From Acidobacteriota bacterium (GTDB lineage: Bacteria > Acidobacteriota > Terriglobia > Bryobacterales > Bryobacteraceae): DNA of 64,000 nucleotides. The translations under genes and the position numbers were made by a program. Of this stretch, positions 1 through 64,000 are shown piece by piece. The notes under the pieces are model-generated. The model saw only the letters and a program-made list of their open reading frames with translations. It had not been told where the DNA came from and did not search any database. How positions within the stretch are numbered: position 1 is the stretch's first letter; each line of letters opens with the position of its first letter. Where the stretch lies: positions 27,967 to 91,966 of the forward strand of contig JAJYLS010000001.1 in the NCBI GenBank assembly GCA_021787555.1, in the 5' to 3' direction.

Positions 1-169
1 TGAGGATGCCCGGCGTGCCGTCGGTGGAACCGCCGTCGACGACGATGTACTCGATGCGGGGGTAGTCCTGAGAAAGGACGCTCTCGATGGTCTGCTCCAG
101 GTACGCTGCCATGTTGAGGGAGGGCGTGACGATACTGACCAGGGGAAGATCTGCGTTGGACACCGGCAT
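1..169 (-). CDS. Glycosyltransferase family 2, N-terminal fragment (gene runs off the left edge)
   Basis: My own reverse-strand translation from the ATG at 169-167 gives [56 protein letters not shown]. This is a typical GT-A/GT2 N-terminus (beta-strand + P..N, then DGGSxD). It is absent from the ORF track because it is truncated. Confidence 0.7.
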
Positions 170-250
170 GGCGATTATAGCTCCTATCATTCGCGGGACT
201 ACGGCGGAGGGGCCCTGTGATATGCTGGCACTCTTCCATGAGCAGGGGTC

Positions 251-302
251 TGTTACTGAGTAACAACGCAAACTGGCCGCTTGCGGCCAGTGCGTTGTTA
301 CT
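251..302. promoter_or_regulatory. Long imperfect inverted repeat / hairpin in the divergent leader region
   Basis: AGTAACAACGCA-aa-CTGGCCGC (259-280), loop tt, GCGGCCAG-TGCGTTGTTACT (283-302). This gives 12 + 7-8 bp of perfect pairing with a 2-nt bulge. An extra upstream TGTTACT (251-257) can pair alternatively with AGTAACA (259-265). It lies between the divergent GT2 start (169) and the likely ATG at 352. Confidence 0.5.
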
Positions 303-351
303 GGGTCCGCAAGGGGCAAGCTGCGGCGTGCGTGCCTGGCAGGATTCGATC

Positions 352-3300
352 ATGCTGGAGACCTATGCGGAGGGCCCGCCGGAGATTACGCCGGTATTGG
401 AGGCGTTCAGCCGCGATACATGGTGGTACCCGTACGCCAGCCGGACCAACCTGCTGAGCCAGCGCGCCCCTGTTTCCTGGCGCCGGCTCAACCTGGAAAA
501 CGAATATCTGGCGTGCAGTTTTCTGCCGGACTTGGGAGGGCGGCTGTATTCGTGCACGGACAAACTGAACAACCGGCCCATGTTTTACACGAACCCATCG
601 ATAAAAAAAGCGCCGATCGCGATTCGGGGCGCCCGGGTGGCAGCGGGGATCGAGCCGAATTTTCCGGTAGCGCACAGCCGGGACACGGTTTCGCCGGTGA
701 ATTCCGGGATCGAGCAGGGGAAAGATTACGGTGCGGTGTGGCTGGAGAACCGGGACCGCGTTACGGGCATGCGGTGGCGGGTGGAATTTGTTCTGCGGGA
801 CGGCAGCGCGGTGCTGGAGGAGCGGGTGAATCTGTCGAACCCGACAGCGGTGCGGGCGCCGTACTTTTGGTGGAATAATGCGGAAATTCCGCTGGAGCCA
901 GCGACGCGGTTCGTGGTTCCCACGCACCTGATGGCGACGCACGGGATAACCGAGATCGACACGTGGCCGGCGAGCCGGGCGCACGGAGACCAGAGCATCG
1001 TGGCGAAGCTCAAGAGCGGCACGGCACTGTTCGCGCACGGATCTCACGAGCCGTTCATGGCGGTTTACGACGCGGGGGCGCGGACGGCCACGGTACATTT
1101 TGCCGATGCGGCGCAGGTGCCAGGCAAGAAAATATGGGCGTGGGGAACGGAGGCGGACAGCCAGATCCGGCAGATGTTGAGCGACGACAACGGGCAGTAT
1201 GTGGAAATGCAGGCCGGGTTATTCGAGAACCAGGAGACGTACGAGTTTTTGGGACCGCAGGAGCGGCGGAGCTTCACCGAATACTGGATGGCGGCGCGCG
1301 AGTTGGGCGGAGTTTCGCGGGTGACGCGGGACGCGATTTTGAACCTGGAGCGGAAACGCGTGGACGGGGCTCCCGTGCTGGTGGTGGAGCTGGATGTGAC
1401 GCATGCGATCCATGGGGCGCGGGTGCGGATCTGGGATGGTACGACGGCGGTATTGGACGAGACGGCCGATCTGGAGCCGCGGAGCACGTTTTCGCGGCAG
1501 GTGAAGAGTCCGGCGGCCGGGGCAGCCTACCGATTCGAATTGGCGGATCAAGGCGGGCAGGTCCTGCTGGCGCACACGGAAGGCGGCTACGACGCGATGA
1601 AGCCCTCGGAAGTGAGGCTCGGAAAGCAGGAGCAAAAGGACTGGGGGGACGTTTCGAGCGAGGCGGATTACCTGGCGCGCGGGAATTTCAACGAGCTGAA
1701 CAGCCACTTCCTGTTTGCGCGAGGCGATTATCGCGACGGCATGGAGAAATTCCCGGCGAGCGCGGGGTTGAAAAAAGCCGCTGGGCGGCTGGCGGCGATG
1801 CAGGACAGATTTGCGGAGGGCGAGCACCTGCTGACGGAGGCGGCGGCGGGGTTGCCGGAGGACGCGGAGGCGCGGTATTACCTGGGAGTCGCCGAGGCCG
1901 GTTTGGGGAAAGAAGCGGAGGCGCGAAAGAATTGGGCGCGGGTGGAGGGAGACCATGAATTCGGGCCGGCGGCGCTGGTGGAAGAGGCGGAATCGGAGGC
2001 GCGCAACGGGCAGTTGGGGGAGGCCCTGGCGCCGATCCGGAAGGCACTGGAGAAACGCGGAGGGTTGGTGCGCGCGGGCGGGATAGAGGTGGCGCTGCTG
2101 CGGAGGCTGGGGAAGGCGGACGAGGCGCGCGCGCGGGCGGCGGCATGGCGGGCGGTCGATCCCGTGGATCCGTTCCTGCAAGTGGAAGAAAACCGGCTGG
2201 GTGGGAAGGATGAGACAGTATGGGCGTGGCTGGGGGCGGATGCCGAGCGCGTGCTGGACGTGGCGGATGAATATCTCGATCTGGGAATGTATCGGGAAGC
2301 GATCGAGCTTCTGGAGCGGAGTTACCCGAAGCCGGCGGAGAACCAGGCCGATGCGGGCGCGGAACGGCCGGAGGAGAATCCACTGGTGGCATACTATCGC
2401 GGCTACTGCCGGCGCAAGCTGGGGGAGAGCGCGGCGGAGGATTTCCGGAAGGCGTCATCGATGCGGCTGGAGTACGTTTTCCCGAACCGGGCGAGCTCGT
2501 TTGCGGTGCTGAGGGCAGCGCTGGAAGCGAACCCGGGCGATGCTTCGGCGCACTGGCTGCTGGGGCTGCTCGACATAAATGCGGGGATGGCGGACGAGGC
2601 GATCGGGGAATGGCAGAAGGCCTGGGCGGCCCGGAAGGATATTCCGGCGCTCACAGCGGTGCTGGGCGAAGCGCTGCTGAAGATCAAGAAAGACGACAGC
2701 GCCGCGGTGGTGGTGCTCAAGGGCGGGCTGGACGCGGAACCGGATAACCCGGGATTGCTGAACGCCCTGGACGCGGCGATTGCCCGCGCGGGGACGGGCG
2801 CGCTGACGCGGAGCGAGATAGCGCAAATCGCGCTGCTGTGGGTGGCCGCGGGGGACGTGGGGAAGGGCCAGGGGTTGTTCAACGGGAAGAACTTTCCGGA
2901 AGAAAAGCAGCCGAACGACGTGCGGCAGGCTTACATCGAGGTGCAGATGCAAGGGCTGCGCTCGCTGGCGGTGGCGCATCGCTGCGACGCGGTGATCAAG
3001 GGTTTGGATGCGATCGGCGATGTGGAAGATAAGAACCTGGCTTTCACGCTGCACAGCTTCGACGGGCTGATGAAGGGGCCGCGGTTCCAGTACTATCTGG
3101 GCGACCTGGAATATGCCTGCGGGGACGATAAAGCGGCGCATAAACGCTGGAGCAAGGTAGCGAAAGCCGAGGCTGATCCGGAGACGGCGGATTTCGCGTT
3201 TCCGGCGCTGGCGGCGGGGCGATTGGAGCAACCGGCGCGGCAGATGCTGGAGACGGACGCGGCGGCGGTGGCGCGGTTGCTGGCGGCGTCGCCGGCGGAA

Positions 3301-3477
3301 TCCAGGGGAATTTTGCTATACACCCAGGGGCTGCTGCTCTACACCCTGGGTCAGCAGGATAAAGCCAGGGCGGCGTTTCAGGAAGGTGCGAAGGCGCCGA
3401 ATGCCAACATGTCGCGGTATTTGAGCTTGCTGGCGCTATGGGAGGCGAGGCGGAGCGAGCCCGCGGCGGGGAAATAA
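352..3477 (+). CDS. Large DUF5107-like N-terminal domain protein with C-terminal TPR-like repeats
   Basis: ORF 217..3477. The N-terminal region (LETYAEGPPEITP...WWYPY...LENEYL...LPDLGGRLYS...NPSIK) matches my memory of DUF5107. The C-terminal two thirds is Ala/Leu/Glu-rich with repeated A..Y.LG......G...EA helix-pair units (TPR-like). I chose the ATG at 352; starts at 217 (GTG) or 238 are possible but would place the hairpin inside the coding sequence. Confidence 0.7.
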   Translation: MLETYAEGPPEITPVLEAFSRDTWWYPYASRTNLLSQRAPVSWRRLNLENEYLACSFLPDLGGRLYSCTDKLNNRPMFYTNPSIKKAPIAIRGARVAAGIEPNFPVAHSRDTVSPVNSGIEQGKDYGAVWLENRDRVTGMRWRVEFVLRDGSAVLEERVNLSNPTAVRAPYFWWNNAEIPLEPATRFVVPTHLMATHGITEIDTWPASRAHGDQSIVAKLKSGTALFAHGSHEPFMAVYDAGARTATVHFADAAQVPGKKIWAWGTEADSQIRQMLSDDNGQYVEMQAGLFENQETYEFLGPQERRSFTEYWMAARELGGVSRVTRDAILNLERKRVDGAPVLVVELDVTHAIHGARVRIWDGTTAVLDETADLEPRSTFSRQVKSPAAGAAYRFELADQGGQVLLAHTEGGYDAMKPSEVRLGKQEQKDWGDVSSEADYLARGNFNELNSHFLFARGDYRDGMEKFPASAGLKKAAGRLAAMQDRFAEGEHLLTEAAAGLPEDAEARYYLGVAEAGLGKEAEARKNWARVEGDHEFGPAALVEEAESEARNGQLGEALAPIRKALEKRGGLVRAGGIEVALLRRLGKADEARARAAAWRAVDPVDPFLQVEENRLGGKDETVWAWLGADAERVLDVADEYLDLGMYREAIELLERSYPKPAENQADAGAERPEENPLVAYYRGYCRRKLGESAAEDFRKASSMRLEYVFPNRASSFAVLRAALEANPGDASAHWLLGLLDINAGMADEAIGEWQKAWAARKDIPALTAVLGEALLKIKKDDSAAVVVLKGGLDAEPDNPGLLNALDAAIARAGTGALTRSEIAQIALLWVAAGDVGKGQGLFNGKNFPEEKQPNDVRQAYIEVQMQGLRSLAVAHRCDAVIKGLDAIGDVEDKNLAFTLHSFDGLMKGPRFQYYLGDLEYACGDDKAAHKRWSKVAKAEADPETADFAFPALAAGRLEQPARQMLETDAAAVARLLAASPAESRGILLYTQGLLLYTLGQQDKARAAFQEGAKAPNANMSRYLSLLALWEARRSEPAAGK

Positions 3478-3628
3478 ATCTGCCCCTCTAGTACTAGACG
3501 GTTCAGGCCAAGCCTGGCTGCCGAAACCCCTTTTCACCCCAACAAATCCGGTGTGAACTGTTGGTAAACTAACTTTCCAAGCTCCTTTCGGGGCGAAAAT
3601 CTCGCAGGCGGTTCGGGGGTAGCGGCAC

Positions 3629-4984
3629 ATGAATCTATCGATCATCGGATTGGGAAAATTGGGCGCGCCCATGGCGGCCGTGATGGCGCACAAGGGGCAT
3701 AAGGTGGTCGGCGTGGACGTGAACCCCGCCTATGTGACCGCCGTGCAGCAGGGGCAGGCGCCGGTAGACGAGCCTGGCCTCGCGGAAATGATGCGCGCCA
3801 ACCGCAAGCGGCTTTCCGCAACCATGGATTACGATCAGGCCATCCTGGCGAGCGATGCCACTTTCATCATCGTGCCCACTCCCTCGGATCCGGATGGCAC
3901 CTTCTCGCTGCGCTACGTTCTGGCGGCCGCCGGGAAGATCGGCGCCGCCCTTCGCAAGAAAGACGGATGGCATCTGGTGGTCCTTTCGAGCACCGTCATG
4001 CCGGGATCCGTGGAGCAGAGCGTGCTGCCGGCTCTCGAGGTGTACTCCGGGAAAAAGTGCGGCGAGGAGTTCGGGCTGTGCTATAACCCCGAATTCATCG
4101 CCCTCGGCAGCGTCATCCACGACATGTTGAATCCCGACATGGTCCTGATCGGCGAATCCGACCGGCGCTCGGGCGAGATTCTGGCGAAGCTCTATGCCGG
4201 CGTCTGCGAGAGCAAGCCGCGCATCCAGCGGATGAATTTCGTTAACGCCGAGCTGACCAAGCTCTCCGTGAACACCTACGTCACCACAAAGATTTCCTAC
4301 GCGAATATGCTGGCGCAGGTTTGCGAGACCCTCCCCGGCGCGGATGTGGATGCGGTCACAGCGGCGCTGGGCTGCGACAGCCGCATCGGCCCGAAATATC
4401 TCAAAGGCGCGCTGGGCTACGGCGGCCCGTGTTTCCCGCGCGATTCTGTTGCGTTCTCCGCGCTGGCCAGAATGAATGGTGTGCCGGCGTTGCTGGCGGA
4501 AGCCACCGATGCCCTGAATCGCCGGCAGGTGCCGCGGCTTGTCGAAATGATCTTTGCGCACCTGCCGGAAGGGGGCACCGCCGGGGTGTTGGGTCTTTCC
4601 TACAAGCCCGGTACGCCGGTGATCGAGGAATCGCAGGGCCTGGATTTGGCCAAGGCGCTGCTGGCGAAGGGAGTCTCCGTCGTGGTGTACGATCCCGCGG
4701 CCATGGAGAATGCCAGGGACCGCCTGAAAGGTCATGTGACCTTTGCCCCAAGCGCCGCCGCCAGCGCCACCGGCGCGGACGTCCTGGCGATCACCACGCC
4801 CTGGGCGGAATTTCGCGGCCTGAAGCCGTCCGATTTGAAACCGGGATCGGCCGTGCTGGATTGCTGGCGGCTTTTTGCGGACCACTCCCTGGGTTGCGGG
4901 GTGCGGCTGCTGCATCTCGGTATCGGTGGAGCGGTTCGGGAAACAGACCCAACCGAAGCCGTATCGGCGGTCGAGGGAGATTAG
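3629..4984 (+). CDS. Nucleotide-sugar (UDP-glucose/GDP-mannose family) 6-dehydrogenase
   Basis: N-terminal Rossmann motif IIGLGKLGAPMA, then NPEF, and the catalytic-Cys motif GYGGPCFPRD. 451 aa, collinear with the family. Confidence 0.9.
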   Translation: MNLSIIGLGKLGAPMAAVMAHKGHKVVGVDVNPAYVTAVQQGQAPVDEPGLAEMMRANRKRLSATMDYDQAILASDATFIIVPTPSDPDGTFSLRYVLAAAGKIGAALRKKDGWHLVVLSSTVMPGSVEQSVLPALEVYSGKKCGEEFGLCYNPEFIALGSVIHDMLNPDMVLIGESDRRSGEILAKLYAGVCESKPRIQRMNFVNAELTKLSVNTYVTTKISYANMLAQVCETLPGADVDAVTAALGCDSRIGPKYLKGALGYGGPCFPRDSVAFSALARMNGVPALLAEATDALNRRQVPRLVEMIFAHLPEGGTAGVLGLSYKPGTPVIEESQGLDLAKALLAKGVSVVVYDPAAMENARDRLKGHVTFAPSAAASATGADVLAITTPWAEFRGLKPSDLKPGSAVLDCWRLFADHSLGCGVRLLHLGIGGAVRETDPTEAVSAVEGD

Positions 4985-4985
4985 G

Positions 4986-6620
4986 GTGAGCGCCGCGGCG
5001 CGGGGTGCCCTCTGGGCCCGGCCCGGATATTTGTCTCTCGCCAGCTTCGGCGCCGCGCTGGTGTTTCTGCTGCTCGAGCCCTACTCGAATTTCGGCCCCA
5101 CGGGCTATCTCGATCCCTGGTTCTACACCGGGTATTTCACGCACTTCTCCTACTTACTCCGGCACGACGGCGTAACTTACTACGTCTCACGCCTCCCCTG
5201 GATTCTCCCCGGCTGGCTCGTCTTTCGCCTTGCTCCACCCGCCGCGGCAACAGTCCTGCTGAACGCGCTGATCGTGGCCGCGGCCGTGACGGCGCTGTTC
5301 CTGATCGTGCAGCGGCGCTATGACACCTGGGCGGCCGCGCTGGCGTGTGTCGCGCTCGCGACGAATCCTTATTTCGTCTCCGCGGTTTCCTGGGACTACC
5401 CGGATGGCCCTGCGATCGCATACGCCCTCTGCGCCCTTGCCTGCTTTTTGCGCCCTTCTTCCGGACGCATTCCGAACGCGGTTTGGGGCGGGGTGTTTCT
5501 GGCGCTCTCCGGCTATACGAACCTCGCGGGGCTGCCGGTGCTGCTCGGCATTGCGGCGATTCCCATTTGGCGCTACAAGGACGCCGTGCGGGAACTTACA
5601 CGGCAAGCCGCGCTGGCGATTGCCGGCGGCGCGGGCGCAACGGCCGTTTTGGCGATCGTCAGCAAGCTCTCTCTCGGTACGTATCTATTTTTCATGCCGC
5701 AGATAAGTCAGATCATTTATACGCGTACGCATCCTCACTACCTCAGCGATATGTGGGGCACCGGGAACGCCTGGATTCCCGGCGCGTATCGCCTGGGCGC
5801 ACCGCTGTTTCTGCTGGCCGTGGGAGCGGTGGCCGTTGTCCGCGGCCGCAAGGAAAGCGCGCTCATCGAAAGCTACGTCTGCCTGGCGGTTTCATCCGTT
5901 CTTTTTATTTTCTTCGAATTCGGCCTGCACAACACCGGGTTGAGAGTTGCATATCAGAGCAGCTATATCGTCGCTCCGATGTTCGCCTTTGCCGGGTTGC
6001 TTTTGGGCGAATACGCCCCGCGCTCGCCAGCGGGGCGCGTCGCGTTGTTGCTCTTGGGCCTGGCTTTGCCGTTCGTCTGGTTGCAATGGCCGTTGACTCC
6101 GAAGCCGGAAATGTTCTGGCCGGCGATGGCGCTGCTGGCTTTATGCGCCGCGGCTCTTTGGAAGCGCCCTGCTGCCTGTGGCCTCATCTTCATCGCGCTC
6201 TTCTGCGGGCCGGCATTCGACCCCAGCCTGAGCTACATCTGGAAACACCTGAACGCTTGCGCGTTCCAAACCATGATGCAGATGGAATCCGCAATCGACG
6301 CCCGGCTCGCGCCCGCGCGCTCTGTGCGCTTCTGGTTCGAGCCTCACCGGCCGGCCTCGAACCTGTTCGACTCCGTCAGCTCGCTGTACCTCTGGCCGCA
6401 TGTCGATGCCGACCTTGGAGTGCTGGCGGAGTCCGCCACCACGCTGGTGCATCTCAGCCTGAATCCGGACAGAAGCGCCGAGCACGACAAACTCCTCGCC
6501 GCCCGCGGCCTTCGTGTAGAAAATGAGCGCCGCTCGACCGTGTCTTCCAGCCTCGGCACAGTCTACGTCGTTTTGCAGGACGTGGCGGCTACGCCCGCCG
6601 CACCAGATCGAACCAGATGA
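4986..6620 (+). CDS. Polytopic integral membrane protein, possible GT-C-type glycosyltransferase
   Basis: Frame of ORF 4875..6620. I place the start at the GTG at 4986, directly after the upstream stop at 4984. There are more than 10 hydrophobic segments (LVFLLLEPY..., WILPGWLVFRL..., LFLIVQRRYD...) followed by a soluble C-terminal domain. No diagnostic motif was recognised. Confidence 0.6.
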   Translation: MSAAARGALWARPGYLSLASFGAALVFLLLEPYSNFGPTGYLDPWFYTGYFTHFSYLLRHDGVTYYVSRLPWILPGWLVFRLAPPAAATVLLNALIVAAAVTALFLIVQRRYDTWAAALACVALATNPYFVSAVSWDYPDGPAIAYALCALACFLRPSSGRIPNAVWGGVFLALSGYTNLAGLPVLLGIAAIPIWRYKDAVRELTRQAALAIAGGAGATAVLAIVSKLSLGTYLFFMPQISQIIYTRTHPHYLSDMWGTGNAWIPGAYRLGAPLFLLAVGAVAVVRGRKESALIESYVCLAVSSVLFIFFEFGLHNTGLRVAYQSSYIVAPMFAFAGLLLGEYAPRSPAGRVALLLLGLALPFVWLQWPLTPKPEMFWPAMALLALCAAALWKRPAACGLIFIALFCGPAFDPSLSYIWKHLNACAFQTMMQMESAIDARLAPARSVRFWFEPHRPASNLFDSVSSLYLWPHVDADLGVLAESATTLVHLSLNPDRSAEHDKLLAARGLRVENERRSTVSSSLGTVYVVLQDVAATPAAPDRTR

Positions 6621-7797
6621 AGTCGTTACCGTGGAAGTTGAAGCTCAGCACGGCGTCGAATTCCGCCGGACGCAGACGCTCGCGCAGGCGCGCCAGGTCG
6701 TACCATTCGGCCCAGGGAGTGGCCGCGCCGTCGGTGTGCTTGCCCCACCGGTCGAATGCGAGCCGGCCTTCCCGCTCCCAGCGCTCGCGCGGATAGGCCA
6801 ATTCAATCCAGCGCCCGCGGGCGCGAAGATGCTCCAGGAGCTTCCGGGCTTCGCCGCGAACGAACTCGAAGGGGGCGTGGATCATGGATCCCTGACACCA
6901 GATGACATCGAAATCCATGGGCAGGCGGTCGATCGAGCGCAAATCTTCCAGGTAGACGAAATCGGCGTTTTCGATGTGAAGGATCCGGCAAAGTCTCCGG
7001 AGCACATCCAGATTGGTGGGTGCGATGTCCAGAAACGTCATGCGAGCGCCGGCACGCGCGAAGGAGATGCCATCCAATCCGAAGCCCGAGCCGACGTCCA
7101 ACACCTTTCTGCCGCGCAGCACGTCCGCATATAGTTCGTGATACCAGCCGCGGGCGGCGTAGCCCGAGCCGGTGGTCGATTCGCGGTGGCTTTCGTCCCA
7201 CAGCGCCGCCAGTTTTTCATCGTCGAGCTTCAGGAGGTCCGCGGTTTTGCGCCTTCCGGTGAGTCCGGCGGGGACTTCGCACCATTTTTCGCGCAAGACC
7301 GCGAATAGAGCCGCGCCGGAGCTGTCGGCGGAGGTCAGCGCCGAAATGTCGGGCGTGGCAGCCGGGGGGAGGTTCTCGGCTTCGAGCCCGAAAATCGCGC
7401 AGCGCGAGGGCACGCCGCCCTGGGCATTGTTGCGAATCACGACCCAGCCGGAGTCCGGTGCGCCATCGACCACAATTTCAACCGTCGTGTCGCCATCCAC
7501 GGGCGAGCGCTCTTCGTCATTCCCCAGAATCTCGGTCAAATCGTCCTTGACAAACGCAACGCCGATGCGGCCTTCGTCGACCCGCGCCTTCACCCGCACC
7601 AGGATGCGGCCGGCGCTTCCTTTTTTCGCGCCGCGGTACCGAAATGCCGCGGCGTACGACCATTGCGCCGCATCGGTGGTGATCTCCAGCGGCCCCGCTC
7701 CGGAGATCGCGGCGCCGTTGTGCGCCGTGTAATTTCTAAGATCGAGAGCCGCTCCAGCGCTTGCCACCGGCGCTTTCTTAGTGAAGGGTAATTTCAT
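6589..7797 (-). CDS. Class I SAM-dependent methyltransferase with an N-terminal extra domain
   Basis: SAM-binding motif I VLDVGSGFGLDGISFA followed by the acidic residue in TFLDIA. 402 aa. Its 3' end overlaps the convergent gene by 32 nt. Confidence 0.8.
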   Translation of the reverse strand: MKLPFTKKAPVASAGAALDLRNYTAHNGAAISGAGPLEITTDAAQWSYAAAFRYRGAKKGSAGRILVRVKARVDEGRIGVAFVKDDLTEILGNDEERSPVDGDTTVEIVVDGAPDSGWVVIRNNAQGGVPSRCAIFGLEAENLPPAATPDISALTSADSSGAALFAVLREKWCEVPAGLTGRRKTADLLKLDDEKLAALWDESHRESTTGSGYAARGWYHELYADVLRGRKVLDVGSGFGLDGISFARAGARMTFLDIAPTNLDVLRRLCRILHIENADFVYLEDLRSIDRLPMDFDVIWCQGSMIHAPFEFVRGEARKLLEHLRARGRWIELAYPRERWEREGRLAFDRWGKHTDGAATPWAEWYDLARLRERLRPAEFDAVLSFNFHGNDFIWFDLVRRA

Positions 7798-7845
7798 TGC
7801 AGTGGGAACAGCGGCATTATAGCAACCGGTTAAAATTATGGTGCG

Positions 7846-9519
7846 ATGCCGGAGACTCCCTATCTATCTATTGTCGTCACGACACGCAATGACGATCATG
7901 GCGGAAGCCTGCTCCGGCGGACCCAGACCTTCCTCAACGCCTTGGTCGGGCAGATTCAGCGGCACGCGGTGTCCTGCGAGCTGATCGTCGTGGAATGGAA
8001 CCCGCCGCAGGACCGGCCGCGGCTGCGCGAGGCGCTCCGCTGGCCTGCCGGTATGCCGCCGGACCGGGTGCGCATCATCGAGGTGCCGTGCGCGATCCAC
8101 TCGCGTTACCGGAACGCGGAAGAGTTGCCGCTCTATCAGATGATTGCCAAGAATGCCGGGGTGCGCAGGGCGCGCGGGGAGTTCATCCTGGCCACCAATA
8201 TCGATATTCTTTTCTCGGACGAGCTGATGGCCTTCCTCGCCGCCCGGCAGCTTGAACCCGATTGCCTCTACCGCATCGACCGCCATGACGTAATGACGGA
8301 CGTTCCCATGGATGCGCCCGTGGAAGAGCAACTGGCATATTGCAAGACGCATTTGGTTCGGATCAATTCCCGTGCCGGATCGTTTCCAGTTACCTCCGAA
8401 GGTCTTCCGGCCCGGGCACCGGCGGATATAGCGGATTCCGGCGCAGACATCGCCTTCGGCGAGGGATGGTTCCCGCCGGAATTCGATGGCGCCCGGCCCT
8501 TCCGCTGGGTGGCCAACGATGCGGAGATGGCGATCTCGGTTCCGACAGGGGGACTGCGGACGTTGCTTTTCGAAATCGCCCCCGGTCCGAGCATGGATTC
8601 CAGGACATTCGGCCTGGAGTTTGTGGACGCCGGGGGGCGGATGCTTGCGCAGGCCCAGATTGAGGGCCGGTCGAAGGTTGCGCTTCAACTGCCGCCCGGC
8701 GGCGACCGGTTCCGGTTCCGTCTGCACACGCCGCAGGGCGGCCGGCCGCTGCGGCGCGATCCGCGCATTTTGAATTTCCGCGTGCTGCGCTGCGAATGGC
8801 AGCAGGCCGCTGCTATGCACCTGCCGGCCGGCCCAACCGCCGCGGAGCAGGAGTACTTATCCGGGTTTCGAAGCGATTCCCATCCAATAGGAAGGTTCCA
8901 CCGGGTTTCCGGATTCGCCGGCAAGATCGCCGGCATTCTGCGCAGAGCCGCGGAGGACGGGCCGGTGGTCACCGTTTGGGTGCCGGTCCCCCGCGCCGCC
9001 CGGAGCTTCCTGCGGTTCTGTTTTCGGCTGCCCCCGGAAAACAACCGCGCCGGGGATTTGGCCGAGGGGGTACAGGGAGCCCCTGCCGCACCTCCCGGAT
9101 CCGCGGATCTTGGACCGGTCTATCTCCACACCAACGGCTGTGGCGATTTCACCCTGATGCACCGAAGCCAATGGTTCGCCCTGCGCGGTTATGCCGAGTG
9201 GGACCTTTACTCGTTCCACATCGATTCCGTGCTTTGCTACGCCGCGTACCATGGCGGCCTGCGGGAGGTGGTGCTGCCGGAGCCCATGCGGATCTATCAC
9301 ATCGAGCACGGCCGCGGTTCGGGCTGGTCTCCGGAAGGGGAGCGGCAGTTGTTCGAGAGACTCCGCCGCAAGGGCGTCGCGTGGCTCGACTACGACGAAG
9401 TGATCACCTGGGCCGTGCAGATGCGGCGGCTCGGCTGCCCCATGATTTTCAACCTGGAAAACTGGGGGCTGGGCGAATTCGACCTGCCGGAGAGCGGCGC
9501 GCCCGCGAGCGCCTTGTGA
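7846..9519 (+). CDS. GT2-like glycosyltransferase-family protein (tandem paralogue 1)
   Basis: N-terminus YLSIVVTTRNDDHGGSLLRRTQTFLNAL...ELIVVEWNPP...ILATNIDILFS (GT-A-like). The conserved C-terminal block is GDFTLMHRSQWFALRGY...YHIEHGRGSGWSPEG. Confidence 0.75.
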   Translation: MPETPYLSIVVTTRNDDHGGSLLRRTQTFLNALVGQIQRHAVSCELIVVEWNPPQDRPRLREALRWPAGMPPDRVRIIEVPCAIHSRYRNAEELPLYQMIAKNAGVRRARGEFILATNIDILFSDELMAFLAARQLEPDCLYRIDRHDVMTDVPMDAPVEEQLAYCKTHLVRINSRAGSFPVTSEGLPARAPADIADSGADIAFGEGWFPPEFDGARPFRWVANDAEMAISVPTGGLRTLLFEIAPGPSMDSRTFGLEFVDAGGRMLAQAQIEGRSKVALQLPPGGDRFRFRLHTPQGGRPLRRDPRILNFRVLRCEWQQAAAMHLPAGPTAAEQEYLSGFRSDSHPIGRFHRVSGFAGKIAGILRRAAEDGPVVTVWVPVPRAARSFLRFCFRLPPENNRAGDLAEGVQGAPAAPPGSADLGPVYLHTNGCGDFTLMHRSQWFALRGYAEWDLYSFHIDSVLCYAAYHGGLREVVLPEPMRIYHIEHGRGSGWSPEGERQLFERLRRKGVAWLDYDEVITWAVQMRRLGCPMIFNLENWGLGEFDLPESGAPASAL

Positions 9520-11021
9520 TGGAGCCGCCCTATCTCTCGGTCGTGGCGACAGCCCGCAATGACGAGCACGGCGGCAATCTCCTGCGGCGGCTACAGACGT
9601 TCGTCAACGCCCTCGCCGGCCAGGCTCGACACCACGCAGTACCGGTTGAGCTCGTGCTCGTCGAGTGGAATCCGCCGCCTGAGCGGCCGACGCTGCGGGA
9701 AGCCATCCGGTGGCCGGAGCCGGGTCCGTGCCGCATCCGCGTGGTGACGGTCCCCGCGGAGATCCACCGGCGCTATCCGCACCACGAAAACCTCCCGCTG
9801 TTTCAGATGATCGGCAAGAACGCGGGCATCCGCCGAGCCGAGGGCGAGTTCATCCTGGCCACCAACATCGATGTTCTCTTCTCCTGCGAATTCTTCGAGC
9901 TGCTGGCCGCGCGCCGCCTGGAGTCCGGCCGTCTCTACCGTATGGATCGCCACGACGTGGATGCCGGTGTTCCGCCCGCCGCGCCCGTCGTCGAACAGCT
10001 CCAATACTGCCGCACCCACGCCATCCGGATTCACGCCCGCGAAGGCAGCTTCGCGTTGACTGCGGATGACCACCGCGGCCTCGCGGTGCGCGATATCGCG
10101 CGCGCCGCGGAGGGAGTCTTCTTCGAAACCGGCTGGTATCCGCCCGAGCAGCATTTCGGCCGCCTCTTCCGTTGGGCCGCGCCTCAATCGGAGATTGCCG
10201 TGCGCCCGGCTGCCTCGCCGCGGGTGCTCTTGCTCGAGGTGGAGCCGGCGGCGGCCGCGGTGGCCCTCCGCGCCGGTGCCACGGAAGTCCGCATCGCCGG
10301 CCGCGCGCTTCTCAGGCTGCTTGTGCCGGCGGGCCGATGCGGCATTCGTTTGGAGGCCTCCCCACCGGCGCGTGTCGCCCTGGATCCCCGCACTCTCTGC
10401 TTTCGCGCCTTCCGCTGCCGCTGGGCCGCTGCTCCGGCAGGATCCGAATGCGCCGCCATTGAGGCGGCCAGGGCCGCTCCCCGGCCGTTCGCCCGTGCCG
10501 GCGAGATCGTTTTGCGCGGCGCGGAGTTCGCCCGCGATGTCGCTTTCGGCCGCGCCCGCTTCCGCATGGGCCGGCCGCCGCGGATGTCCTCCGGCGGCAA
10601 GCCCGGTCCCGCGGCCCTGCCTCCCGACCTTCACCTGAACGCTTCCGGCGATTTCACTCTCCTCGATCGGGCCCGCTGGTTCGCGCTCCGCGGTTATCCC
10701 GAATTCGCCATGTACTCCATGAATCTCGATTCGCTCTTGTGCTACATGGCCCATTACGCCGGCGCGGTCGAGTGTGTCTTGCGCGACCCCATACGCGCTT
10801 ACCACATCGAGCACGGTGCCGGCTCCGGCTGGACCCCCGAGGGAGAAAGGCTCCTTTTCAGCCGCCTCTCGGCCGCCGGAATCCCCTGGATGGAATTCGA
10901 CGAAGTCTTCCGCCGGGCCTGCGAAATGGAGCGCCTGCAAACGGTTCCGGCGTCTAACGGCGACGATTGGGGCCTGGCGGGGGAGCATTTGCCGGAAACC
11001 GTGCTCGCCGCCCGCGCATGA
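9519..11021 (+). CDS. GT2-like glycosyltransferase-family protein (tandem paralogue 2)
   Basis: The ATG at 9519 overlaps the upstream TGA (TGATG). MEPPYLSVVATARNDEHGGNLLRRLQTFVNAL...ELVLVEWNPP...ILATNIDVLFS and GDFTLLDRARWFALRGY...YHIEHGAGSGWTPEG are collinear with the upstream gene. The track ORF 8796..11021 has a spurious N-terminal extension. Confidence 0.75.
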   Translation: MEPPYLSVVATARNDEHGGNLLRRLQTFVNALAGQARHHAVPVELVLVEWNPPPERPTLREAIRWPEPGPCRIRVVTVPAEIHRRYPHHENLPLFQMIGKNAGIRRAEGEFILATNIDVLFSCEFFELLAARRLESGRLYRMDRHDVDAGVPPAAPVVEQLQYCRTHAIRIHAREGSFALTADDHRGLAVRDIARAAEGVFFETGWYPPEQHFGRLFRWAAPQSEIAVRPAASPRVLLLEVEPAAAAVALRAGATEVRIAGRALLRLLVPAGRCGIRLEASPPARVALDPRTLCFRAFRCRWAAAPAGSECAAIEAARAAPRPFARAGEIVLRGAEFARDVAFGRARFRMGRPPRMSSGGKPGPAALPPDLHLNASGDFTLLDRARWFALRGYPEFAMYSMNLDSLLCYMAHYAGAVECVLRDPIRAYHIEHGAGSGWTPEGERLLFSRLSAAGIPWMEFDEVFRRACEMERLQTVPASNGDDWGLAGEHLPETVLAARA

Positions 11022-11078
11022 CACCGGGCCGCGGAGCAATTGAGGGGGATCGCCAGGGACCTTCCGGCGTAATGCGGG

Positions 11079-11084
11079 TATAAT
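11079..11084 (+). promoter_or_regulatory. Candidate -10 box (TATAAT) upstream of the priming transferase gene
   Basis: A perfect TATAAT lies 38 nt upstream of the ATG at 11122, in a 100-bp intergenic gap. I found no convincing -35. Confidence 0.25.
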
Positions 11085-11121
11085 GTGAAACTGAATGTCA
11101 TAACGCACCGGTCGCTCTTGG

Positions 11122-12513
11122 ATGATCCGCCTATTTCGAGTCTTCATCCCCGCGGGCACCGTCACCCTGTTGATCTCGGAGATTCTCCTGGTGACGGCGT
11201 CATTCGTGATTGCCTGTTATCTGGTTTTTCAGGCCGATCCCACCGACTATCTCCTCTATGACGGGGGGCTGGTGCGTATTTTCATGGTCCTGCTGTGCAT
11301 CCTGATCGGGCTGCACTTCCACGACCTGTATTCGCAGATCTACGTCAAATCGCGTCTTGTTCTGTTTCAGCAGCTTTCGCTGGTGATCGGGATCGCCTTC
11401 CTCCTCCAGGGTCTCATCAGCTATGTGGACCGCAACCTGCGGATGCCCGTCCGGATCATGGTCGTTGGCAGTTTCCTATCGATGGCCCTGATTTTTATCT
11501 GGCGAACGATTTTCAGCGCGTATGCGCAGCAGGTAGTCGGGAACGACCGCTTGCTGCTGGTCGGAAGCAGCCCCGTGCTGGAGGATATCGCCCGCTACGT
11601 CGACGAGCATCCGGAGGCCGGGCTGGCGGTGGCAGGCTACGTGGACGATTCCCAGGAGGCAGGCACCGACCTTCCCGGCGGCAAGTTGCTCGGGCCGTTG
11701 GGCTCGCTGCGTGAAATCGTCCAGGCCACCAAGCCCAACCGTATTGTGGTGGGTATGTTCGAGCGGCGCAATCGCGTTCCCGTGGCCGAGTTGCTCGACT
11801 TGCGCTTCGCCGGGCACGTCATCGAGGAAGCCGGCAGCGCCTACGAACGGATTTGCGGCCGGGTTTGCATCAAGGAGTTACGGCCCTCGCAGTTCATCTA
11901 TTCGGGCGAGCTGGGGCCCGGCCGTCAGACCCTGTTCTACCAAGCCTTTGTCCATACGGCCCTGGCGGGTTTCGGCGTTATCGTGGCGTCGCCGCTCATG
12001 CTGCTCACGGCATTTGCGGTCCGGCTCTCCTCTGCCGGTCCCGTGCTCTACCGCCAGGTGCGCGTGGGCATGGACGGCGTTCCCTTCACGCTCTACAAGT
12101 TCCGCTCCATGCGCGCCGATGCCGAGGCCGGCACCGGCGCGGTGTGGGCCACCAAGGACGATCCCCGCGTCACGGGCGTCGGCCGCGTGATCCGCAAGCT
12201 CCGTTTTGACGAACTGCCCCAGCTTTTCAATGTTTTGAAGGGCGAGATGGCGTTGGTGGGCCCGCGCCCCGAGCGCCCCGAGTTCGTGAAGGCGCTCTCG
12301 GAACAAATCCCCTATTACCGCCAGCGCCACTGTGTCCGGCCCGGCGTCACCGGCTGGGCCCAGATCTGCTACAAGTACGGCGACACGCTCGAAGATACCA
12401 TCACCAAGCTCGAATACGATCTCTACTACATCAAGAACATGTCCATGAGCCTGGACGGCTACATCATCTTCCACACCGTGAAAGCCATGTTGCTCTCTCG
12501 CGGCGCGCAATAG
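11122..12513 (+). CDS. Exopolysaccharide polyprenyl glycosylphosphotransferase (bacterial sugar transferase, EpsB/WbaP-like)
   Basis: There are 4-5 N-terminal TM segments and a central Rossmann-like region. The C-terminal bacterial sugar transferase domain carries PLMLLTAFAVRLSSAGPVLYRQVRVGMDGVPFTLYKFRSM...DELPQLFNVLKGEMALVGPRPERPEF...RPGVTGWAQ. Confidence 0.9.
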   Translation: MIRLFRVFIPAGTVTLLISEILLVTASFVIACYLVFQADPTDYLLYDGGLVRIFMVLLCILIGLHFHDLYSQIYVKSRLVLFQQLSLVIGIAFLLQGLISYVDRNLRMPVRIMVVGSFLSMALIFIWRTIFSAYAQQVVGNDRLLLVGSSPVLEDIARYVDEHPEAGLAVAGYVDDSQEAGTDLPGGKLLGPLGSLREIVQATKPNRIVVGMFERRNRVPVAELLDLRFAGHVIEEAGSAYERICGRVCIKELRPSQFIYSGELGPGRQTLFYQAFVHTALAGFGVIVASPLMLLTAFAVRLSSAGPVLYRQVRVGMDGVPFTLYKFRSMRADAEAGTGAVWATKDDPRVTGVGRVIRKLRFDELPQLFNVLKGEMALVGPRPERPEFVKALSEQIPYYRQRHCVRPGVTGWAQICYKYGDTLEDTITKLEYDLYYIKNMSMSLDGYIIFHTVKAMLLSRGAQ

Positions 12514-12514
12514 G

Positions 12515-13633
12515 TCACACCGCGTTCAGGAATCCGCCGATCGCCTCCACAATCCGCTCGCTTGCGTGCCCGTCGCCGTAGGGATTGTGCACACGAGCCA
12601 TGCGCCGGTATGCGGCTTCGTCTTCCAGTAGACGCGCGGCTTCGGCGACGATGCGCCGGGGGTCGGTCCCCACCAGCTTGACCGTCCCCGCTTCCACCGC
12701 TTCCGGGCGCTCGGTGGTTTCCCGCATCACCAGCACCGGCTTGCCGAGCGACGGTCCTTCTTCCTGAATCCCGCCCGAGTCGGTGATCAACAGGTGCGCG
12801 CGGCGCATCAAGCCCACAAACGAGACGTACTCCAGCGGTTCGATCAGCACGATGTTCGGCCGTCCGTCCAGGCGCTTCGTCACCGGGTCGAGCACGTTCG
12901 GGTTGCGGTGCACCGGATAGACCACCTGTACATCCGGGCGCTGGGCCAGTGCTGCAAGGGCATCGCAGATCCGTTCAATCCCTTCGCCGAAGCTCTCGCG
13001 GCGGTGCGCTGTCACGGCGATGAGTTTCTTGGAGTCATCCAGCCAGGGCCATTCCGGCCCGCGCAGTCTTCCCTGCCCCAGCGCGCAGGCCACGAACAGG
13101 ACGGCGTCGATGCCGGAATTCCCCGTGACGATGATGCGCTCCGGCGCGACGCCCTCGGCCAGCAGATTGGCGCGTGCCCATTCCGTGGGAGCGAAATGCA
13201 GCGCCGCGAGACGGCCCGTGACCAGCCGGTTCAATTCCTCGGGGAAAGGCCGGGCTAAATCGCCGGTCCGCAGTCCGGCCTCGACATGCGCCACCGGCAC
13301 CCGGCGGTAAAAGGCCGCGAGCGCTCCCGCCATGGTGGTGGTGGTGTCGCCCTGGACCACCGCCATATCGAAGTGTTTGCCGGCGAAAATCGGGTCCAGC
13401 GCCCCGAGCACCCGGGCGGTAATCTGCGCCAGCGTCTGATTCGGCGTCATCAGGTCCAGGTCGTAATCCGGCACGACGCCGAAGCACTCGAGGACTTGGT
13501 CCAACATGGTGCGATGCTGGGCCGTCACGCACACACACACCTCGATCCCGGGCGCCTTGCGCATCTCCCGGATCACCGGGCAGAGCTTGATGGCTTCCGG
13601 CCGCGTGCCGAAGATGAACAGTACCCGCTTCAT
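12515..13633 (-). CDS. wecB: UDP-N-acetylglucosamine 2-epimerase (non-hydrolysing)
   Basis: [20 protein letters not shown]..., ...HVEAGLRT..., ...[28 protein letters not shown] chose the start at M35 of the track ORF (13633), which gives an ATGA overlap with the upstream gene. Confidence 0.9.
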
Positions 13634-14349
13634 CGGTATTTGCCTGTTATCCCGTTCCACCGGACCCGGAGCGGATCCAGAAAGGCCGAAATACCGTGCA
13701 GCAGCCCTACCTTGGTGCCTGCCACATTGTTCCACCGCACCGGCACTTCAATGGCCCGGTAGCCCAATTGCCGGGCGATAAATAGGACCTCTACGTCGAA
13801 TCCGAACCGCTCCAGCGTCTGGCGCGAGAAAATCTCACGTGCCGCGCTCGTCTTGAACAGCTTGAACCCGCACTGCGTGTCGCGAAACGGAAGACCCGTG
13901 GAAGTCCTGACCACCAGGTTAAAGAGCCGTCCTACGGCTTCCCGAAAAAACGGCTGATGGACGCCGATCAGCGACCGGTCTAGCGCCCTCGATCCGATGG
14001 CCACTTGCGCTCCGGCGCGCTCCGCCGCTTGCCACAGCTTGTCGAGGTCCTCGATCGGCGCGGACAGGTCGGCATCGGTAAACAGCGCCCAGTCGCCCGA
14101 GGCCTCCTGCATTCCGTGGCGCACGCTGTACCCTTTACCGCGGTTGCCGGGGTTCCGCAGCACGCGTACGCGCCCGTCCGCCGATTGCGCGGCTTCGACC
14201 GTGTGGTCGCTTGAGCCGTCGTCAACCACCACGACCTCGGCAAAATCCCAGGGCGTCCTCGCCAGGTATGCCAGCACCGTTCTCAACGTCTGCGGCAAAC
14301 GCTGCTCTTCGTTATAGGCCGGGATGATGATCGAGATAGATCGCTGCAA
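13630..14349 (-). CDS. GT2 polyprenol-phosphate glycosyltransferase-like (dolichyl-phosphate glucosyl/mannosyl-transferase type)
   Basis: [19 protein letters not shown]...[12 protein letters not shown]...[15 protein letters not shown]...FTDADLS. 239 aa and soluble GT-A. The start codon is a TTG at 14349, since no in-frame ATG precedes the IIIPAYNE strand. Confidence 0.85.
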
Positions 14350-14458
14350 GGAAAGACCATAATAGCCGATTTCAAGCGGGGGCCAGGAGATGGCACGGAT
14401 TCCTTAAATACCCACTTTAACCATGTAACTCTATATTGCAGATACTAATACACGGTAC

Positions 14459-14722
14459 ATGCCAAAGTTTCACACTTTATGCTTGCAGAAAGCATTTGAT
14501 CGTCTTAACATAGAACAAATGCGGAATGGTGAACGTTCTCAGATGTATCTAACGACCGCTCGTGTAGCCCGCATTCTGGGAATCAATAAGCGAACCTTGC
14601 ATAACTGGATTAAAGCAGGAAAAATTCCGGGCCCCAACGCCAATCCGGACAATGGATATCTCCAATGGACCATGGCGGATGTTGAGGTCGTCCGCAACGT
14701 GCTGATGGAGGAACCGAAGTGA
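14459..14722 (+). CDS. Small helix-turn-helix DNA-binding protein (excisionase/MerR-like HTH)
   Basis: YLTTARVARILGINKRTLHNWIKAGKIPGP is a typical excisionase-type HTH. The stop overlaps the ParA GTG start (GTGA). The true start is uncertain (ATG at 14459, 14519 or 14543). Confidence 0.6.
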   Translation: MPKFHTLCLQKAFDRLNIEQMRNGERSQMYLTTARVARILGINKRTLHNWIKAGKIPGPNANPDNGYLQWTMADVEVVRNVLMEEPK

Positions 14723-15516
14723 TTCGACTGGTGATTGCCAACCAGAAGGGCGGCGTCGCAAAGACTACGACCACCCTAAGCCTGGCGCGCGAATTTGCGG
14801 AGCGCGGCCTCAAGGTGCTGCTGATCGATATCGACCCCCAGGGCTCCATTGGCGCGAGCCTCGGCCTCAAGGCTGCAAACTATTTGTATAGCTTCGTGAT
14901 CTCGAATTACCGCTTCAAGGACTGCCTGGTGGAGGCGCATCCCGGGATCGATGTGCTGTGCAGCAACCGCGAGACCACGGATATCGAGGGCATTCTGACG
15001 CCGCGGACCGGGCGGGAGCTGATTTTCCAGGTCCTGCTGACGCCTGTCGAGAAGGACTACGACGCCGTGATCATCGACTGCCCGCCGGCCATTTCCCTGC
15101 TCCAGAGCTGCGCGGTGATGTATTCGCAGCAGATCCTGATCCCCCTGACGATGGATCCGCTGAGCCTGCAAGGCGCCTACGCCGCGATCCAGACCTCCGC
15201 CACGCTGAACCGGCTTTTCAAAGCGAATATCCAACCGGTGGCGGTGCTGCCGGTGCAGGTGGACCGGCGGTTGCAGATGACCGACGTGATTCTCGACAGC
15301 CTGCAGTCGCTTTCACGCGAGTACAACATTCCCCTGCTCCCGGCCGTGCGCACCGATTCCACGGTACCCAAGGCGACGCGGGCGCGCCGGTTTCTTCTGG
15401 ATTTCGACCCCAAATGCAAAGCTGTGGAAGACTACCGCCTGGTTGCCGAGCAGTTGCTCGAGCACCTCAAAGGACAGTTGAATGAGCGGCAGTTCGCGCT
15501 CCCGGCAGAAGCGTAA
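14719..15516 (+). CDS. parA: ParA/Soj-family partition ATPase
   Basis: Deviant Walker A in VIANQKGGVAKTTTT, then LLIDIDPQGS and the Walker B region YDAVIIDCPP. GTG start. Confidence 0.9.
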   Translation: MIRLVIANQKGGVAKTTTTLSLAREFAERGLKVLLIDIDPQGSIGASLGLKAANYLYSFVISNYRFKDCLVEAHPGIDVLCSNRETTDIEGILTPRTGRELIFQVLLTPVEKDYDAVIIDCPPAISLLQSCAVMYSQQILIPLTMDPLSLQGAYAAIQTSATLNRLFKANIQPVAVLPVQVDRRLQMTDVILDSLQSLSREYNIPLLPAVRTDSTVPKATRARRFLLDFDPKCKAVEDYRLVAEQLLEHLKGQLNERQFALPAEA

Positions 15517-16849
15517 GCTGGAGCCCATCAGCCTCGAAGAACTAGCCGGCACGACCGGGATGTCGGGGTTCTGCACTTTTTTGACGCGGGACGCGTCGGT
15601 GCCGGTTCCTGCGCTGGACCGGCAGGCGGCGGACTCGATCGGCAGCCCGGCCGCCGCGGGGAGTGTGGCCGCACCGCTTGAAGCGAGTGCACTTGAGTCA
15701 GAAGTTGTTGCGTCAACTGCACCTCTTTCAACTGCACCCATTTCAGATGCATCATATTTAAATGCAGTTGAAACAGATGCATCTAAAAGAGGTGCACCTG
15801 TCTTGACTGCATCTGTTTCAGGAGCACCGAGGCTGGCTGTTTCAACTCCTCCGTTGGCGGACCCGCCGACTATCGAATCGAGTGCACCTGATTCAGGCGC
15901 ATCCGATAGCGATGCTGTTGAAACAGGTGCACCTGAACCGAGTGCTTTCGAATTCCGGCGCGAACGCCGCCTCCGCATCCGCGAAGCCGTCACCGTCCAG
16001 GACGGCCATTCGCTCGCCGAACAGGCAGTCTACGACGCCATGTACCGGGCAGGGAAGCTCTACCAGGGAGATTCCCGGATCCTCACTATCGGCCTCCGCA
16101 CCCTGGCCGAGCTTTCCCGCATGGCTTACAGCAACTGCAAATTAAACGTCCGGTCGCTGGTTGCCAAGCTCGCCATCGACGAAAGCCCGGAGTTCAGCTA
16201 TACCGAAGGCCGCACTTACGTCATCTACAGCTTTCGCGAGATCCTCCGGCGGAGGAAAGCCGCCGGCCTTACCCACGTGGTCCGCACGCGCGGCGTGGCG
16301 TTTGTCGATCCGGCTACGGGGAAGGAATTGAGTGCATGTGAATCGAGTGCACCTGATCTACCTGGAAGTGCACTTGCGACATCCATAAGAAGTGCGTCTG
16401 AACCCACTGAATCGAGTGCACTTGCGTCCGGCGCGGATATAAGGAAGAGGCACTTGATGAGCAATTCCGGACAGGCATCGTCGTCGTCCTCCGCCGTACC
16501 CGCTCTGGTGGCGGCCCTCCGCCGCCACATCCCGGACGTCGACGACGACGCGGCCGCGGAACTCTGGCAGCGCTGCATCGACAACGCTCCCGACGCGCGC
16601 ATCGACGAAGTGGTCCACTTCATCGACCTCAAAGCCGGCAAGCCCGGCATCCGCATGCCCCTCGGGTTCCTCCTGACAGCGGTGCCCAAGTGTTTCGCCG
16701 GGGATGCTTTCCGCCAGTTCCGCGCCGAGCGTGCGCGGAGCACGGAAGGGAACCTCGCTCGGGACCGCCTGTTTGCTGACGAGGTCCTCAAGAACCCCGA
16801 AGCCGACGAGGAGCAGCGCCAATGGGCCCGCGAGGTCCTCGGACTTTAA
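15482..16849 (+). CDS. Hypothetical protein: basic N-terminus, low-complexity S/A/P/E repeats, putative winged-helix core (candidate ParB-like or Rep-like partner of ParA)
   Basis: The 455-aa ORF overlaps the parA 3' end by 35 nt. The N-terminus is basic (MSGSSRSRQKRKLEP). Repeated (E/T)S(S/G)AP-type motifs occur. The central region is AEQAVYDAMYRAG...RILTIGLRTLAELSRMAYSNCKLNVRSLVAKL. I recognise no family. Confidence 0.55.
   Translation: MSGSSRSRQKRKLEPISLEELAGTTGMSGFCTFLTRDASVPVPALDRQAADSIGSPAAAGSVAAPLEASALESEVVASTAPLSTAPISDASYLNAVETDASKRGAPVLTASVSGAPRLAVSTPPLADPPTIESSAPDSGASDSDAVETGAPEPSAFEFRRERRLRIREAVTVQDGHSLAEQAVYDAMYRAGKLYQGDSRILTIGLRTLAELSRMAYSNCKLNVRSLVAKLAIDESPEFSYTEGRTYVIYSFREILRRRKAAGLTHVVRTRGVAFVDPATGKELSACESSAPDLPGSALATSIRSASEPTESSALASGADIRKRHLMSNSGQASSSSSAVPALVAALRRHIPDVDDDAAAELWQRCIDNAPDARIDEVVHFIDLKAGKPGIRMPLGFLLTAVPKCFAGDAFRQFRAERARSTEGNLARDRLFADEVLKNPEADEEQRQWAREVLGL
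15686..16422. repeat. Array of GTGCAC-centred short palindromes (possible centromere-like or iteron sites)
   Basis: GTGCAC occurs at 15687, 15792, 15882, 15927, 16347, 16368 and 16416. Extended palindromes are AGTGCACT, AGGTGCACCT (15790-15799), CAGGTGCACCTG (15924-15935) and AAGTGCACTT (16366-16375). The identical 18-mer GAATCGAGTGCACCTGAT occurs at 15875-15892 and 16340-16357, and its first 13 nt recur at 16409-16421. Further TGCA-core motifs (GATGCATC etc.) lie at 15714-15815. Confidence 0.6.
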
Positions 16850-17358
16850 CCCTGCCCGATGAACCGGCTCACCGCGTCGAAATCGTTTTGCAGGGCAAAT
16901 ACAATAGCGCCAATCTTTTCCAGGAAATCGGGGGTGCTGGCGAAGTCGATCGTCAGGCGGCCGGGGGTCAACTCGACGCCCGCCGGCAACTTCTGGAACC
17001 GCGTGCTCACGAGCGCCAGCGCGCGCTTTTCCTGGGCCACCCCGACGTGCCGCGCCCGGGCCGCAGCCACCAGGGCATCCAGGCGTTCCTCCACCCGCGT
17101 GCGCCGGGCCATTTCCCGCGAATATTCGCCGGTCTCGCGCAGCGATTGGAGTTGCCGGACCAGATCCGCCCGGCCGCACACCAGGGTGTTCCCGGGGCCT
17201 GGGGTCGCCTCGCAGCGCCGCATGATGCGCCAGGCGACGGTTTTCGACACCCCCAGCGTCTCTTCCAACGTCCGCCGGTCCACCCACTCGGCGGAAAGCT
17301 CCTGGAAAACCTCGATCGCCTCGGTAATTCGATGAAAATACGCCGGGGTTGCTGGCAT
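16846..17358 (-). CDS. Hypothetical protein with probable HTH
   Basis: The start is at M7 of track ORF 16846..17376 (MPATPAYFHRITEAIEVF...). The segment RRTLEETLGVSKTVAWRIMRR looks like an HTH. The gene is divergent from the recombinase gene, and its stop overlaps the convergent ORF by 4 nt. Confidence 0.5.
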   Translation of the reverse strand: MPATPAYFHRITEAIEVFQELSAEWVDRRTLEETLGVSKTVAWRIMRRCEATPGPGNTLVCGRADLVRQLQSLRETGEYSREMARRTRVEERLDALVAAARARHVGVAQEKRALALVSTRFQKLPAGVELTPGRLTIDFASTPDFLEKIGAIVFALQNDFDAVSRFIGQG

Positions 17359-17424
17359 GGCGCGATGATAGCACAATCCATCATGTAGTGGAACGATCGT
17401 TTCACATCAAGAGAAAAATATTTC

Positions 17425-17442
17425 CGATAATGATTGTTATCG
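17425..17442. promoter_or_regulatory. Inverted repeat CGATAA-N6-TTATCG in the divergent promoter region of the recombinase gene
   Basis: The repeat was seen directly. It lies in the AT-rich 99-bp gap between 17358 and 17458, immediately upstream of a TATACT hexamer (17445-17450) that is 7 nt from the ATG. Confidence 0.35.
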
Positions 17443-17457
17443 TATATACTTGTTCCG

Positions 17458-18366
17458 ATGCATCCTGCGGCGCTGGTTTCAGCTCCCGACGCGGTCGTGC
17501 GCTTGAAACGGCTGGTCCTGGACAGCCTGCGCTCGGAGCATTCCCGCCGCGCGTACCTTCACGCCCTGGATGACTTCTTCGGATGGGTTCAGTCCGAACC
17601 ACGCGGTCCTTTCGGCCGGGCCCTGGTGCAGGAATACCGGGCATATCTCGAACAACTCAATCTGGCGCCCTCCACCATCAACGTGCGGCTTTCGGCGCTG
17701 CGGAAACTGGCTTCCGAAAGCGTCGAGAACGGCTATCTGGACGGCGCTACGGCACAAGCGGTGATGTCGCTGAAGAGCGTCCGGCAGGCGGGCATCAGGG
17801 CAGGGAACTGGCTCACGCGGGAACAGGCGCAGTCGCTGCTGGCGCAGCCGGATGCCGCGACCCTCCGCGGCAAGCGTGACCGCGCCATTCTGGCGCTCCT
17901 GGTCTGCTGCGGCCTTCGGCGCACCGAAGTGGCGGGGCTGCGCGCCGGGGACATTGTCCAAAGAGAAGGCCGCTGGGTAATTGCCGACCTCGCAGGCAAA
18001 GGCGGCCGGCTGCGCACGGTGCCGGTGCCGGCGGCGGTCAAGGCCGCGGTGGATAGCTGGACCGCGGCCGCGGGAATCCGCAGCGGCCCGATCTTCCGCT
18101 CCACCCGGTCAGCGGACGCCGGTCGCGAAGCACCGCTCACCGGCAAGACGATCTGGCACGTCGTGGCGAAATATGCGGCGCAAATCGGCGTGCGCGACCT
18201 GGCGCCGCACGATTTACGCCGGACATGTGCCAAGTTGTGCCGGGCGTCGGGTGGAGAACTCGAGCAGATCCAGTTTCTGCTCGGCCACGCCTCCATCCAA
18301 ACTACGGAGCGATACCTCGGCAGCCGCCAAAACCTGGTACAGGCCGTCAATGACAACTTGCTTTAG
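17458..18366 (+). CDS. Tyrosine recombinase / phage-integrase-family protein (XerC/D-like)
   Basis: N-terminal SAM-like core-binding domain (SEHSRRAYLHALDDFFGW...STINVRLSALRKL). The catalytic domain has RDRAILALLVCCGLRRTEV, ...HDLRRTCA... and LLGHASIQTTERYLG (R..HxxR..H..Y signature). Confidence 0.9.
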   Translation: MHPAALVSAPDAVVRLKRLVLDSLRSEHSRRAYLHALDDFFGWVQSEPRGPFGRALVQEYRAYLEQLNLAPSTINVRLSALRKLASESVENGYLDGATAQAVMSLKSVRQAGIRAGNWLTREQAQSLLAQPDAATLRGKRDRAILALLVCCGLRRTEVAGLRAGDIVQREGRWVIADLAGKGGRLRTVPVPAAVKAAVDSWTAAAGIRSGPIFRSTRSADAGREAPLTGKTIWHVVAKYAAQIGVRDLAPHDLRRTCAKLCRASGGELEQIQFLLGHASIQTTERYLGSRQNLVQAVNDNLL

Positions 18367-18502
18367 TCATGAGACCTCAGCTCGCGCGTGAAGGCGGCGC
18401 GGTCCGAACCTGCGCCGCGCCGGGGTGCATATGCTATCATCCTTTTTCCCCGATGGAACGTGTGTCCTCATACGCCGCCCCAGGCAAGTTCGCGGCCATG
18501 CC

Positions 18503-19684
18503 ATGAAGCTGCTTTGGGTGAAAACGGATTTTCTGCACCCGGCGACCCGCGGGGGACAGATCCGGACACTGGAAATGCTGCGCCGGCTCCACGCCCGCCA
18601 CACGGTCCACTACGTCGCGTTCGAAGATCCGGCCCATCCGGAAGGTCCGGCGCGGGCGCCGGAGTATTGCTCGTTCGCCTATCCGATCCGGTACCGGGTG
18701 GCGGCCAAGAATAGCTGGGCGTTTGGCGCTCAATTGCTCCGCGGGCTTTTCGATCCCGTACCGGTAGCCGTGAGCCGCTACCGGTGCGGCGCCATGCGGC
18801 GGAAAATTGCGGAGCTGACCGCCCGGGAGTATTTCGATTCCATCGTCTGCGATTTCCTTTTCCCGACGCCCAATATGCCGGACCTTGATTCCTGTGTGCT
18901 GTTCCAGCACAACGTGGAGTGGACCATCTGGCAGCGCCACACGGAGAACGCCTCCGACCCGTGGCGGCGCTGGTACTTCAGCATGCAGGCGCGCCGCATG
19001 TTTGCCTACGAGGGCGCCGTGTGCCGGAAGGTGAAGAAGCTGATTGCGGTTTCGGAAAACGACGCCGCGATCTTCCGCAAGCAGTACGGAGCCGCGGCGG
19101 TGGCGCCGGTGCCCACGGGCGTCGATCTGGATTATTTTGCGCCGCCCGCGTCGCCGGCTCCCACCGCGGACCTCGTATTTCTGGGCTCAATGGATTGGAT
19201 GGCCAACGAGGACGCCATGTTGTGGTTTGCCGCCGAGGTGCTGCCGCTCATCCGGCGCGCCCGCCCGGATTGCCGCCTGGCGATCGTCGGCCGAAGGCCC
19301 ACGGCGCGGATCCGCGACCTGGTGCGCGATCCGCTGATCGAGGTGACGGGGACGGTGGTGGATGTGCGGCCGTGGCTGTGGGGCGCAGCGGTGTCGATCG
19401 TGCCGCTGCGGGTGGGCGGAGGCACGCGGCTGAAAATCTACGAAGCCATGGCGGCGCGAGTGCCGGTTGTTTCCACGAGCGTGGGGGCCGAAGGCCTGGA
19501 CGTTTCGCCCGGCGAAAACATCGCGATCGGGGATACGGCCGCGGACCTGGCGGACCGGTGTCTCGCGCTGCTGGATAGTCCGGCGCGGCGCGCGCAGATC
19601 TCCGATGCCGCCCATCGACTGGTCGCGACGCGGTATTCCTGGGATGCCGCGGTGCGCGTTTTCGAGGACCTCTTGCAGGCATGA
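18503..19684 (+). CDS. GT4 (GT-B) glycosyltransferase, 'stp1-like' EPS sugar transferase, paralogue A
   Basis: MKLLWVKTDFLHPATRGGQIRTLEMLRRL... The C-terminus carries PLRVGGGTRLKIYEAMAARVPVVSTSVGAEGL (the E-x7-E region of GT4). It is collinear with 45174..46379. Confidence 0.85.
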   Translation: MKLLWVKTDFLHPATRGGQIRTLEMLRRLHARHTVHYVAFEDPAHPEGPARAPEYCSFAYPIRYRVAAKNSWAFGAQLLRGLFDPVPVAVSRYRCGAMRRKIAELTAREYFDSIVCDFLFPTPNMPDLDSCVLFQHNVEWTIWQRHTENASDPWRRWYFSMQARRMFAYEGAVCRKVKKLIAVSENDAAIFRKQYGAAAVAPVPTGVDLDYFAPPASPAPTADLVFLGSMDWMANEDAMLWFAAEVLPLIRRARPDCRLAIVGRRPTARIRDLVRDPLIEVTGTVVDVRPWLWGAAVSIVPLRVGGGTRLKIYEAMAARVPVVSTSVGAEGLDVSPGENIAIGDTAADLADRCLALLDSPARRAQISDAAHRLVATRYSWDAAVRVFEDLLQA

Positions 19685-21126
19685 AACACGTCTTGTGGGC
19701 CATCGTCCTGCCGGCGCTGGTGGCGCTTGCGGTCCTGCCGCACGGCATCAGCCGCAATCCGTACGACTACGATGAATCCGACTACATGTATGCCGCCCGC
19801 CTGGGCGCATTCGCCAATCATACCGACACGCCCACGCTGCCCCTGGCAGCGTTTCTGCGGATCGGTCTTTCGAGGGGACGCGACAGCCGCGCGCGCTCGG
19901 GTCTTTCCGAGCAGGTCCGCTCCGCCGGCGACGTGGTGCTTTACCGCCACTGGCACGGCCCGCTGTATTACTACTGGCTGATAGCGCTGTCGCGCTGGAA
20001 GGGCGATGAGCATGCCATGCGCGTGTGGATGCTGATGTTGCACGCGCTGACCTTTCTGGCGATTTACTTCGGCTGCCTGTGGGTGCTGCCCGGACAGGCG
20101 GGGCTTTGGACGGCGCGGCTGAGTTCGCTGATCTATCTATTCGACTACACGAATCTCAAAGCGGCGAGCAGCATTTCGCCGCATGCGCTCTTCGTGCTCT
20201 GCTTTGTCGCCAGCCTGCTGGCGGCGGCAAAGACCATCGAGACCGGGAAGCCGCGCTACTGGTACGGGGCGGTGGCGCTGGCCGGGATGGCTTTTTGCAC
20301 GCTGGAAGTGGCGCTGGTGCTGGTGGCCGTCCTGGCGTTGGTTTGCCTGGTGGAACGGCGGAGCGTGTTCGCCGGCTGGGACGCGAAGAATTGGATCCGG
20401 TTTGCCGGCCGCTCGGCGGCGGTGTTTATCGGGGTGGTGCTGCTGACGTGGTCCGGCGCGGTGGTGCGGCTTTCGTTTCTGAAAGCGTACTTTTTCATGG
20501 CGTATCTCGCGGTCTTCCGGCGGGCCCCCTGGGGAGACATAGGATTTATCGAAAGCTGGCGCCTGCGTTTCTCCAGCGCGCCGGTGCAGTGGATCCTGGT
20601 TGCCGGCAGCGTCTTCTTATGGTTCGCACTCCGGCGCAAGGAGAAATTTCCGCGCGCCACGTACCTGTTTCTGCTATACGGCGCGCTGATGCTGCTGGCG
20701 GTGGCGCGGGTGAACAGCGACTCTCTACGCTACATGTCGCCGTATTTCCCGGCGTTCGAACTGTTCGCCGGATTCGTGCTGGCGCGACTGCTGCTACGGT
20801 TTCGCGCTCCGCTGCGCTACACCGCCCTGTGCGCCATCGCTCTTTTGCTCGCTGGATACGTATCTTTGCAATACCGTGAGCATCCGGCGCGCCCCAACAC
20901 GCAGATTATCGCCATGCTCGGCTACGTGCGCGACCACGGGCTTGCGAGCAAGCGCATGCTGGTTCCGCAGCGGCGCTTGCCGGTGCTGCACTATTATTTT
21001 CCCGAGGCCCGGCTGCAAGGGTATGTGGATGAAGTCTCCGCCGCGGAAGCGGCGGCAGGGGGCCAGTTCGACGGCATTCTCGTGCTCGGACGTGAGATTT
21101 GGTACAATGCTTTGGGCAATCCTTGA
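19681..21126 (+). CDS. Polytopic membrane protein, ArnT/PMT (GT39/GT83)-like GT-C glycosyltransferase
   Basis: ATGA overlap with the upstream gene. An early acidic loop (YDYDESDYMYAARL) and YRHWHGPLYYYW are followed by about 11 TM segments. This is the typical layout of dolichyl/undecaprenyl-phosphate-sugar-dependent GT-C enzymes. Confidence 0.65.
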   Translation: MKHVLWAIVLPALVALAVLPHGISRNPYDYDESDYMYAARLGAFANHTDTPTLPLAAFLRIGLSRGRDSRARSGLSEQVRSAGDVVLYRHWHGPLYYYWLIALSRWKGDEHAMRVWMLMLHALTFLAIYFGCLWVLPGQAGLWTARLSSLIYLFDYTNLKAASSISPHALFVLCFVASLLAAAKTIETGKPRYWYGAVALAGMAFCTLEVALVLVAVLALVCLVERRSVFAGWDAKNWIRFAGRSAAVFIGVVLLTWSGAVVRLSFLKAYFFMAYLAVFRRAPWGDIGFIESWRLRFSSAPVQWILVAGSVFLWFALRRKEKFPRATYLFLLYGALMLLAVARVNSDSLRYMSPYFPAFELFAGFVLARLLLRFRAPLRYTALCAIALLLAGYVSLQYREHPARPNTQIIAMLGYVRDHGLASKRMLVPQRRLPVLHYYFPEARLQGYVDEVSAAEAAAGGQFDGILVLGREIWYNALGNP

Positions 21127-22285
21127 GATGCTCAGCACAGTTCTTGTCGTAGTCAGTTCCTTCCTGCTGTTGTACGTTGTGTTTCTCTATCCTGCGCTTC
21201 TGATGTTGCTGGTGCGGCATCGCTCCCGCCCCATCAGGCGGCGCCTCGATCGGCGCAGCGTTTCGATCGTCATCGCCGTGCACAACGGCGCCGCATTCCT
21301 GGCTGAAAAATTACGGTCGGTCCTGGACGTGGATTATCCGTCCGAGCTGGTCGAGGTCATCGTGGTCTCGGACGGCTCGACAGACGACACGGTGTCCGTT
21401 GCGCGGCGATTCGCTCCCCTGGGAGTGCAATTGATGGAGCTTCCGCGCGGCGGCAAATGCAACGCGCTGAATGCCGGGATTGCGCGGGCGCGGGGCGACA
21501 TTTTGCTGTTGACGGATGTGCGGCAGGTTCTGTGTATAGACAGCCTCAAATACATGGTGGAGTGCTTCGCCGATCCATCGGTGGCGGTGGTGAGCGGCGA
21601 ACTGCTGATTCGCAAGGCAACCAGCGCCGACGAGGCGCAGGTCGGGCTGTACTGGCGTTATGAGACCTGGATTCGCAGCCAGCTTGCGAAGATCGATTCC
21701 ATCTTCGGCGCCACCGGCCCGTTTTACGCCATGCGGCGCGAGTTAGCGGTTTCCATTCCCGGCGATATCCTGCTGGACGACATGTATCTGCCGCTGGCGG
21801 CGTTCTTCCGCGGCTACCGGCTGATCGTGGAACCGCGCGCGCGCGCCTACGATTACCCCACCACGCTGCGGACCGAGTTCCGGCGCAAGGTCCGGACGCT
21901 GGCCGGCAATTTCCAGATCCTGCGCGCGTATCCGGATTTGCTGGGAAGGCGGAACCGGATGTGGTGGCACTTCGTTTCCTATAAGCTGGGCCGCCTGCTG
22001 CTGCCATATTTCCTGATCGCGCTGGCCATCGGGAGCGCGGGCCTGGCGGCGCCGTGGTCGTGGGAGATGCTGGCCGGACAGGCGCTGTTCTATGGTGTGG
22101 CCCTGGCCGATTCCGTGGTTCCGGAAGGCTGGCGCATCAAGCAGATTTCCTCGCCCGTCCGGACGTTTGCCGGCCTGATGGTGGCCACGCTCTGCGCCGT
22201 GGCGGTATTCTTCGTCCCGCCGCGCACGCTGTGGAAAGAAACGCGCATTGCCCCTCAAAGCCGGGGCGCACACAGCGGAATGTGA
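21107..22285 (+). CDS. Membrane-anchored processive-type GT2 glycosyltransferase
   Basis: An N-terminal TM is followed by VSIVIAVHNGAAFL...VIVVSDGSTDDT...GKCNALNAGI...LLLTDVRQ, then C-terminal TM helices. The start is ATG 21107 or 21128; the track ORF start at 20876 lies inside the upstream gene. Confidence 0.85.
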   Translation: MLWAILEMLSTVLVVVSSFLLLYVVFLYPALLMLLVRHRSRPIRRRLDRRSVSIVIAVHNGAAFLAEKLRSVLDVDYPSELVEVIVVSDGSTDDTVSVARRFAPLGVQLMELPRGGKCNALNAGIARARGDILLLTDVRQVLCIDSLKYMVECFADPSVAVVSGELLIRKATSADEAQVGLYWRYETWIRSQLAKIDSIFGATGPFYAMRRELAVSIPGDILLDDMYLPLAAFFRGYRLIVEPRARAYDYPTTLRTEFRRKVRTLAGNFQILRAYPDLLGRRNRMWWHFVSYKLGRLLLPYFLIALAIGSAGLAAPWSWEMLAGQALFYGVALADSVVPEGWRIKQISSPVRTFAGLMVATLCAVAVFFVPPRTLWKETRIAPQSRGAHSGM

Positions 22286-22296
22286 TCCCCCGCGGA

Positions 22297-23784
22297 CTAT
22301 AGCGGGCGATGAAGCGCGGCCGGATCGCCCGTGCCACCGAGCGCTTGCCGGTCGCGCTTGAGGTGCTCGCGCGCCTCCGGGTAATCCGGGAAATAGCGCA
22401 GGGCCTCCGCGAAATGATCCACGGCCGCAGCCAGGTCGCCGTGCCTTTCCAAGGCCAAGGCATAGGCTCCCTGCGCGACGAAGTAATCCGGCTCGATGCG
22501 CACGGCCGCGGCGTGATGCGGGAGGGCCTCGGCGAAGCGCCCGCGGTCGTCCAATGCCGCCGCGAGGTAATGCTCCGCGGCGGCGTTCTGGCCGGTGGCC
22601 GCGATGGCATTACTGAAAACCGTGATGCTGTCGCGCCAGGTTCCGATGTGGCCGAGCGAGGCGGCGCCGCAGGCCGCCAGCATCACGGCGGCGGCGCCGG
22701 CGGCCAACGTCCGGTGCTCGCGGAGCAAGTCGGCGCCGCCCCAGACCGCCATTACCGCCAGGCCGATCAGCGGCAGGTAGGTAAACCGGTCGGCCATGGC
22801 TTGCCGGCCCACCTGCACGATGCCGATGGCCGGTGCGAGGCCGATCACGAACCAGAGCCAGCCGAACAGGAGATAAGGCTGGGGGTTGCGCCGCCGGATG
22901 ACGGCGAAAGTTACGGCCGCCAGCAGCACGAAACAGGCCGCCGGCTGCCACCAGGGAATGGAGATGCGATAGGGATAAAGGATCGCCAGGTGACGCGGCC
23001 AAAACGCCAGCCGGAGATAGCTGACGCAGGAAACCAGCGCGTTGGCCGCCCGATGCGGCAGCGGCACGTGTGCCGCCCAGTTGATGGCCTGCATCCGCGC
23101 GGTGCCGACGTAAGTGATAGCGAGCGACAGCGCAGCCAGGATCGCCAAGGGAAGCTTCTCGCCCCATGCGCGGCGCCGCAGCGGCCAATAATCCAGCAGG
23201 AGGAGCAGCACCGGCGTGGTGATCAACATGGGCTTGGACATCAGGCCGCAGGCGAACGCGGCGAGCACGCAGGCGTAGCGCCGGTTGGAGGGCCGCTGTA
23301 CGAACCACAGGTATGCCGCCAGCATGACCAGGAACCAGAAGGCGCTGAGCACGTCCTTGCGCTCGGCGATCCACACCACCGATTCCAGGCGCAGCGGATG
23401 CAGCGCAAAAATGCCGGCCACCGCCGCGCTACGCCAGAAAGTGCCGGTGAGCCGCCGGAAAATCAGGAACACCAGCACCGAATTGGCCGTGTGGTAAACG
23501 ACGTTGACCAGGTGGTGCCATCCGGGCCGCAGGCCGAAAAGCTGGCAATCCAGCATATGAGAGAGCCAGGTGAGCGGCTGCCAGTAGAAATAGTCGATGG
23601 CGCGGAACGCCCAAATGACACCACCTGCCGTGAAGCCGTGGCGCACCCAGGGGTTTTCATAGACGTACCCGTTGTCATCGAAATTCAGGAAGCCGAAGCG
23701 CACCGCCTGGCCGAAGACCGCCAGGCAGGCGGCCGCCAGGGCAAGGCAAACAAACAAATCGCGCCGCTTCATCGCACTCCGCAA
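22297..23784 (-). CDS. TMTC/PMT-like membrane protein with C-terminal TPR repeats (DUF1736-type)
   Basis: FGFLNFDDNGYVYENPWV...WQPLTWLSHMLD...HHLVNVVYHTANSVLVF is followed by multiple TM segments and C-terminal TPR units (AEHYLAAALDDRGRFAEALPHHAAAVRIEPDY...). An alternative start is M5 at 23772. Confidence 0.8.
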   Translation of the reverse strand: MRSAMKRRDLFVCLALAAACLAVFGQAVRFGFLNFDDNGYVYENPWVRHGFTAGGVIWAFRAIDYFYWQPLTWLSHMLDCQLFGLRPGWHHLVNVVYHTANSVLVFLIFRRLTGTFWRSAAVAGIFALHPLRLESVVWIAERKDVLSAFWFLVMLAAYLWFVQRPSNRRYACVLAAFACGLMSKPMLITTPVLLLLLDYWPLRRRAWGEKLPLAILAALSLAITYVGTARMQAINWAAHVPLPHRAANALVSCVSYLRLAFWPRHLAILYPYRISIPWWQPAACFVLLAAVTFAVIRRRNPQPYLLFGWLWFVIGLAPAIGIVQVGRQAMADRFTYLPLIGLAVMAVWGGADLLREHRTLAAGAAAVMLAACGAASLGHIGTWRDSITVFSNAIAATGQNAAAEHYLAAALDDRGRFAEALPHHAAAVRIEPDYFVAQGAYALALERHGDLAAAVDHFAEALRYFPDYPEAREHLKRDRQALGGTGDPAALHRPL

Positions 23785-23837
23785 TTATCCACAATCGGCG
23801 GTGGGCAAATCAGCCCTTCTTCGGTTTGCGGCGGATG

Positions 23838-25697
23838 TCATCTAAAGTTATGAGACGGTTCGGAAGTGCGGGTTAATGCAGCCGCAGCCGGATGTGGAGC
23901 CCGCATACGGAGCGCTTGCGGACCTCGCTGTGCGCCGGCTGCGCCCCCGGACCCAAGCCGGCCCGGTTCGCGGCTGCGCAGCATGGGCGCGATATCCTCG
24001 GGTGCTGTCGCCGCCTGCCCTGCTGTCGCCCGCTGCGCGAGCACCCGGTAAATCGTGCAACCCTCTGCCTCATACACCCGCTGCGCCCCCGCATCCCGCG
24101 CCAGGGCCATGCGCGACGCTTCTTCCAGGGCTTCCCCATTGGGCCGTATCTCCCGCCGCCAATCCCGTGGCCCATCCAGGATGTAGTCCAGTCCATGATC
24201 GCGCGCCAGCGCCGGCCGGGAATTCAGAAACTTCGCCACCCCCACCGCATCCCCCCGGTAGTAGTAGTCCATCGGCACGACCGGCCTTAGTCCCTTTCTC
24301 CCCGCATAGAGATAGAGCACCACATCTTCGCTCGCCAGAAACTGGTCTTCAGCCCGCGTGTGCTCTTGGATCCACCGGTACGCCGGATGGTAGGTCGCTG
24401 CCCGCAAGCGCCGGTAGTATACGTCTCCCTGAAGCAAACTTCCCCACGTCGCGATTTCCGGGCACACTAGAATCGCGGTGCAGGCGCACGCAAACCCGAT
24501 CGCCACAGCGCCCCTTCGCTGCCGCAGCGCCTCAAAGATCCGCTCCAATTCGGTCCAGAGTCCCGCCAGAATGACCGGCAGCACCGGCAGGAGAAACCGC
24601 TCGTTTGGCGGATAGTCCCAAAGCAGCAGCATACTCGCATAGGCTAGGGCAAACAGATGGTACGGATTGCTCCCCACGCGCCGGAAATGGCGGATCGTCC
24701 CCACCAGGATGAGCGCCCCCAAGAACCGCTCCGCAAGGCCCGGCGTCTCTCTCCAATTCACCACGACCGCGCCCAGCGCCGCCAGCAGTGTGTCGGCATT
24801 CTTCGCCAGGATATTCCCGTAGCCCGCCATCCGCACTGTGTGCCAGTGGTAGCCGAGGTAATCCGTGTAGTACATTCGCAGGAAGTCGGTCGTATGCGAC
24901 CGAAGAGAGCCTGCCGGGAGATCTCGGTGGGCCCGCATCCACAGACTCCATCCCGCGATCGCCGGCAGCATCCCCGCCAGGAAGAGGCCCGCGTTCCGGA
25001 ACTGCCGCCGCACTGCGTAATACAGTGGCACCGCCGCAGCCAGCGGCAGCGCCGCCGTCTTCGCCAGATAGGCCGCGCCGGCCAGCAAGCCTGCACCCGC
25101 GGCCCGCCATGGCCCGGCAGGCGATTCGCCTATCTTTGGTCGGCCTACTGCCAGCGCCGCCGATGCCGTCCATAGCGCCGCCACCATCACTTCCGGCTCC
25201 GCTCGCTTGGCGTAAGCTGCCGCTGTCCCATTCAACCCCAGCACGCCGCACAGAGCCAGAGCCGCTCGGCCTCCCAGTCCAAGGTCCCGGAACATCCGAT
25301 GAGCCAGCGCCATCCATACCGGAAACCACACCCACGAAAACAGTGTGGCCAACTCCAGATTCGCCGGAAAACGCGGTTCCATCCGCCACACCAGCGCCAG
25401 AAACAACGGCTCCAGCGGCGGATATTTTGTCTGCCATGGTTCACCCGGCATGCTCTCGATCCGGTATCCCCGCCCTTGCGCCAGCGCCTTAGCGGTCACG
25501 TAGTAGATCGAGTCGTCGTGCACCTGCCCGAATTCCGGCATATCCCGCCCGTGCCAGGCAAGGTACGCTGATGGCAGCACAAACAGCGCTCCAATCGCTA
25601 TCATGCCGCGCCAGCGCCTCACTTCCGCAGTTCCTCCATCACGCACCGCATCCCATAGTGCGATGCTATCATGCCGCCCGGTGCGCCCCCGCACCAT
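23838..25697 (-). CDS. Polytopic membrane protein, GT-C/ArnT-like
   Basis: Frame of ORF 23838..25829. I prefer the start at M45 (25697) or M76 (25604), just before the first TM (MIAIGALFVLPSAYLAW). DDSIYYVTAKALAQGRGY and more than 10 TM segments are present. The last ~60 residues look like non-coding read-through (see findings). Confidence 0.6.
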   Translation of the reverse strand: MVRGRTGRHDSIALWDAVRDGGTAEVRRWRGMIAIGALFVLPSAYLAWHGRDMPEFGQVHDDSIYYVTAKALAQGRGYRIESMPGEPWQTKYPPLEPLFLALVWRMEPRFPANLELATLFSWVWFPVWMALAHRMFRDLGLGGRAALALCGVLGLNGTAAAYAKRAEPEVMVAALWTASAALAVGRPKIGESPAGPWRAAGAGLLAGAAYLAKTAALPLAAAVPLYYAVRRQFRNAGLFLAGMLPAIAGWSLWMRAHRDLPAGSLRSHTTDFLRMYYTDYLGYHWHTVRMAGYGNILAKNADTLLAALGAVVVNWRETPGLAERFLGALILVGTIRHFRRVGSNPYHLFALAYASMLLLWDYPPNERFLLPVLPVILAGLWTELERIFEALRQRRGAVAIGFACACTAILVCPEIATWGSLLQGDVYYRRLRAATYHPAYRWIQEHTRAEDQFLASEDVVLYLYAGRKGLRPVVPMDYYYRGDAVGVAKFLNSRPALARDHGLDYILDGPRDWRREIRPNGEALEEASRMALARDAGAQRVYEAEGCTIYRVLAQRATAGQAATAPEDIAPMLRSREPGRLGSGGAAGAQRGPQALRMRAPHPAAAALTRTSEPSHNFR

Positions 25698-25810
25698 TTC
25701 CCGCTGCTTGACACGTCTCCGCAGGCGCGTCAGACTTTGAAGTTGGCTCCTGTGCACGCCTCCCTTCGGAGCCGCGGGCGTAGCGAGCGGTGTGCGAAGG
25801 AGGCACCGTC

Positions 25811-27136
25811 TTGATTTTGGAACGCGCATTTCGCGCAGTTGGAATTCTGGCGTTCTCTCTGCCAGTATTTGCCCAATACGCCGGCCCGGCTATTCTGTCG
25901 CGCGGCGAAGCCCCGGCGGCGATCGCCGGAGACGAAGTGTCGTTCCGCCCCTATTTCGAACTGGCGGGTGTCTACAATACAGGCCTGCTAGGAATTATTG
26001 TCAACAGTCAGGGCGTGGCGCAATCCGGCGCCGCCTATGGGCTGGAACTCGCCGCCGGGGTTAGCGGGGCGCATAGTTGGCGCCACACTAAAATCGCCCT
26101 GGACTATCAATTCGGAGCAATCCATTACAATCAGGCAAGCTATTACGATGGAATTAATCAATCCCTGCTCCTCGCCGTCACCCACCAGTTCACCCGCCAC
26201 ACGTCACTCACCTTGCGGGAGAATGCCGGGGAATTCTCCGGGTATTACGGTTTTCCGGGAATTACCTCCACGGTGCCGTTCGACCCCACCACCTCTTTTG
26301 TCCCGGCTACCCCCTTCTTCGACAACCGCGTGATTTATGCGGCCACGCAAGCCGATTTCATTCTTCAGAAGACGGCGCGCCTCTCCTTCGACTTGGGCGG
26401 CGAGGGTTTTCTGGCTCGTCTTCGCTCCACGGCGCTATATGGCACAACCGGCGCCGGCGCCCATGCCGACGTGCAATACCGCCTCACGCGCCGCACCACC
26501 GTCGGCGCCGCCTACATGTACGATCACTTCGGTTTTGAGCGCGTTTTCAGCAGCACCGACGTGCATTCCGTTGTGGGAACCTATTCCACGGCCCTGACGC
26601 AGCACCTGGAGTTTTCGGTTTACGGCGGCATGATGCGATACGAGACGAAATTCGTCCAAACCGTGCCGGTGGATCCCTCGATCACAGCGCTGTTCGGCAT
26701 CACTCTAGGGAACGAGGTGACCTACAGCCTTGGCTATTCGCCCACGGTCAACGCCCGGCTCGCGAAAACCTACAAGCAAGGCGTAGCATATATCTCCGGC
26801 GGCCGCATGGTCATACCCGGTAACGGCCTGTTTCTCACATCGACCATGAACATGGGCATGGTAGGGTACACCTATACCGGGCTGCGCCGCTGGAGCATGG
26901 ATGCGAACTTCAGCTACTCGGAGGGCACTTCCCTAGCGGGGCTACTGGGCCAATACTCCGATACGGTCGGGACGATTTCCATCTCGCGCAAGATCAAGAA
27001 AAGCTTCCACGCAATTGCCAGCTTCAGTGCTTCCAAGTACGGCAGCCCGGGGTATAGTTACTACAATCAGGTTTTCTACATGGCCCGTATCGGCATTGGC
27101 TGGACGCCTGGCGACGTTCCGCTGCGCGTCTGGTAG
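25811..27136 (+). CDS. Secreted protein, probable outer-membrane beta-barrel
   Basis: A TTG start at 25811 lies 7 nt after GAAGGAGG. The signal peptide is (M)ILERAFRAVGILAFSLPVFAQ. Amphipathic beta-strand patterns with Tyr/Gly run throughout, and the protein ends ...RIGIGWTPGDVPLRVW with a C-terminal aromatic residue. The size (~441 aa) and context resemble the PEP-CTERM-locus putative OM barrel I remember. Confidence 0.55.
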   Translation: MILERAFRAVGILAFSLPVFAQYAGPAILSRGEAPAAIAGDEVSFRPYFELAGVYNTGLLGIIVNSQGVAQSGAAYGLELAAGVSGAHSWRHTKIALDYQFGAIHYNQASYYDGINQSLLLAVTHQFTRHTSLTLRENAGEFSGYYGFPGITSTVPFDPTTSFVPATPFFDNRVIYAATQADFILQKTARLSFDLGGEGFLARLRSTALYGTTGAGAHADVQYRLTRRTTVGAAYMYDHFGFERVFSSTDVHSVVGTYSTALTQHLEFSVYGGMMRYETKFVQTVPVDPSITALFGITLGNEVTYSLGYSPTVNARLAKTYKQGVAYISGGRMVIPGNGLFLTSTMNMGMVGYTYTGLRRWSMDANFSYSEGTSLAGLLGQYSDTVGTISISRKIKKSFHAIASFSASKYGSPGYSYYNQVFYMARIGIGWTPGDVPLRVW

Positions 27137-27233
27137 GTTCCGTGGTCCAACTCCGGCGGCGCCCCGGCACCGGTCGCCGCGATAGCGCCAATGAGCGATC
27201 GAACGGCGTGATAGAGTGTTCGGAGGGGCACTT

Positions 27234-27851
27234 GTGTCCACTCAGCCCAAGACACTCCTCACGCCGGAGCAGTACCTCGAGATTGAGCGCGCCGCCGAAT
27301 ACAAGAGTGAATACTTCAATGGCGAGATGTTCCCCATGGGCACGTTCGCCATGGCCGGCGCGGCTGAGAATCACAACCTCGTCGTAGCAAATACGCTGCG
27401 CGACTTGAGCCAACAACTTCGCCACCGGCCTTGCAAAGTGTACCCGAGCGATATGCGTGTCCGTGTAAGCTCCACCGGCTTGTACACGTATCCCGATCTA
27501 ACGGTGGTCTGCGGCAGCGCCGAGTTCCTGGACCGCCGGCGCGACACCCTGCTGAACCCCACCCTCATCGTGGAAGTGCTCTCGCCCTCGACCGAAGCCT
27601 ACGACCGCGGCCGTAAATTCGATCACTACCGTGCTATCGAATCCTTCCGTGAATATCTGCTGCTCCCCTCCGACCGGATCCACGCGGATCTCTTCACGCT
27701 CCAGGAGGGCCGCTGGGTCCTGACCTCGGCCGATCGCCTGGAAGATTCCCTGTCACTGGAATCCATCGGCTGCCGGCTGGCCATGGCCGACCTGTACGAA
27801 AAGGTAGAATTCGAACCCGCGGTTCCGCCGCGGAACGCACAGGTGCCCTAG
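27234..27851 (+). CDS. Uma2-family (DUF820) putative endonuclease
   Basis: TPEQYLEIERAAEYKSEYFNGEM...HNLVVANTLRDL...YPDLTVVCG...PTLIVEVLSPST...DRGRKFDHYRAIESFREYLLL is the PD-(D/E)xK-like Uma2 pattern. A GTG at 27234 follows GGAGG by 7 nt; the track start at 27216 is also possible. Confidence 0.85.
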   Translation: MSTQPKTLLTPEQYLEIERAAEYKSEYFNGEMFPMGTFAMAGAAENHNLVVANTLRDLSQQLRHRPCKVYPSDMRVRVSSTGLYTYPDLTVVCGSAEFLDRRRDTLLNPTLIVEVLSPSTEAYDRGRKFDHYRAIESFREYLLLPSDRIHADLFTLQEGRWVLTSADRLEDSLSLESIGCRLAMADLYEKVEFEPAVPPRNAQVP

Positions 27852-27947
27852 TATCCGAAACGCAGTGTTCATAAGTATGTAACCATTCCGTTGCGCCCCG
27901 ATTAGTCATGCCGCCGGATTTTCCACTGCGATAAAATTCAATGGAAG

Positions 27948-28157
27948 ATGAAGACGATACGGCATTGCTGGCTGGGTACTCTTGGTGCGTTGGCGCTGCT
28001 TTCGTTCGCCACGGAGCATCCCGCCAAAGCTTATGCCGATCCCGGCACCGGTGCGATGCTGTGGCAGTTGCTCGCTGCCGCCGGGGTGGGCGCCATGTTC
28101 TACGCGCGCAAGGTAACCTCCTGGTTCCGCGCCAGAAAAAGGGATCCCGGCAGGTGA
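27948..28157 (+). CDS. Small (69 aa) signal-peptide + DPGTG-helix-basic-tail protein, copy 1
   Basis: MKTIRHCWLGTLGALALLSFATEHPAKA|YADPGTGAMLWQLLAAAGVGAMFYARKVTSWFRARKRDPGR. It is a paralogue of 28360..28566, with mostly synonymous differences in the conserved half. Confidence 0.65.
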   Translation: MKTIRHCWLGTLGALALLSFATEHPAKAYADPGTGAMLWQLLAAAGVGAMFYARKVTSWFRARKRDPGR

Positions 28158-28359
28158 GTCAGGGGGCCGTCGGGTTTCCTTGCGTAACATCCGGTCCGGC
28201 GCTTGTTTATGGTATGCCCGCACCGCGAGTGCGGATGGCGGTGAACCGGGCAAACCACGCCGTCTCCTCCAGTACTATCACCAAAGGTTATATCGTTCTA
28301 TTCGTACCGAACCTCTTTGACCGTGGTTTCGGTGTGCGCTAAAATTCCTGAGTACGTCG

Positions 28360-28566
28360 ATGAAGACGAAAGCTCGCACGCTCTGTTGGACGATTTCCGC
28401 GTTGTTCCTGTTGTCTTTCGCCACCGAGCGCCCGGCCGCGGCATATGCCGATCCCGGTACGGGCGCGATGCTGTGGCAGTTACTTGCTGCCGCCGCAGTT
28501 GGCGCTATGTTTTACCTTCGGAAGGTCACTGGTTGGTTCCGCAAGAAAAAGGATCCGGAGAAGTGA
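28360..28566 (+). CDS. Small (68 aa) signal-peptide + DPGTG-helix-basic-tail protein, copy 2
   Basis: MKTKARTLCWTISALFLLSFATERPAAA|YADPGTGAMLWQLLAAAAVGAMFYLRKVTGWFRKKKDPEK. The gene is hidden inside the spurious 5' extension of track ORF 28317..30068. Confidence 0.65.
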   Translation: MKTKARTLCWTISALFLLSFATERPAAAYADPGTGAMLWQLLAAAAVGAMFYLRKVTGWFRKKKDPEK

Positions 28567-28622
28567 TTTTGGGGGCCGCCGGCCTTCCATCCGATGGCAC
28601 AGCCGCGGCTGGCGCCGATCCG

Positions 28623-30068
28623 ATGGCTATATTCGCATCGTTTCGCGATCCCGCCGGCTGCGTCTTCACGCATGACGGGCGCCTTTACCGTATTGTGACA
28701 CCGGCCGGCATGGCCGACCTGAATTCGTTCCTGCAATCCGGCGCGGGCCGCAAGTGGATCGAATCGGGCCGCGTCGTCCGTACCGCCATGCTCGCCGAAG
28801 ATTCATCAGCCGGACTTCTCCGGGTTCCGGAAATCCGCCGGCTGTACGATGCCATCGGCGGCCAGGCGATCGTCGAGCACGAGCGCATCCCGTTCCCCAG
28901 TTTCCCTTATGAATGGGCGCCGGAGATGCTTCATGCCGCGGGCATGCTTACGCTGGATCTCGCGCGCGACCTGCTCCGCGACGATGTCGGCCTCAAGGAC
29001 GGGACGCCATACAACGTCTTGTTCCGGGGCACGGAGCCGGTGTTTATCGACTTGCTCTCCTTCGAGCGCCGCGACCCCGCCGATCCCACGTGGGTTCCTT
29101 ATGGCCAGTTCGTCCGCACGTTTCTGCTGCCTCTGCTGGCCAATCTCCGCTTCGGCCTTCCGCTCGACCAACTCCTGTTCACCCGCCGGGACGGCCTGGA
29201 GCCGGAAGAGGTCTATCGCTGGGCCAGCGCGCTCCAGCGCATCAGCCCGGGTTTCCTCTCGCTTGTCTCCTTGCCGACCTGGCTGGCCAGCCGCCATAGC
29301 CAGGATGACGCCAGCATTTACCGGAAGAAGCGCCTCGCCAATCCGGAGAAGGCGCGCTTCATTCTCGAGACCCTGATCAATAGCACCCGCCGCTCGCTCG
29401 ACCGGCTCCGTCCCAAGGCGGGCAAGACCTCCGTGTGGTCGGACTACATGGAGTCGAACAACAACTACACCTCCGCGCACTTCGCGGCCAAGAAGGGCTT
29501 TGTCGAAGAAGCGCTCGCCACGGCGCGCTGCCGGAATGTGCTCGACGTGGGCTGCAACACCGGTTTCTTCAGCTCACTGGCCGCGCGCGCGGGCGCCTCG
29601 GTGGTGGCCATCGATTACGATCCCGTCGTCGTCGGCGAAGTCTGGCGCCAGAGCCGTGCCGAAAAGCTGGATATCCTTCCGCTGGTCGTCAACCTGACCC
29701 GTCCCACACCCGGCACCGGATGGCTGAACCGCGAATGGTCCGGCTTTCTGGACCGCGCTCGCGGCCGGTTCGACATGGTGTTCATGCTGGCGGTCATCCA
29801 CCATATGCTCGTGACCGAGCGCGTCCCGCTCCGCGACATTATCCAGCTCGCTTCGGAATTGACCACCGATGCGCTGGTCGTGGAGTTCATCGCGCCGGAC
29901 GATTCCATGTTTCGCCGCCTCACCCGCGGCCGCGACGAACTGCACAAGGACCTCACCCCCGCGCTGTTCGAGGAGACCTGCCGCCCGTATTTCGAGATCG
30001 CCCGCACCCAGCACCTGGAAAATACCAGCCGCTGGCTGTACCTGTTGCGCCGCAAACCCGCAAAGTGA
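28623..30068 (+). CDS. Class I SAM-dependent methyltransferase with a large N-terminal domain
   Basis: The start is at MAIFASFRDPAGCVFTHDGRLYRIV, an N-terminal pattern I recall from this methyltransferase type. SAM motif I is VLDVGCNTGFFSSLAA, followed by VVAIDYD. Confidence 0.8.
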   Translation: MAIFASFRDPAGCVFTHDGRLYRIVTPAGMADLNSFLQSGAGRKWIESGRVVRTAMLAEDSSAGLLRVPEIRRLYDAIGGQAIVEHERIPFPSFPYEWAPEMLHAAGMLTLDLARDLLRDDVGLKDGTPYNVLFRGTEPVFIDLLSFERRDPADPTWVPYGQFVRTFLLPLLANLRFGLPLDQLLFTRRDGLEPEEVYRWASALQRISPGFLSLVSLPTWLASRHSQDDASIYRKKRLANPEKARFILETLINSTRRSLDRLRPKAGKTSVWSDYMESNNNYTSAHFAAKKGFVEEALATARCRNVLDVGCNTGFFSSLAARAGASVVAIDYDPVVVGEVWRQSRAEKLDILPLVVNLTRPTPGTGWLNREWSGFLDRARGRFDMVFMLAVIHHMLVTERVPLRDIIQLASELTTDALVVEFIAPDDSMFRRLTRGRDELHKDLTPALFEETCRPYFEIARTQHLENTSRWLYLLRRKPAK

Positions 30069-30075
30069 GCGGGTT

Positions 30076-30639
30076 CTAGGCCGTCTTCTCCGTATCCATA
30101 AAGTAGTAACAGATCATGTGCGCCACGATCATGTGGACGTCTTCAATGCGGCCCATGTGCGGGTTGGATGCCTGAATATTCACTTCCGCCAGCGGTCCCA
30201 GCTTCCCCCCGTTCCTCCCCGAGAGCGCAATCGTGCGGCAGCCGATCGAACTGGCGTATTCCACCGCCCGCAGAACGTTCGGCGAATTCCCCGACCCGCT
30301 GATAGCCATCACCACGTCGCCGGGCTTCGCGAAATTCTTCAACTGCTCCACAAATATGCATTCATAGCTCACGTCGTTCGAATACGCCGTAATGGTGGGC
30401 AGCGAATCCGTCAGCGCCATAATGCGGAACCGCTTTTCGCGGCCGAAGCTCGCGCCTTTTACCATATCGCAGGCGAAATGCGACGCGGTCGACGCGCTCC
30501 CCCCGTTCCCGCACACAAAAATATGCCGGCCCTCCTCCCGCGCCTGCTTCAGCATCGCTATGGCGTGGTTTACTTTCTCCAAATCCACGGTCTCGATGGC
30601 CTTGAGCAGATCTGTCTTGTATGCTTCGGGAAACGTCAT
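30076..30639 (-). CDS. SIS-domain sugar-phosphate isomerase (GmhA/phosphoheptose-isomerase-like)
   Basis: RHIFVCGNGGSASTASHFACDM...SNDVSYE...DVVMAISGSGNSPNV. 187 aa. Confidence 0.85.
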   Translation of the reverse strand: MTFPEAYKTDLLKAIETVDLEKVNHAIAMLKQAREEGRHIFVCGNGGSASTASHFACDMVKGASFGREKRFRIMALTDSLPTITAYSNDVSYECIFVEQLKNFAKPGDVVMAISGSGNSPNVLRAVEYASSIGCRTIALSGRNGGKLGPLAEVNIQASNPHMGRIEDVHMIVAHMICYYFMDTEKTA

Positions 30640-30813
30640 AGCTACTATTAACCTTCGTGTAGCGTCCTCCTGTCAACCGCACAGGCCGCGATCGTGGAAG
30701 CGCTGTGGTACACTTGCCTGTTCAGTGCCGGATAGTATGCAGCCGGTTGCACTTATGCTTTCCCCCGACCTGCTCTTACAAACCAACGAAATCCGGACTG
30801 GGGGCCGCCCTCA

Positions 30814-31744
30814 ATGATCCGTGTGGGTGTTATCGGGTATGGCTACTGGGGGCCGAACCTGGTGCGCAACTTCGCCGAAGCTCCCTGTACCGAAGTCATC
30901 GGCGTGAGCGATATGCGCCCTGACCGGCTCGCGCTGGCGCAGAAACGCCACCCCGCAATCAAAACGGCAGCCGACTACCGCGAGCTTCTGGCCGACCCCT
31001 CTATTGACGCGATCGCCATCTCCACTCCCGTCTCCACGCACTTTCCCCTGGCCAAAGCCGCCTTGCGGGCCGGCAAGCACGTCCTCATCGAAAAGCCGCT
31101 CACGACCAACGCGGAAGACGCCTTCTGGCTCATTGGCGAGGCCCGGCGCCGCAGCCTCACCCTCATGGTGGACCACACTTTCGTCTACACCAACCGCCGT
31201 CCGCAAAATCCACCAACTGGTGATGGACGGCCGCTTGGGAGATTCTGTGCTGCCCGTGAAGCCGTGCGCCATCGCCGCGACCGGCATCAGCCATGTCGAC
31301 GGCGGCCCGGAGAACCTGGCTTACATCACCGCGTTTTTCGCGGGACACGTGATCGGGTATGTCAATTTGAACTGGCTTTCGCCCGTAAAGGTGCGCCGCA
31401 CCATGATCGCCGGCAGCAAGCAGATGATCGTCTACGACGATATGGAAGCCACCGAGAAGGTAAAGGTCTACGACAAGGGCATTGCCGTTACCAACACTCC
31501 GGAAGCCTTATACAAAATTCTCTTCGGTTACCGCATCGGCGATATGTACGCGCCGCACCTCGATACCACCGAAGCTCTGCGCACCGAAGCCATCCATTTC
31601 GCCGAGTGCATCGAGAAAGCCACAACGCCCATCACCGACGGCTACGCCGGCCCGCGAGTAGTCCGCATTCTCGAAGCCGCCACGCAGTCCATGAAGGAGC
31701 GCGGGCGCCTGGTCGACCTCGGCGCCGAGGCGGTACACGCATGA
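30814..31744 (+). pseudogene. Gfo/Idh/MocA-family sugar oxidoreductase (WbpB-like), frameshifted
   Basis: Frame 1 reads MIRVGVIGYGYWGPNLVRNF...GKHVLIEKPL...LMVDHTFVYT and then becomes nonsense. The family sequence resumes in frame 2 as TAVRKIHQLVMDGRLGD...NLNWLSPVKVRRTMIAGSKQMIVYDD...ITDGYAGPRVVRILEAA, ending at 31744. One extra base lies near 31189-31195 (tacaccAAccgcc). A stretch expected after LGD, including a D...H motif, also seems missing; that last point is from memory. Confidence 0.7.
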
Positions 31745-32850
31745 TTCCATATCTGGATTTGCCGGCGCAGTATCGCGGGATCAAGGACGAAATCCGAGCC
31801 GCCATCGACGAAGTTCTGGAAAGCTGCCAATTCGTCCTGGGCCGCGCCGTGGCCGCCTTCGAGCAGGATTTCGCCGCTTACTGCCAGGCCCGCTACGCCA
31901 TCGGCGTGAACTCCGGGACCAGCGCCCTGCACCTCGCGCTGCTCGCCGCCGGTATCGGCCCCGGCGACCAAGTGATCACCACGCCCTTCACCTTCGTCGC
32001 CACCGTGGCCGCCATTCAATACACCGGCGCCCGCCCCGTGCTGGTGGATATCGACCCGCGCAGTTACACCATCGATCCGGCGCAAATCGAGCGCGCCATC
32101 ACCCCCAAAACGCGCGCCCTCCTCCCCGTTCACCTCTACGGCCAGCCGGCCGACATGGGCCCCATCCTCGAAATCGCTGCCCGCCGCGGCCTGATCGTCA
32201 TCGAGGATGCCGCCCAGGCGCACGGCGCCGAATACAAAGGCCGCCGCGCCGGCAGCCTGGGCGCCATGGCCTGTTTCAGTTTTTATCCCGTCAAGAACCT
32301 CGGCGCTTACGGCGAAGGCGGCGCCATCGTCACCAGCGACCCCGAATACAACCGCACCCTCCGCATGCTCCGCGACTGGGGCATGGAAAAGAAATACGAG
32401 CACCTGCTCAAAGGATTCAATTACCGGATGGAAGGCATTCAGGGCGCCGTGCTCGGCGTCAAGCTTCGCCACCTCGAAGCCTGGACCGAAGCGCGCCGCG
32501 CCCACGCCGCGCGCTACCGCGAACTACTGGCGCCGGCGGGCATCGGCATCCCCCAGGAGATGACTTACGCCCGCCACGTTTACCACGTTTACACCATCCG
32601 CACCGCCGGGCGCGCCCAACTCCAGGAGCGCTTGACTGAAGCCGGCGTGCAGACGGCCATCCACTACCCCGTTCCGGTCCATCTCCAGCCGGCCTATGCC
32701 GACCTCGGCTACCACCGCGGCGACTTCCCGCATGCCGAAAAAGCAGCCGGCGAGGTGCTCTCGCTCCCCATCTTCCCCGAAATGACCGAAGAGCAGATTG
32801 CCGCCGTGGCGGAGTGCTTTCAAACGGCCGGCGCCGCCGCACAAAGCTGA
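31741..32850 (+). CDS. DegT/DnrJ/EryC1/StrS-family PLP-dependent sugar aminotransferase (WbpE-like)
   Basis: MIPYLDLPAQYRGIKDEI...GVNSGTSALHLAL...EDAAQAHGA...FSFYPVKNLGAYGEGGA (Schiff-base Lys in PVKNL)...NYRMEGIQGAVL. ATGA overlap with the upstream pseudogene. It appears intact. Confidence 0.9.
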   Translation: MIPYLDLPAQYRGIKDEIRAAIDEVLESCQFVLGRAVAAFEQDFAAYCQARYAIGVNSGTSALHLALLAAGIGPGDQVITTPFTFVATVAAIQYTGARPVLVDIDPRSYTIDPAQIERAITPKTRALLPVHLYGQPADMGPILEIAARRGLIVIEDAAQAHGAEYKGRRAGSLGAMACFSFYPVKNLGAYGEGGAIVTSDPEYNRTLRMLRDWGMEKKYEHLLKGFNYRMEGIQGAVLGVKLRHLEAWTEARRAHAARYRELLAPAGIGIPQEMTYARHVYHVYTIRTAGRAQLQERLTEAGVQTAIHYPVPVHLQPAYADLGYHRGDFPHAEKAAGEVLSLPIFPEMTEEQIAAVAECFQTAGAAAQS

Positions 32851-33484
32851 TGGACTGCCGTCCGGGGCTCAATCCGCGGCGCCTGGTCGCGCTGATGGAG
32901 CGCGCCATCGAGCGCTGTGCCTTAAATCTGGCGAGCGCCGTGGTATCCCCGTCGCGGGAACCAACGAGCGCCACCCCGCCATCGGCGTCTTTCCGTTTCT
33001 GGGCATCATGGCGGTGAAACTGCTCCTCAATGCCGGCATCGAAGTGCATTCGAGCCGCGTGCTGCTGCTCTGCGATAACGATTTTTCGCCTTACATCGAG
33101 TCGGGCCTGCGCGGCGCCGGCGCGAATGTGCAGGTTTCGGCCGAACTGCCTCGCAGCGCGCCCGCGCCGGGCTGCGACGCCGTGGTGGTGGCCCTCCATC
33201 CGCGGCCTGAACCGGTCCTGGGAGTAGGTGACGCGGCGCGTTTGGCTGCCTGGAATCCGCCGCCCGTTGTGCTTCAATATTGGGGGGGCGGCCTTCGCAG
33301 CCGCACCCATTGCTCTTTGGCCGCGCGACGCTCCGGCGCGGGAACACATGGGAATTCTTCCTTCGGCTGTCGGCCCGGCGGGCTGAAAGTCGGGGAAATT
33401 TTGTGGCGTGCCCGCGCCACGGGCAAATCGTGTGAGGAAAGCTTGCGGGTGCTGGCCGCCTCGTGGTACGGGGCGGCGCTGTGA
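32850..33484 (+). pseudogene. Disrupted gene of unknown function (Rossmann-like), with one to three reading-frame changes
   Basis: The ATG at 32850 overlaps the aminotransferase stop (TGATG). MDCRPGLNPRRLVALMERAIERCALNL reads in one frame. Protein-like sequence then continues in another frame: IPVAGTNERHPAIGVFPFLGIMAVKLLLNAGIEVHSSRVLLLCDND...VVLQYWGG. After a G7 run (33282-33288) the most protein-like reading (AAFAAAPIALWPRDAPAREHMGILPSAVGPAG) is in a third frame, before returning to ...KVGEILWRARATGKSCEESLRVLAASWYGAAL. Confidence 0.45.
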
Positions 33485-33498
33485 AGGAGACCCCGGAA

Positions 33499-34098
33499 AT
33501 GAAAAGACAAACCGGCGCGGTCGGCGGCGAGCGGTGCATTATCCGCTCGGGAACCGTGATCTATGAAGACGCCGTGCTCGGCAATGACATCCAAACCGCG
33601 CATAACGTGGTCATCCGCGAAGGCGTCCGCATCGGCGACGGCTGTGCCTTCGGCAGCGGCTGCGATCTCCAGATGGGCGCGCGCCTCGGCCGCAATGTCC
33701 GGCTCCAGATCCGCGTCGTGATTTCCGAAAATGCCGAGCTCGGCAACGACATCTTCATCGCTCCCGGGGTCGTCTTCACCGGCGGCCGCTTCATGACCGG
33801 CGCCCTCGAAGCCGCCGGCCGCATGTCGTACGAAGAGGCTGCCGCCCTCGAGCGCGGCAATTGGGACAAACCGTCGGTCGTCGTGGCGGATGACGTGCGC
33901 ATCGGCGCCAATTCCGTCATCCTTGCCGGTGTGCGGCTCGGGAAGGGCTGCGTCGTGGGGGCGGGTTCCGTCGTCTGGAAAGACGTTCCCGCGGGCCTGG
34001 CCCGCGGCCGCCCGGTCTATTTCATCGAAGACTCGTCCGAACCGGCGGCCGCCGAAACGGCCGCCCTACGCCAGGTCCACAACGATCGCAACTCATGA
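33499..34098 (+). CDS. Left-handed beta-helix (hexapeptide-repeat) sugar N/O-acetyltransferase (WbpD-like)
   Basis: Hexapeptide repeats IRSGTVIYEDAVLGNDIQTAHNVVIREGVRIGDGCAFGSGCDL...VRIGANSVILAGVRLGKGCVVGAGSVV. The ATG at 33499 lies 8 nt after GAAGGAGA. Confidence 0.85.
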   Translation: MKRQTGAVGGERCIIRSGTVIYEDAVLGNDIQTAHNVVIREGVRIGDGCAFGSGCDLQMGARLGRNVRLQIRVVISENAELGNDIFIAPGVVFTGGRFMTGALEAAGRMSYEEAAALERGNWDKPSVVVADDVRIGANSVILAGVRLGKGCVVGAGSVVWKDVPAGLARGRPVYFIEDSSEPAAAETAALRQVHNDRNS

Positions 34099-35078
34099 AA
34101 GGCGCCATTTCCAAAGTCTCCCCTTTCCTGAAGGGCCTCCTCGGCGTCGGCATCCTCGCCTGGATGATCTCGAGTGGAAAGATCGATCTCCACCAACTGG
34201 GCCGCTCCCTGGCCCACTGGGCGCTGATGCTCGCCATTCTCGCCCTCGCCTACGCTCAGATACTCATTACCGCGTGGCGCTGGCGTTTGCTCCTGCGCGC
34301 CCAGGAGATTCCGCTCTCCTTCAACCGGGCCTGGGGCTTGACCATGATCGGCGCCCTCTTCAATGTCGCCATTCCCGGCGCGGTCAGCGGCGATCTGATC
34401 AAGGGCTACTACATCACTCGAGCCATGCAGGGTCGCAAAACCCACGCCGCCACTTCCATCCTTATGGACCGCGTCACCGGCCTCATCGGCCTCCTCTTCC
34501 TCGGCGCCGCGGGGGTCGCCTCCAATCTTTCCGAAGCCCTCCGCACCCCCGCCGCGCGCAGCCTCGGCGCCGCCACGTTCGCCGCTTTTTTCGGTGGAAT
34601 CGGCGGTCTCTACGCCGCTCTTTACGCCGGGGACCGCCTCTCGCGCTGGAGCGGCCTTCCCGGCATCGTCCGCACCGTCTTCTCCGCTCTCCACGAGTAC
34701 CGCCGGCAATCCTCGGCCGTTCCCGTGGCCCTGGCGCTCAGCATTGTCAACCAGGCAATCACCTGCTCCTGCTTTTATCTCGCGCTACGCTCCGCCGGAG
34801 TCGCCGGCCTGCCCTCCGGGCAGTTCTTCCTCATCGCCCCCCTAGGCTTCGTGGCCATCTCCCTGCCTATTGCTCCCGCCGGCGTCGGCGTCGGGCAGGC
34901 GGCCTTCTACGCCCTGTTCCAGGTCATCGCTCCAGGTTACGCCGCCGCCGGAACCGCGGCCTTCACCGCTTTTCAGGCCGTCTTCATCCTGGTCTGCCTC
35001 ACCGGGCTGTTCTGGTACATTCCTTACAAGCACGTGGAGATCCCCGCCGTGGCCGAAGGCAAATCGGGAGCTATGTGA
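34095..35078 (+). CDS. Flippase-like / lysylphosphatidylglycerol-synthase TM-region (UPF0104) family membrane protein
   Basis: ATGA overlap with the upstream gene. About 8 TM segments. RWRLLLRAQEIPLSFNRAWGLTMIGALFNVAIPGAVSGDLIKGYY is the characteristic region of this family. Confidence 0.75.
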   Translation: MKGAISKVSPFLKGLLGVGILAWMISSGKIDLHQLGRSLAHWALMLAILALAYAQILITAWRWRLLLRAQEIPLSFNRAWGLTMIGALFNVAIPGAVSGDLIKGYYITRAMQGRKTHAATSILMDRVTGLIGLLFLGAAGVASNLSEALRTPAARSLGAATFAAFFGGIGGLYAALYAGDRLSRWSGLPGIVRTVFSALHEYRRQSSAVPVALALSIVNQAITCSCFYLALRSAGVAGLPSGQFFLIAPLGFVAISLPIAPAGVGVGQAAFYALFQVIAPGYAAAGTAAFTAFQAVFILVCLTGLFWYIPYKHVEIPAVAEGKSGAM

Positions 35079-35083
35079 ACCAC

Positions 35084-35441
35084 ATGCACGACATGCAAAA
35101 TCAACGGATTCTGATCACCGGCGGCGCCGGTCTCATCGGCTCCCATATCGCCGATCAAGCCTTGCAGGGCGGCGCAGCCGAAATCGTCGTCCTCGATAAT
35201 TTCGTTCGCGGCCGTCGCGAGACTCGCCTCCGCCCTCGCTACCGGGCGCGTCACCATCGTCGAAGGCGATATTCGGGACCGCGACCTCCTCCGCCGCGTC
35301 ATGCCCGGCATCGACATCCTCTTCCATCAGGCCGCCATCCGCATCACCCAGTGCGCCGAAGAGCCCCGCCTCGCCCTCGAAGTTCTGGTGGACGGCACCT
35401 TCAACGTCCTCGAGGCCGCTGTCGAGGCCACTGGCCCATAG
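35084..35441 (+). pseudogene. NAD-dependent sugar epimerase/dehydratase (SDR) remnant: frameshifted and 3'-truncated
   Basis: MHDMQNQRILITGGAGLIGSHIADQAL...VVLDNFVRGRRE is followed by a frame change near 35218. The sequence continues as LASALATGRVTIVEGDIRDRDLLRRVMPGIDILFHQAAIRITQCAEEPRLALEVLVDGTFNVLEAAVEATGP and stops at 35441. Only about 115 N-terminal residues are present, and the catalytic YxxxK half is absent. Confidence 0.7.
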
Positions 35442-35579
35442 GGCGAATTGCAGCCGCTGCGCGGCCCTGTCAAAGGCGGTATTGACGTGGGTAGTTCCCG
35501 GGGCTGTTCACGCTCGCGGGCGCTTGTTAGTCCCGAGCAGTACGACCACGGGATGCGGCCGCCCACAAGCCGTTGCATA

Positions 35580-35825
35580 ATGAATGAGATGCTGAATGAG
35601 CGCCTCGTCGACACGGTGAGCCGTACTTTGGGAGTTGAAAAAAGACGCGTCATTGCGGAGATGAGCAGTGAGAACACTGCCGCTTGGGATTCTGTCGCGC
35701 ACTTGAATCTGATCCTCGAAATCGAGGAGATCTTCGACGTGCATTTCTCGAGCGAAGAAATCCCTACGCTGACCTCGGTGGGCCGTCTCCAGGAGGCGCT
35801 GGCCGCTCGGACGGCGGGGGCATAG
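35580..35825 (+). CDS. Acyl carrier protein-like (phosphopantetheine-binding)
   Basis: MNEMLNERLVDTVSRTLGVEKRRVIAEMSSENTAAWDSVAHLNLILEIEEIFDVHFSSEEIPTLTSVGRL. The WDS(V/L)AHLNL motif supplies the Ser attachment site, as in EPS/LPS-locus carrier proteins. Confidence 0.7.
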   Translation: MNEMLNERLVDTVSRTLGVEKRRVIAEMSSENTAAWDSVAHLNLILEIEEIFDVHFSSEEIPTLTSVGRLQEALAARTAGA

Positions 35826-35849
35826 GCCCTCTGTGGCGGCCCTCCTTGC

Positions 35850-38800
35850 TTATGGAACCGCCGTCACCATCAGGGGCGAAGTATACGTAACGGCGCTCCC
35901 GCTGTACATCTTCAGGCGGTACTCGACAATTCTTCCCGAGATACCGGGAAGCGCAATCGTGCACCCCGATGCGCAGGGCAGCGGCGTATAGGCCTCTGTC
36001 TCGAAATAGAACGGGTTGGCCGGGTTGATCGCGCCGGCATTCGCCACGCACGCCTCCTGCCGGGCAGTGCAGTCGAACCGGCCCTCGCCATTCTCCGCGT
36101 ATCCGAACTCCACTACCGCGCCGTCCGCCCCCGCCGCGCCGGGTAGCGTCACCTTGACCGGCGCATAGGCCGCCCGGTTCACGGCATCGCGCACCATGGG
36201 CGGAACCTTGAACAGCTTTATCATCCCATCGGACGCGACCGTTGTGAACAGCCAGGATCCATCCGGAATTGTCCGCGAATTCCAATACTGTATCTGGCCG
36301 TCGTACTTCCCGAAGGAATTACTGATCGTCCGGTGCGTTTTCCCATCGGGATCGTTTGCCCCCAACTGCTGGATCGTGATCCCCTGCGTCCACCTCCATG
36401 CCGTGCTCACGCAGATGTCGTTGGGCGCCGGTGCGCTCCCCTGCAACAGCGTCCAGTCGTTCGTGCAGTACGCATTCGCGATATTGGGGGCGTTGAAATA
36501 GATGTCGCCGGCCTGCGAGCCGTCGTAGCATTCTCCCGCGTTGTACGCCATGCACCATTCGAATTGCGTGGAAGCGTCCGTCGCAAGATGCACGCCCGGC
36601 CCGGAGACCTCTCGCATTGCCCGGTTGCCGCTATGCGCGAAAAAGCCGATTTTTTTATAATTCTGCCGAACGAAGGTGCCCCGGATGCGGTAAAGCTGCC
36701 CCCCTGCCGGCGTAACCTCGGAAGCAGTCACCAGGCCGTAATCCCCCGTGTAAGGGTGATTGTTGACCACTTGTGCGTACGTTAAGGCATCCGGCGGATT
36801 TAGAATAGCAAGCGAAGGATGCGACTCCACAGAGCACGGGGTCGATGAATTCCCGGCGCAGGCCGCGCCGTTATAACCCGGAACAACTATCTGAAACACC
36901 GGATATGTGCTCGTGGTGAACCGGTCGGGTTCCATCCCCTGTTGTGTATTTATCGCGGGCCAAAACGTGGGAGAAAATGTATCCACGATACTCCACCGCC
37001 CGTATGCCGACGAATTCACATACGCCGCGTGGCCACCCCCTAGCCCCGTATCCACATACGAACTGGCATAATCGCTACTTTTGGGGTTCTTGGTATAATT
37101 CCACCACGCCGTTGCGCGGAAACCCGATGTCACCATGTCGAGTGTCCCATTCGGCTGAACCGTATCATAGCCTCGCTTTCCATTGCGGCTATACTGCCGC
37201 TGGATATACCACGTCAACCCATCGCTTCCCTTCTCCAGCAGCCGCGCCAGTTCGTAACCCGAAGAATTGCTGGAATCGATGCTTAGTAAATCGCCGGGAG
37301 CGGCGGGGAAGGACGTAGGAAACCCCGCGGTGGGCGTGTTAATCGTGGCGTCTGCCGATACCGTGATGGTACTGCACCCCTTCACCCACGACACTCCCGG
37401 CCAGTCCGTGATATAACTCCCCGCCGGTTGGCTCATGGTACACGGACTTCCCGAAGCTACCATTCCATTCGGCAGTGTCACTCGGTACACTTGAGCGTTG
37501 TCCTGATGCAGAACATGAAGCACGAGCGGCATCGAACCCGAACCAGGATCGTTCCCCGGCTCCCCCGAATGCAGCGAAGCGTAGCGTAGCGGCGATCCCG
37601 GTCCGCCGAGAAACGTCGAGGTGCTTCCCACAAAACACCCCGGCATCCCTTGATATGTCGTTCCCGTAACGGCAGGGTTATCCACACAGCCAGCGGCGCT
37701 CCCGAACCGCGCGGTCTGTGTCGCGGCGGTGGCATAGGGGTCGAATAACATCAGCCACCCAGGCCCGTTTTGAATGTCCCAACTGCCAATCAGAATCTTG
37801 CCGCTGAAAAAATCAGCGGACCAATACATCCCGCAGCACGCGGACCCGTACGTAGTCCAGTTCGGATCGAACTCAGCAATCAAGGTGTCGAGGCTGCGGT
37901 CGAAATTCGCGTCCGATGGAGTTACGTCGGTAAACCTGGTATGGGGCAGAGAAACCGAAGTTGAATTGACGTCCTGCCCGGACAAATCGGGATCGTTCCC
38001 GGCAACGTCATGGCCGCTGTATGCCGCGGCAATCAAATAGTGCTTGTTTTTATTCCATATCGCCCCATTTCCTAGACCCGGAAGAAATATATAAAACTTG
38101 TTCGGCTCCGACCGGGTAATGTCGAGCAGCGGCGCGGCAGATCCCCAGCCCCTTGCCGGTGCGTGTCGTCCGTCGTATGCCACTTGCATAAGACCCAGGA
38201 ACCTCGTTTCCCCGTCTGAAGCAATCCAGAACAGGCCAACAGAGAAAGGACCGGAGGCACGGACAGGGAGGGCGCAATGGTACCCCGATTTATTTTCGTC
38301 CGATGCTTTCACTGGCGTGGGGTGGCACCACTGCCCGAAGCCGGAAGCCATCATACTTGCCGACGCCCCTGTGAGCACATCCCCCGGCAGCAGCAAGTTT
38401 TTCACTGCCACGCCGGTATGTGGATCCACCGTACTCGCCGTTCGGTCCGTTGCCGATAGGGTCGGATACAAGTAACTTCCGGAATGGTTAGGATCGGCCG
38501 GGATCGCATCGCCGTAACCAAGCCCAGCGGGAACCGTTCCGGTCGAGAAGGCGCCGGTCGATATGCTGTTACCGCTCAGCGACGGGCAGGTGATTCGATA
38601 GTAATATGTTGTGGCGGCGGCCAGGGAGCGGCTGTAGTTATTTCCATCGCTGGCTGTTTCCACCGTCCGCCTGCCGATCGTAAATACGCGAACACGGCCA
38701 TTGGCGTAGCCTCCCGGGCGGTTATCGAAATTCGCCCCCGGGAATAACGTGCCGTTCACGTCCGGCATGAGCGGAGCGTACGTGTTAGAAGGGCTCACCT

Positions 38801-38963
38801 CGACCATGCACGGCTGATTCTCCTCGCCGCTCGGAGCGGAGTAAGTGAGGATGGCTTGTTGCGCGGTTGTGGCCAATACGCGGGCCGACGAGCGCCAGTC
38901 GCCTCGGATCTGCCCCTGAAGAGAAGCCAACAGGAAGCAGACAATCGCTACTCGATATCTCAT
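35850..38963 (-). CDS. Large (1037 aa) secreted protein of unknown function
   Basis: Uninterrupted ORF with signal peptide MRYRVAIVCFLLASLQGQIRG. Cys pairs and Gly/Thr/Ser/Tyr/Trp-rich composition are typical of beta-rich extracellular proteins. GC is lower than in its neighbours. No family motif was recognised. Confidence 0.7.
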   Translation of the reverse strand: MRYRVAIVCFLLASLQGQIRGDWRSSARVLATTAQQAILTYSAPSGEENQPCMVEVSPSNTYAPLMPDVNGTLFPGANFDNRPGGYANGRVRVFTIGRRTVETASDGNNYSRSLAAATTYYYRITCPSLSGNSISTGAFSTGTVPAGLGYGDAIPADPNHSGSYLYPTLSATDRTASTVDPHTGVAVKNLLLPGDVLTGASASMMASGFGQWCHPTPVKASDENKSGYHCALPVRASGPFSVGLFWIASDGETRFLGLMQVAYDGRHAPARGWGSAAPLLDITRSEPNKFYIFLPGLGNGAIWNKNKHYLIAAAYSGHDVAGNDPDLSGQDVNSTSVSLPHTRFTDVTPSDANFDRSLDTLIAEFDPNWTTYGSACCGMYWSADFFSGKILIGSWDIQNGPGWLMLFDPYATAATQTARFGSAAGCVDNPAVTGTTYQGMPGCFVGSTSTFLGGPGSPLRYASLHSGEPGNDPGSGSMPLVLHVLHQDNAQVYRVTLPNGMVASGSPCTMSQPAGSYITDWPGVSWVKGCSTITVSADATINTPTAGFPTSFPAAPGDLLSIDSSNSSGYELARLLEKGSDGLTWYIQRQYSRNGKRGYDTVQPNGTLDMVTSGFRATAWWNYTKNPKSSDYASSYVDTGLGGGHAAYVNSSAYGRWSIVDTFSPTFWPAINTQQGMEPDRFTTSTYPVFQIVVPGYNGAACAGNSSTPCSVESHPSLAILNPPDALTYAQVVNNHPYTGDYGLVTASEVTPAGGQLYRIRGTFVRQNYKKIGFFAHSGNRAMREVSGPGVHLATDASTQFEWCMAYNAGECYDGSQAGDIYFNAPNIANAYCTNDWTLLQGSAPAPNDICVSTAWRWTQGITIQQLGANDPDGKTHRTISNSFGKYDGQIQYWNSRTIPDGSWLFTTVASDGMIKLFKVPPMVRDAVNRAAYAPVKVTLPGAAGADGAVVEFGYAENGEGRFDCTARQEACVANAGAINPANPFYFETEAYTPLPCASGCTIALPGISGRIVEYRLKMYSGSAVTYTSPLMVTAVP

Positions 38964-39008
38964 TCCATTTGCCTTTCACATCCTCAGTGAGACATTATCG
39001 CACGGTGT

Positions 39009-41453
39009 TCAGTAGTGGCAGCCAATGATCGCTTGCCCCTGAAAGGCAACCCAAGTGTCAGGGGGAAGCGCGATCGAGGGATTGAGCAGGCCATTAGTCG
39101 ATGCGCTGCCAGCCGTGCCGCCAAATAGATAGCCGGCATTTTCATAGGGTGCGTATTCCGTCTTTGCGACGGTGGCATTACCGGTAAATAGGGCGTAGCG
39201 CTTACCGGCTGTGATCGTCACAGGCGCCCCGGCTATGGGGCAGGATGCGTAACCCGTGGCGGTAAGGTTGATCCCGTGGCCGCCACTGCCAGCGCAATGC
39301 GCCAGGATATTGCCCGAGGCGTCGGCGATGCCGATATCGTAGTAATCGGTGGAGGTCGGATCGGCGGTATAGACATAGAAATCCAGGGTATTGCACTTCA
39401 GTGTCTGGTCTACGATCAGGCCGAACACGGCGGCGCTGTTGGGGGCAGCCAGGCCAAGGGAATTAGTGGAGATGCCGCCGGCACGAGGGTTTTCCCAGAC
39501 AGTAAGCGCCGGCATATCGGCTTGGCTCATCTGGCTACCATAGTTCTCCGGCCCGAATAAGTCGACCCTGCCCAGGCTGCCGGCAGTTACTGCGTCCAGC
39601 CAGATGCCGATAACCTGTTTGGAAATGTCGATTCCGGCGGTGGAGGTGGCCCCCGAATCGCGGCAGGCGCCGGGGGTGGTGCTGCCCACGATGGCCCGGT
39701 CATTGACGGCCGTGGCATTATCCGCCACACAGGAGACGACACCGCGCGTCGCGACTTCCGTGGCGGCTCCGGTGGTTGCCGTGGAAACGCAAACCCCCAG
39801 AATTCCGGTATCGCCGGCAGCGGGCAGGACAACGCTGCCGGCCGAATCGGTTTTGCAGAGCATGTTGGCGGTGACACCTCCCGCGCCGGCGGTTTTGGTG
39901 CTGCTGAGGTAGCCCGTCCCGAGCGAGGTATTGGGAAGGGATAGGCCGGCAGCGGCGCTCGTGCAGTTGGCGCTGCCGTTGGCGCCAATGCCGGTGGCGA
40001 AGGAGTTGGGCGGACACTGGACCGGCGTGGAGGCCAGGGCGGTGGCCGTGGGGGCGTTGTAACCGCTGGGCATATCCGCGGGCACCAGCGCGCGAAAGAC
40101 CGGCGGCGCGGCCGAGCCGTTGCCTGGGCCGGCGAAAACGGCATTGGCGTTCTGATTGGCCAGCGTCCCGGTGAGCGTGCCGCTACCGGTGATGGGCGAC
40201 CCGGAAACGGAAAACATATCGGGCAGTGAAAGACCGACGCTGGTGACGGTGCCACCGCCGCCGCCGCCGCCCGGGCTGGCGCAGACGCCGTCGGCGCCCA
40301 GAAACGAGCCGGCGGAACAGGTGCCGCTCCAGAGTGCGGTCACGTCGGAGTATCCGGCCGGAACGGCATTACCGGCGCTGCCCTTCAGCAGGCCGGAACC
40401 GCCAATGGAGGGGATGGCGGGCCAGGCAGACGGAGCACCACTGATGGCGGTCTGATAGCCGGTGAAATCGATCCAGCCCTGCGCCAACTTGCCGTTAGTG
40501 CCGGCCTTGGGAATGCCAAAAGGGGAGGATGTGGCGGTGGCGATCTCGTCGCTCCCGCCGTTCTGGTGGGTGGCGGCGTGGGGGGAGGGAGTGAACCGGG
40601 ACGGCACCCCGGCGAGGCTCGACCAGGGATATCCGCCAGGCAGGTCGCCGGAGACGAGCGGGCGCAGCGCCGCGGCATCCACGTTGGAGCCCGAGGAATC
40701 GGTGGCGAGAACCTGGTGGGGCGCGCCGCTGGGCACCGAATTCGCCGGATTGGACGAGAGGTTGACGGTCCAGTCCGCGTAAGTCCCGGCACCGGCGGTG
40801 GTGCTCACATTGACCGCGAGGGTGGTGCCAGAGTAGGAACTGACGACACCGAACATCCACGCCCCGCTGCTGACGGACGTGATCACAACCGAGGCACCGG
40901 GGGAATAGGCCAGGCCGGACTGCGTGGTCAGGGTCCGGGAACCGGTGCCGACGGTGAGGCTGGTGCTCGACGTCGCCGCGTATCCCGGCGGGGTGTTGGT
41001 GACTCCCGGCCAAGCCGGATCTATAGCCAGGGTACAGGTATTGGCTGTGCACACCATGAGCAGGCCAGTACCGGGGACCAGCGCCGAATCGGCAGGCGTC
41101 CAGGTGTCGGCCGAAGTGCACTGGTACAGGCCGGGAGTTCCCGAGGTGAGATAGACCACTCGCGGATCGGTAGAAGGCGAGCAGGTATCCGGCAAACTGG
41201 AGACGGTGCTGAACACGCCGGCAAAGGCATCCCCTTGCAGCGTCCAGACATCGGCGGCGGTGCAGAGGTAGAGGTTCTGGCCAGGAGTGTTGTCGGTCTT
41301 GACGAACAAATCGCCCACGGCGCAGGTTCCGGGCAACGCCGTTCCTGTTTTCATGGGGTTTCTCCCCTGGGTTTGAAGATCGATGCGAGTTTGAGCGGAT
41401 GCGGCCAGGGCGGCCAGACACACGTATTGCGCGACACGTTTCAAGAGGATCAT
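39009..41453 (-). CDS. Secreted phage-tail-fibre-like protein (814 aa)
   Basis: Signal peptide MILLKRVAQYVCLAALAASAQT. A duplicated N-terminal motif is present: TCAVGDLFVKTDNTPGQNLYLCTAADVWT and TCSPSTDPRVVYLTSGTPGLYQCTSADTWT. HAATHQNGGSDEI...IPKAGTNGKLAQGWI, GGGGGGTVTSVGLSLPDMFSVSGSPITGSGTLTGTLANQNANAVFAGPGNGSAAPPVFRALVPADMP are blocks I recall from phage/prophage tail-fibre proteins. Confidence 0.7.
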   Translation of the reverse strand: MILLKRVAQYVCLAALAASAQTRIDLQTQGRNPMKTGTALPGTCAVGDLFVKTDNTPGQNLYLCTAADVWTLQGDAFAGVFSTVSSLPDTCSPSTDPRVVYLTSGTPGLYQCTSADTWTPADSALVPGTGLLMVCTANTCTLAIDPAWPGVTNTPPGYAATSSTSLTVGTGSRTLTTQSGLAYSPGASVVITSVSSGAWMFGVVSSYSGTTLAVNVSTTAGAGTYADWTVNLSSNPANSVPSGAPHQVLATDSSGSNVDAAALRPLVSGDLPGGYPWSSLAGVPSRFTPSPHAATHQNGGSDEIATATSSPFGIPKAGTNGKLAQGWIDFTGYQTAISGAPSAWPAIPSIGGSGLLKGSAGNAVPAGYSDVTALWSGTCSAGSFLGADGVCASPGGGGGGGTVTSVGLSLPDMFSVSGSPITGSGTLTGTLANQNANAVFAGPGNGSAAPPVFRALVPADMPSGYNAPTATALASTPVQCPPNSFATGIGANGSANCTSAAAGLSLPNTSLGTGYLSSTKTAGAGGVTANMLCKTDSAGSVVLPAAGDTGILGVCVSTATTGAATEVATRGVVSCVADNATAVNDRAIVGSTTPGACRDSGATSTAGIDISKQVIGIWLDAVTAGSLGRVDLFGPENYGSQMSQADMPALTVWENPRAGGISTNSLGLAAPNSAAVFGLIVDQTLKCNTLDFYVYTADPTSTDYYDIGIADASGNILAHCAGSGGHGINLTATGYASCPIAGAPVTITAGKRYALFTGNATVAKTEYAPYENAGYLFGGTAGSASTNGLLNPSIALPPDTWVAFQGQAIIGCHY

Positions 41454-41762
41454 GGTGAATTCCTTGGAAGGCAGGACAGGCGCGCCAGAGGGAAGCGTTC
41501 ATTTCCCCGCAAGCCTACTCTCAATTTCACATTACCAAACGGGAGATCTTATACAACACCGCGGGACCTGTAAGTTATTGAAAAGCGAAACAGAAAAAAA
41601 CTTCAAAAACACGTGACCGCTTTTTCTTCACTCTCCCGGCCGAGCGGAATGCGCCCGGCAGTTTGGGTTCGCACCGCACATTCGGCCATGCCGGAGGGTA
41701 AGTTCGAGGACAAGTGTATGCCGCAGATCAAGCAGGACTTATGAACATAATAGTAACTTCGA

Positions 41763-41782
41763 CACAGGCTCGATAACCTGTG
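41763..41782. promoter_or_regulatory. Short inverted repeat CACAGG-N8-CCTGTG immediately upstream of the ligase-like gene start
   Basis: Seen directly. It ends 5 nt before the ATG at 41788, inside a 334-bp AT-richer divergent intergenic region. Function is unknown. Confidence 0.25.
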
Positions 41783-41787
41783 CCACT

Positions 41788-43131
41788 ATGAAGCCGAATC
41801 CGATCCAAACCATCGGGCTGGGGACCCTGGTTCCGTATTTATTCGTCCTATACAGCCGGATATTCGACGTCAAGTTCTCGTGGCTGCACATTCCGATGCT
41901 GCTCTCGACGCTGCTGCTGGTGCTGAGCGCGGTGAGCATGCAGCTTTTCGGGGTGATGTCGCGGACGCGGATCGGCCGCTACCTGGGATGGTTCACAGTT
42001 TGGGCGCTGGTCGGGGTCCCCTTCAGCGTGTGGCGCACGGGAGCCATGGTTCAGGCAACGCAGGTGTGGCCGCGGGCGCTGTTGGTGTTCATCGCGGTGG
42101 GATGCACGGTGACGTCGCTGGCGGGAGTGCGGCGGGCGATTTTCACGCTGGGATTCGCGGTCGTGATTCTGGGGGTGATCAGCCGGATCTGGGGCGAGAT
42201 GCAAGACGGGCGGCTGTTTCTGCCGCAGGGGAAATTCGAGAACCCGAACGACCTGGCGCAGGCGGTGCTGATGGGGTTTCCTTTTCTGCTGTTCATCGTG
42301 ATGGAAGGAAACAACCTGATGAGGTTTCTGGTGTTTTTGGGGGCGATTCCACTGTTCCAGGCGTTGATCCGCACGGGCTCGCGCGGCGGAATGCTGGGAA
42401 TGATCGTCATTCTGTTGTTCGTCTTCTTCCGGTGTTCGCTGGGCGGGAAGATGCTGGCGCTGACTGGCGGGCTTGCGGTGCTGTTGATCACCATGGCAGT
42501 GCTGCCGGAGAGCCTGTTGCAGCGCTACGTCACGCTGTTTCATGCGGGGCCCAGCGCGGCCATGCAATCCAGCGGGTGCCCGACTTGCGTGATGCACCAG
42601 GAAGAGATGGCCGCGGGATCCGCCAACGAGCGTTACCAGTTGCTGAAAGAGAGCATTACCATGTCCCTGGAGAACCCGATTTTCGGGGTGGGGATGGGAC
42701 AATTCCCGGTGGCCAGAGGAATGGACGCCGACCGGCAGGGGATCCACATCCCCTGGCGGGTGTCGCACAATTCGTACACCGAGGTATCCAGCGAAACCGG
42801 CCTGCTGGGGCTGATCCTTTACATGACGTCGTTTTTCGGCTGCATCGGGATGTGCTGGCGACTTGGAAGGTTCGCCGAGGCCCGGGCCCACCCGCAATGG
42901 AAGCTGATTTCGCGGGTGACGTTCTGCCTGCAAATGTCGCTGCTGAGCTACGCAGTAACGAGTTTCTTCGCGAGCGTGGCGTACCAGCAGTATTTTCCGA
43001 CGCTGGCGGGGCTGACGGTGGCGCTGATGCAGGCCGTGGAGCCGGAATACAAGAAATGGAAGCGGCAGACGGAAGCGGCGGCGCAGGCGCCCCTCGATTT
43101 CCAGCGGCGGCGCGTGCTGAGAGCGGCATAG
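41788..43131 (+). CDS. O-antigen ligase/Wzy-like polymerase family membrane protein, paralogue A
   Basis: About 10 TM segments. RTGSRGGMLGMIVILLF, and the periplasmic-loop region HIPWRVSHNSYTEVSSETGLLGLILYM matches the Wzy_C/O-antigen ligase signature (H-N-x-Y...E.G). Confidence 0.85.
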   Translation: MKPNPIQTIGLGTLVPYLFVLYSRIFDVKFSWLHIPMLLSTLLLVLSAVSMQLFGVMSRTRIGRYLGWFTVWALVGVPFSVWRTGAMVQATQVWPRALLVFIAVGCTVTSLAGVRRAIFTLGFAVVILGVISRIWGEMQDGRLFLPQGKFENPNDLAQAVLMGFPFLLFIVMEGNNLMRFLVFLGAIPLFQALIRTGSRGGMLGMIVILLFVFFRCSLGGKMLALTGGLAVLLITMAVLPESLLQRYVTLFHAGPSAAMQSSGCPTCVMHQEEMAAGSANERYQLLKESITMSLENPIFGVGMGQFPVARGMDADRQGIHIPWRVSHNSYTEVSSETGLLGLILYMTSFFGCIGMCWRLGRFAEARAHPQWKLISRVTFCLQMSLLSYAVTSFFASVAYQQYFPTLAGLTVALMQAVEPEYKKWKRQTEAAAQAPLDFQRRRVLRAA

Positions 43132-43176
43132 GAGAAGGCGCAGAGCGCAGGAGGCCTGTGCCACAATGAGAGGCGC

Positions 43177-45177
43177 ATGTGCGGGATTGCGGGATTTGTG
43201 AATGTGGAAGCGAGCGACGCGCCGGCGGCGGTCGTGGAGCGGATGAGCGCGACGATCCGGCACCGTGGACCGGATGCATTCGGGTTCTATCGCGATGAGT
43301 ACGCGGCGCTGGGACACCGGCGGCTGAGCATCATCGACGTGAGCGCGGGGGCACAGCCGATGTACAACGAGGACGGGAACCTCGTAATCGTTTATAACGG
43401 TGAAATCTTCAATCACGCGGCGCTGCGGCCGGCGCTCGAAGCGGCGGGGCACCGGTACACGACGCGGTGCGACACGGAAACCATCCTGCACGCGTACGAG
43501 CAGCACGGGCCGGATTGCGTAGCGGACTTTCGCGGGATGTTCTCCTTCGCCATCTGGAACAAGCAGACGCGGACGCTTTTCTGCGCGCGGGACCGGGTGG
43601 GGAAGAAGCCCTTCTATTACTACTGGGACGGGCGGGTGTTCGTATTCGGGTCGGAGATCAAGGCGATCCTGGAACACCCGGCGGTGGCACCGCGGATCGA
43701 GGAAAGCCTGCTGGCGGAGTACCTGGCATTCGGATATGTCAGCGAAGAGCGGACCCTGTTCGCGGGGATCAGGAAGCTGATGCCGGGGCACTGGCTGCGC
43801 CTATCGGCGCGGCAGGAGCCAGGCGGGGTATCCGCCGCTTCCGCGGGCAGGGGTCGAGGAGCCGGGCTGGAGATTCAGCAGTATTGGGAGCTTCCGACGC
43901 CGGGGACAAGCGCGACGCAGGTGGAGCCGCGGAGCGAGCGGCTATGGATCGCGGAATGCCGCAGCCGGCTGGAAGAGACCGTGCGGATGCGTCTGATGAG
44001 CGACGTTCCGCTGGGAATGTTTCTGAGCGGGGGGGTGGATTCGAGCACCATCGCGGCGATCATCCGGCGGCAGGCCTCGGGGCCGGTGAAGACGTTCGCG
44101 GTAGGATACGGCGAGGCGGCCTACAGCGAACTGGAATACGCGCAGTACGTGGCCAAGAGCATAGGGACGGAGCACCACGAGGTGGTCGTGGGGATGGAGG
44201 AGTTTTTCAACGCTCTGCCGATGCTGGTGTGGCACGAAGACGAGCCGATTACGTGGCCGTCGAGCGTATCGCTGTACTTCGTTTCCAAGCTGGCGGCGAA
44301 AGAGGTGAAGGTGGTGCTGACGGGCGAGGGCAGCGACGAACTGTTCGCGGGCTACGACCGCTACCGGTTCTACCTGTGGAACCAGCAATGGGCGCAGTAT
44401 TACGGCGTAGTGCCGGCGGCGCTGCGACGGGCCATCCGGAAGCGGGTGGCGGAGACGCGGCTGCTCTCGGCCACGCTGCGGAGAAAGGTGCAGCATACGT
44501 TCGTGGGGCGGGGCGAGGGGCTGGAATCGCTCTACCTGGATAATTTCTATTGCGCGTTCGGGCACGAGGAGATTCCGCTGAAAGGCACCCCAGGCCGGGA
44601 GGCCTGTGCCACGTTCCGTCATTACTGGGATGAGCGCGGCGGGGCTTCGATGCTGGGGCGGATGCTCTACGCCGATCAGAAGACGTACCTGGTGGAGCTG
44701 TTGATGAAACAGGACCAGATGAGCATGGCCTCCTCGATCGAAAGCCGCGTGCCGTTTCTGGACCATCTGCTGGTGGAGTTCGCGGCGGGGGTTCCCGACC
44801 ATTTGAAGATCCACAACGGGGTGGGCAAGTACATCGTCAAGAAAGCCGCCGAGGACCTGATTCCGCGGGAGATCATCTACCGGAAGAAGATGGGCTTTCC
44901 GACGCCGCTGCGGCAATGGCTGCTGGAGGACCGGGCGACGCCGCTACTGAAGATGCTGGGGCGGAAGGACGGGTTGATCGCGGAATACCTCGACAGGGCG
45001 GCGGTTGCGAAGCTGCTTGAGCAGTACCGCGCGGGGCACATCGACGCCACGGACCGGATCTGGCGGCTGCTGAACCTGCAATTGTGGGGCGATCTTTACT
45101 TCACCGGCCGGCGCGAAGAGATCTGGGACGGGTTGATGAAAACGCAGACAGGCACGAATGCCTGCGCGACCCGATGA
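43177..45177 (+). CDS. asnB: Asparagine synthetase B-type glutamine-dependent amidotransferase
   Basis: Starts MCGIAGF with the N-terminal nucleophile Cys2. HRGPD, ...GEIFNH..., and the PP-loop SGGVDSS in LSGGVDSSTIAA are present. 666 aa. Confidence 0.9.
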   Translation: MCGIAGFVNVEASDAPAAVVERMSATIRHRGPDAFGFYRDEYAALGHRRLSIIDVSAGAQPMYNEDGNLVIVYNGEIFNHAALRPALEAAGHRYTTRCDTETILHAYEQHGPDCVADFRGMFSFAIWNKQTRTLFCARDRVGKKPFYYYWDGRVFVFGSEIKAILEHPAVAPRIEESLLAEYLAFGYVSEERTLFAGIRKLMPGHWLRLSARQEPGGVSAASAGRGRGAGLEIQQYWELPTPGTSATQVEPRSERLWIAECRSRLEETVRMRLMSDVPLGMFLSGGVDSSTIAAIIRRQASGPVKTFAVGYGEAAYSELEYAQYVAKSIGTEHHEVVVGMEEFFNALPMLVWHEDEPITWPSSVSLYFVSKLAAKEVKVVLTGEGSDELFAGYDRYRFYLWNQQWAQYYGVVPAALRRAIRKRVAETRLLSATLRRKVQHTFVGRGEGLESLYLDNFYCAFGHEEIPLKGTPGREACATFRHYWDERGGASMLGRMLYADQKTYLVELLMKQDQMSMASSIESRVPFLDHLLVEFAAGVPDHLKIHNGVGKYIVKKAAEDLIPREIIYRKKMGFPTPLRQWLLEDRATPLLKMLGRKDGLIAEYLDRAAVAKLLEQYRAGHIDATDRIWRLLNLQLWGDLYFTGRREEIWDGLMKTQTGTNACATR

Positions 45178-46379
45178 AGATCCTGTGGGTCAATTCCAAT
45201 TTCATGCATCCCACCAACAAAGGTGGGGCGATCCGGACGCTGGAGATGCTGCTGCATTTGCAGAAGCGGCACGAGATTCACTACGCGGCGATCGAGAACC
45301 CGGCACAGCCGGAAGGGCCGAAGCGGGCGCACGAGTATTCGTACCGGGCATACGCGGTGCGGCACAAGGTTCCGGAGCGCGGGTCGGCGGCGTTCGCGGC
45401 GCAGCTTGTGGGGGGGATGTTTTCGCCGCTGCCGCTGGCCATGAAACGATTCCGGTCAGTGGAGCTGGGCGTGTTTCTGGCGCGGCTGATCCGGGAGGAA
45501 GGCTTCGACCGGATGGTGGTGGACCACCTGACGCCGGCGACTTACTTTCCCGACCTGGAGCACGGCATTTTATTCCAGCACAACGTGGAGACGGTGATCT
45601 GGCGGCGGCACGCGGAGCACGCGGCGGATCCGCTGCGGCGGTTGTACTTCGGAGTGCAGGCGCGCCGGATGTTCGAGTTCGAGCGGCGGGTATGCCGGGC
45701 GGTAGCGCATATCGTGGCGGTATCGGCGGCGGACGCGGAGAACATGCGGAAGCTGTTCGGAGTGACGCATATTTCGGAGATTCCGACGGGGGTGAACATC
45801 GAGCATCATCTCCCGCCTCCGGGCGTCAAGTGCTTTGCCGATCTGGCGTTCGTGGGGTCGATGGACTGGCTGGCGAATATCGACGGGGTGAAGTGGTTCG
45901 TGGAAGTAGTGCTGCCGCTGGTACGGCGGCGCAGGCCGGAAGCGACGTTTGGGGTGATCGGACGGATGCCGCCGCCGGAGATCCGGGCGATGGCCGAACG
46001 CGATCCGAAGATTTTCGTGACGGGGACAGTGGAGGACGTGCGGCCGTACCTGTGGGGGTCGAAGATCTCGGTGGTGCCGCTGCGGATCGGCGGCGGGACG
46101 CGGCTGAAGATTTACGAATCTATGGCGGCCAAGGTGCCGGTGATCTCGACATCCGTAGGAGCCGAAGGGCTGGAGGTGCATCCGCCAGAGAACGCGCGGA
46201 TCGCGGACAGCGCGGAGGATTTCGCGGAGGCGTGCGTGGAGTTGTTGGAGGACGCGGGGGAGCGGACGCGGATGGCGGCGGCGGCGTGGGAGATGGTGAA
46301 CGCGCGGTTTTCCTGGGAGCGGGTGGCGGAGTGCTTCGAGAGGGTGCTGGAGCACACGCCACGCACCTTAGCCGTCTAG
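45174..46379 (+). CDS. GT4 glycosyltransferase, 'stp1-like', paralogue B
   Basis: ATGA overlap with asnB. MKILWVNSNFMHPTNKGGAIRTLEMLLHL...PLRIGGGTRLKIYESMAAKVPVISTSVGAEGL. Collinear with 18503..19684. Confidence 0.85.
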   Translation: MKILWVNSNFMHPTNKGGAIRTLEMLLHLQKRHEIHYAAIENPAQPEGPKRAHEYSYRAYAVRHKVPERGSAAFAAQLVGGMFSPLPLAMKRFRSVELGVFLARLIREEGFDRMVVDHLTPATYFPDLEHGILFQHNVETVIWRRHAEHAADPLRRLYFGVQARRMFEFERRVCRAVAHIVAVSAADAENMRKLFGVTHISEIPTGVNIEHHLPPPGVKCFADLAFVGSMDWLANIDGVKWFVEVVLPLVRRRRPEATFGVIGRMPPPEIRAMAERDPKIFVTGTVEDVRPYLWGSKISVVPLRIGGGTRLKIYESMAAKVPVISTSVGAEGLEVHPPENARIADSAEDFAEACVELLEDAGERTRMAAAAWEMVNARFSWERVAECFERVLEHTPRTLAV

Positions 46380-46457
46380 TTCTAGTACTACCTATAGAGG
46401 CAAGGATGGTGTTTTTAATAAGTTAACAAAGTGGCAGCGTGAGCGCTTGCCGGGAGT

Positions 46458-47267
46458 CTATCGCACCAGGCGTTGCCGGATCTCGAGGTACTGATTTCCG
46501 CAGATTTTTTTGGCCAGTTTCTTGAATTCCCACCAAGCGGTCTGTTTCCAGCGGGGGGAGCGACGGCCGGCGGCGATGGCACCGGAAACGGCGGCGGGCA
46601 TGCCGCGCCAGATGCCATACCGGCCGAGGATCCGGCAGCGGTTGAGGATGGCAATGCTGGTGGTGGGCTCAGAGGTAAAGAGGACCCGGATGCCAGCCAG
46701 TTCGGCGGCTTCGGCGACGCGGCGGGAATAGAAACCGCCGGGGACGGAAGCGGCCGGGATGGATTTGCCAAGGATATCGCCAAGGACGTGGACGCTTTCG
46801 TCCCATTCGCGGCGGAGTTGCTCCCAGGAACAGGCGGAGATGCGCGGGGGATGGGAGCAGGAATGGCTGCCGATGACGTGGCCGCGGCGGTCGAGCTCGC
46901 GGACCTGGGCGGCGCTGAGAAAACCGGGGGTGCCGATGCGGCCGGTGGTGACGAAAAAGTGGCCGCGCCAGCCGTGCTGCTCGAGCAGGGGAGCGATTTC
47001 GGCGATTGCGCTGGCGCCGCCGTCGTCGAAGGTGAGGTAGAGGGGCCACGGGGGAGCCAGGGGTTGGGGGCCGGATACCAGGGCCGGTGGTGCACCGGCG
47101 CGCGCGGCTTGGATGGCGGCGAGGTGGCTGGCGAAATCGTCGTGCTCGAGCTTGTAGATGTCGGCGCCGATGCCGGGAAAACCGCTGGAAGAGAAATCGC
47201 CCGGGGGGACGACGTCGTGGTACATGAGGGCGAGAGCGCGCATGAAAGCAATTGGCTGCCAGCTCAT
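46458..47267 (-). CDS. Polysaccharide deacetylase (NodB-homology) family protein
   Basis: LYLTFDDGGASAI...LLEQHGWRGHFFV...GHVIGSHSCSHP carries the NodB motifs TFDDG and H-S-x-x-H. Confidence 0.8.
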   Translation of the reverse strand: MSWQPIAFMRALALMYHDVVPPGDFSSSGFPGIGADIYKLEHDDFASHLAAIQAARAGAPPALVSGPQPLAPPWPLYLTFDDGGASAIAEIAPLLEQHGWRGHFFVTTGRIGTPGFLSAAQVRELDRRGHVIGSHSCSHPPRISACSWEQLRREWDESVHVLGDILGKSIPAASVPGGFYSRRVAEAAELAGIRVLFTSEPTTSIAILNRCRILGRYGIWRGMPAAVSGAIAAGRRSPRWKQTAWWEFKKLAKKICGNQYLEIRQRLVR

Positions 47268-47270
47268 ATT

Positions 47271-48380
47271 TTACAGGTGGACAGGGCCGTCGCCGTCGCC
47301 GCGGGTGAGATGGATTTCGGGGAGGGCGGCGTCCCAGGGGTCGAGGGAAGCGGCCAGTTTTTTGGAAGCGGCAAAAATGAAGTTGGACGGGCCGGCGCGA
47401 AAGCCGGCGCGACGAAGGGCGGCGCCCCAGGCCTGGTGCGACTGGTTGGAAACGATCAGGTCGACGCCGACGGATTCGAGGAAGGAAGCCGCAGCGGCGG
47501 CGACTGCGGGGGCATCGCCGGGCGCGGCGAAACAATCGGCGATGGCGCCAAGGCGCAGGTTGCCGAAGTAGAGGTGGTCCTGCATGGGGGTATCGAGGAG
47601 GACAGCCCAGCCGAGGGGTGCGGCCGCGCCGCCACGCACCATGATGTTGATAAATCGGGGGTTATCGGCGGGGTAGAGGATGCGGAGCGTGGCGGCGTCG
47701 CGCGAGCCAGCCATGGCGTAAAGCGGGTGACAGCGCTGCCAGAGGTCGTCGGCCCAGGGGCCGAAGCTGCGGACGACCTCAGGGGGCGCGGCGCCGGGGG
47801 CCGCGGGCCGCGAGGCGAGGAGGCGCAGACCGGCCGCGCCGAGGCCGGAATATGCGGCGGCATCGAGGGCCAGGCGGCGCAGCGGAGTGGTGCGGAGGGC
47901 GCGGATGTTGCGGAGGAAGCGAAAGGGGCGGAGAACCTTGAAATAGAACGGAACGGCGGAGAGCTTCCAGCCGGCTTTTACCAGCATGCGGGGGAGCGGG
48001 CGGTCGAAGCCGCCCATCCCGAGGGCATAAAGAACCGGCTGGCGGCGGAGGGCGTCGAGGAGCAACTGCGCGCCGAGGAGGGAGTGGCGCTTGTCGACGA
48101 GGCCTTCGGAAAGCGGCAGGTGATAGTAGCCGATGGAGCGGACGGCGCCACGGAAGGAGAAGTCCTGGTGCTTGAGGATGTAGCCGCCGTGGACTTGAGG
48201 GCCGGAAGCGGCGACGAACATCTCCTGGAAGATGCGGCGGCCGTTCTGGTGGGGTAGCCATTCGGGGATGTCGGCTTCGGGGAATTGGAAGGCGGTTTCG
48301 CCGCCGTCGCGGAGGCGGCGGTTGAAGGCGCGCACGGCGGGGACGTGCTCGGCGGAATAAGGCTGGATGGCGAGAGACAC
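47271..48380 (-). CDS. GNAT/FemAB-like acyltransferase-fold protein
   Basis: 369 aa. The N-terminus is IQPYSAEHVPAVRAFNRRLRDGG. It resembles 57647..58687 in length and architecture. The assignment is weak because no clean acetyl-CoA motif was read. Confidence 0.5.
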   Translation of the reverse strand: MSLAIQPYSAEHVPAVRAFNRRLRDGGETAFQFPEADIPEWLPHQNGRRIFQEMFVAASGPQVHGGYILKHQDFSFRGAVRSIGYYHLPLSEGLVDKRHSLLGAQLLLDALRRQPVLYALGMGGFDRPLPRMLVKAGWKLSAVPFYFKVLRPFRFLRNIRALRTTPLRRLALDAAAYSGLGAAGLRLLASRPAAPGAAPPEVVRSFGPWADDLWQRCHPLYAMAGSRDAATLRILYPADNPRFINIMVRGGAAAPLGWAVLLDTPMQDHLYFGNLRLGAIADCFAAPGDAPAVAAAAASFLESVGVDLIVSNQSHQAWGAALRRAGFRAGPSNFIFAASKKLAASLDPWDAALPEIHLTRGDGDGPVHL

Positions 48381-48392
48381 GAAAGTATCAGC

Positions 48393-49571
48393 TTAGGGCA
48401 TTCGCGATTTTCCGCGGCCGGGCTGGCGTGCGCCGCTTAACAACCAGAGCACGAAGGCGATGAGAAGCGCGAGGAGAGGGTCGGTGGATTCCGGGGTGCG
48501 GCCGGGAAGATAGCGTTGGGCGCCTTCGCCGATGGCGAGGGCGGCGGCGACGAGGGCGGCGGCGCGGGCGTAACGGAGACCGCCGAGGTGCAGCAGCCAG
48601 ACCATGGCGCCATAGTCGTAAGCCTTTTGCAGGAGGACGACGATGCCGGCCTGGCGATTGGATTCGAGGCTGGCGGCGAAAGGAATCCAGGAAAACGGCG
48701 CAGGGGTGGAAGCGAAGTGAAGGGGCGTGAACTCGCGGAGCAGGAGGGCGGAGGCGAGGGCGTAGAGGGCGGCGGGGCGGCGGCCGCGCGCGGGGAGGAC
48801 CCACCAGACCAGCAGCGCGAGAAGGGCGCCGAGGGCAGCTTCGAAAGGCAGGCGGCGGCCCACGACGAGCATGCGCAGGGGCAGGCACAACATGGCAATG
48901 GCGAGCCAGTGCCAGCGCAGGCGGCCGGCCGTGGAGGGCAGGCCGCCGTGGAGGATGGCATCGATGGCGACGGCTGCGGCAAGCCATTCGGCGGCGCTGG
49001 CCCAGACGTGAACGGCGGAGACGGAGGCCGGATGCAGGAGGGCCAGGAAGCCGCGCCAAAGGGTTGTGAGGGACGGGAAGGGGAAGAAAGGGTAAAGCTG
49101 GTGGCCGATCCAGCAAGCCAGCAGGAAGGCAGGAGCGGCGACCGGCTGGCCATGGCGGCGCGCCCAGGTACGCTCGATTTCCTCGCGGTAGGCCAGCGCG
49201 GCAAGAGCGCCGAGGAGGGCGCCGGTGGTGTTAGAGAGCACGTCGAGCAGGGAAGTTTCGCGGCCGGGGATGTAGAGCTGGAGGACCTCGACGGCGAAGG
49301 AGAGGGCGAAGCCCAGGATGGTGGCACCGGATACGGCGAAACCGCGTGTGCGGCGGCGCACCAGCATCAGAAACGCCGACGCGCCGAGCGGCATATAAAA
49401 CAGAACGTTGGCTGCCATATCGCGTATGAGGCCACGAGTCCAGACGGCGGGCCAGGAGTGGAACAAGAGGAAGTCGAGCGGATCGCCGGAGTAACGGTCA
49501 AACCTGAAATGCCAGGGGTAGAAGGAGCCGTAGAGGATGAGGGCGAGGACCAGCAGGAAAAGTCTAAACAA
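48393..49571 (-). CDS. VanZ-like family membrane protein with an extended C-terminal TM domain
   Basis: N-terminal VanZ pattern: LYGSFYPW...NVLFYMPLG...SFAVEVLQLYIPGRETSLLDVLSNTTGALLG. About 6 further TM helices follow. Confidence 0.65.
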   Translation of the reverse strand: MFRLFLLVLALILYGSFYPWHFRFDRYSGDPLDFLLFHSWPAVWTRGLIRDMAANVLFYMPLGASAFLMLVRRRTRGFAVSGATILGFALSFAVEVLQLYIPGRETSLLDVLSNTTGALLGALAALAYREEIERTWARRHGQPVAAPAFLLACWIGHQLYPFFPFPSLTTLWRGFLALLHPASVSAVHVWASAAEWLAAAVAIDAILHGGLPSTAGRLRWHWLAIAMLCLPLRMLVVGRRLPFEAALGALLALLVWWVLPARGRRPAALYALASALLLREFTPLHFASTPAPFSWIPFAASLESNRQAGIVVLLQKAYDYGAMVWLLHLGGLRYARAAALVAAALAIGEGAQRYLPGRTPESTDPLLALLIAFVLWLLSGARQPGRGKSRMP

Positions 49572-49620
49572 TTCCGTATCTTAGCAGCTTGAAAAGGGCG
49601 CGGTGCATAGAATAGAGAGA

Positions 49621-50052
49621 ATGCGCATGAAGCTTCATCATGTGGGAATCGTGGTCGAGAGCATCGAGCGGCAGGCGCGGCGGTATGCGGACTTCCTGGG
49701 GCTGGCGCCGGTTTCGGCGGTGGTGATGGATGCAACACAGAAGGTGAACGTGCAATTCCTGGCGGAGAAGGCGGGGGAGACAAGCGTGGAGCTGATCGAA
49801 CCGCTGCCGGGCGAATCGCCGGTGCGGCGGGCGCTCGAAAAAGGCGGGGGATTGAACCACCTCTGCTTCGAAGTGACGAACATCGAGGAAGCGGTGCGGC
49901 GGGCGGAAGGGAATGGCGCACTCTGCGTGCGCGCGCCGGTGCCGGCGGCGGCATTCGAGGGGCGGCGGATCGCGTTCGTATTTTTCCGGGGGATGGGGTT
50001 GATCGAATTCGTGGAGGCGCCACGCGGGGCCGGGGAGCGGGGCGATGACTGA
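49621..50052 (+). CDS. VOC (glyoxalase/methylmalonyl-CoA-epimerase-like) family protein
   Basis: MKLHHVGIVVESIE...VELIEPL...GGGLNHLCFEV. The start is ATG 49621 or 49627. The 3' end overlaps the FkbH-like gene by 8 nt. Confidence 0.8.
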   Translation: MRMKLHHVGIVVESIERQARRYADFLGLAPVSAVVMDATQKVNVQFLAEKAGETSVELIEPLPGESPVRRALEKGGGLNHLCFEVTNIEEAVRRAEGNGALCVRAPVPAAAFEGRRIAFVFFRGMGLIEFVEAPRGAGERGDD

Positions 50053-51766
50053 GTTAAGGGTTGCGCTGCTGGCCAGTTGCACGATCGAGGTGCTGCAAAA
50101 ACCGTTGGCGGCCGAATTGGAAAAGCGCGGGATTCAGGCGGAGTTTTGGGTTGGCGGATTCGGGCAATACCGGCAGGACATTCTGAACGCCGCGTCGGGG
50201 CTGTATGGGTTCGGACCGGCGGTGGTGGTGCTGTACCTGGACGGAGAGGACGTTTTCAAGGAGCTGATCGAAAATCCGTTGGAGGCGGATGCCGGCGCGC
50301 GGCGGGAATTGGCGCTGCGGCGGGCGGGCGAAGTGCGCGCCCTGGTGGAAACGATGGCGGAGCGGCTGCCGCAGGCGACGGTGATGCTGAACACGGCGGT
50401 AGTCCGGCCGCTGAACGCGCTGACGGGGCTGGAATACAACTCGGGGTACGGGATCGAGGATGCAGTGAGCGCGTACAACGAGGAACTGGGGCGGCTGGCA
50501 CGGAGCGGGCATTCGGCAGTGGTGGTGGACGCGGCGGCGCTGGCGGCATGGATCGGTTACGCGCGCTGGCAGGATACCAGGATGTGGTGCCTGGCGCGGT
50601 CGCGCTGGAGCCGGGCGGCGCTTCAGGCGCTGGCGGAGCGGTACACGGCGGCGATCTGCGGGCGATTGGGACGGATCCGCAAGTGCATCGCGCTGGACCT
50701 GGACAATACGCTGTGGGGCGGGATCATCGGCGAAGACGGGATGGAGGGCATCCGGCTGGGCGAGGACGGGACCGGGCGTGCGTTCGTGGAATTTCAGAGC
50801 GAGCTGCTGAATTTGTACCGCAAGGGCATTCTGCTGGCGGTGTGCAGCAAGAACAATCCGGAGGACGCGTTGCAGGCGATCCGGCGGCATCCGGCGATGC
50901 GGCTCCGGGAGGAACATTTCGCGGCGCTGCGGATCAATTGGGAGGACAAGGCGTCGAACCTGCGGGCGATGGCGGAGCAACTGAACATCGGGCTCGACAG
51001 CATGGTGTTTCTGGACGATAATCCGGCGGAGCGGACGTGGGTGCGGCAGGCGGCGCCGGAGGTGCTGGTGCCGGAGTGGCCGGCGGATCCGGGGGAATAC
51101 AAAGGCGCGCTGCTGGAGCTGGCCGCGGCGCACTTTCACAAGCTGGGGATCACGGCGGAAGACCGGAAGCGCGGCGAAATTTACCAGGCGCAGGCGGAGC
51201 GGTGGAAGCTGGAAGCGGCGGCGGGACCGATAGAAGATTTTTATCGCGGGCTGGAGATGCGGGTGAAGATCGGGCGGGCGGAGTCGTTCACCATTCCGCG
51301 GATCGCGCAGCTTACGCAGAAAACCAACCAGTTCAACGTGACGACGCGGCGGTACACGGAGGCGGACATCCGCGCCATGAGCCAGGATCCGGAATGCGCG
51401 ATTTTCTGGCTGGACCTGACGGACCGGTTCGGGCCGAGCGGCGTGGTGGGGGTGCTGATTCTGAAGCGCGAGGCGGGCGACGTGTGGCTCATCGACACCT
51501 TCCTGCTGAGCTGCCGGGTGATGGGGCGCACGGTGGAGAGCGCGTTTCTGGCGGTGGTGGTGCGCGAGCCGGGGGCGGCGCGGCTGATCGGCGAGTACCG
51601 GCCGACCGCGAAGAACGCGCCGGTGAAGGATTTGTATCCGAAGCTGGGATTCGAGTTCACGCGGCAAGCGGGGGAGAGCCGGTTTTGGGAGCTGGACCTG
51701 AGGCGGAAGGAACTTAGGGTCCCGGAGTGGTTCGAAGTGGAGATGGTGCGAGGCAGCGTGGCGTAA
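50045..51766 (+). CDS. HAD-superfamily IIIC / FkbH-like domain protein with C-terminal GNAT-like domain
   Basis: HAD motif I lies in CIALDLDNTLWGGIIGEDG. ...LLAVCSKNN... and ...VFLDDNPAER... are also present. The C-terminal region FLLSCRVMGRTVE matches my memory of FkbH-like proteins. Confidence 0.85.
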   Translation: MTELRVALLASCTIEVLQKPLAAELEKRGIQAEFWVGGFGQYRQDILNAASGLYGFGPAVVVLYLDGEDVFKELIENPLEADAGARRELALRRAGEVRALVETMAERLPQATVMLNTAVVRPLNALTGLEYNSGYGIEDAVSAYNEELGRLARSGHSAVVVDAAALAAWIGYARWQDTRMWCLARSRWSRAALQALAERYTAAICGRLGRIRKCIALDLDNTLWGGIIGEDGMEGIRLGEDGTGRAFVEFQSELLNLYRKGILLAVCSKNNPEDALQAIRRHPAMRLREEHFAALRINWEDKASNLRAMAEQLNIGLDSMVFLDDNPAERTWVRQAAPEVLVPEWPADPGEYKGALLELAAAHFHKLGITAEDRKRGEIYQAQAERWKLEAAAGPIEDFYRGLEMRVKIGRAESFTIPRIAQLTQKTNQFNVTTRRYTEADIRAMSQDPECAIFWLDLTDRFGPSGVVGVLILKREAGDVWLIDTFLLSCRVMGRTVESAFLAVVVREPGAARLIGEYRPTAKNAPVKDLYPKLGFEFTRQAGESRFWELDLRRKELRVPEWFEVEMVRGSVA

Positions 51767-51770
51767 GAAA

Positions 51771-52679
51771 TCACACGCGAAACGCGGCGGCGAGCTGGTG
51801 GAAGTAGCGCTCGGGCAAGGCGGGATCGGCGGCGATGCGGCGGAGGAGGAATGGGTCGGCGGGCCGGGAGTTGAGGCCCGGGATGGTGCTGACGGCGGTT
51901 TCGAAGCCGGAGGCGCGCACGGCGGAGAGCGCGTCTTCGCCGATATCGTGCCAGCTTCCGTTCGGATAACAAAAATGGACGGACGGACGGCCGAGCTCAT
52001 CTTCCAGGCGGCGCTTGGAGCCGGCAATTTCGCGCGTGATTTCGGAGACGGAAGAGATGGAGGACAGGATGGGATGGGTCATGGTGTGCGGGCCGAATTC
52101 CACGCCTTCGGCGGCCAGCCGGCGGACTTCGTCCCAGAATAAGGGGCGATATTCGGGCGGAGGCTCGGAGGGCAGAACGATGCCGAGGGAAGCGGAGAGC
52201 CGCGCGAGGGCGCTTAAGCGTTCGGCGTTGGGGAGACGCTTGAGGGACTCGACCATTTGGCGGCTTTCCTCATAGGGACGGTTGGCACGGCGATAGGCAT
52301 ATTGGACGCGATCGACCCAGAGCCAGAGCTTGCCATCGAGAAAATCCGTGACGACGAACACGGTGACAGGGATGCCGTACTCGCGAAAAACGGGATGGGC
52401 GACGGTGAGAAAATCGCGATAGCCGTCATCGACGGTGATGGCGACGGGGTTTTCGGGAAGGGGTTCGCCGATTTTGAGCCAGCGGCCCACACGCGAGATG
52501 GAAACGGGGTTGTAGTGGCGGCGGATGTGGGCGCACTGGCTGGCGAGGGCCGCGGGATCCGAAAAGTGATGGTACATGAGGATGCGGAGTCCGCGCCGGT
52601 TAAACCAGCGGACCGCATCAAGACCGCCTCCACGGTGAAATGCTTCGATGGCAAGGCGCTTAAAGGGGGTGTCGCGCAT
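51771..52679 (-). CDS. Polysaccharide deacetylase (NodB-homology) family protein
   Basis: VAITVDDGYRDF...EYGIPVTVFV...GPHTMTHP carries the NodB motifs. Confidence 0.8.
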   Translation of the reverse strand: MRDTPFKRLAIEAFHRGGGLDAVRWFNRRGLRILMYHHFSDPAALASQCAHIRRHYNPVSISRVGRWLKIGEPLPENPVAITVDDGYRDFLTVAHPVFREYGIPVTVFVVTDFLDGKLWLWVDRVQYAYRRANRPYEESRQMVESLKRLPNAERLSALARLSASLGIVLPSEPPPEYRPLFWDEVRRLAAEGVEFGPHTMTHPILSSISSVSEITREIAGSKRRLEDELGRPSVHFCYPNGSWHDIGEDALSAVRASGFETAVSTIPGLNSRPADPFLLRRIAADPALPERYFHQLAAAFRV

Positions 52680-52832
52680 CAGCTTTCAGCTTATCAGCGC
52701 GCGGCAGTCAACCGTGGGCCGCGGCGGCCCGGACTTGCGGTTCGGTAGCGCCTTTACCTTGTTGTACATACCACCTTCGGCCCGCTGAAAACTGCCGGCG
52801 GACGGTCAGCACCAGCTTCGCGGCTCTCAAAC

Positions 52833-53861
52833 TCAAAGAAGCTCTTTGTATAGTTCCAGCACCGCACGAAGATTCTCATCCGTGGCCTGCGGTATGGCGC
52901 TCCGGCGGTGGTTCAACGCTTCTTGAATTGCGGTGTCGAGTGCCTCCGCATCTTGCGTGGGAATCAGCCGGACACCCGGAGGGCGCATTCCGTTATCAGT
53001 TGCAATTACGGGTGTCCCGAGGTGGAGAGCCTCGCGGACCGAAACCGCGTCGCCGTCATAGAGCGTGGTCCGCAGCATGAGATCGCTTTCGGCGATAGCG
53101 CGCAGCGTGACATCGTGGGGCACATCGCCGGCGAGCAGGACGTGATCGTGCCAGGGGGCCGCGTCAATCTCTCCGCGGAGGGCTGCTTCCAGGCTGCCCG
53201 AGCCAACCATCAGGAGACCGGCATCAGGAAAAGCCTGGCGCACCCGGCCGATGGCCTTTATCTGCAAAGGCAGATCGTATTCGGGCTCGAGCAGGCCCAC
53301 CGTGATCACCAGCGGTTTATGCGCGCGGATGAAGGCCGAGATGAGCGAGGGATAGACCGCGCCGGGATCGGGCGCCGAGAGGGCGTGAGGCTGGATCAGG
53401 TGAATACGATCCTTGGACACGCCGAATCTACCGAACAGCGCGACCAGTTCCTCGTTAACGGCGATCAGTGCATCGAAGCGGCGAAAGACGAAGCCTCGCA
53501 GTGTGGCGGACCTGGCGCTGCGGCCCGCCGGCGAAGATGGGTAACCACCAGAGTGGAAAGTTAGGACCGTCTTGCGGCCGGGAATTGCATTGCAGACCAG
53601 ATAGAGCGCCAGCAGCCGCAGAGTTAGACCGCCGCCGAGGTGCAGATGCAGCACGTCGTAACGCAGCCGCAAGAGGAGTGCGACCAAGGCCACGGCGGAG
53701 CCCGGGTAGTAGACGCCGTCCGCCTGGGTTTGGCGATGCCGCGTGATGTTTATAACCGGGGCATCGTGTCCCTGGCTGCGCAGGTACTCGCGAATCGACA
53801 CCAGATTGGCCTGAACACCGCCCCACGGCGGCGGGTAGGGCCCGAGCTGTAAGACCGTCAT
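52833..53861 (-). CDS. GT4/GT1 (GT-B) glycosyltransferase
   Basis: MTVLQLGPYPPPWGGVQ...LMVGSGSLE...DGDAVSVREALHLGTPVIATDNG. ATGA overlap with the upstream gene. Confidence 0.8.
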   Translation of the reverse strand: MTVLQLGPYPPPWGGVQANLVSIREYLRSQGHDAPVINITRHRQTQADGVYYPGSAVALVALLLRLRYDVLHLHLGGGLTLRLLALYLVCNAIPGRKTVLTFHSGGYPSSPAGRSARSATLRGFVFRRFDALIAVNEELVALFGRFGVSKDRIHLIQPHALSAPDPGAVYPSLISAFIRAHKPLVITVGLLEPEYDLPLQIKAIGRVRQAFPDAGLLMVGSGSLEAALRGEIDAAPWHDHVLLAGDVPHDVTLRAIAESDLMLRTTLYDGDAVSVREALHLGTPVIATDNGMRPPGVRLIPTQDAEALDTAIQEALNHRRSAIPQATDENLRAVLELYKELL

Positions 53862-56041
53862 ATAGCCTGCGGGAGCGCCAGAGCGGTATCCAATGCGATC
53901 TCCACCGGCGCCTGACGGCGCGCGGATTCGAGCATGGCCAGGCAGCCGATGGTAGCGCGCGCCCCATCCCGCGCGGTTACGGCGGGCGGGCGGCCGCGGC
54001 GGATGGCTTCAACGAAATCCTGCATTTGCGCCGCGTAACCCTTCTCGGGCCAGATCGCGGAGCGCGAGCGCCGCGTTCCAGCGCGAATGCTCAGGCGCTT
54101 GAAGTTTTCGGTGGTAACACCCAGTCCGGGCGCGAAGATATCCACGCGCTCGCCCCCCGAGGTGCGGCTCCCGACTGTGCAATACGTCAAATTGCCGATC
54201 GAACCGTCGGCAAAATGGAAGCTGGCCGCCAAATTGTTTTCGCCGGCGGGGTCCTGCTGGCCGGCCGGCAACGACCAGGCCGCGACGCAGATTGGCTCGG
54301 AATCGAGCAGCCAGTACATCAGGTCAACAAAGTGGCAGGCCTCGCCCAAGATCGCGCCCCCGATGGCGGGGTCCGCCATCCAGTACGCCCCTGAAATGCC
54401 CGGCGAATTCACTACGCAATTGATGACCGCCGGACCGGCCCGCCGCGTCAATTGCTTCTTGGCGCCGGCATAGAACGGCGCAAAACGCCGGTTGAATCCC
54501 ACCGTGAAGCAGCGGCCGGTTTCCGCCTCGGCGGCGCACAGCTCGCGGCATTCCGGCGCGGTGAGCGCCATCGGCTTTTCGACGAACACGTGCTTGCCCG
54601 CGCGCAGCGCGTCCAGAGCCTGTGCCGCATGATGCTGGTTGCGGCTGGCGATCACCACGAAATCGATCTCCGGATCGCGCAGCAACTCGGCGTAATCGGA
54701 CGTGCAGTATTGAGCGCCAAAGCGCAAACCGTAGCTTTTGCCCCGGGCGCCGCTCAGCGAATGCACAGCCCGCAGGCGGACGCCAGCCATCTTTTTCAAA
54801 TTAGGAAGATGGTGCCACTTCGCGATATTGCCGGCGCCCACGAGCGCAGCCTGAAGATGGGCGCCGTCCGCGCGCACGGGAGCGGTGATGTCCACCTTGC
54901 GCTTGGGCGCGAAAGCTGCCGCGTCACCCTCTTCCGCGGCCGGATACCGCAAGAGCACCGCCAGGCTGCGCGAAGCTGGTTCGAGAATGGTCTGATAGGC
55001 CCGTGCCGCTTCTTCCAGCGGGAACCGGTGGGTGATGAGCGGCTGAAGCTGGACAGCCCCGGCACTTACGAGCCGCAGGAACTCGCCCATATTGCGGTTC
55101 TCGGTCCAGCGCACATAGGCAACAGGATAGTCCCGGCCCTGTTTCTCATAGGCCGGATCATAGCTGCCAGGCCCATAAGCCCGCGCCATGAAGAGCTGGA
55201 TTTCCTTGAGATACATCTCGCTCCAGGGAAACTCCAGTCCGACCGCGCCGACCACGACGATCCTGCCGCGGTCCCGACAGATCTCCAGGGCCAAACGGGC
55301 CGGCGCCGCGGATTTGGCCGCCGCAGCCACGATGACGCAATCGGCCCCGCGCCCTCCGGTGACGGCTTGTATCTGGTCGCGGATCGAGCCGCCCGCGAAC
55401 CCATAATTGGCCCCAAGTTTTTGAGCCAGCTCGGTACGTTCCGGCTTGAGATCGATGGCAGCCAGGACGCCACCCTGGAGTTTGACCAGTTGCGCCACGA
55501 GCTGCCCCACCAAACCCAAGCCAATGACCGCGACGACGTCACCCAGCCCGGCGCCGGATATACGGGCGGCATTCATGGCGATGCTGCCCAGCGTAGCGAA
55601 GCAGGCGTGCTCGAATCCGATGTTATCGGGTACGGGGACAACCAGGTTGCGCCCCGTCACGATGCTCTCTCCGTGGCCGGTGCCTTCACCGCCGTAAGCC
55701 ACGCGAGCGCCAAGTTCCAAGTCCAGGACGGTCTCGTGCTTCGCTGCCACCACGCCCGCTCCGGAGTAACCCAGCACGGCATATTCGCTAAACTTGGCGC
55801 GCACTTCTGTAAGCGTACGCAGCGGTCCCATGGTCTGGGAGGCGAGCCATATCTTCTGCAGGTGCGAGGGATTGTCGGCGAGTTCCTTAAGGACGCCTTC
55901 CTGATGGATACTGGCCGTCTCTGTGCCGGCGCTGATAAGCGAATACCGTGGCCGAACAAGCACGTGGTGCGAGCTGAGGGCCGGATCCGGTACTTCGTCG
56001 ACAATAATCTCTTTCAGACCGCGCCGAATGACCTGTTTCAT
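53858..56041 (-). CDS. Bi-domain oxidoreductase: N-terminal MDR/zinc-type alcohol dehydrogenase fused to C-terminal Gfo/Idh/MocA oxidoreductase
   Basis: The start is at M57 of the track ORF (MKQVIRRGLKEIIVDEVPDP...SLISAGTE). The MDR Rossmann motif is VAVIGLGLVGQL. The second half reads LQAALVGAGNIAKWHHLP...GKHVFVEKPMAL...VGFNRRFAP (Gfo/Idh/MocA). Confidence 0.85.
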   Translation of the reverse strand: MKQVIRRGLKEIIVDEVPDPALSSHHVLVRPRYSLISAGTETASIHQEGVLKELADNPSHLQKIWLASQTMGPLRTLTEVRAKFSEYAVLGYSGAGVVAAKHETVLDLELGARVAYGGEGTGHGESIVTGRNLVVPVPDNIGFEHACFATLGSIAMNAARISGAGLGDVVAVIGLGLVGQLVAQLVKLQGGVLAAIDLKPERTELAQKLGANYGFAGGSIRDQIQAVTGGRGADCVIVAAAAKSAAPARLALEICRDRGRIVVVGAVGLEFPWSEMYLKEIQLFMARAYGPGSYDPAYEKQGRDYPVAYVRWTENRNMGEFLRLVSAGAVQLQPLITHRFPLEEAARAYQTILEPASRSLAVLLRYPAAEEGDAAAFAPKRKVDITAPVRADGAHLQAALVGAGNIAKWHHLPNLKKMAGVRLRAVHSLSGARGKSYGLRFGAQYCTSDYAELLRDPEIDFVVIASRNQHHAAQALDALRAGKHVFVEKPMALTAPECRELCAAEAETGRCFTVGFNRRFAPFYAGAKKQLTRRAGPAVINCVVNSPGISGAYWMADPAIGGAILGEACHFVDLMYWLLDSEPICVAAWSLPAGQQDPAGENNLAASFHFADGSIGNLTYCTVGSRTSGGERVDIFAPGLGVTTENFKRLSIRAGTRRSRSAIWPEKGYAAQMQDFVEAIRRGRPPAVTARDGARATIGCLAMLESARRQAPVEIALDTALALPQAI

Positions 56042-56194
56042 AACGAAGCTGCGAAGACAGGGGCCGCACGCCGAAGGACCCCCAATCTGTTCAGTATAGC
56101 CGGGCTCTTGAAGCGCGCGCTCAGCAACAGTGGCCGGCGATTCGACACAGTTGATTACCGAGCGTACTAGTACGATCGAACGAACGCGTTGATG

Positions 56195-56200
56195 TATAAT
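56195..56200 (+). promoter_or_regulatory. Candidate -10 box (TATAAT) in a divergent intergenic region
   Basis: A perfect TATAAT lies 25 nt upstream of ATG 56225, in the 183-bp gap between divergent genes. No good -35 was found. Confidence 0.25.
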
Positions 56201-56224
56201 TAATCGCAATTGCAGCGCATCCTA

Positions 56225-57637
56225 ATGGCACCCGGACTCAAGGCACCCGCGCTCAGTGATACAGCAAATCCAGTCCAAAAACTGGGAATGATATTTTTGC
56301 TGCCGTTGCTCTTTGCGGGTAACAGCCGGATTTTCGATTTTGCATTTGCTTCGCTCCACGTACCCGGAATTCTGTTCGCGCTGGTGGCGATTCTGGTGTC
56401 CGCCAGCACTCAGGTGGGAAAGGTCTTGAGCGATCGGCGAATCGGAAGGTACATGGCGCTGTTCACGGTATGGACTTTTGCAACCGTGCCGTTTTCCGCC
56501 TGGCGCGGAGGGGCGCTGCATGATGCAACGCAAATTTGGCCGAGAGCACTGTTAACATTTTTGGCGCTGAGCTGCCTGCCGGCGTCCCTGCCAAGCATCC
56601 GGCGGGCGATTTACACGTGGGGATTCGCCGTCTTCGTGCTGGCCGTATTAGCGAAAAAGTATGGCGATTTCAGCATGGGGCGGCTGGCGTTGCCGCAGGG
56701 GGAGTTCGAGAATCCAAACGATCTGGGGATGGCCCTGTTGATGGGCTTCCCGTACCTGATTTTTGTCGCCATGGAGGCCGGCATCTGCTTACGGCTGGCG
56801 GCGCTCGGAGGACTAATACCTGTTTTTTGGGCGCTGTTGCAGACGGGGTCGCGTGGCGCGCTGCTCGCGCTGGGAGTCGTGACGGCTTTTCTGTTTCTGC
56901 GGTGCTCCCCTGCGGGTAGAATTCTGGTGGTTGCCGGCTTTGCGGCGGTATTGGCCGCGGCCGTGGTCGTTTTGCCGCACAGGACTATAGTACGGTACAC
57001 AATACTATTCAAAGCCGGCACGGACGCCGAGCAACTCCAGGCTGACGATCCGAACGAGATGAGAGATGTGAAAGGCGAAGAGGCGACGGTAGCATCGTCC
57101 AACGCGAGATACGATCTTTTGATTGCGAGCCTCAAGATGACATTGCAACACCCTATCGTGGGTGTGGGCATCGGCCAGTTTATGGCGGCCAGGCACGTAG
57201 GATCGGAAAACCTCCCGTATAAGATTTCGTGGCAGCCGACCCACAACACGTATACGCAGATATCGAGCGAAACGGGGCTGGTGGGATTTTTCTTTTACAT
57301 GGCGGCTTTTGTCGGCTGTTTCCGGCTGGGGCGGCAACTCGAGCGGTTCGCGAAGGCGCAGATCCATCCGCAATGGCGAACGATCTCGCGGATGGCTTTT
57401 TGTTTGCGGACCTCACTGGTTAGTTTCGCCGTGACAAGCTTCTTTGCGAGCGTCGGCTACTCGGGCATGTTCCAGACGATTGCGGGCCTGATGCTGGCGC
57501 TGGCATACGCATGCGAGCCTTATTTCAGCCAATGGCAGGAGCAGCAGAAACAGTTCAAGGCGACGGTCTCCGGCCCGATGCTCCGGCCGGGCGAGGCTGC
57601 GGCGCCGGTGCGCCTGCCGGCCCGGCGGTTCGCATAG
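56225..57637 (+). CDS. O-antigen ligase/Wzy-like polymerase family membrane protein, paralogue B
   Basis: QTGSRGALLALGVVTAFLF and YKISWQPTHNTYTQISSETGLVGFFFYM. It is collinear with 41788..43131, including the shared PQGEFENPNDL block. I chose ATG 56225; the track uses a TTG at 56210. Confidence 0.8.
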   Translation: MAPGLKAPALSDTANPVQKLGMIFLLPLLFAGNSRIFDFAFASLHVPGILFALVAILVSASTQVGKVLSDRRIGRYMALFTVWTFATVPFSAWRGGALHDATQIWPRALLTFLALSCLPASLPSIRRAIYTWGFAVFVLAVLAKKYGDFSMGRLALPQGEFENPNDLGMALLMGFPYLIFVAMEAGICLRLAALGGLIPVFWALLQTGSRGALLALGVVTAFLFLRCSPAGRILVVAGFAAVLAAAVVVLPHRTIVRYTILFKAGTDAEQLQADDPNEMRDVKGEEATVASSNARYDLLIASLKMTLQHPIVGVGIGQFMAARHVGSENLPYKISWQPTHNTYTQISSETGLVGFFFYMAAFVGCFRLGRQLERFAKAQIHPQWRTISRMAFCLRTSLVSFAVTSFFASVGYSGMFQTIAGLMLALAYACEPYFSQWQEQQKQFKATVSGPMLRPGEAAAPVRLPARRFA

Positions 57638-57646
57638 CCGCGTGCG

Positions 57647-58687
57647 ATGATTGAACTCACCGCACCGGAAGAACTGGCGGCGATCCAGGATTTTTTGCTC
57701 CAGGCTTACCAGGTGAAGCCCGGCGCAGCATTCGTTGAAGCGGCGCTTCTCCACTGGAAATATTTCGAGCCGCGGCCGGACTGGGATGGCCCGCGGAGTT
57801 ATGCTCTCAGGCAACACGGCACGATCGTGGCGCACGGATGCGTGGTGCCGTCGCAATTCCGCGGCGGCTCGCGGGAGGTGCGCGGAATCCGGGTGATCGA
57901 CTGGGCGGGCGACCGGCGCTTTCCCGGCGGCGGCGTTCTCATGATGCGCGAGTTCAACCAATGGGGCGACATCGTCATGGCCGTGGGAGGGTCGCCGGAT
58001 ACCTTGCGGGTGCTACCCAAGGTGGGATTCGAACATCGCGGGAATTCAGCAGTATATGCGCGAGTGGTCCGCCCGTGGCGGCAGTTTCGGACGGATCCCT
58101 TTCCGCGTGGCTGGAAAGCGCCTCTGCGCCTGGCGCGCAATGTAATGTGGGCTACTTCGTCGCGCAGCGCGACGGTGGCTGGGGGGTGGTCGCTCCAAAG
58201 GGTGGAACGGTTCGATCATTCCGTGACGCCTGTTCTGGAGTACGTGCCTCCGGAAACCGGGCAGCCAGTGCGCAGCCCGGACCTGCTGAACTACATGCTG
58301 CGCTGCCCGACGGTAGCCATGCGGGGCTTTTTGATCCTGGAGAAGGCAGCCGTTCGCGGCTATTGCCTGATCTGCCAGGTGGGCGGGCAGGCGCGCCTCG
58401 CGGAATTGCGGCTGGCCTGTAACGATGCGGAGGCGTGGCGGACGGGTTATTCCCTCGCGGCGCGGGCGGCCGCGGCCGATCCGGCGACCTGCGAGATTCT
58501 GGCGGTTACTGCCATCGAAGCCGCGGCCCGGGCGCTGGAAGCCAACGGATTCCGCTTCCGGCGAAACGACCCGATCCTGATTCGCGATCCGAGGGGACGA
58601 CTGGAAGGGATGCCGCCCCTGAATATCAACATGCTGGAAGGAGACGAAGCATATGTTTTTAACGCGGATTATCCTTACGAGACCTAG
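57647..58687 (+). CDS. GNAT/FemAB-like acyltransferase-fold protein
   Basis: 346 aa, located 10 nt after the ligase-like gene. Size and layout are similar to 47271..48380. No diagnostic motif was read with certainty. Confidence 0.5.
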   Translation: MIELTAPEELAAIQDFLLQAYQVKPGAAFVEAALLHWKYFEPRPDWDGPRSYALRQHGTIVAHGCVVPSQFRGGSREVRGIRVIDWAGDRRFPGGGVLMMREFNQWGDIVMAVGGSPDTLRVLPKVGFEHRGNSAVYARVVRPWRQFRTDPFPRGWKAPLRLARNVMWATSSRSATVAGGWSLQRVERFDHSVTPVLEYVPPETGQPVRSPDLLNYMLRCPTVAMRGFLILEKAAVRGYCLICQVGGQARLAELRLACNDAEAWRTGYSLAARAAAADPATCEILAVTAIEAAARALEANGFRFRRNDPILIRDPRGRLEGMPPLNINMLEGDEAYVFNADYPYET

Positions 58688-58906
58688 GCTAAGGCTAGGC
58701 TCCTTTCGGGCTATATAGCGCTGGCGGAAGTTCATCGGAGCCGGGCGGTGCCGGTCGTTCTACTGATGCTCACATAATACCGTGACAAGGCTCTTTGGGC
58801 CCCCCAGACCGCTCCGTTACACTCGCGGCTCCGAATCGGGTTGCCAGCGACACAGGCCAAGCTTAGTAAGAGCGGCCCGCAGTGGCCCATGGAACCCAAT
58901 CCGGCA

Positions 58907-59077
58907 TCAATCCAGTATGACGTTCAATCCCGCTCCGTCGGGGATTACTTCTCTGAGGCGGGCGGCATCGAGCGGAAGCGGCTTTCCGCTGCTCACCTTT
59001 CGCGCTGAGTATCCGCATTCGACGAGCAGGCCGATCAGATCGTCGAAGGAGTAGCCCTCCTCGCTCCGTGTGGCCAT
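58907..59077 (-). CDS. Possible small ORF (56 aa), function unknown
   Basis: My own translation gives MATRSEEGYSFDDLIGLLVECGYSARKVSSGKPLPLDAARLREVIPDGAGLNVILD. It starts 7 nt after the stop of the upstream co-oriented gene and is too short for the ORF track. It resembles the C-terminal tail of FkbM-type methyltransferases, so it may be a gene remnant. Confidence 0.3.
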   Translation of the reverse strand: MATRSEEGYSFDDLIGLLVECGYSARKVSSGKPLPLDAARLREVIPDGAGLNVILD

Positions 59078-59083
59078 TCCGTT

Positions 59084-60556
59084 TCAGCATGGGTTGCATC
59101 GGCGTAAGAAAGCGGAGGTAATGGCGGTCCCCGCCAAGACTGTATAGTAGCCGTCGAGAACAAAACGATAGCGGTTGTTTTCAAACGTCGAAAGAGAATT
59201 CGAGACGGCGGTGGCAAAAAGGATGGTGAACAGCATGAAGGCCAGCACGGCACGTTCCTCCCGCTTCCATCGAATCCTGAAGCGCGAGAGGGCCAGTTGT
59301 GCAAGCGCCCAAAGCACCAGGGCCGGCAGGACGACAATCAGAAATGTTCCGGTATAAAGCGGCAAGGCGAGCGCGCCCCCTGAGGCCCTGAGCGTCCGGA
59401 GGTCCTTTCGGCTACTCGCCTGGCGGAACTGGCCGAAGAACACGACGTTGTAAAAGCGCTCGAAAGTGTGGATGCGAAGGCGGGCATCGTCAAACGAGTG
59501 CATATCGCTGGTGGGCAGGAAATATGCAAACCACGCGATCAGAACCGAGCGGGCATAAGCGATGGGATAGTGCCGCCAGATGGCTTCCGAATTCTTCAGG
59601 TACAGGTCGTGCAACTTGAGATAAGCGAGATTGTTGAAATTGGGATGCCCGGTCGACGTTTCGGCCTGATCCAGAACGGGGATGCCGGTCCTCGGCGGGA
59701 TCTCTACATAAGCGGAATATGAGTCTAAGCCACTAAATGGAGGAATCTTGGCAAGGGGGGTTACAACCCCGGCGCGAATCAGGCGGTCCGCCTCGTCCGG
59801 TGTGAGCTGAAACGTGGTCGTAACCCCCGTGGCCATACCGGCCCAGGTGCTGGCTGTAAAGGCGTGAAACAGGACCCAATTCTTGATATAGAGGGCCAGG
59901 ATGAGCGCGATCACCGGAAGCGATCCGATCCAAACCGCCCGCCGGGCACGAGGATAGGCGGCAATCATCGCGCCTGCGAGGACGAGGACGTAGATCAGAT
60001 GGAACTGGTTGCGAATCATGACCAGCGCCAGGATCACGGCGAAGAATTCAACGGAGCGGCGGGCGCAGGGCGCCTGGCAAAAACGGAACAGGGCGATGGC
60101 CGCGACCAGCAACAACAAAAGGATGGGGTACTCATAGATGGCGAGGTTCTCATAGAGGACGCAGCCGGGGTTGACGATGAAGAGGATGGCCAGCGCGGCG
60201 GAGAGCCCCTCGGGAACATGGAAAAGCCGCATCAAGTGCAAAAGCGAGTAGGCGATGAGCACACCCATCAGCAAGTAAATCGCCTGGAGCACCACCGTAT
60301 AGGACGAGGGGAAAAGCTTCACGACGATCCCGACCGCCAGGTTGAACCCAGGCGGCTGCATGTGAAGGTAGTAAAGACTCTCGAGGAGGCGGTGTTGCAT
60401 GAGGACCGGATCGATGTACTGCCAGTAACCGCGAACGGGAGAGGAATCGAAGCGGACTCCGGCGAAGTAGTAAGCCACTCGCGAAAGGACAAACGCCGCG
60501 AACAACCAGAGATCCGCGGCCCCGGGAAAGTGCTTCATATCCGCCCCGCGGCTCAT
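59084..60556 (-). CDS. Polytopic integral membrane protein (possible GT-C-type)
   Basis: 490 aa with more than 10 TM segments. The ATG at 60556 overlaps the stop of the upstream gene (ATGA), which supports this start over M7 (60538). Confidence 0.65.
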   Translation of the reverse strand: MSRGADMKHFPGAADLWLFAAFVLSRVAYYFAGVRFDSSPVRGYWQYIDPVLMQHRLLESLYYLHMQPPGFNLAVGIVVKLFPSSYTVVLQAIYLLMGVLIAYSLLHLMRLFHVPEGLSAALAILFIVNPGCVLYENLAIYEYPILLLLLVAAIALFRFCQAPCARRSVEFFAVILALVMIRNQFHLIYVLVLAGAMIAAYPRARRAVWIGSLPVIALILALYIKNWVLFHAFTASTWAGMATGVTTTFQLTPDEADRLIRAGVVTPLAKIPPFSGLDSYSAYVEIPPRTGIPVLDQAETSTGHPNFNNLAYLKLHDLYLKNSEAIWRHYPIAYARSVLIAWFAYFLPTSDMHSFDDARLRIHTFERFYNVVFFGQFRQASSRKDLRTLRASGGALALPLYTGTFLIVVLPALVLWALAQLALSRFRIRWKREERAVLAFMLFTILFATAVSNSLSTFENNRYRFVLDGYYTVLAGTAITSAFLRRCNPC

Positions 60557-62093
60557 GAGCTCTTCGCCAGGAACATGATCTGGTACCCGAAGAGGCCCGG
60601 CATCAGCCTCGTGAACGCGGCGAGCAACCGGTTAATCAACTTCATTGGGAGGCTCTCCGGGGAAAACCCCAGCACCAATTCCACCGGCACCACGGTGCAG
60701 CGTTCCTGAAGAATGCGATAGCCATTCTCCTCCAAAAGCCGGCGGGCGGTCTTGCGCGTGAAGAAGCGCAGGTGCGTTCGGTCCAGGATTCCACGCTCCT
60801 GATAAGCGAACCGGCCGAACAGCAGCATGCACCGCACCGTGACATTCGCGATATTGGGGAGGGAAACGATCAACCGGCCATCGCTTTGAAGCAGCGTGTG
60901 GCATTCGGCGAGGATCCGCTCGGGAGTGCGCAGGTGCTCGAGGATATCGAGGAGCAACACGCGATCAAACCGCGCTCCACCGAGTTCCCGAATCACATGG
61001 GAGACCCCGCTATCCAGGTCCGCGCTGAAGTATCGCTCGAAAGCTGCGCGATTCGCGGGCTCGGGCAGCAGGTCCACACCGGTCACGCGATTGCCGCTGG
61101 CCTTGAGGGTGGCGGCGAACTCCCCCTCGCCGCACGCGATGTCCAGGACCTCCTGGTTGCTGCCCACCATCGAGCAGGCGTAATCGTGGCTCGAAAAGCG
61201 GCTGCGCTTGATGGGGTAGTGGATGAAATACTCGGCAAATTCCGGGCACCGGGCAACCGAGCGGCAGGTGCGCTTATAACGCCGGATGGCGCGGAACACG
61301 TCCCGCGCGTACCGCATCCCATTGACATAGCAGATCTCAGTGCCGTAGTAAGTCGGGATAGGAACTTCGGAAATGGTGTAGCCCTGATGATGGAGCTTGA
61401 TGATGATTTCCGTATCGAAGTGGAAATCGTCGGTCATGTGGGTGAAATCGATCTTGCGGAGCGCGGCGAGACTATAAGCGCGATAGCCGCTGTGAAACTC
61501 GGTAAGGCGCATATCCAGCGCGGCGTTTTCAAAACGGACAGGATGCGATTGCCGACATACTTGTACAGCGGCATGCCGCCCTTGAGCGGTCCCCCATAGG
61601 CCTTCATCATACGGGAACCGAACACCGCGTCGGCCTCGCCATTCACGATCGGCTTGTAGAGATGCGCCAGGATTTCGGGAGCGTACTGCCCGTCGCCGTG
61701 GAGGAGGATTACTATGTCGAAGCCCTTTTGCAGAAAATAGCGATATCCGGCCTTCTGGTTGCCGCCATAACCCAGATTGCGGGGGTGCCGGAGCACCGTG
61801 AGCTTAGGAAGCTCCCGAAGAGCTTTGATTCCCATGGCCAGTTCGTAAGTTGCATCCTGGCTGGCGTCGTCAAAAACGGCAATCTCCTCGACATTGGCCC
61901 AGACATTGGGAGTGATGCGCTTCAGGACCTTCATCAGGGTCGTGACGGCGTTGTAGGTAACGACGAGAATGCCGATCCGCTTGCCGTGGCAACTCGCGGC
62001 CTGCGAGTCGTCTTGCAAGGCGCTCGCCCGGAATGCAGGTAGAGGCTCAAACGGCAGTGGGCTGGGCAAAGCGTCGCCCGTCTGGACAGCCAT
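60553..62093 (-). pseudogene. GT2 glycosyltransferase fused to a class I SAM methyltransferase, interrupted by a 1-nt frameshift
   Basis: Upstream frame: MAVQTGD...RIGILVVTYNAVTTL...AVFDDASQDAT...LRHPRNLGYGGNQKAGY...ILLHGDGQYAP...YVGNRILSV. The expected continuation FENAALDMRLTEFHSGYRAYS... lies in the next frame and runs on to VLDIACGEGEFAATL...VTGVDL (SAM motif I). The shift is at a homopolymer (plus-strand AAAA 61531-61534, where 5 are expected). Confidence 0.7.
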
Positions 62094-62278
62094 GGTCTTC
62101 AATAGAATATCGGGCCTCAACTGCGAAGTCAAAGCTGACACAAGTTGATAACGGAGACCAGGAGGTGGATTGCGCCAGGCACGGCCTATCGCGGAAGAGT
62201 ACCGGTACGGTACTATGTCGGCAGCCAAAGCCAAAGCAATTCTGTGTCCGGCTGGGAGGGCCACGGCGATCTCTAGAA

Positions 62279-62307
62279 TTGTTAAAGTTTTCACGCAAGG
62301 GTAGAAT
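62279..62307 (+). promoter_or_regulatory. Sigma70-like promoter TTGTTA-N17-TAGAAT, probably giving a leaderless mRNA
   Basis: The -35-like TTGTTA (62279-62284), an exact 17-nt spacer and the -10-like TAGAAT (62302-62307) were read directly. The ATG at 62314 starts only 6 nt after the -10, and there is no SD sequence. Confidence 0.35.
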
Positions 62308-62313
62308 GGCCCT

Positions 62314-63150
62314 ATGCCTTCGCCCCTGCCCGCCCTGATTGCCCGACACACGCCTGCGCCGATCAAACGTTTCGTCCACCATAGTCCGTTTTTCGATCGC
62401 CTCGCCATGCGTGTTTACGGCGGAATGTTACGGCGTTCTTCGGTCACGATCCAGGATGGGCCGCTGCGCGGAATGAAGCTGTCCGCCAGCCGGCATACGT
62501 CTCACGCACATATTCGAGGCACCTACGAGCGCCCCGTCCAGGACGCGATCGAGAAAATGGTCCGGCCAGGCGACATTTGCTACGATTTGGGCGCGAGTAT
62601 CGGGTACATGACGCTGGTAATGGCGCGCAAAGCCCGGCACGTGTACGCCTTCGAGCCTGCTCCCCATGCCGTGGCCGAGCTCGCGCGCCAAATACAGGCC
62701 AACAACTTAAGCAATGTCAGCGTCATCGCCTCTCCCGTCAGCAACGATGTCCGGCAGGTGCCCTTCTGCCTGACCGATGCAGCTTACGGTTCCGCCATTA
62801 ACTACAACGAATCCCGCTGGCCTATCCTTCCTCTCGAGACCATTACCCTCGATGATTTTGCCGCTCGACACCCCGTGCCGGACTTCATAAAGATCGATGT
62901 CGAAGGAGAAGAACACATGGTCCTGGAAGGCGCGCGTGGCATTTTATCCCAGCGGAAGCCATCCATATGCTGCGAAATCCATAGTTCTGAAGCCGCCCGC
63001 GAAGTCCTTGCGATTCTCCGCGCTATCGGCTATAACGTAACGCTACTGAACGGAGCGCCTTTTGAACACCCCTCCGAGGTGATCCCCGGCGAGTTCCACA
63101 TCATAGCCTCTGCTCCCGCCCTGTCCCGGGCTGCCGCTTCGGGTCGATAG
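62314..63150 (+). CDS. FkbM-family methyltransferase
   Basis: ICYDLGASIGYMTLVMA...VYAFEPAP...FIKIDVEGEEHMVLEGA is the FkbM signature. Confidence 0.85.
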   Translation: MPSPLPALIARHTPAPIKRFVHHSPFFDRLAMRVYGGMLRRSSVTIQDGPLRGMKLSASRHTSHAHIRGTYERPVQDAIEKMVRPGDICYDLGASIGYMTLVMARKARHVYAFEPAPHAVAELARQIQANNLSNVSVIASPVSNDVRQVPFCLTDAAYGSAINYNESRWPILPLETITLDDFAARHPVPDFIKIDVEGEEHMVLEGARGILSQRKPSICCEIHSSEAAREVLAILRAIGYNVTLLNGAPFEHPSEVIPGEFHIIASAPALSRAAASGR

Positions 63151-63322
63151 TTCCTTACGGCGCCGCCGCGCCGCCGCCAGCATCGGGGGCGCGGGACACG
63201 TAACATGCTATACTGAGCACTCGCCGAATGGGCAGGCCGGGCGCGAGCGGTGCTCGGCCGCGCCGCGCTGAAAGAAGTTCCAGCTAACTCTAAGGCGCCG
63301 CTTTCCTTCCGGAGCAGCAAAA

Positions 63323-64000
63323 GTGAGCGTGTGGGCGCAACTGCAAATTCAGACCGTAAAAGCTTTCTACACCGCAGTGACCGGCTCGGGTATGTTACGC
63401 ATCCGCTCCGGGAGAAGGGCTTATTCCGCGCTGTATTTCTGCTACAAGCGATACCTGGAAGATCCGTTTTATAAGCTTGCGCAATGCCATCCGGAGTTGT
63501 TCCGCGGCGGGCATATCGTGGATGTGGGAGCCAATATCGGCTACACCGCCGCGGTATTCGCGAACGCGATCACGCCGGGATTCAAAGTGTTTGCCTTCGA
63601 GCCCGAGGATCTGAACTTCCGCATGCTCGGCGAGTTGGTGGCGCAGCGCGGAATCGCGGACATCGTGGTTCCGGTGCAAGCCGCGGTTGGCGCGGAGGAG
63701 GGCAGCGCCATGCTCAAGGTCAATCCGCGGCATCCCGGCGACCATTCCGTGATCACCGAAAAATCACGCGAGCCGGATGCTCCAAAAAGGAAGGTCGTGC
63801 TGGTCAAGGTGGACAACTTCCTGCGGGACCGTGGCGCATCCACTCCTGTTGCGTTGATCAAGATCGACGTGCAGGGTTACGAAATGGCCGTTTGCCAGGG
63901 CATGGTGGCGACCCTGGAGGCCAATCCCGCGGCGGTGGTGTGCCTCGAATATTCGCCCGATTCCATGCGGACCCTGGGTTTCGAGCCCACCGCGCTGCTG
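63323..64000 (+). CDS. FkbM-family methyltransferase, 3'-truncated by the window edge
   Basis: My own translation in frame 2 from GTG 63323 (or ATG 63392) gives ...HIVDVGANIGYTAAVFA...VFAFEPEDLNF...LIKIDVQGYEMAVCQGM...CLEYSP. There is no stop before 64000. It is absent from the ORF track because it is open-ended. Confidence 0.75.
   Translation, partial: MSVWAQLQIQTVKAFYTAVTGSGMLRIRSGRRAYSALYFCYKRYLEDPFYKLAQCHPELFRGGHIVDVGANIGYTAAVFANAITPGFKVFAFEPEDLNFRMLGELVAQRGIADIVVPVQAAVGAEEGSAMLKVNPRHPGDHSVITEKSREPDAPKRKVVLVKVDNFLRDRGASTPVALIKIDVQGYEMAVCQGMVATLEANPAAVVCLEYSPDSMRTLGFEPTALL

Follow-up and report, generated by a model that had tools for sequence, protein, structure and literature searches.

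ParA ATPases are ubiquitous, and the known classes of partner protein that anchor them to DNA are few, namely ParB, ribbon-helix-helix proteins and a few winged helix-turn-helix (wHTH) proteins. In the window, by which we mean the whole 64,000-nucleotide stretch of acidobacterial DNA analysed here, a parA gene is followed by an open reading frame for a 455-residue protein, ORF455, whose codons hold a dense series of palindromes centred on GTGCAC. What are these palindromes for, and which protein reads them? The original prediction, made from the sequence, was that the DNA motif rather than the peptide may be selected, and that the region could be a centromere or an iteron array bound by the product of the gene in which it lies. 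Our computational analysis indicates that the ORF455 gene is most likely its own centromere-like (or origin-like) docking site.

Two in-frame arrays within one gene

The seven exact GTGCAC hexamers lie where they had been predicted. They are not scattered but belong to two in-frame arrays made mostly of 15-nt (five-codon) units, strictly so in the first array (Table 1). Both arrays sit in disordered linkers, on either side of a confidently predicted winged-helix domain. Array 1 comprises four GTGCAC units (15687, 15792, 15882 and 15927), six units with other NTGCAN cores and four with one-mismatch cores, and its extended half-site, TGAAACAGRTGCA / TGCAYCTGTTTCA, is present in both orientations. 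In array 2 the hexamer is found at 16347, 16368 and 16416, together with GTGCAT at 16332 and GTGCGT at 16392. Altogether, about nine units besides the seven exact ones are TGCA-core or one-mismatch variants. The extended palindromes were likewise recovered (AGTGCACT at 15686-15693 and 16415-16422; AGGTGCACCT at 15790-15799; CAGGTGCACCTG at 15924-15935; AAGTGCACTT at 16366-16375), as was the repeated 18-mer GAATCGAGTGCACCTGAT at 15875 and 16340, the first 13 nt of which recur at 16409. The original prediction that the word is sporadic elsewhere also held: of 17 copies in the window, seven fall within 736 bp and ten in the remaining 63 kb. Across the genome GTGCAC is about 38 times rarer than in the array stretch, at 0.251 per kb (1487 copies in 5.91 Mb). 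The expected number in 736 bp is 0.185, which gives a Poisson probability of about 1e-9 for seven or more copies, and of about 1e-5 after correction for roughly 8000 windows of such size. The ORF455 cluster is the densest of the 5.9-Mb genome. The runners-up have four copies each and lie in unrelated coding regions; three of them (C507, C446 and C307) were put down to chance, since the coding sequence there is ordinary and does not contain the extended word. Of the 25 genomic copies of that word, RGTGCACYTG, seven lie in the ORF455 gene, to which it is essentially confined. The TGCA core is found ten times in 276 bp and four times in 121 bp, versus 2.8 per kb genome-wide. GTGCAC is also the ApaLI site, and its genome frequency (0.25 per kb) is near the compositional expectation (0.34 per kb), so that restriction-site avoidance or enrichment was discarded. 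The drop in GC content was confirmed, at 0.495 for positions 15700-15899 versus about 0.64 for the genome.

A rough consensus of the sites is GAATC-RR-GTGCAC-YY-GATTC, and its ancestral form, TGAAACAGGTGCACCTGTTTCA, is longer. Both orientations are used in the window: TGCAYCTG occurs five times on the plus and three times on the minus strand, and TGAAACAG twice on each.

Table 1. Features of the module in the window
Feature	Position	Strand	Basis or remark
Small HTH gene, 87 aa, excisionase/MerR type	14459..14722	+	Pfam, NCBIfam
parA, deviant Walker-A ATPase (KGGVAKTT), 265 aa	14719..15516	+	Pfam, NCBIfam, PHROG
ORF455 (X), 455 aa	15482..16849	+	Overlaps parA by 35 nt
N-terminal 45 aa, MSGSSRSRQKRKLEPISLEELAGTTGMSGFCTFL..., candidate ParA-interaction peptide	15482..15616	+	Conservation
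Array 1, linker 1	15680..15952	.	18 in-frame 15-nt units
Winged-helix DNA-binding domain (predicted)	15956..16324	+	AlphaFold2, Foldseek
Array 2, linker 2	16325..16432	.	5 units, 15-24 nt
Second DNA-constrained element, end of linker 2	16433..16474	.	AT-rich rare-codon block
C-terminal helical domain, aa 335-455	16484..16846	+	pLDDT 85-95
ORF176 (Y), convergent	16846..17376	-	Pfam weak; overlaps ORF455 stop by 4 nt
XerC/D-like tyrosine recombinase	17434..18366	+	Pfam Phage_integrase 1.1e-25

Selection on the DNA rather than the peptide

Codon usage in 27 homologues separates the linkers sharply from the folded domains. Alanine is encoded by GCA in 58-61% of cases in the linkers (61% in linker 1) versus 5-8% in the folded domains, and the base preceding GCA is T in 63-64% versus 8-24% of cases. 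Among the linker [SG]A[PL] tripeptides, 165 of 240 are spelled xGT-GCA-Cxx, versus 0 of 8 in the C-terminal domain. The residues that vary, S or G before the alanine and P or L after it, are exactly those that preserve GTGCAC. Homologues of at least 44% identity carry 4-11 copies per full-length ORF, versus 0-4 in kilobases of flank.

In more distant clades both linkers contain different words (GGTACACC, GGTATACC, CGACCATGGTCG and ACCTGTAAGCGA), some of them asymmetric and present in both orientations, where they encode different peptides: GGTACACC is read as GTP and GGTGTACC as GVP, and ACCTGTAAGCGA encodes LPVSD while its complement encodes SLTGS. Selection at the level of mRNA or peptide is therefore excluded for these words. 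The word is also found outside coding sequence, as a three-copy array upstream of parA on a separate 55-kb conjugative-element contig (G615:C2) that carries one relative. In related loci almost all GTGCAC copies outside the ORF455 homologues lack the extended consensus, the exception being one consensus site upstream of the operon in L032.

One might argue that the arrays have no function as DNA and arose incidentally, through recent repeat expansion or gene conversion in the low-complexity (E/T)S(S/G)AP linker or through selection on mRNA or translation speed. The repeats are indeed in frame, linker lengths differ among homologues, the use of rare codons in linkers is known, and the L045 homologue keeps the SSAP peptide with another spelling, AGTGCGCC. 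We consider this explanation extremely improbable. Down to 40% identity, every homologue has GTGCAC in both of its linkers (2-6 copies in linker 1 and 2-4 in linker 2) while the linker peptides diverge to 22% and 33% identity, and the synonymous positions within the hexamer are fixed while neighbouring non-synonymous positions vary. The two-strand use of asymmetric words and the non-coding copies contradict it as well, and in L045 all three copies are altered alike, which points to co-evolution and not drift. Selection on double-stranded DNA, rather than on a peptide or an RNA signal, is thus strongly supported by codon usage, homologue conservation and use in both orientations. The homologue alignment and the genome-wide count called for by the original prediction both came out in favour of the DNA motif, GTGCAC being kept and not merely the peptide, and being far rarer in the genome than in the arrays.

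The end of linker 2 holds a second element constrained as DNA. In homologues it reads YATATA-RRG-AAT-AGR-MAT-TTA (peptide HIRNRHL), the window copy, GCGGATATAAGGAAGAGGCACTTGATGAGC, being weaker. Its codons in the 27 homologues are unusual: ATA for isoleucine (76% vs 2%), AGR for arginine (98% vs 7%), AAT for asparagine (78% vs 31%) and CAT for histidine (94% vs 41%). Distant clades have AT-rich patches at the corresponding place. The AT-rich, TAAGGA-like block was considered as an internal ribosome-binding site and not adopted, because most homologues, unlike the window copy and a few others, have no in-frame start after it.

The ORF455 protein

ORF455 consists of a conserved basic N-terminal peptide, linker 1, the winged-helix domain, linker 2 and a helical C-terminal domain. 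It has at least 155 homologues, all unnamed and without Pfam domains, and at 50% identity the family falls into about 721 clusters. Its genes are often truncated by automated gene callers. No sequence match to ORF455 was found in Pfam, NCBIfam, PHROGs or the PDB, where a profile search returned one non-significant match (E = 0.4). The genome contains no paralogue of ORF455 or of the module, and tblastn found no homologue among 72,556 PLSDB plasmids or 50,697 INPHARED phages.

The N-terminal peptide shows 87% mean identity across 25 homologues, with K10, L13, E14, P15, I16, E20 and L21 among its invariant residues. ParA-linked relatives share its motif, basic-K-x-E-P-[IL]...E-[EL]...SFL, which is missing from the two relatives linked to an AAA_22 ATPase. 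The central domain (83% mean identity) was left unresolved in a full-length model from a 27-sequence alignment (pLDDT 35-50); AlphaFold2 with a 124-sequence alignment resolved it as a winged helix of topology H-beta-H-H-beta-beta (pLDDT 92, pTM 0.83). The best Foldseek matches of this model are MarR/CRP-type wHTH proteins, together with TubR (3m8e), AspA (4rs8) and a RepA_N-type Rep-DNA complex (5kbj), with E values of about 1e-3 to 1e-2. For the C-terminal domain, which may serve in dimerisation or partner recruitment, a fold search gave nothing significant in the PDB or BFVD; this domain is also fused to other N-terminal regions (L012, L013 and L017).

The region of the predicted recognition helix reads ...MAYSNCKLNVRSLVAKLAI... 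in ORF455. Its sequence differs by clade together with the DNA word, a match that is confounded by phylogeny: SNCK[ALS]N goes with AGGTGCAC, NNCK[AT]N with GGTAYACC, SNCKAA with AAACAGGT and KNAKHN with CCATGGTC, and further pairs exist. The array accompanies the ORF455 gene regardless of its neighbours. The predicted wHTH fold, the pairing of word and helix and this constant company all speak for ORF455 as the candidate binding protein, as had been proposed, and we infer that its winged-helix domain is the reader of the sites.

Genes of the module and their setting

The upstream HTH gene, whose stop overlaps the parA start (GTGA), matches HTH_17 (1.5e-8) and MerR (1e-6) in Pfam and excisionase in NCBIfam (2.8e-5); its residues 28-87 have a weak match (0.002) to the repABC partition protein RepA. 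It is syntenic in most related loci and may be a stand-alone counterpart of the HTH domain that type Ia ParA proteins have at their N-terminus. ParA itself matches AAA_31 (1.9e-39) and CbiA in Pfam, ParA-like in PHROG (4.6e-42) and ParA_partition in NCBIfam (7.5e-26, below the equivalog cutoff). The genome has one other ParA, 28% identical, and Pfam annotation and a genome search found no ParB gene near parA. In most related loci ParA is 92-95% identical and its ORF455 partner about 60%.

Members of the ORF455 family almost always follow and overlap parA; order and overlap are kept in about 60 loci, which suggests co-transcription. In two exceptions (L079 and L081) the overlapping upstream gene encodes an AAA_22 ATPase instead of ParA, and the core function of ORF455 therefore cannot be ParA-specific. 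Downstream, ORF176 is a frequent companion, syntenic in most loci, and possibly a wHTH regulator, its Pfam match being weak (HVO_A0261_N, 1.2e-3). A gene of similar size occupies the same convergent position in L079 and the P0137 locus, and G615:C2 has, as judged by eye, a homologue upstream of parA. The recombinase (NCBIfam XerC 2.6e-34, below cutoff) adjoins the module in many loci and is just 27-68% identical. An AAGGAAT word upstream of the operon was not conserved.

The window copy is chromosomal, with flat read depth. Contigs from four metagenome runs gave no sign of excision, circularisation or amplification, a weak negative since the data were contigs only. Direct repeats of att type flanking 14350-18450 reached at best 17 nt at 88%, inside genes, and were attributed to chance. 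The GC skew of G615:C2 was uninformative as an origin indicator, the curve being monotonic.

Partition or replication

The explanation that we favour, at about an even chance, is an intragenic centromere-like array bound by the product of its own gene, which would couple the array to ParA. The two arrays would be cis-acting double-stranded sites whose in-frame units double as codons of the disordered linkers; wHTH dimers would bind the roughly 20 sites and so cover about 750 bp of the gene that encodes them. The basic N-terminal peptide of bound ORF455 would then contact the ParA encoded just upstream, a contact suggested by its conservation in ParA-linked relatives, and the gene, as an intragenic centromere (segrosome), would allow ParA-driven positioning or maintenance of the carrier DNA. 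The module, which here lies within a chromosomal glycan locus, would derive from an integrative or conjugative element. As in type I partition cassettes, the ParA ATPase comes first in the operon, the partner gene is immediately downstream, and repeated cis sites, here the two DNA-selected palindromic arrays, lie within the operon as a candidate centromere. The partner is neither ParB (ParB_N plus HTH_ParB, type Ia) nor a ribbon-helix-helix protein (type Ib), from which its predicted winged helix sets it apart. Partition or positioning would be the outcome, although a chromosomal copy has no obvious need of its own centromere, and the AAA_22-paired relatives, the absence of the family from the plasmid and phage collections searched and the likeness of the fold to Rep proteins (5kbj) also count against it.

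The AT-rich patches and the succession of DNA-binding domain, site-bearing linker and C-terminal domain fit a replication origin equally well. ORF455 would in that case be a Rep protein with the iterons of the origin inside its own gene, as in lambda O, RepA_N (pAD1/pSK41) or repABC RepC; the wHTH would bind the iterons, the AT-rich patch would melt, the C-terminal domain would recruit a helicase or loader, and ParA would merely be the partition ATPase of the same backbone. An oriV inside repC has been documented (PMC3155836). As in iteron origins, the repeated sites lie in frame in an inter-domain linker segment. AT-rich rare-codon patches adjoin the arrays (in the window copy, GC over 40 nt is lowest at 15751-15790, with 0.28), a conserved block, YATATARRGAATAGR, closes linker 2 in homologues, and the AAA_22 ATPase upstream in L079 and L081 is a possible loader. 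Small ORFs on the same strand are numerous in L081, as often in phage or plasmid regions. On G615:C2 the ORFs scanned gave no classical Rep but a RepB-primase domain, and an AT-rich stretch accompanies the three-copy array upstream of parA. We nevertheless regard an origin, the main rival of the centromere, as rather unlikely. ORF455 resembles no Rep family by sequence in Pfam, NCBIfam, PHROGs or the PDB, and its fold similarity, which extends to 5kbj, is of a generic wHTH kind; origins usually have 3-7 iterons, and some 20 sites at 15-nt spacing flanking a DNA-binding domain are more typical of a centromere. A ParA partner would be expected to show both the overlap with parA and the conserved, ParA-specific peptide at the N-terminus, the window copy is at chromosomal depth without amplification, and the family was not found on PLSDB plasmids or INPHARED phages. 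The original proposal of a centromere or iteron array has stood as far as computation goes: ParA coupling and the N-terminal motif speak for the centromere, and architecture, AT-rich patches and AAA_22-partnered relatives for the origin.

Two other roles for the sites are less plausible. ORF455 might bind its own coding region, and sometimes the region upstream, simply to tune transcription of the parA-ORF455 operon. Sites do occur in promoter-proximal non-coding DNA (G615:C2 and L032), the top fold matches are MarR-type repressors, and in type Ib par systems the repeats double as operator and centromere. Operators alone are improbable, however: roughly 20 sites over 750 bp of coding DNA exceed the needs of a roadblock, they are retained in both linkers across hundreds of lineages despite the cost of rare codons, and the obligate ATPase partner and conserved N-terminal peptide would be left unexplained. 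Autoregulation is more readily viewed as something that comes on top of either main model. It is more doubtful still, to the point of being very improbable, that the arrays are core or accessory sites for the XerC/D-like recombinase or the excisionase-like HTH protein, i.e. a recombination site. A tyrosine recombinase does lie within 1.6 kb in most loci of the clade, as well as in L081 and on G615:C2, and GGTGCGCATAA-type Xer arms bear a loose resemblance to AGTGCACCTGA. But the palindromes lack the 6-8-bp central spacer required for strand exchange, the layout of a Xer/dif- or att-type site, with two inverted recombinase-binding arms, a crossover spacer and flanking repeats or junctions, was not found here, and the sites are in tandem at 15 nt and not paired. 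The word is constant while the integrases are divergent, L080 and the P0137 locus have arrays without an adjacent integrase, and neither flanking att repeats nor excision joints were seen in the contigs of the four runs.

Comparison with known systems

Binding sites within the gene of their own binder have precedents. Bacillus subtilis spo0J contains a single parS, and ori-lambda lies inside gene O, as in other lambdoid O genes. As proposed for ORF455, gene O has palindromic sites for its own product and an AT-rich stretch, in frame in the segment for the linker that joins the DNA-binding to the partner-binding domain, and its specificity varies among relatives. It differs in having four iterons of 19 bp in one linker and a helicase loader, P, encoded downstream, whereas in the ORF455 gene two arrays with a 15-nt period lie on either side of the DNA-binding domain and the ParA partner is encoded upstream, with no sequence or Pfam relationship between the two proteins. 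TubR of the type III system TubR-tubC (3m8e) and AspA of pNOB8 (4rs8) share the wHTH fold predicted for ORF455; they recognise tandem or palindromic repeats at the centromere and assemble into extended nucleoprotein filaments. Unlike ORF455, these are small proteins of about 90-100 aa that lack both a C-terminal domain and disordered linkers on either side; their centromeres lie between genes, and their motor is the tubulin-like TubZ, or ParA reached through a separate ParB adaptor.

RepA_N initiators and RepC resemble the arrangement proposed for ORF455 in having the cis site in a poorly conserved central region of the binder's gene and a wHTH DNA-binding domain; they differ in sharing no sequence homology with it, and the window copy is chromosomal at single-copy depth. 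In repABC replicons single parS sites lie inside par or rep genes (PMC9040568). A further precedent is ParT of the Streptomyces coelicolor plasmid SCP2, a CTP-independent ParB-like ParA partner with its centromere in its own coding sequence (10.1101/2024.05.08.592561), where the candidate centromere of ORF455 would also lie. ParT is a truncated ParB with a ParB-type HTH and one 18-bp inverted repeat, whereas ORF455 has an unrelated, predicted winged helix without ParB homology and about 20 sites in two in-frame linker arrays.

Significance

ORF455 adds a large unannotated family from the little-studied soil Acidobacteriota. It offers an unusually clean case of dual coding, in which the nucleotides of some 20 putative protein-binding sites also encode a functional linker of the protein, and in which the DNA word shifts between clades while the protein architecture stays constant; specificity co-evolution and the constraints of overlapping codes are therefore directly testable by recoding. 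Genetic tools for Acidobacteria are few, and the module could become a source of partition or replication parts for them.

It is conceivable, if unlikely, that these genes form a large unannotated class of self-centromere genes, in which the disordered linkers of a winged-helix protein are spelled by an array of sites for that same protein and specificity co-evolves within a single gene. On this reading the high identity of ParA within chromosomal glycan-biosynthesis loci of Bryobacterales, a mark of strong purifying selection, would suggest domestication of the module to position or maintain those loci and not a plasmid. If true, one ORF would be a portable cis-plus-trans module that couples its carrier DNA to a neighbouring NTPase, be it ParA or an AAA_22 ATPase.

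Results

Clustering of GTGCAC sites in ORF455

All seven GTGCAC hexamers of the original prediction were found at the positions it gave. Reading the sequence also bore out the longer palindromes AGTGCACT, AGGTGCACCT, CAGGTGCACCTG and AAGTGCACTT, and the 18-mer present twice with a 13-nt partial copy. The genome is a 5.9-Mb acidobacterial MAG (64% GC) from a mine-drainage metagenome, with relatives in Bryobacterales/Solibacteraceae. Chance occurrence had been put at well under one per kb, and the genome-wide count gave 0.25 per kb, against 7 in 736 bp here; at this rate the Poisson probability of the cluster is ~1e-9. It is the densest GTGCAC cluster of the genome, the next having 4 copies each in unrelated coding regions, and it contains 7 of the 25 genomic copies of the extended word RGTGCACYTG.

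The sites are organised rather than scattered, forming two arrays that lie inside ORF455 and constitute its two linkers (Table, features). Besides the seven hexamers there are 7 more TGCA cores and several with one mismatch. Within the arrays the flanking half-site runs in both directions: TGCAYCTG has 5 copies on the + and 3 on the - strand, and TGAAACAG has 2 on each. A long half-site, TGAAACAGRTGCA, occurs three times; its words TGAAACA / TGTTTCA are also those of the canonical chromosomal parS TGTTNCACGTGAAACA, with the halves everted in TGAAACAGRTGCA, a likeness that is probably a coincidence.

Table. Features of the parA-ORF455 module and its surroundings (window positions unless a locus is named)
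Feature	Position	Remarks
Glycan/envelope genes	12515-14349; 18425-22285	flank the module
CCCACTTTA	14411-14419	
TTTCACACTTT	14468-14478	
Small HTH gene	14459-14722	first in conserved order
parA	14719-15516	second, then ORF455
ORF455	15482-16849 (+)	455 aa
Array 1	15680-15952	18 units, strict 15-nt (five-codon) period
AT-rich patch	15751-15790	GC 0.28
TGAAACAGRTGCA	15769-15781; 15808-15820; 15919-15931	
Array 2	16325-16432	5 units of 15-24 nt
Second DNA-constrained block	16433-16474	after array 2
ORF176	16846-17376 (-)	after ORF455, convergent
XerC/D-like recombinase	17434-18366	last in conserved order
AAA_22 ATPase gene, L079	39-671	replaces parA, overlaps ORF455 relative
AAA_22 ATPase gene, L081	3211-4008	replaces parA, overlaps ORF455 relative

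The ORF455 protein

In an alignment of 27 homologues three parts of the protein are conserved: the basic N-terminus of 45 residues, a central domain and a C-terminal domain. They are separated by two variable linkers rich in repeats, linker 1 and linker 2. AlphaFold2 predicts disordered linkers, a confident helical bundle at the C-terminus and, from a deeper 124-sequence alignment, a winged helix-turn-helix (wHTH) in the centre (pLDDT 92). Foldseek groups the wHTH with MarR/CRP-type DNA binders; TubR and AspA, which bind centromeres, and a Rep-DNA complex of the RepA_N family were also among the hits, every one of them a generic match (E about 1e-3 to 1e-2). The C-terminal domain had no match in PDB or BFVD by fold, nor had the sequence in Pfam, NCBIfam or PDB.

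Database homologues are often only 255-345 aa long (35-73% coverage; among P0003 and P0055-P0120), and the source assembly's own call, P0003, has 269 aa. Automated callers apparently place the start downstream of linker 1, probably misled by the unusual codons of the array, and many annotations therefore lack both array 1 and the N-terminal peptide.

Selection on the DNA word

The proposal that the DNA motif rather than the peptide is selected was clearly supported by codon usage, conservation among homologues and use in both orientations. In the 27 full-length, non-identical homologues, alanine is GCA in 58-61% of cases in the linkers vs 5-8% across the three folded regions that these genes encode. 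T precedes it in 63-64% vs 8-24%, and C follows it in 56-58% vs 7-34%. All 170 GTGCAC sites of these genes are in the phase xGT-GCA-Cxx, a spelling used for [SG]A[PL] in 165/240 cases in the linkers and 0/8 in the C-terminal domain; the variable residues differ outside the hexamer (S=AGT vs G=GGT; P=CCT vs L=CTT).

Every homologue keeps GTGCAC in both linkers (2-6 in linker 1, 2-4 in linker 2) although the linker peptide diverges: identity to the window is 22% and 33% in the linkers, and 83-87% in the N-terminus and wHTH domain. Homologues down to ~44% identity have 4-11 GTGCAC per full-length ORF vs 0-4 in several kb of flank. In L045 the peptide SSAP is kept and spelled AGTGCGCC in 3/3 copies, a concerted change and not drift.

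A second constrained block, at the end of linker 2 in homologues L018-L048, uses rare AT-rich codons. The peptide it encodes, HIRNRHL, is conserved, and the spelling is nearly always YAT ATA RRG AAT AGR MAT TTA, with ATA for 76% of Ile (2% elsewhere) and AGR for 98% of Arg (7% elsewhere). Distant clades have TAAGGA-like AT-rich patches at the equivalent position. The block could serve to unwind or bend the DNA, or as an internal RBS.

Words in other clades and their candidate reader

Relatives of ORF455 in distant clades have other repeated words in both linkers (Table, words).

Table. Words in the linkers of distant ORF455 relatives
Locus	Word	Peptide
L005	CGGTGCACCG	
L078, L081	GGTACACC	GTP
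L079	GGTATACC	GIP, with rare ATA codon
L080	CGACCATGGTCG	STMVE
L061-66	GAAACAGGTssACCTGTTTC	ETGPPVS
L063	AACAACCCCGGTCGTTA	TTPVV
G615:C2 (contig)	ACCTGTAAGCGA	LPVSD

Asymmetric words are found on both strands and thus encode different peptides: the other orientation of GGTACACC, GGTGTACC, gives GVP, and the complement of ACCTGTAAGCGA gives SLTGS. Their occurrence on both strands rules out selection on mRNA or peptide and points to a factor binding double-stranded DNA. The same word also stands outside coding DNA. On G615:C2 a third, non-coding array of three copies (2.8 copies at period 24) lies beside an AT-rich stretch in the interval between ORF176 and parA, upstream of the latter, and in L032 there is one consensus site 5' of the operon.

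The best candidate for the reader of the sites is the wHTH domain of ORF455 itself, since among the DNA-binding genes only ORF455 always accompanies the arrays; the small HTH gene, ORF176 and the integrase are each absent from some array loci. The word also differs between clades together with the predicted recognition helix, a correlation confounded by phylogeny, and the ACCTG / GGTnnACC core common to clades is in keeping with those regions of the domain that are conserved.

Neighbourhood and distribution

About 60 loci, from metagenomes and genomes, share the gene order. ORF455 overlaps parA by 35 nt. No ParB gene was found in the neighbourhood, and the one further ParA that the genome encodes shares 28% identity. 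ParA-linked members of all clades share the N-terminal motif basic-K-x-E-P-[IL]...E-[EL]...SFL, which is missing in the two members that overlap an upstream AAA_22 ATPase gene. One of these loci, L081, has many small same-strand ORFs and an integrase, with the look of a phage or plasmid region. Across loci L001-L076 ParA stands out for its conservation, with 92-95% amino-acid identity in most of them, compared with ~60% for the adjoining ORF455, ~75% for the epimerase and 27-68% for the recombinase.

Two short words, CCCACTTTA 5' of the small HTH gene and TTTCACACTTT over its initial codons, are present in nearly every related locus, in surroundings that differ by locus. They may act as an operator or promoter, and the start codon of this gene may be misannotated.

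The family comprises 721 clusters at 50% identity and is patchy (12/301 genomes of the order, 7/401 of the phylum), with no member among PLSDB plasmids or INPHARED phages. In the window's clade the module has glycan-biosynthesis genes on both sides in many independent contigs (L001, L019, L028-L038, L044, L045, L069, L071, L075 and the P0137 locus). These encode GT2, UDP-GlcNAc 2-epimerase, sugar transferase, GT87, beta-helix and Dlt-like AMP-binding/PP-binding/MBOAT proteins. The adjacent GT2 genes are just 25-32% identical across loci, so the module goes with glycan loci as a class and not with a single orthologous site.

G615:C2, a 55-kb contig (55,313 bp) of a two-contig genome (loci L089, L093-L095), has the order ORF176-parA-ORF455 at about 24.5 kb. 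By Pfam it encodes a T4SS coupling protein (TrwB), ArdC, SSB, a ParB_N protein, a RepB-primase domain protein and an integrase; by eye, the integrase C-terminal end is much like that of the window, and two more ORFs are VirB4-like and VirB10-like. Since this relative sits among conjugative-element genes, the module is part of an integrative or conjugative element backbone. In the source metagenome it is at chromosomal depth, and no excision joints were found there.

Discussion

The best-supported reading, which has about an even chance of being right, is that the arrays are an intragenic centromere. ORF455 dimers would coat both arrays within the gene that encodes them and, once bound, would engage ParA through their N-terminal peptides, whereby the element would be positioned or maintained. 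A precedent is ParT of SCP2, a ParA partner with parS within its own coding sequence (10.1101/2024.05.08.592561).

The main rival, which we regard as rather unlikely, takes the arrays for a replication origin with iterons inside an initiator gene. Iterons have this place in lambda O/ori-lambda and in RepA_N plasmids. The origin of RepC likewise lies within the initiator gene (PMC3155836). The layout of domain, site-bearing linker and domain, the AT-rich patch in array 1, the rare-codon block after array 2 and the relatives partnered by AAA_22 would suit an origin; however, ORF455 lacks homology to any Rep family, its N-terminus is ParA-specific, the read depth is single-copy, and how many sites there are and how they are spaced also speak against it. 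Autoregulation alone, sites for the recombinase and the lack of any DNA function are minor or excluded.

Single parS sites within par genes and iterons within initiator genes are already known. What is new is the ORF455 family, a putative wHTH partner of ParA that lacks annotation and has no relation to ParB, RHH proteins, TubR or AspA; the scale, with ~20 sites forming both disordered linkers on either side of the DNA-binding domain; and a DNA word and a protein that change together inside one gene across the family.

Follow-up and report, generated by a model that had tools for sequence, protein, structure and literature searches.

A protein that looks like a secreted phage tail fibre is encoded in a chromosomal surface-glycan locus of a Bryobacteraceae member of the Acidobacteriota, and the question that this locus raises is whether such a protein belongs to a phage or to the cell, and what it might do there. 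We analysed the window, that is, the whole stretch of 64,000 nucleotides to which all positions refer, with respect to the gene P0001 (39009..41453, minus strand), whose ORF and translation give an 814-aa secreted, mosaic, fibre-like protein. The ORF had been proposed from the letters alone (hereafter the sequence-only reading); it is real, and every motif quoted for it was found in the translation. Genes for Bac_transf, two Wzy_C, AsnB, GT1/GT2, deacetylases, and DegT mark the 64-kb window as a Wzy-type glycan locus. Phage structural, lysis, and packaging families were found nowhere in the 64 kb, in agreement with the earlier remark that none lie nearby, and the surroundings of P0001 are a polysaccharide locus. 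A ParA/tyrosine-recombinase module was also observed ~21 kb from P0001 in the window, and a ParA homologue in another locus (L017) is 95% identical. An AGGA-type ribosome-binding site is placed 8-11 nt upstream of the P0001 ATG, and the divergent intergenic region between P0001 and a Wzy_C gene on the plus strand (41788-43131), read at 41454..41787, contained no sigma-70-like site by simple scan.

In composition, P0001 is typical of the 64-kb window: its GC content is 65.1% and its GC3 76.2%, and the other genes have 63.6 ± 2.7% and 78.3 ± 4.1%. The sequence-only reading had set 55-58% GC in the adjoining gene at 35850-38963 against about 72% at 43.2 kb and had taken this as a hint of foreign origin. 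This contrast was too large; the adjoining gene has 58.9% GC (median 59% in 200-bp windows) and the 43.2-kb region 64.5-66.5%. The argument for foreign origin fails because GC and GC3 of P0001 are typical of the window, and the lower-GC neighbour, P0002, is conserved in relatives. What holds of the proposal of a domesticated fibre rather than a prophage component is that tail-fibre-type modules are present in a chromosomal glycan locus and not in a prophage; the part that rested on GC does not. We assign P0001 as a cellular chromosomal gene. It is present in single copy, and a search of its own genome for a paralogue or a prophage fibre with P0001 modules found no second such protein, so that no resident phage partner is visible. 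No full-length homologue was found among 741 matches from a word-index search and 10821 from an exhaustive one, and the whole protein gave no match in Pfam, PHROGs, NCBIfam, or PDB sequence searches.

Similarity at the level of modules identifies P0001 as a chain of at least seven shuffled units of the phage-tail-fibre type, all on the minus strand. Module M2 (residues 150-245, PGYAATSSTSL...GTYADW; 40719..41006) was delimited from its repeats in retrieved proteins, 12 of which carry it in 3-10 copies, often amid collagen-like repeats (e.g., P0018 and P0142); P0018 matches tail-fibre PHROGs via its collagen repeats. Module M3 (residues 270-345; 40419..40646), with HAATHQNGGSDEI at residues 292-304 and IPKAGTNGKLAQGWI at residues 314-328, was recognised by its similarity to the Bryobacteraceae protein P0072 (74% identity over 54 aa) and is found in up to 17 repeats in other fibre-like proteins, and its carriers P0072 and P0089 match minor-tail and tail-fibre PHROGs. 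It is followed by M3b (residues 346-391, with WSGTCSAGSFLGADGVC and the Cys pair 379/391; 40281..40418), of which P0034, P0191, and P0236 contain 3-6 copies each, and by a glycine linker (residues 395-401; 40251..40271), described earlier as a Gly6 hinge and found by direct reading to be Gly7. Module M4 (residues 402-465; 40059..40250), a TVTSVGLSLP...FRALVPADMP repeat of ~65 aa whose TVTSVGLSLP block spans residues 402-462, is shared with homologues and is the commonest shared module, being present at 60-80% identity in 218 of ~270 fetched proteins; M3 and M4 copies run into the thousands. Next to M4, M4b (residues 466-505, Cys pair 480/497; 39939..40058) is repeated in 10 retrieved proteins and also occurs in the IMG/VR fibre proteins L119 and L127.

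These modules connect P0001 to fibres of genuine phages. In homologues, M4 forms tandem arrays of up to 22 stretches and strongly matches phrog_9625; M4-bearing homologues have phage tail or phage-like surroundings, P0003 being located in a contractile-tail gene module, and matches in cultured phages are annotated as tail fibre or minor tail proteins, for example, the tail fibre of Cylindrospermopsis phage Cr-LKS3 and, in Achromobacter phage Motura, a minor tail protein. An uncultured Caudovirales phage also carries the repeat, in UFOVP505_56, for which UniRef and BFVD give the name 'Bacteriophage lambda, Stf, side tail fibre-repeat-2'. P0117, with M4 at 60-80% identity, matches Pfam DUF5907 (PF19264) just below threshold, whereas P0001 itself has no Pfam or PHROG match. 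The blocks that the sequence-only reading had associated with tail fibres are all present in P0001 and are common to proteins in phage tail modules; M3, M4, M4b, and the Cys motif described below were all found in proteins of phage context. Compared with phrog_9625-type phage fibres (TVTSVxLxxP...FRxLxxxDxP), P0001 shares M4 at 58-80% identity, M3, M4b, and the Cys motif in related proteins, and the same Gly/Ser/Thr/Ala-rich composition. On the other hand, it has one M4 copy instead of a tandem array, and it is placed outside any phage structural module, unlike P0003, L117, L124, and L127, which are fibre genes within phage modules. Moreover, a virion- or baseplate-attachment N-terminal domain was absent from P0001 (no PHROG match), its place being taken by a Bryobacteraceae head; in P0012, a homologue of the phage type, it is the N-terminus that gives matches to baseplate-wedge and virion-structural PHROGs. 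Profiles of M2 and M4 found nothing significant in the PDB.

The N-terminus of P0001, MILLKRVAQYVCLAALAASA followed by QT, resembles a Sec signal peptide by its sequence features, as had been proposed: K/R at the start, a hydrophobic core with a 10-residue Kyte-Doolittle maximum of 2.25, and A-x-A at -3/-1. The predicted peptide comprises residues 1-20 (41394..41453) with cleavage between ASA and QT, a design common to 80 family members (median 20 aa, Gln-Thr at +1/+2). It is followed by two copies of an N-module. Copy 1 (residues 21-75; 41229..41393), defined by alignments, a profile, and AF2, consists of the leader QTRIDLQTQ and the motif C44...NLYLC64T..D.W70, in which T22, C44, C64, and W70 are invariant in the head alignments (A4, A8, and A9). 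Copy 2 (residues 76-125, C91...GLYQC112T..D.W118; 41079..41228) was defined by the profile and a shuffle test. The duplication of the Cys-bracketed motif (C44...C64 and C91...C112), which the sequence-only reading had noted, was borne out: the family profile matches both copies (i-E 9e-24 for copy 1 and 4.5e-5 for copy 2), and two matches to a loose Cys-motif pattern were obtained in 0 of 20000 shuffles. The head is the only part of P0001 that AF2 folds with confidence, as small beta units, with pLDDT values of 86-96 over residues 31-70 in copy 1 and 63-85 over copy 2; its profile found nothing significant in the PDB. The mature chain contains 18 cysteines in module-wise pairs. Genuine phages, too, have fibres with signal peptides that contain the head Cys motif, in most cases at internal positions, which indicates that the head is not a purely cellular invention, and since signal-peptide fibres occur in true phage modules, a signal peptide and Cys pairs alone do not prove a cellular gene.

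The distal end of P0001 begins with D5 (residues 506-645; 39519..39938), a Cys-containing, beta-rich domain of ~135 aa delimited by its similarity to secreted proteins. It is 50-58% identical to nine of these (P0239-P0246 and P0046), several of which begin with the same N-module, and its profile found no solved structure in the PDB. The C-terminal domain C6 (residues 646-814; 39012..39518) is a near-orphan, with lower GC3 (0.58-0.74); neither the fetched proteins nor a region-restricted search gave matches. The only signal came from P0046, P0246, and P0244, whose C-terminal domains are marginally similar to C6 (26% identity across 144 aa; pairwise E of 2e-6 in this three-sequence set only, hhalign probability 12%); C6 is probably a beta-sandwich tip. 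The AF2 monomer model of P0001 (alignment A3) has a pLDDT of 43.6, falls below 50 in the shaft, and is uninformative for 85% of the chain. Foldseek searches with this model found no match in the PDB and, in BFVD, only sequence-driven, low-TM matches to uncultured phage fibre proteins; these low-confidence matches were not used as structural evidence. Neither a recognised carbohydrate-binding module nor an S74 chaperone domain was found in P0001, and Beta_helix, pectate-lyase, and GH families (Pfam and NCBIfam) and PDB sequence or fold matches were likewise absent. Depolymerisation of polysaccharide, one of the roles suggested earlier, was therefore dropped because P0001 has no beta-helix, lyase, or other catalytic domain; cell-surface adhesion, EPS anchoring, and glycan recognition, which were suggested with it, are candidate roles. 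The homologue P0009 has a Beta_helix in a part that is missing from P0001.

Signal peptide, QTxxDLRTQ leader, and Cys-bracketed motif of ~50 aa together form the head, which delineates a family that had not been named and that we define here by its signature, Q-T-x-[IV]-D-L-x-T-Q followed by C-x2-G-x-x-F...G-x-N-x-Y-x-C...W. P0001 fits this signature as a divergent member, with a leader ~10 residues (KSVDFSxAxxTK) shorter than those of its relatives and a second motif copy. Within the bacterial family of P0001, the head profile detected members in 16 of 25 genomes, in 1-3 copies each, versus 0 of 16 genomes of sister families. Among GTDB species genomes it detected 133 loci, the best 80 of which all bear one of the labels Bryobacteraceae, Bryobacterales, Terriglobia, or other Acidobacteriota; judging from these searches, the N-module family is restricted to one lineage, Bryobacteraceae/Bryobacterales. 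Members are 154-1077 aa long in the best-80 set and up to 1148 aa elsewhere (P0072). In 759 (44%) of the 1707 pairs whose heads share 55% identity or more, the bodies align over less than 10%, and comparison across the family thus reveals a conserved head with interchangeable bodies, some of which also carry phage-tail PHROG modules. The same pattern is found at the P0001 site itself. G011, which belongs to another genus, has an orthologous locus (AsnB 68%, GT1 61%, PDA 57%, and FkbH 44% identity), in which the site of the N-module gene is conserved and is occupied by a 693-aa N-module gene with an unrelated body, followed by a P0002 homologue. A homologue of a window-locus gene is located within 6 kb in at most ~28% of family loci, a count that takes in some non-glycan material and misses glycan genes unlike those of the window, and the link to polysaccharide loci is therefore frequent, not general. 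At L013, another locus of the family, a gene that matches GH106 is placed several genes downstream of N-module genes.

P0002 (35850..38963, minus strand), delimited by its homologues and an AF2 model, encodes a 1037-aa secreted protein and starts 45 bp after P0001. Related genomes encode ~22 full-length homologues (45-49% identity) in comparable glycan-locus surroundings, and no Pfam or catalytic family was recognised in P0002. The AF2 model (pLDDT 68) comprises an FN3-like N-terminal domain, a large all-beta core, which we read as propeller-like, and a C-terminal beta-sandwich; Foldseek gave weak matches to FN3 and GH32/43-type propellers (E ~1e-3) with very low TM-scores. A P0002-type gene follows the N-module gene in G000, G011, G013, G021, L016, L017, and L018, and in the pairs of relatives stop and start codons often overlap. 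No terminator-like site was found between P0001 and P0002, and the two are probably in one operon. However, a P0002 homologue is present within 6 kb of the N-module gene in 20 of 80 species-level loci, that is, near only about a quarter of family members, and P0002 cannot therefore be a universal anchor. The large secreted proteins downstream of other N-module genes are often unrelated to one another; those of L013, L014, L023, and L024 were considered as P0002 relatives, which BLAST and profile searches refuted. The sequence-only reading had overlooked both the lineage-specific family with exchangeable bodies that is headed by the Cys motif and the recurrence of the 1037-aa neighbour as a partner.

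On slightly better than even terms, we favour the explanation that P0001 is a chromosomal, Sec-exported, disulfide-bonded, and probably trimeric surface fibre with an anchoring head and a variable binding tip. We infer its export, disulfides, trimerisation, surface display, and ligands of head and tip, trimerisation being suggested by homology to phage fibres. Signal peptidase would cleave after Ala20 to leave Gln21 as the mature N-terminus, and the 18 cysteines would pair within modules outside the cytoplasm. The central string of M2, M3, M3b, M4, and M4b, drawn from the phage tail-fibre pool, would form an elongated shaft. The head would tether the fibre proximally to a conserved component of the Bryobacteraceae envelope, which may be the glycan layer or, where present, the adjacent FN3/propeller-like protein of the P0002 family, and the variable distal end (D5 and C6) would bind a ligand, most likely a glycan. 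A precedent is provided by the MAT (mosaic adhesive trimer) fibre superfamily of Bdellovibrio bacteriovorus, which has 21 copies per genome. MAT proteins carry a signal peptide and a conserved, beta-rich N-domain of ~130 aa, which lacks structural homologues and presumably attaches to some element of the cell surface; they form trimeric, phage-like fibres whose tips can be swapped (Caulton et al. 2024, PMC10769870). In both systems, cellular signal-peptide proteins of about 1000 aa resemble phage tail fibres, and a conserved beta-rich domain without structural homologue, a presumed cell-surface binder, directly follows the signal peptide and precedes a phage-like shaft and diverse swappable C-terminal tips. 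With its anchor constant, its shaft phage-like, and its tip exchangeable, P0001 probably works like a MAT fibre. The heads are analogous in design, but that of P0001 is a different and shorter unit, a leader with one or two ~50-aa disulfide-bracketed motifs. P0001 differs further in its host, a soil acidobacterium that is not a predator and has 1-3 copies per genome versus 21, in its place next to a conserved propeller-like partner within a glycan locus, and in having no S74 chaperone domain; its trimeric state and surface location are putative.

A rather unlikely alternative to a surface fibre is that P0001 serves as the carbohydrate-binding partner of P0002, a possible glycosidase or lyase, the pair trimming, remodelling, or organising the locus polysaccharide in the periplasm or matrix, as EPS-locus hydrolases and matrix proteins do, without acting as an adhesin for foreign surfaces. 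The same-strand arrangement of the two genes, 45 bp apart with no terminator-like site, the recurrence of the pair in G011, G013, G021, L016, L017, and L018, often with overlapping codons, the weak propeller similarity of the P0002 core, the Wzy-type locus, and the GH106-match gene in L013 are consistent with this. A functional analogy is found in Vibrio cholerae, whose biofilm matrix proteins RbmA, RbmC, and Bap1 are encoded between the vps-I and vps-II clusters and have FN3-type and beta-propeller-type folds that bind the cognate polysaccharide and surfaces; these, too, are secreted proteins inside an exopolysaccharide locus, but they have no sequence relationship to the P0001/P0002 pair, no phage-fibre modules, and no conserved-head/variable-body design. 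The very low TM-scores, the lack of a catalytic family in P0002 and of a recognised carbohydrate-binding module in P0001, the three quarters of N-module genes without a P0002 homologue nearby, and the often mutually unrelated downstream proteins argue against the pair as an enzyme with its binding partner.

It appears extremely improbable that a phage left P0001 behind (as a prophage remnant) or brought it in (as a moron), a tail-fibre gene of no use to the cell. All of its shaft modules and even its Cys motif are found in phage fibres, some with signal peptides, and the ParA/tyrosine-recombinase module with its 95% identical L017 counterpart would fit such an origin; however, the long ORF is intact, the composition is typical, the position is kept in the orthologous locus of another genus, the family is present in 16 of 25 genomes in 1-3 copies each, and both a virion-attachment domain in P0001 and phage structural, packaging, and lysis families in the 64 kb are missing. 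A role in phage-host interaction is very unlikely, whether P0001 were to occupy or mask the cell's own glycan receptor (decoy or exclusion factor) or to serve phages as a recombination reservoir of new tips. Host chromosomal genes and phages draw on one pool of Sec-exported fibre modules, the product of the locus is a surface glycan, a molecule that phages typically use as receptor, and bodies turn over fast between relatives, but the reading is purely inferential and the own genome has no second protein bearing P0001 modules. A more speculative proposal, which we consider unlikely, is that the N-module is a lineage-specific docking tag by which exchangeable phage-derived receptor-binding fibres attach to the Bryobacteraceae envelope via the locus glycan or P0002-type partners. 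If so, since Acidobacteria phages also use Sec export, the Cys motif, and the shaft modules, host and phage would share a single extracytoplasmic fibre toolkit, and the chromosomal fibre genes would be reservoirs or decoys in host-range evolution.

Acidobacteria are among the most abundant soil bacteria, and to our knowledge their cell-surface biology is almost unknown; a literature search on Acidobacteria, tail fibre, and exopolysaccharide found nothing relevant. We do not regard P0001, a putative binding fibre, as a new kind of system. Under the favoured reading of a surface fibre, the design described for Bdellovibrio prey-recognition fibres, with constant head, phage-like shaft, and swappable tip would extend to non-predatory soil Bryobacteraceae, with a head domain of their own and a recurrent ~1000-aa partner within a surface-glycan locus. 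The confidently folding 50-aa disulfide motif and the N-module/P0002-type gene pair, which is present in the cultured strain KBS 96 (locus L034/L020) with an N-module protein of 283 aa, offer bench handles for anchoring and binding, and the family is a further indication of Sec-exported fibre modules common to soil phages and their hosts.

The sequence-only reading had described P0001, the 814-residue product of the minus-strand ORF at 39009-41453, as a phage-tail-fibre-like secreted protein with GC content hinting at foreign origin; its observation was largely right and so was the core of its interpretation, but the GC argument and the foreign origin were not. P0001 is predicted to carry a Sec signal peptide, the features of which are seen in its N-terminus (MILLKRVAQYVCLAALAASA|QT), and the reported duplicated Cys-bracketed motif is present as C44...C64 and C91...C112, both of which were matched by the family profile (i-E 9e-24 and 4.5e-5, respectively). 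Two matches to a loose pattern of the motif arose in 0 of 20000 shuffles. The mature chain contains 18 cysteines in module-local pairs, and Gly, Ala, Ser and Thr make up 49% of the protein. All strings quoted previously were located (HAATHQNGGSDEI, residues 292-304; IPKAGTNGKLAQGWI, 314-328; TVTSVGLSLP...FRALVPADMP, 402-462), but the supposed Gly6 hinge is a Gly7 run (residues 395-401). The composition of the gene is ordinary for the window (GC 65.1% and GC3 76.2%, versus 63.6 +/- 2.7% and 78.3 +/- 4.1% in the other genes), which removes the case for foreign origin from GC. The neighbouring P0002 gene (35850-38963, minus strand) has a GC of 58.9% and, at 68.3%, the lowest GC3 of all window genes, and the region near 43.2 kb, thought to reach about 72% GC, measured 64.5-66.5%. 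The GC contrast is therefore real but modest, and belongs to P0002 rather than to the focal gene. The last ~64 codons of P0001 (39012-39200, minus strand, residues ~751-814) showed a GC3 of 0.58-0.67, compared with 0.78-0.90 in the shaft modules, which could reflect a separate history of this orphan tip or weaker adaptation of its codons.

P0001 had no match in any curated library searched. Its relatives numbered 741 by word-indexed search and 10821 by exhaustive search of 1.84 billion representatives, none of them a full-length homologue in either set, and the similarity consisted of short blocks, chiefly at residues 398-465. Comparison with the fetched proteins (~270) delimited the modules. 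The head (residues 21-125), which contains the two Cys motifs, is followed by M2 (150-245), found in 3-10 copies in proteins bearing collagen-like repeats, and by M3 (270-345), which includes the HxxxHxxGGSDEI block and occurs in up to 17 copies in other proteins. Beyond M3b (346-391), M4 (402-465) was detected in 218 of the ~270 fetched proteins, with up to 22 stretches in one protein. M4b (466-505) precedes D5 (506-645), which is shared with nine secreted proteins at 50-58% identity, whereas C6 (646-814) had no match among the fetched proteins, its sole signal being a marginal similarity to the C-terminal domains after D5 in three of those nine. No second protein with any P0001 module was found in its own genome. 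AF2 prediction from a 17-row alignment gave a mean pLDDT of 43.6, with confidence confined to the head, which was modelled as small beta units (pLDDT 86-96 at residues 31-70 and 63-85 up to residue 120). Foldseek matched the model to uncultured Caudovirales fibre proteins with sequence-driven alignments (TM <0.1) and to nothing in the PDB, and profile searches returned no solved relative of the head, M2, M4 or D5.

The resemblance to phage tail fibres was borne out, as the P0001 modules are phage-fibre modules by PHROG matches, phage contexts and cultured-phage annotations. M4 in homologues matched phrog_9625, M3-bearing proteins matched minor-tail and tail-fibre PHROGs, and the N-termini of homologues such as P0012 matched baseplate-wedge and virion-structural PHROGs. 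The top homologue, P0003, is encoded among tail terminator, sheath, tube, Baseplate_J and wedge genes of a contractile-tail module, and its N-terminus is also signal-peptide-like. The homologues P0033 and P0011 lie on phage-like contigs with co-directional small ORFs and endolysin-type genes, and the few cultured-phage matches are annotated as tail fibre or minor tail protein. The head Cys motif was also found in 14 IMG/VR contigs, mostly within large signal-peptide-bearing fibre proteins, and at least three of the 14 are true phages (L117 with major head and scaffold genes, L127 with major head, L124 with portal/adaptor). Large fibre-like proteins of IMG/VR viral contigs combining clear signal-peptide-like starts with the Cys motif (L117:5420-8926, L119:6099-9149, L123:5089-6393 and L126:6870-8930) directly support the existence of Sec-exported fibres in soil phages. 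Another IMG/VR locus, L114 (IMGVR_UViG_3300046698_000540, last 8.6 kb of a 100-kb contig), encodes a complete 1098-aa N-module (head-bearing) protein of the P0072 type (a further homologue) and then a 1122-aa ORF, and may be host DNA beside a predicted prophage and not phage DNA.

As proposed earlier for a chromosomal EPS locus, the entire window reads as a polysaccharide locus by Pfam. It encodes UDP-glucose dehydrogenase, Bac_transf and UDP-GlcNAc 2-epimerase, GT1 and GT2 glycosyltransferases and a PMT-like protein, together with two Wzy_C proteins, asparagine synthase, two polysaccharide deacetylases, a DegT/GFO fusion, a hexapeptide acyltransferase, and VanZ-like and FkbH-like proteins. 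Two GT1-type genes, 18425-19684 (+) and 45084-46379 (+), match one single gene in the related genomes G011 and G020 (57-61% and 53% identity) and appear to be paralogues duplicated inside the locus. The ParA of the window's HTH-ParA-recombinase module (14719-15516, plus strand) is 94.7% identical to that of a metagenomic locus (L017:15581-16375), where glycan genes and P0002 homologue alike are only ~46% identical to their window counterparts, suggesting that a mobile module was recently shared between otherwise diverged glycan loci.

The P0001 gene lies in divergent orientation to a Wzy_C gene, and the P0002 ORF begins 45 bp downstream of P0001 with no terminator-like site found between the two. 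The public P0002 gene call starts at Met53 (985 aa), but Q36 and C52, invariant in 22 homologues, precede this residue, and the correct gene is thus the 1037-aa ORF, signal peptide included. About 22 full-length P0002 homologues (45-49% identity) occupy similar glycan loci with Wzy_C, AsnB, glycosyltransferases and methyltransferases; one of these loci also carries a ParA-recombinase module resembling that of the window. Adjoining the P0002 homologues, usually directly upstream, are one or two secreted proteins that have the head alone in common with P0001. The P0002 model was better than that of P0001 (pLDDT 68, pTM 0.62) and comprised an FN3-like N-domain, a large all-beta core, read here as propeller-like, and a C-terminal sandwich; its fold matches were only weak ones to FN3 and GH32/43 propellers. 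In the related genome G021, eight P0002 match rows apparently represent about three loci. At L028 (G021:C4, 12045-15504), the homologue beside an N-module gene is broken up into a pair of overlapping ORFs (437 and 732 aa), so that it is either a pseudogene with a frameshift or a product of faulty assembly.

Searching with P0002 brought to light a family defined by the head, in which a signal peptide is followed by Q-T-x-[IV]-D-L-R-T-Q-S-K-x-x-D-F and then by C-x2-G-x-x-F...G-x-N-x-Y-x-C...W. In the G011 locus orthologous to the window (AsnB 68%, GT1 61%, deacetylase 57%, the 47271 gene 46% and FkbH 44% identity), the equivalent site is occupied by a 693-aa head-bearing protein with a body unrelated to that of P0001, a second head-bearing protein and then a P0002 homologue. 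Of 25 genomes from the same bacterial family, 16 had 1-3 copies by the head profile, against 0 of 16 from sister families. When one genome per GTDB species was scanned, 133 loci emerged, and the best 80 of these, which include the cultured strain KBS 96, all bore the label Bryobacteraceae, Bryobacterales, Terriglobia or other Acidobacteriota. The head-bearing proteins of these best 80 measured 154-1077 aa. Twenty of the loci had a P0002 homologue within 6 kb, 14 had it immediately downstream, and eight had a second head-bearing gene following; P0001 body parts were rare among the 80 (D5 in three, M4 in three, M3 in one). Further family members carry phage-tail PHROG modules, and the bodies aligned over less than 10% in 759 of the 1707 pairs with heads at least 55% identical. 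Other N-module genes, at L013:8676-15440 and L014:10001-17751, precede genes for large secreted proteins that are unrelated (a 1015-aa protein of no family, a Laminin_G_3 protein and a 997-aa protein with a K319L-like PKD domain), and L013 continues further downstream with He_PIG repeat genes and a GH106-matching gene, which hints at a looser rule of a head-tagged fibre plus a large exported partner.

Since true-phage fibres and P0003 share such features, the signal peptide, cysteine pairs and Cys motif do not prove a cellular origin. The gene is nevertheless judged cellular, and outside any prophage as the sequence-only reading held, because of its synteny, the family distribution, the missing virion-attachment N-domain (absent in a PHROGs search) and the absence of phage structural, packaging and lysis families from the 64-kb window by Pfam and, for ten Pfam-less ORFs, PHROGs; a prophage remnant is thus very improbable. 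P0001 might conceivably serve as a decoy or reservoir between phage and host, a role that we consider unsupported and scarcely more probable. The main rival, to which we give appreciably more weight while still thinking it unlikely, is that P0001 and its recurrent neighbour P0002 work together on the polysaccharide of the locus, either as a binding subunit with its enzyme or as two matrix proteins.

The most economical reading of P0001 is an anchored trimeric fibre with ligand-binding distal domains. P0001 would be a Sec-exported, disulfide-bonded and probably trimeric fibre, the conserved head of which may anchor it to a conserved envelope element while the variable distal domains bind a ligand; as AF2 was confident for the head only and no solved relative was found, we infer the shaft fold, tip fold and oligomeric state. 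The mosaic adhesive trimer (MAT) fibres of Bdellovibrio bacteriovorus combine a signal peptide with an invariant N-domain, which is presumed to bind a surface element, a phage-like trimeric shaft and swappable tips (PMC10769870), and P0001 appears to share this design; what we propose is a likeness of design, not membership. New here is a Bryobacteraceae family, as yet without a name, whose members are mosaic fibres tagged by the head and recurrently accompanied by a propeller-like protein, a variation on this recently described kind.
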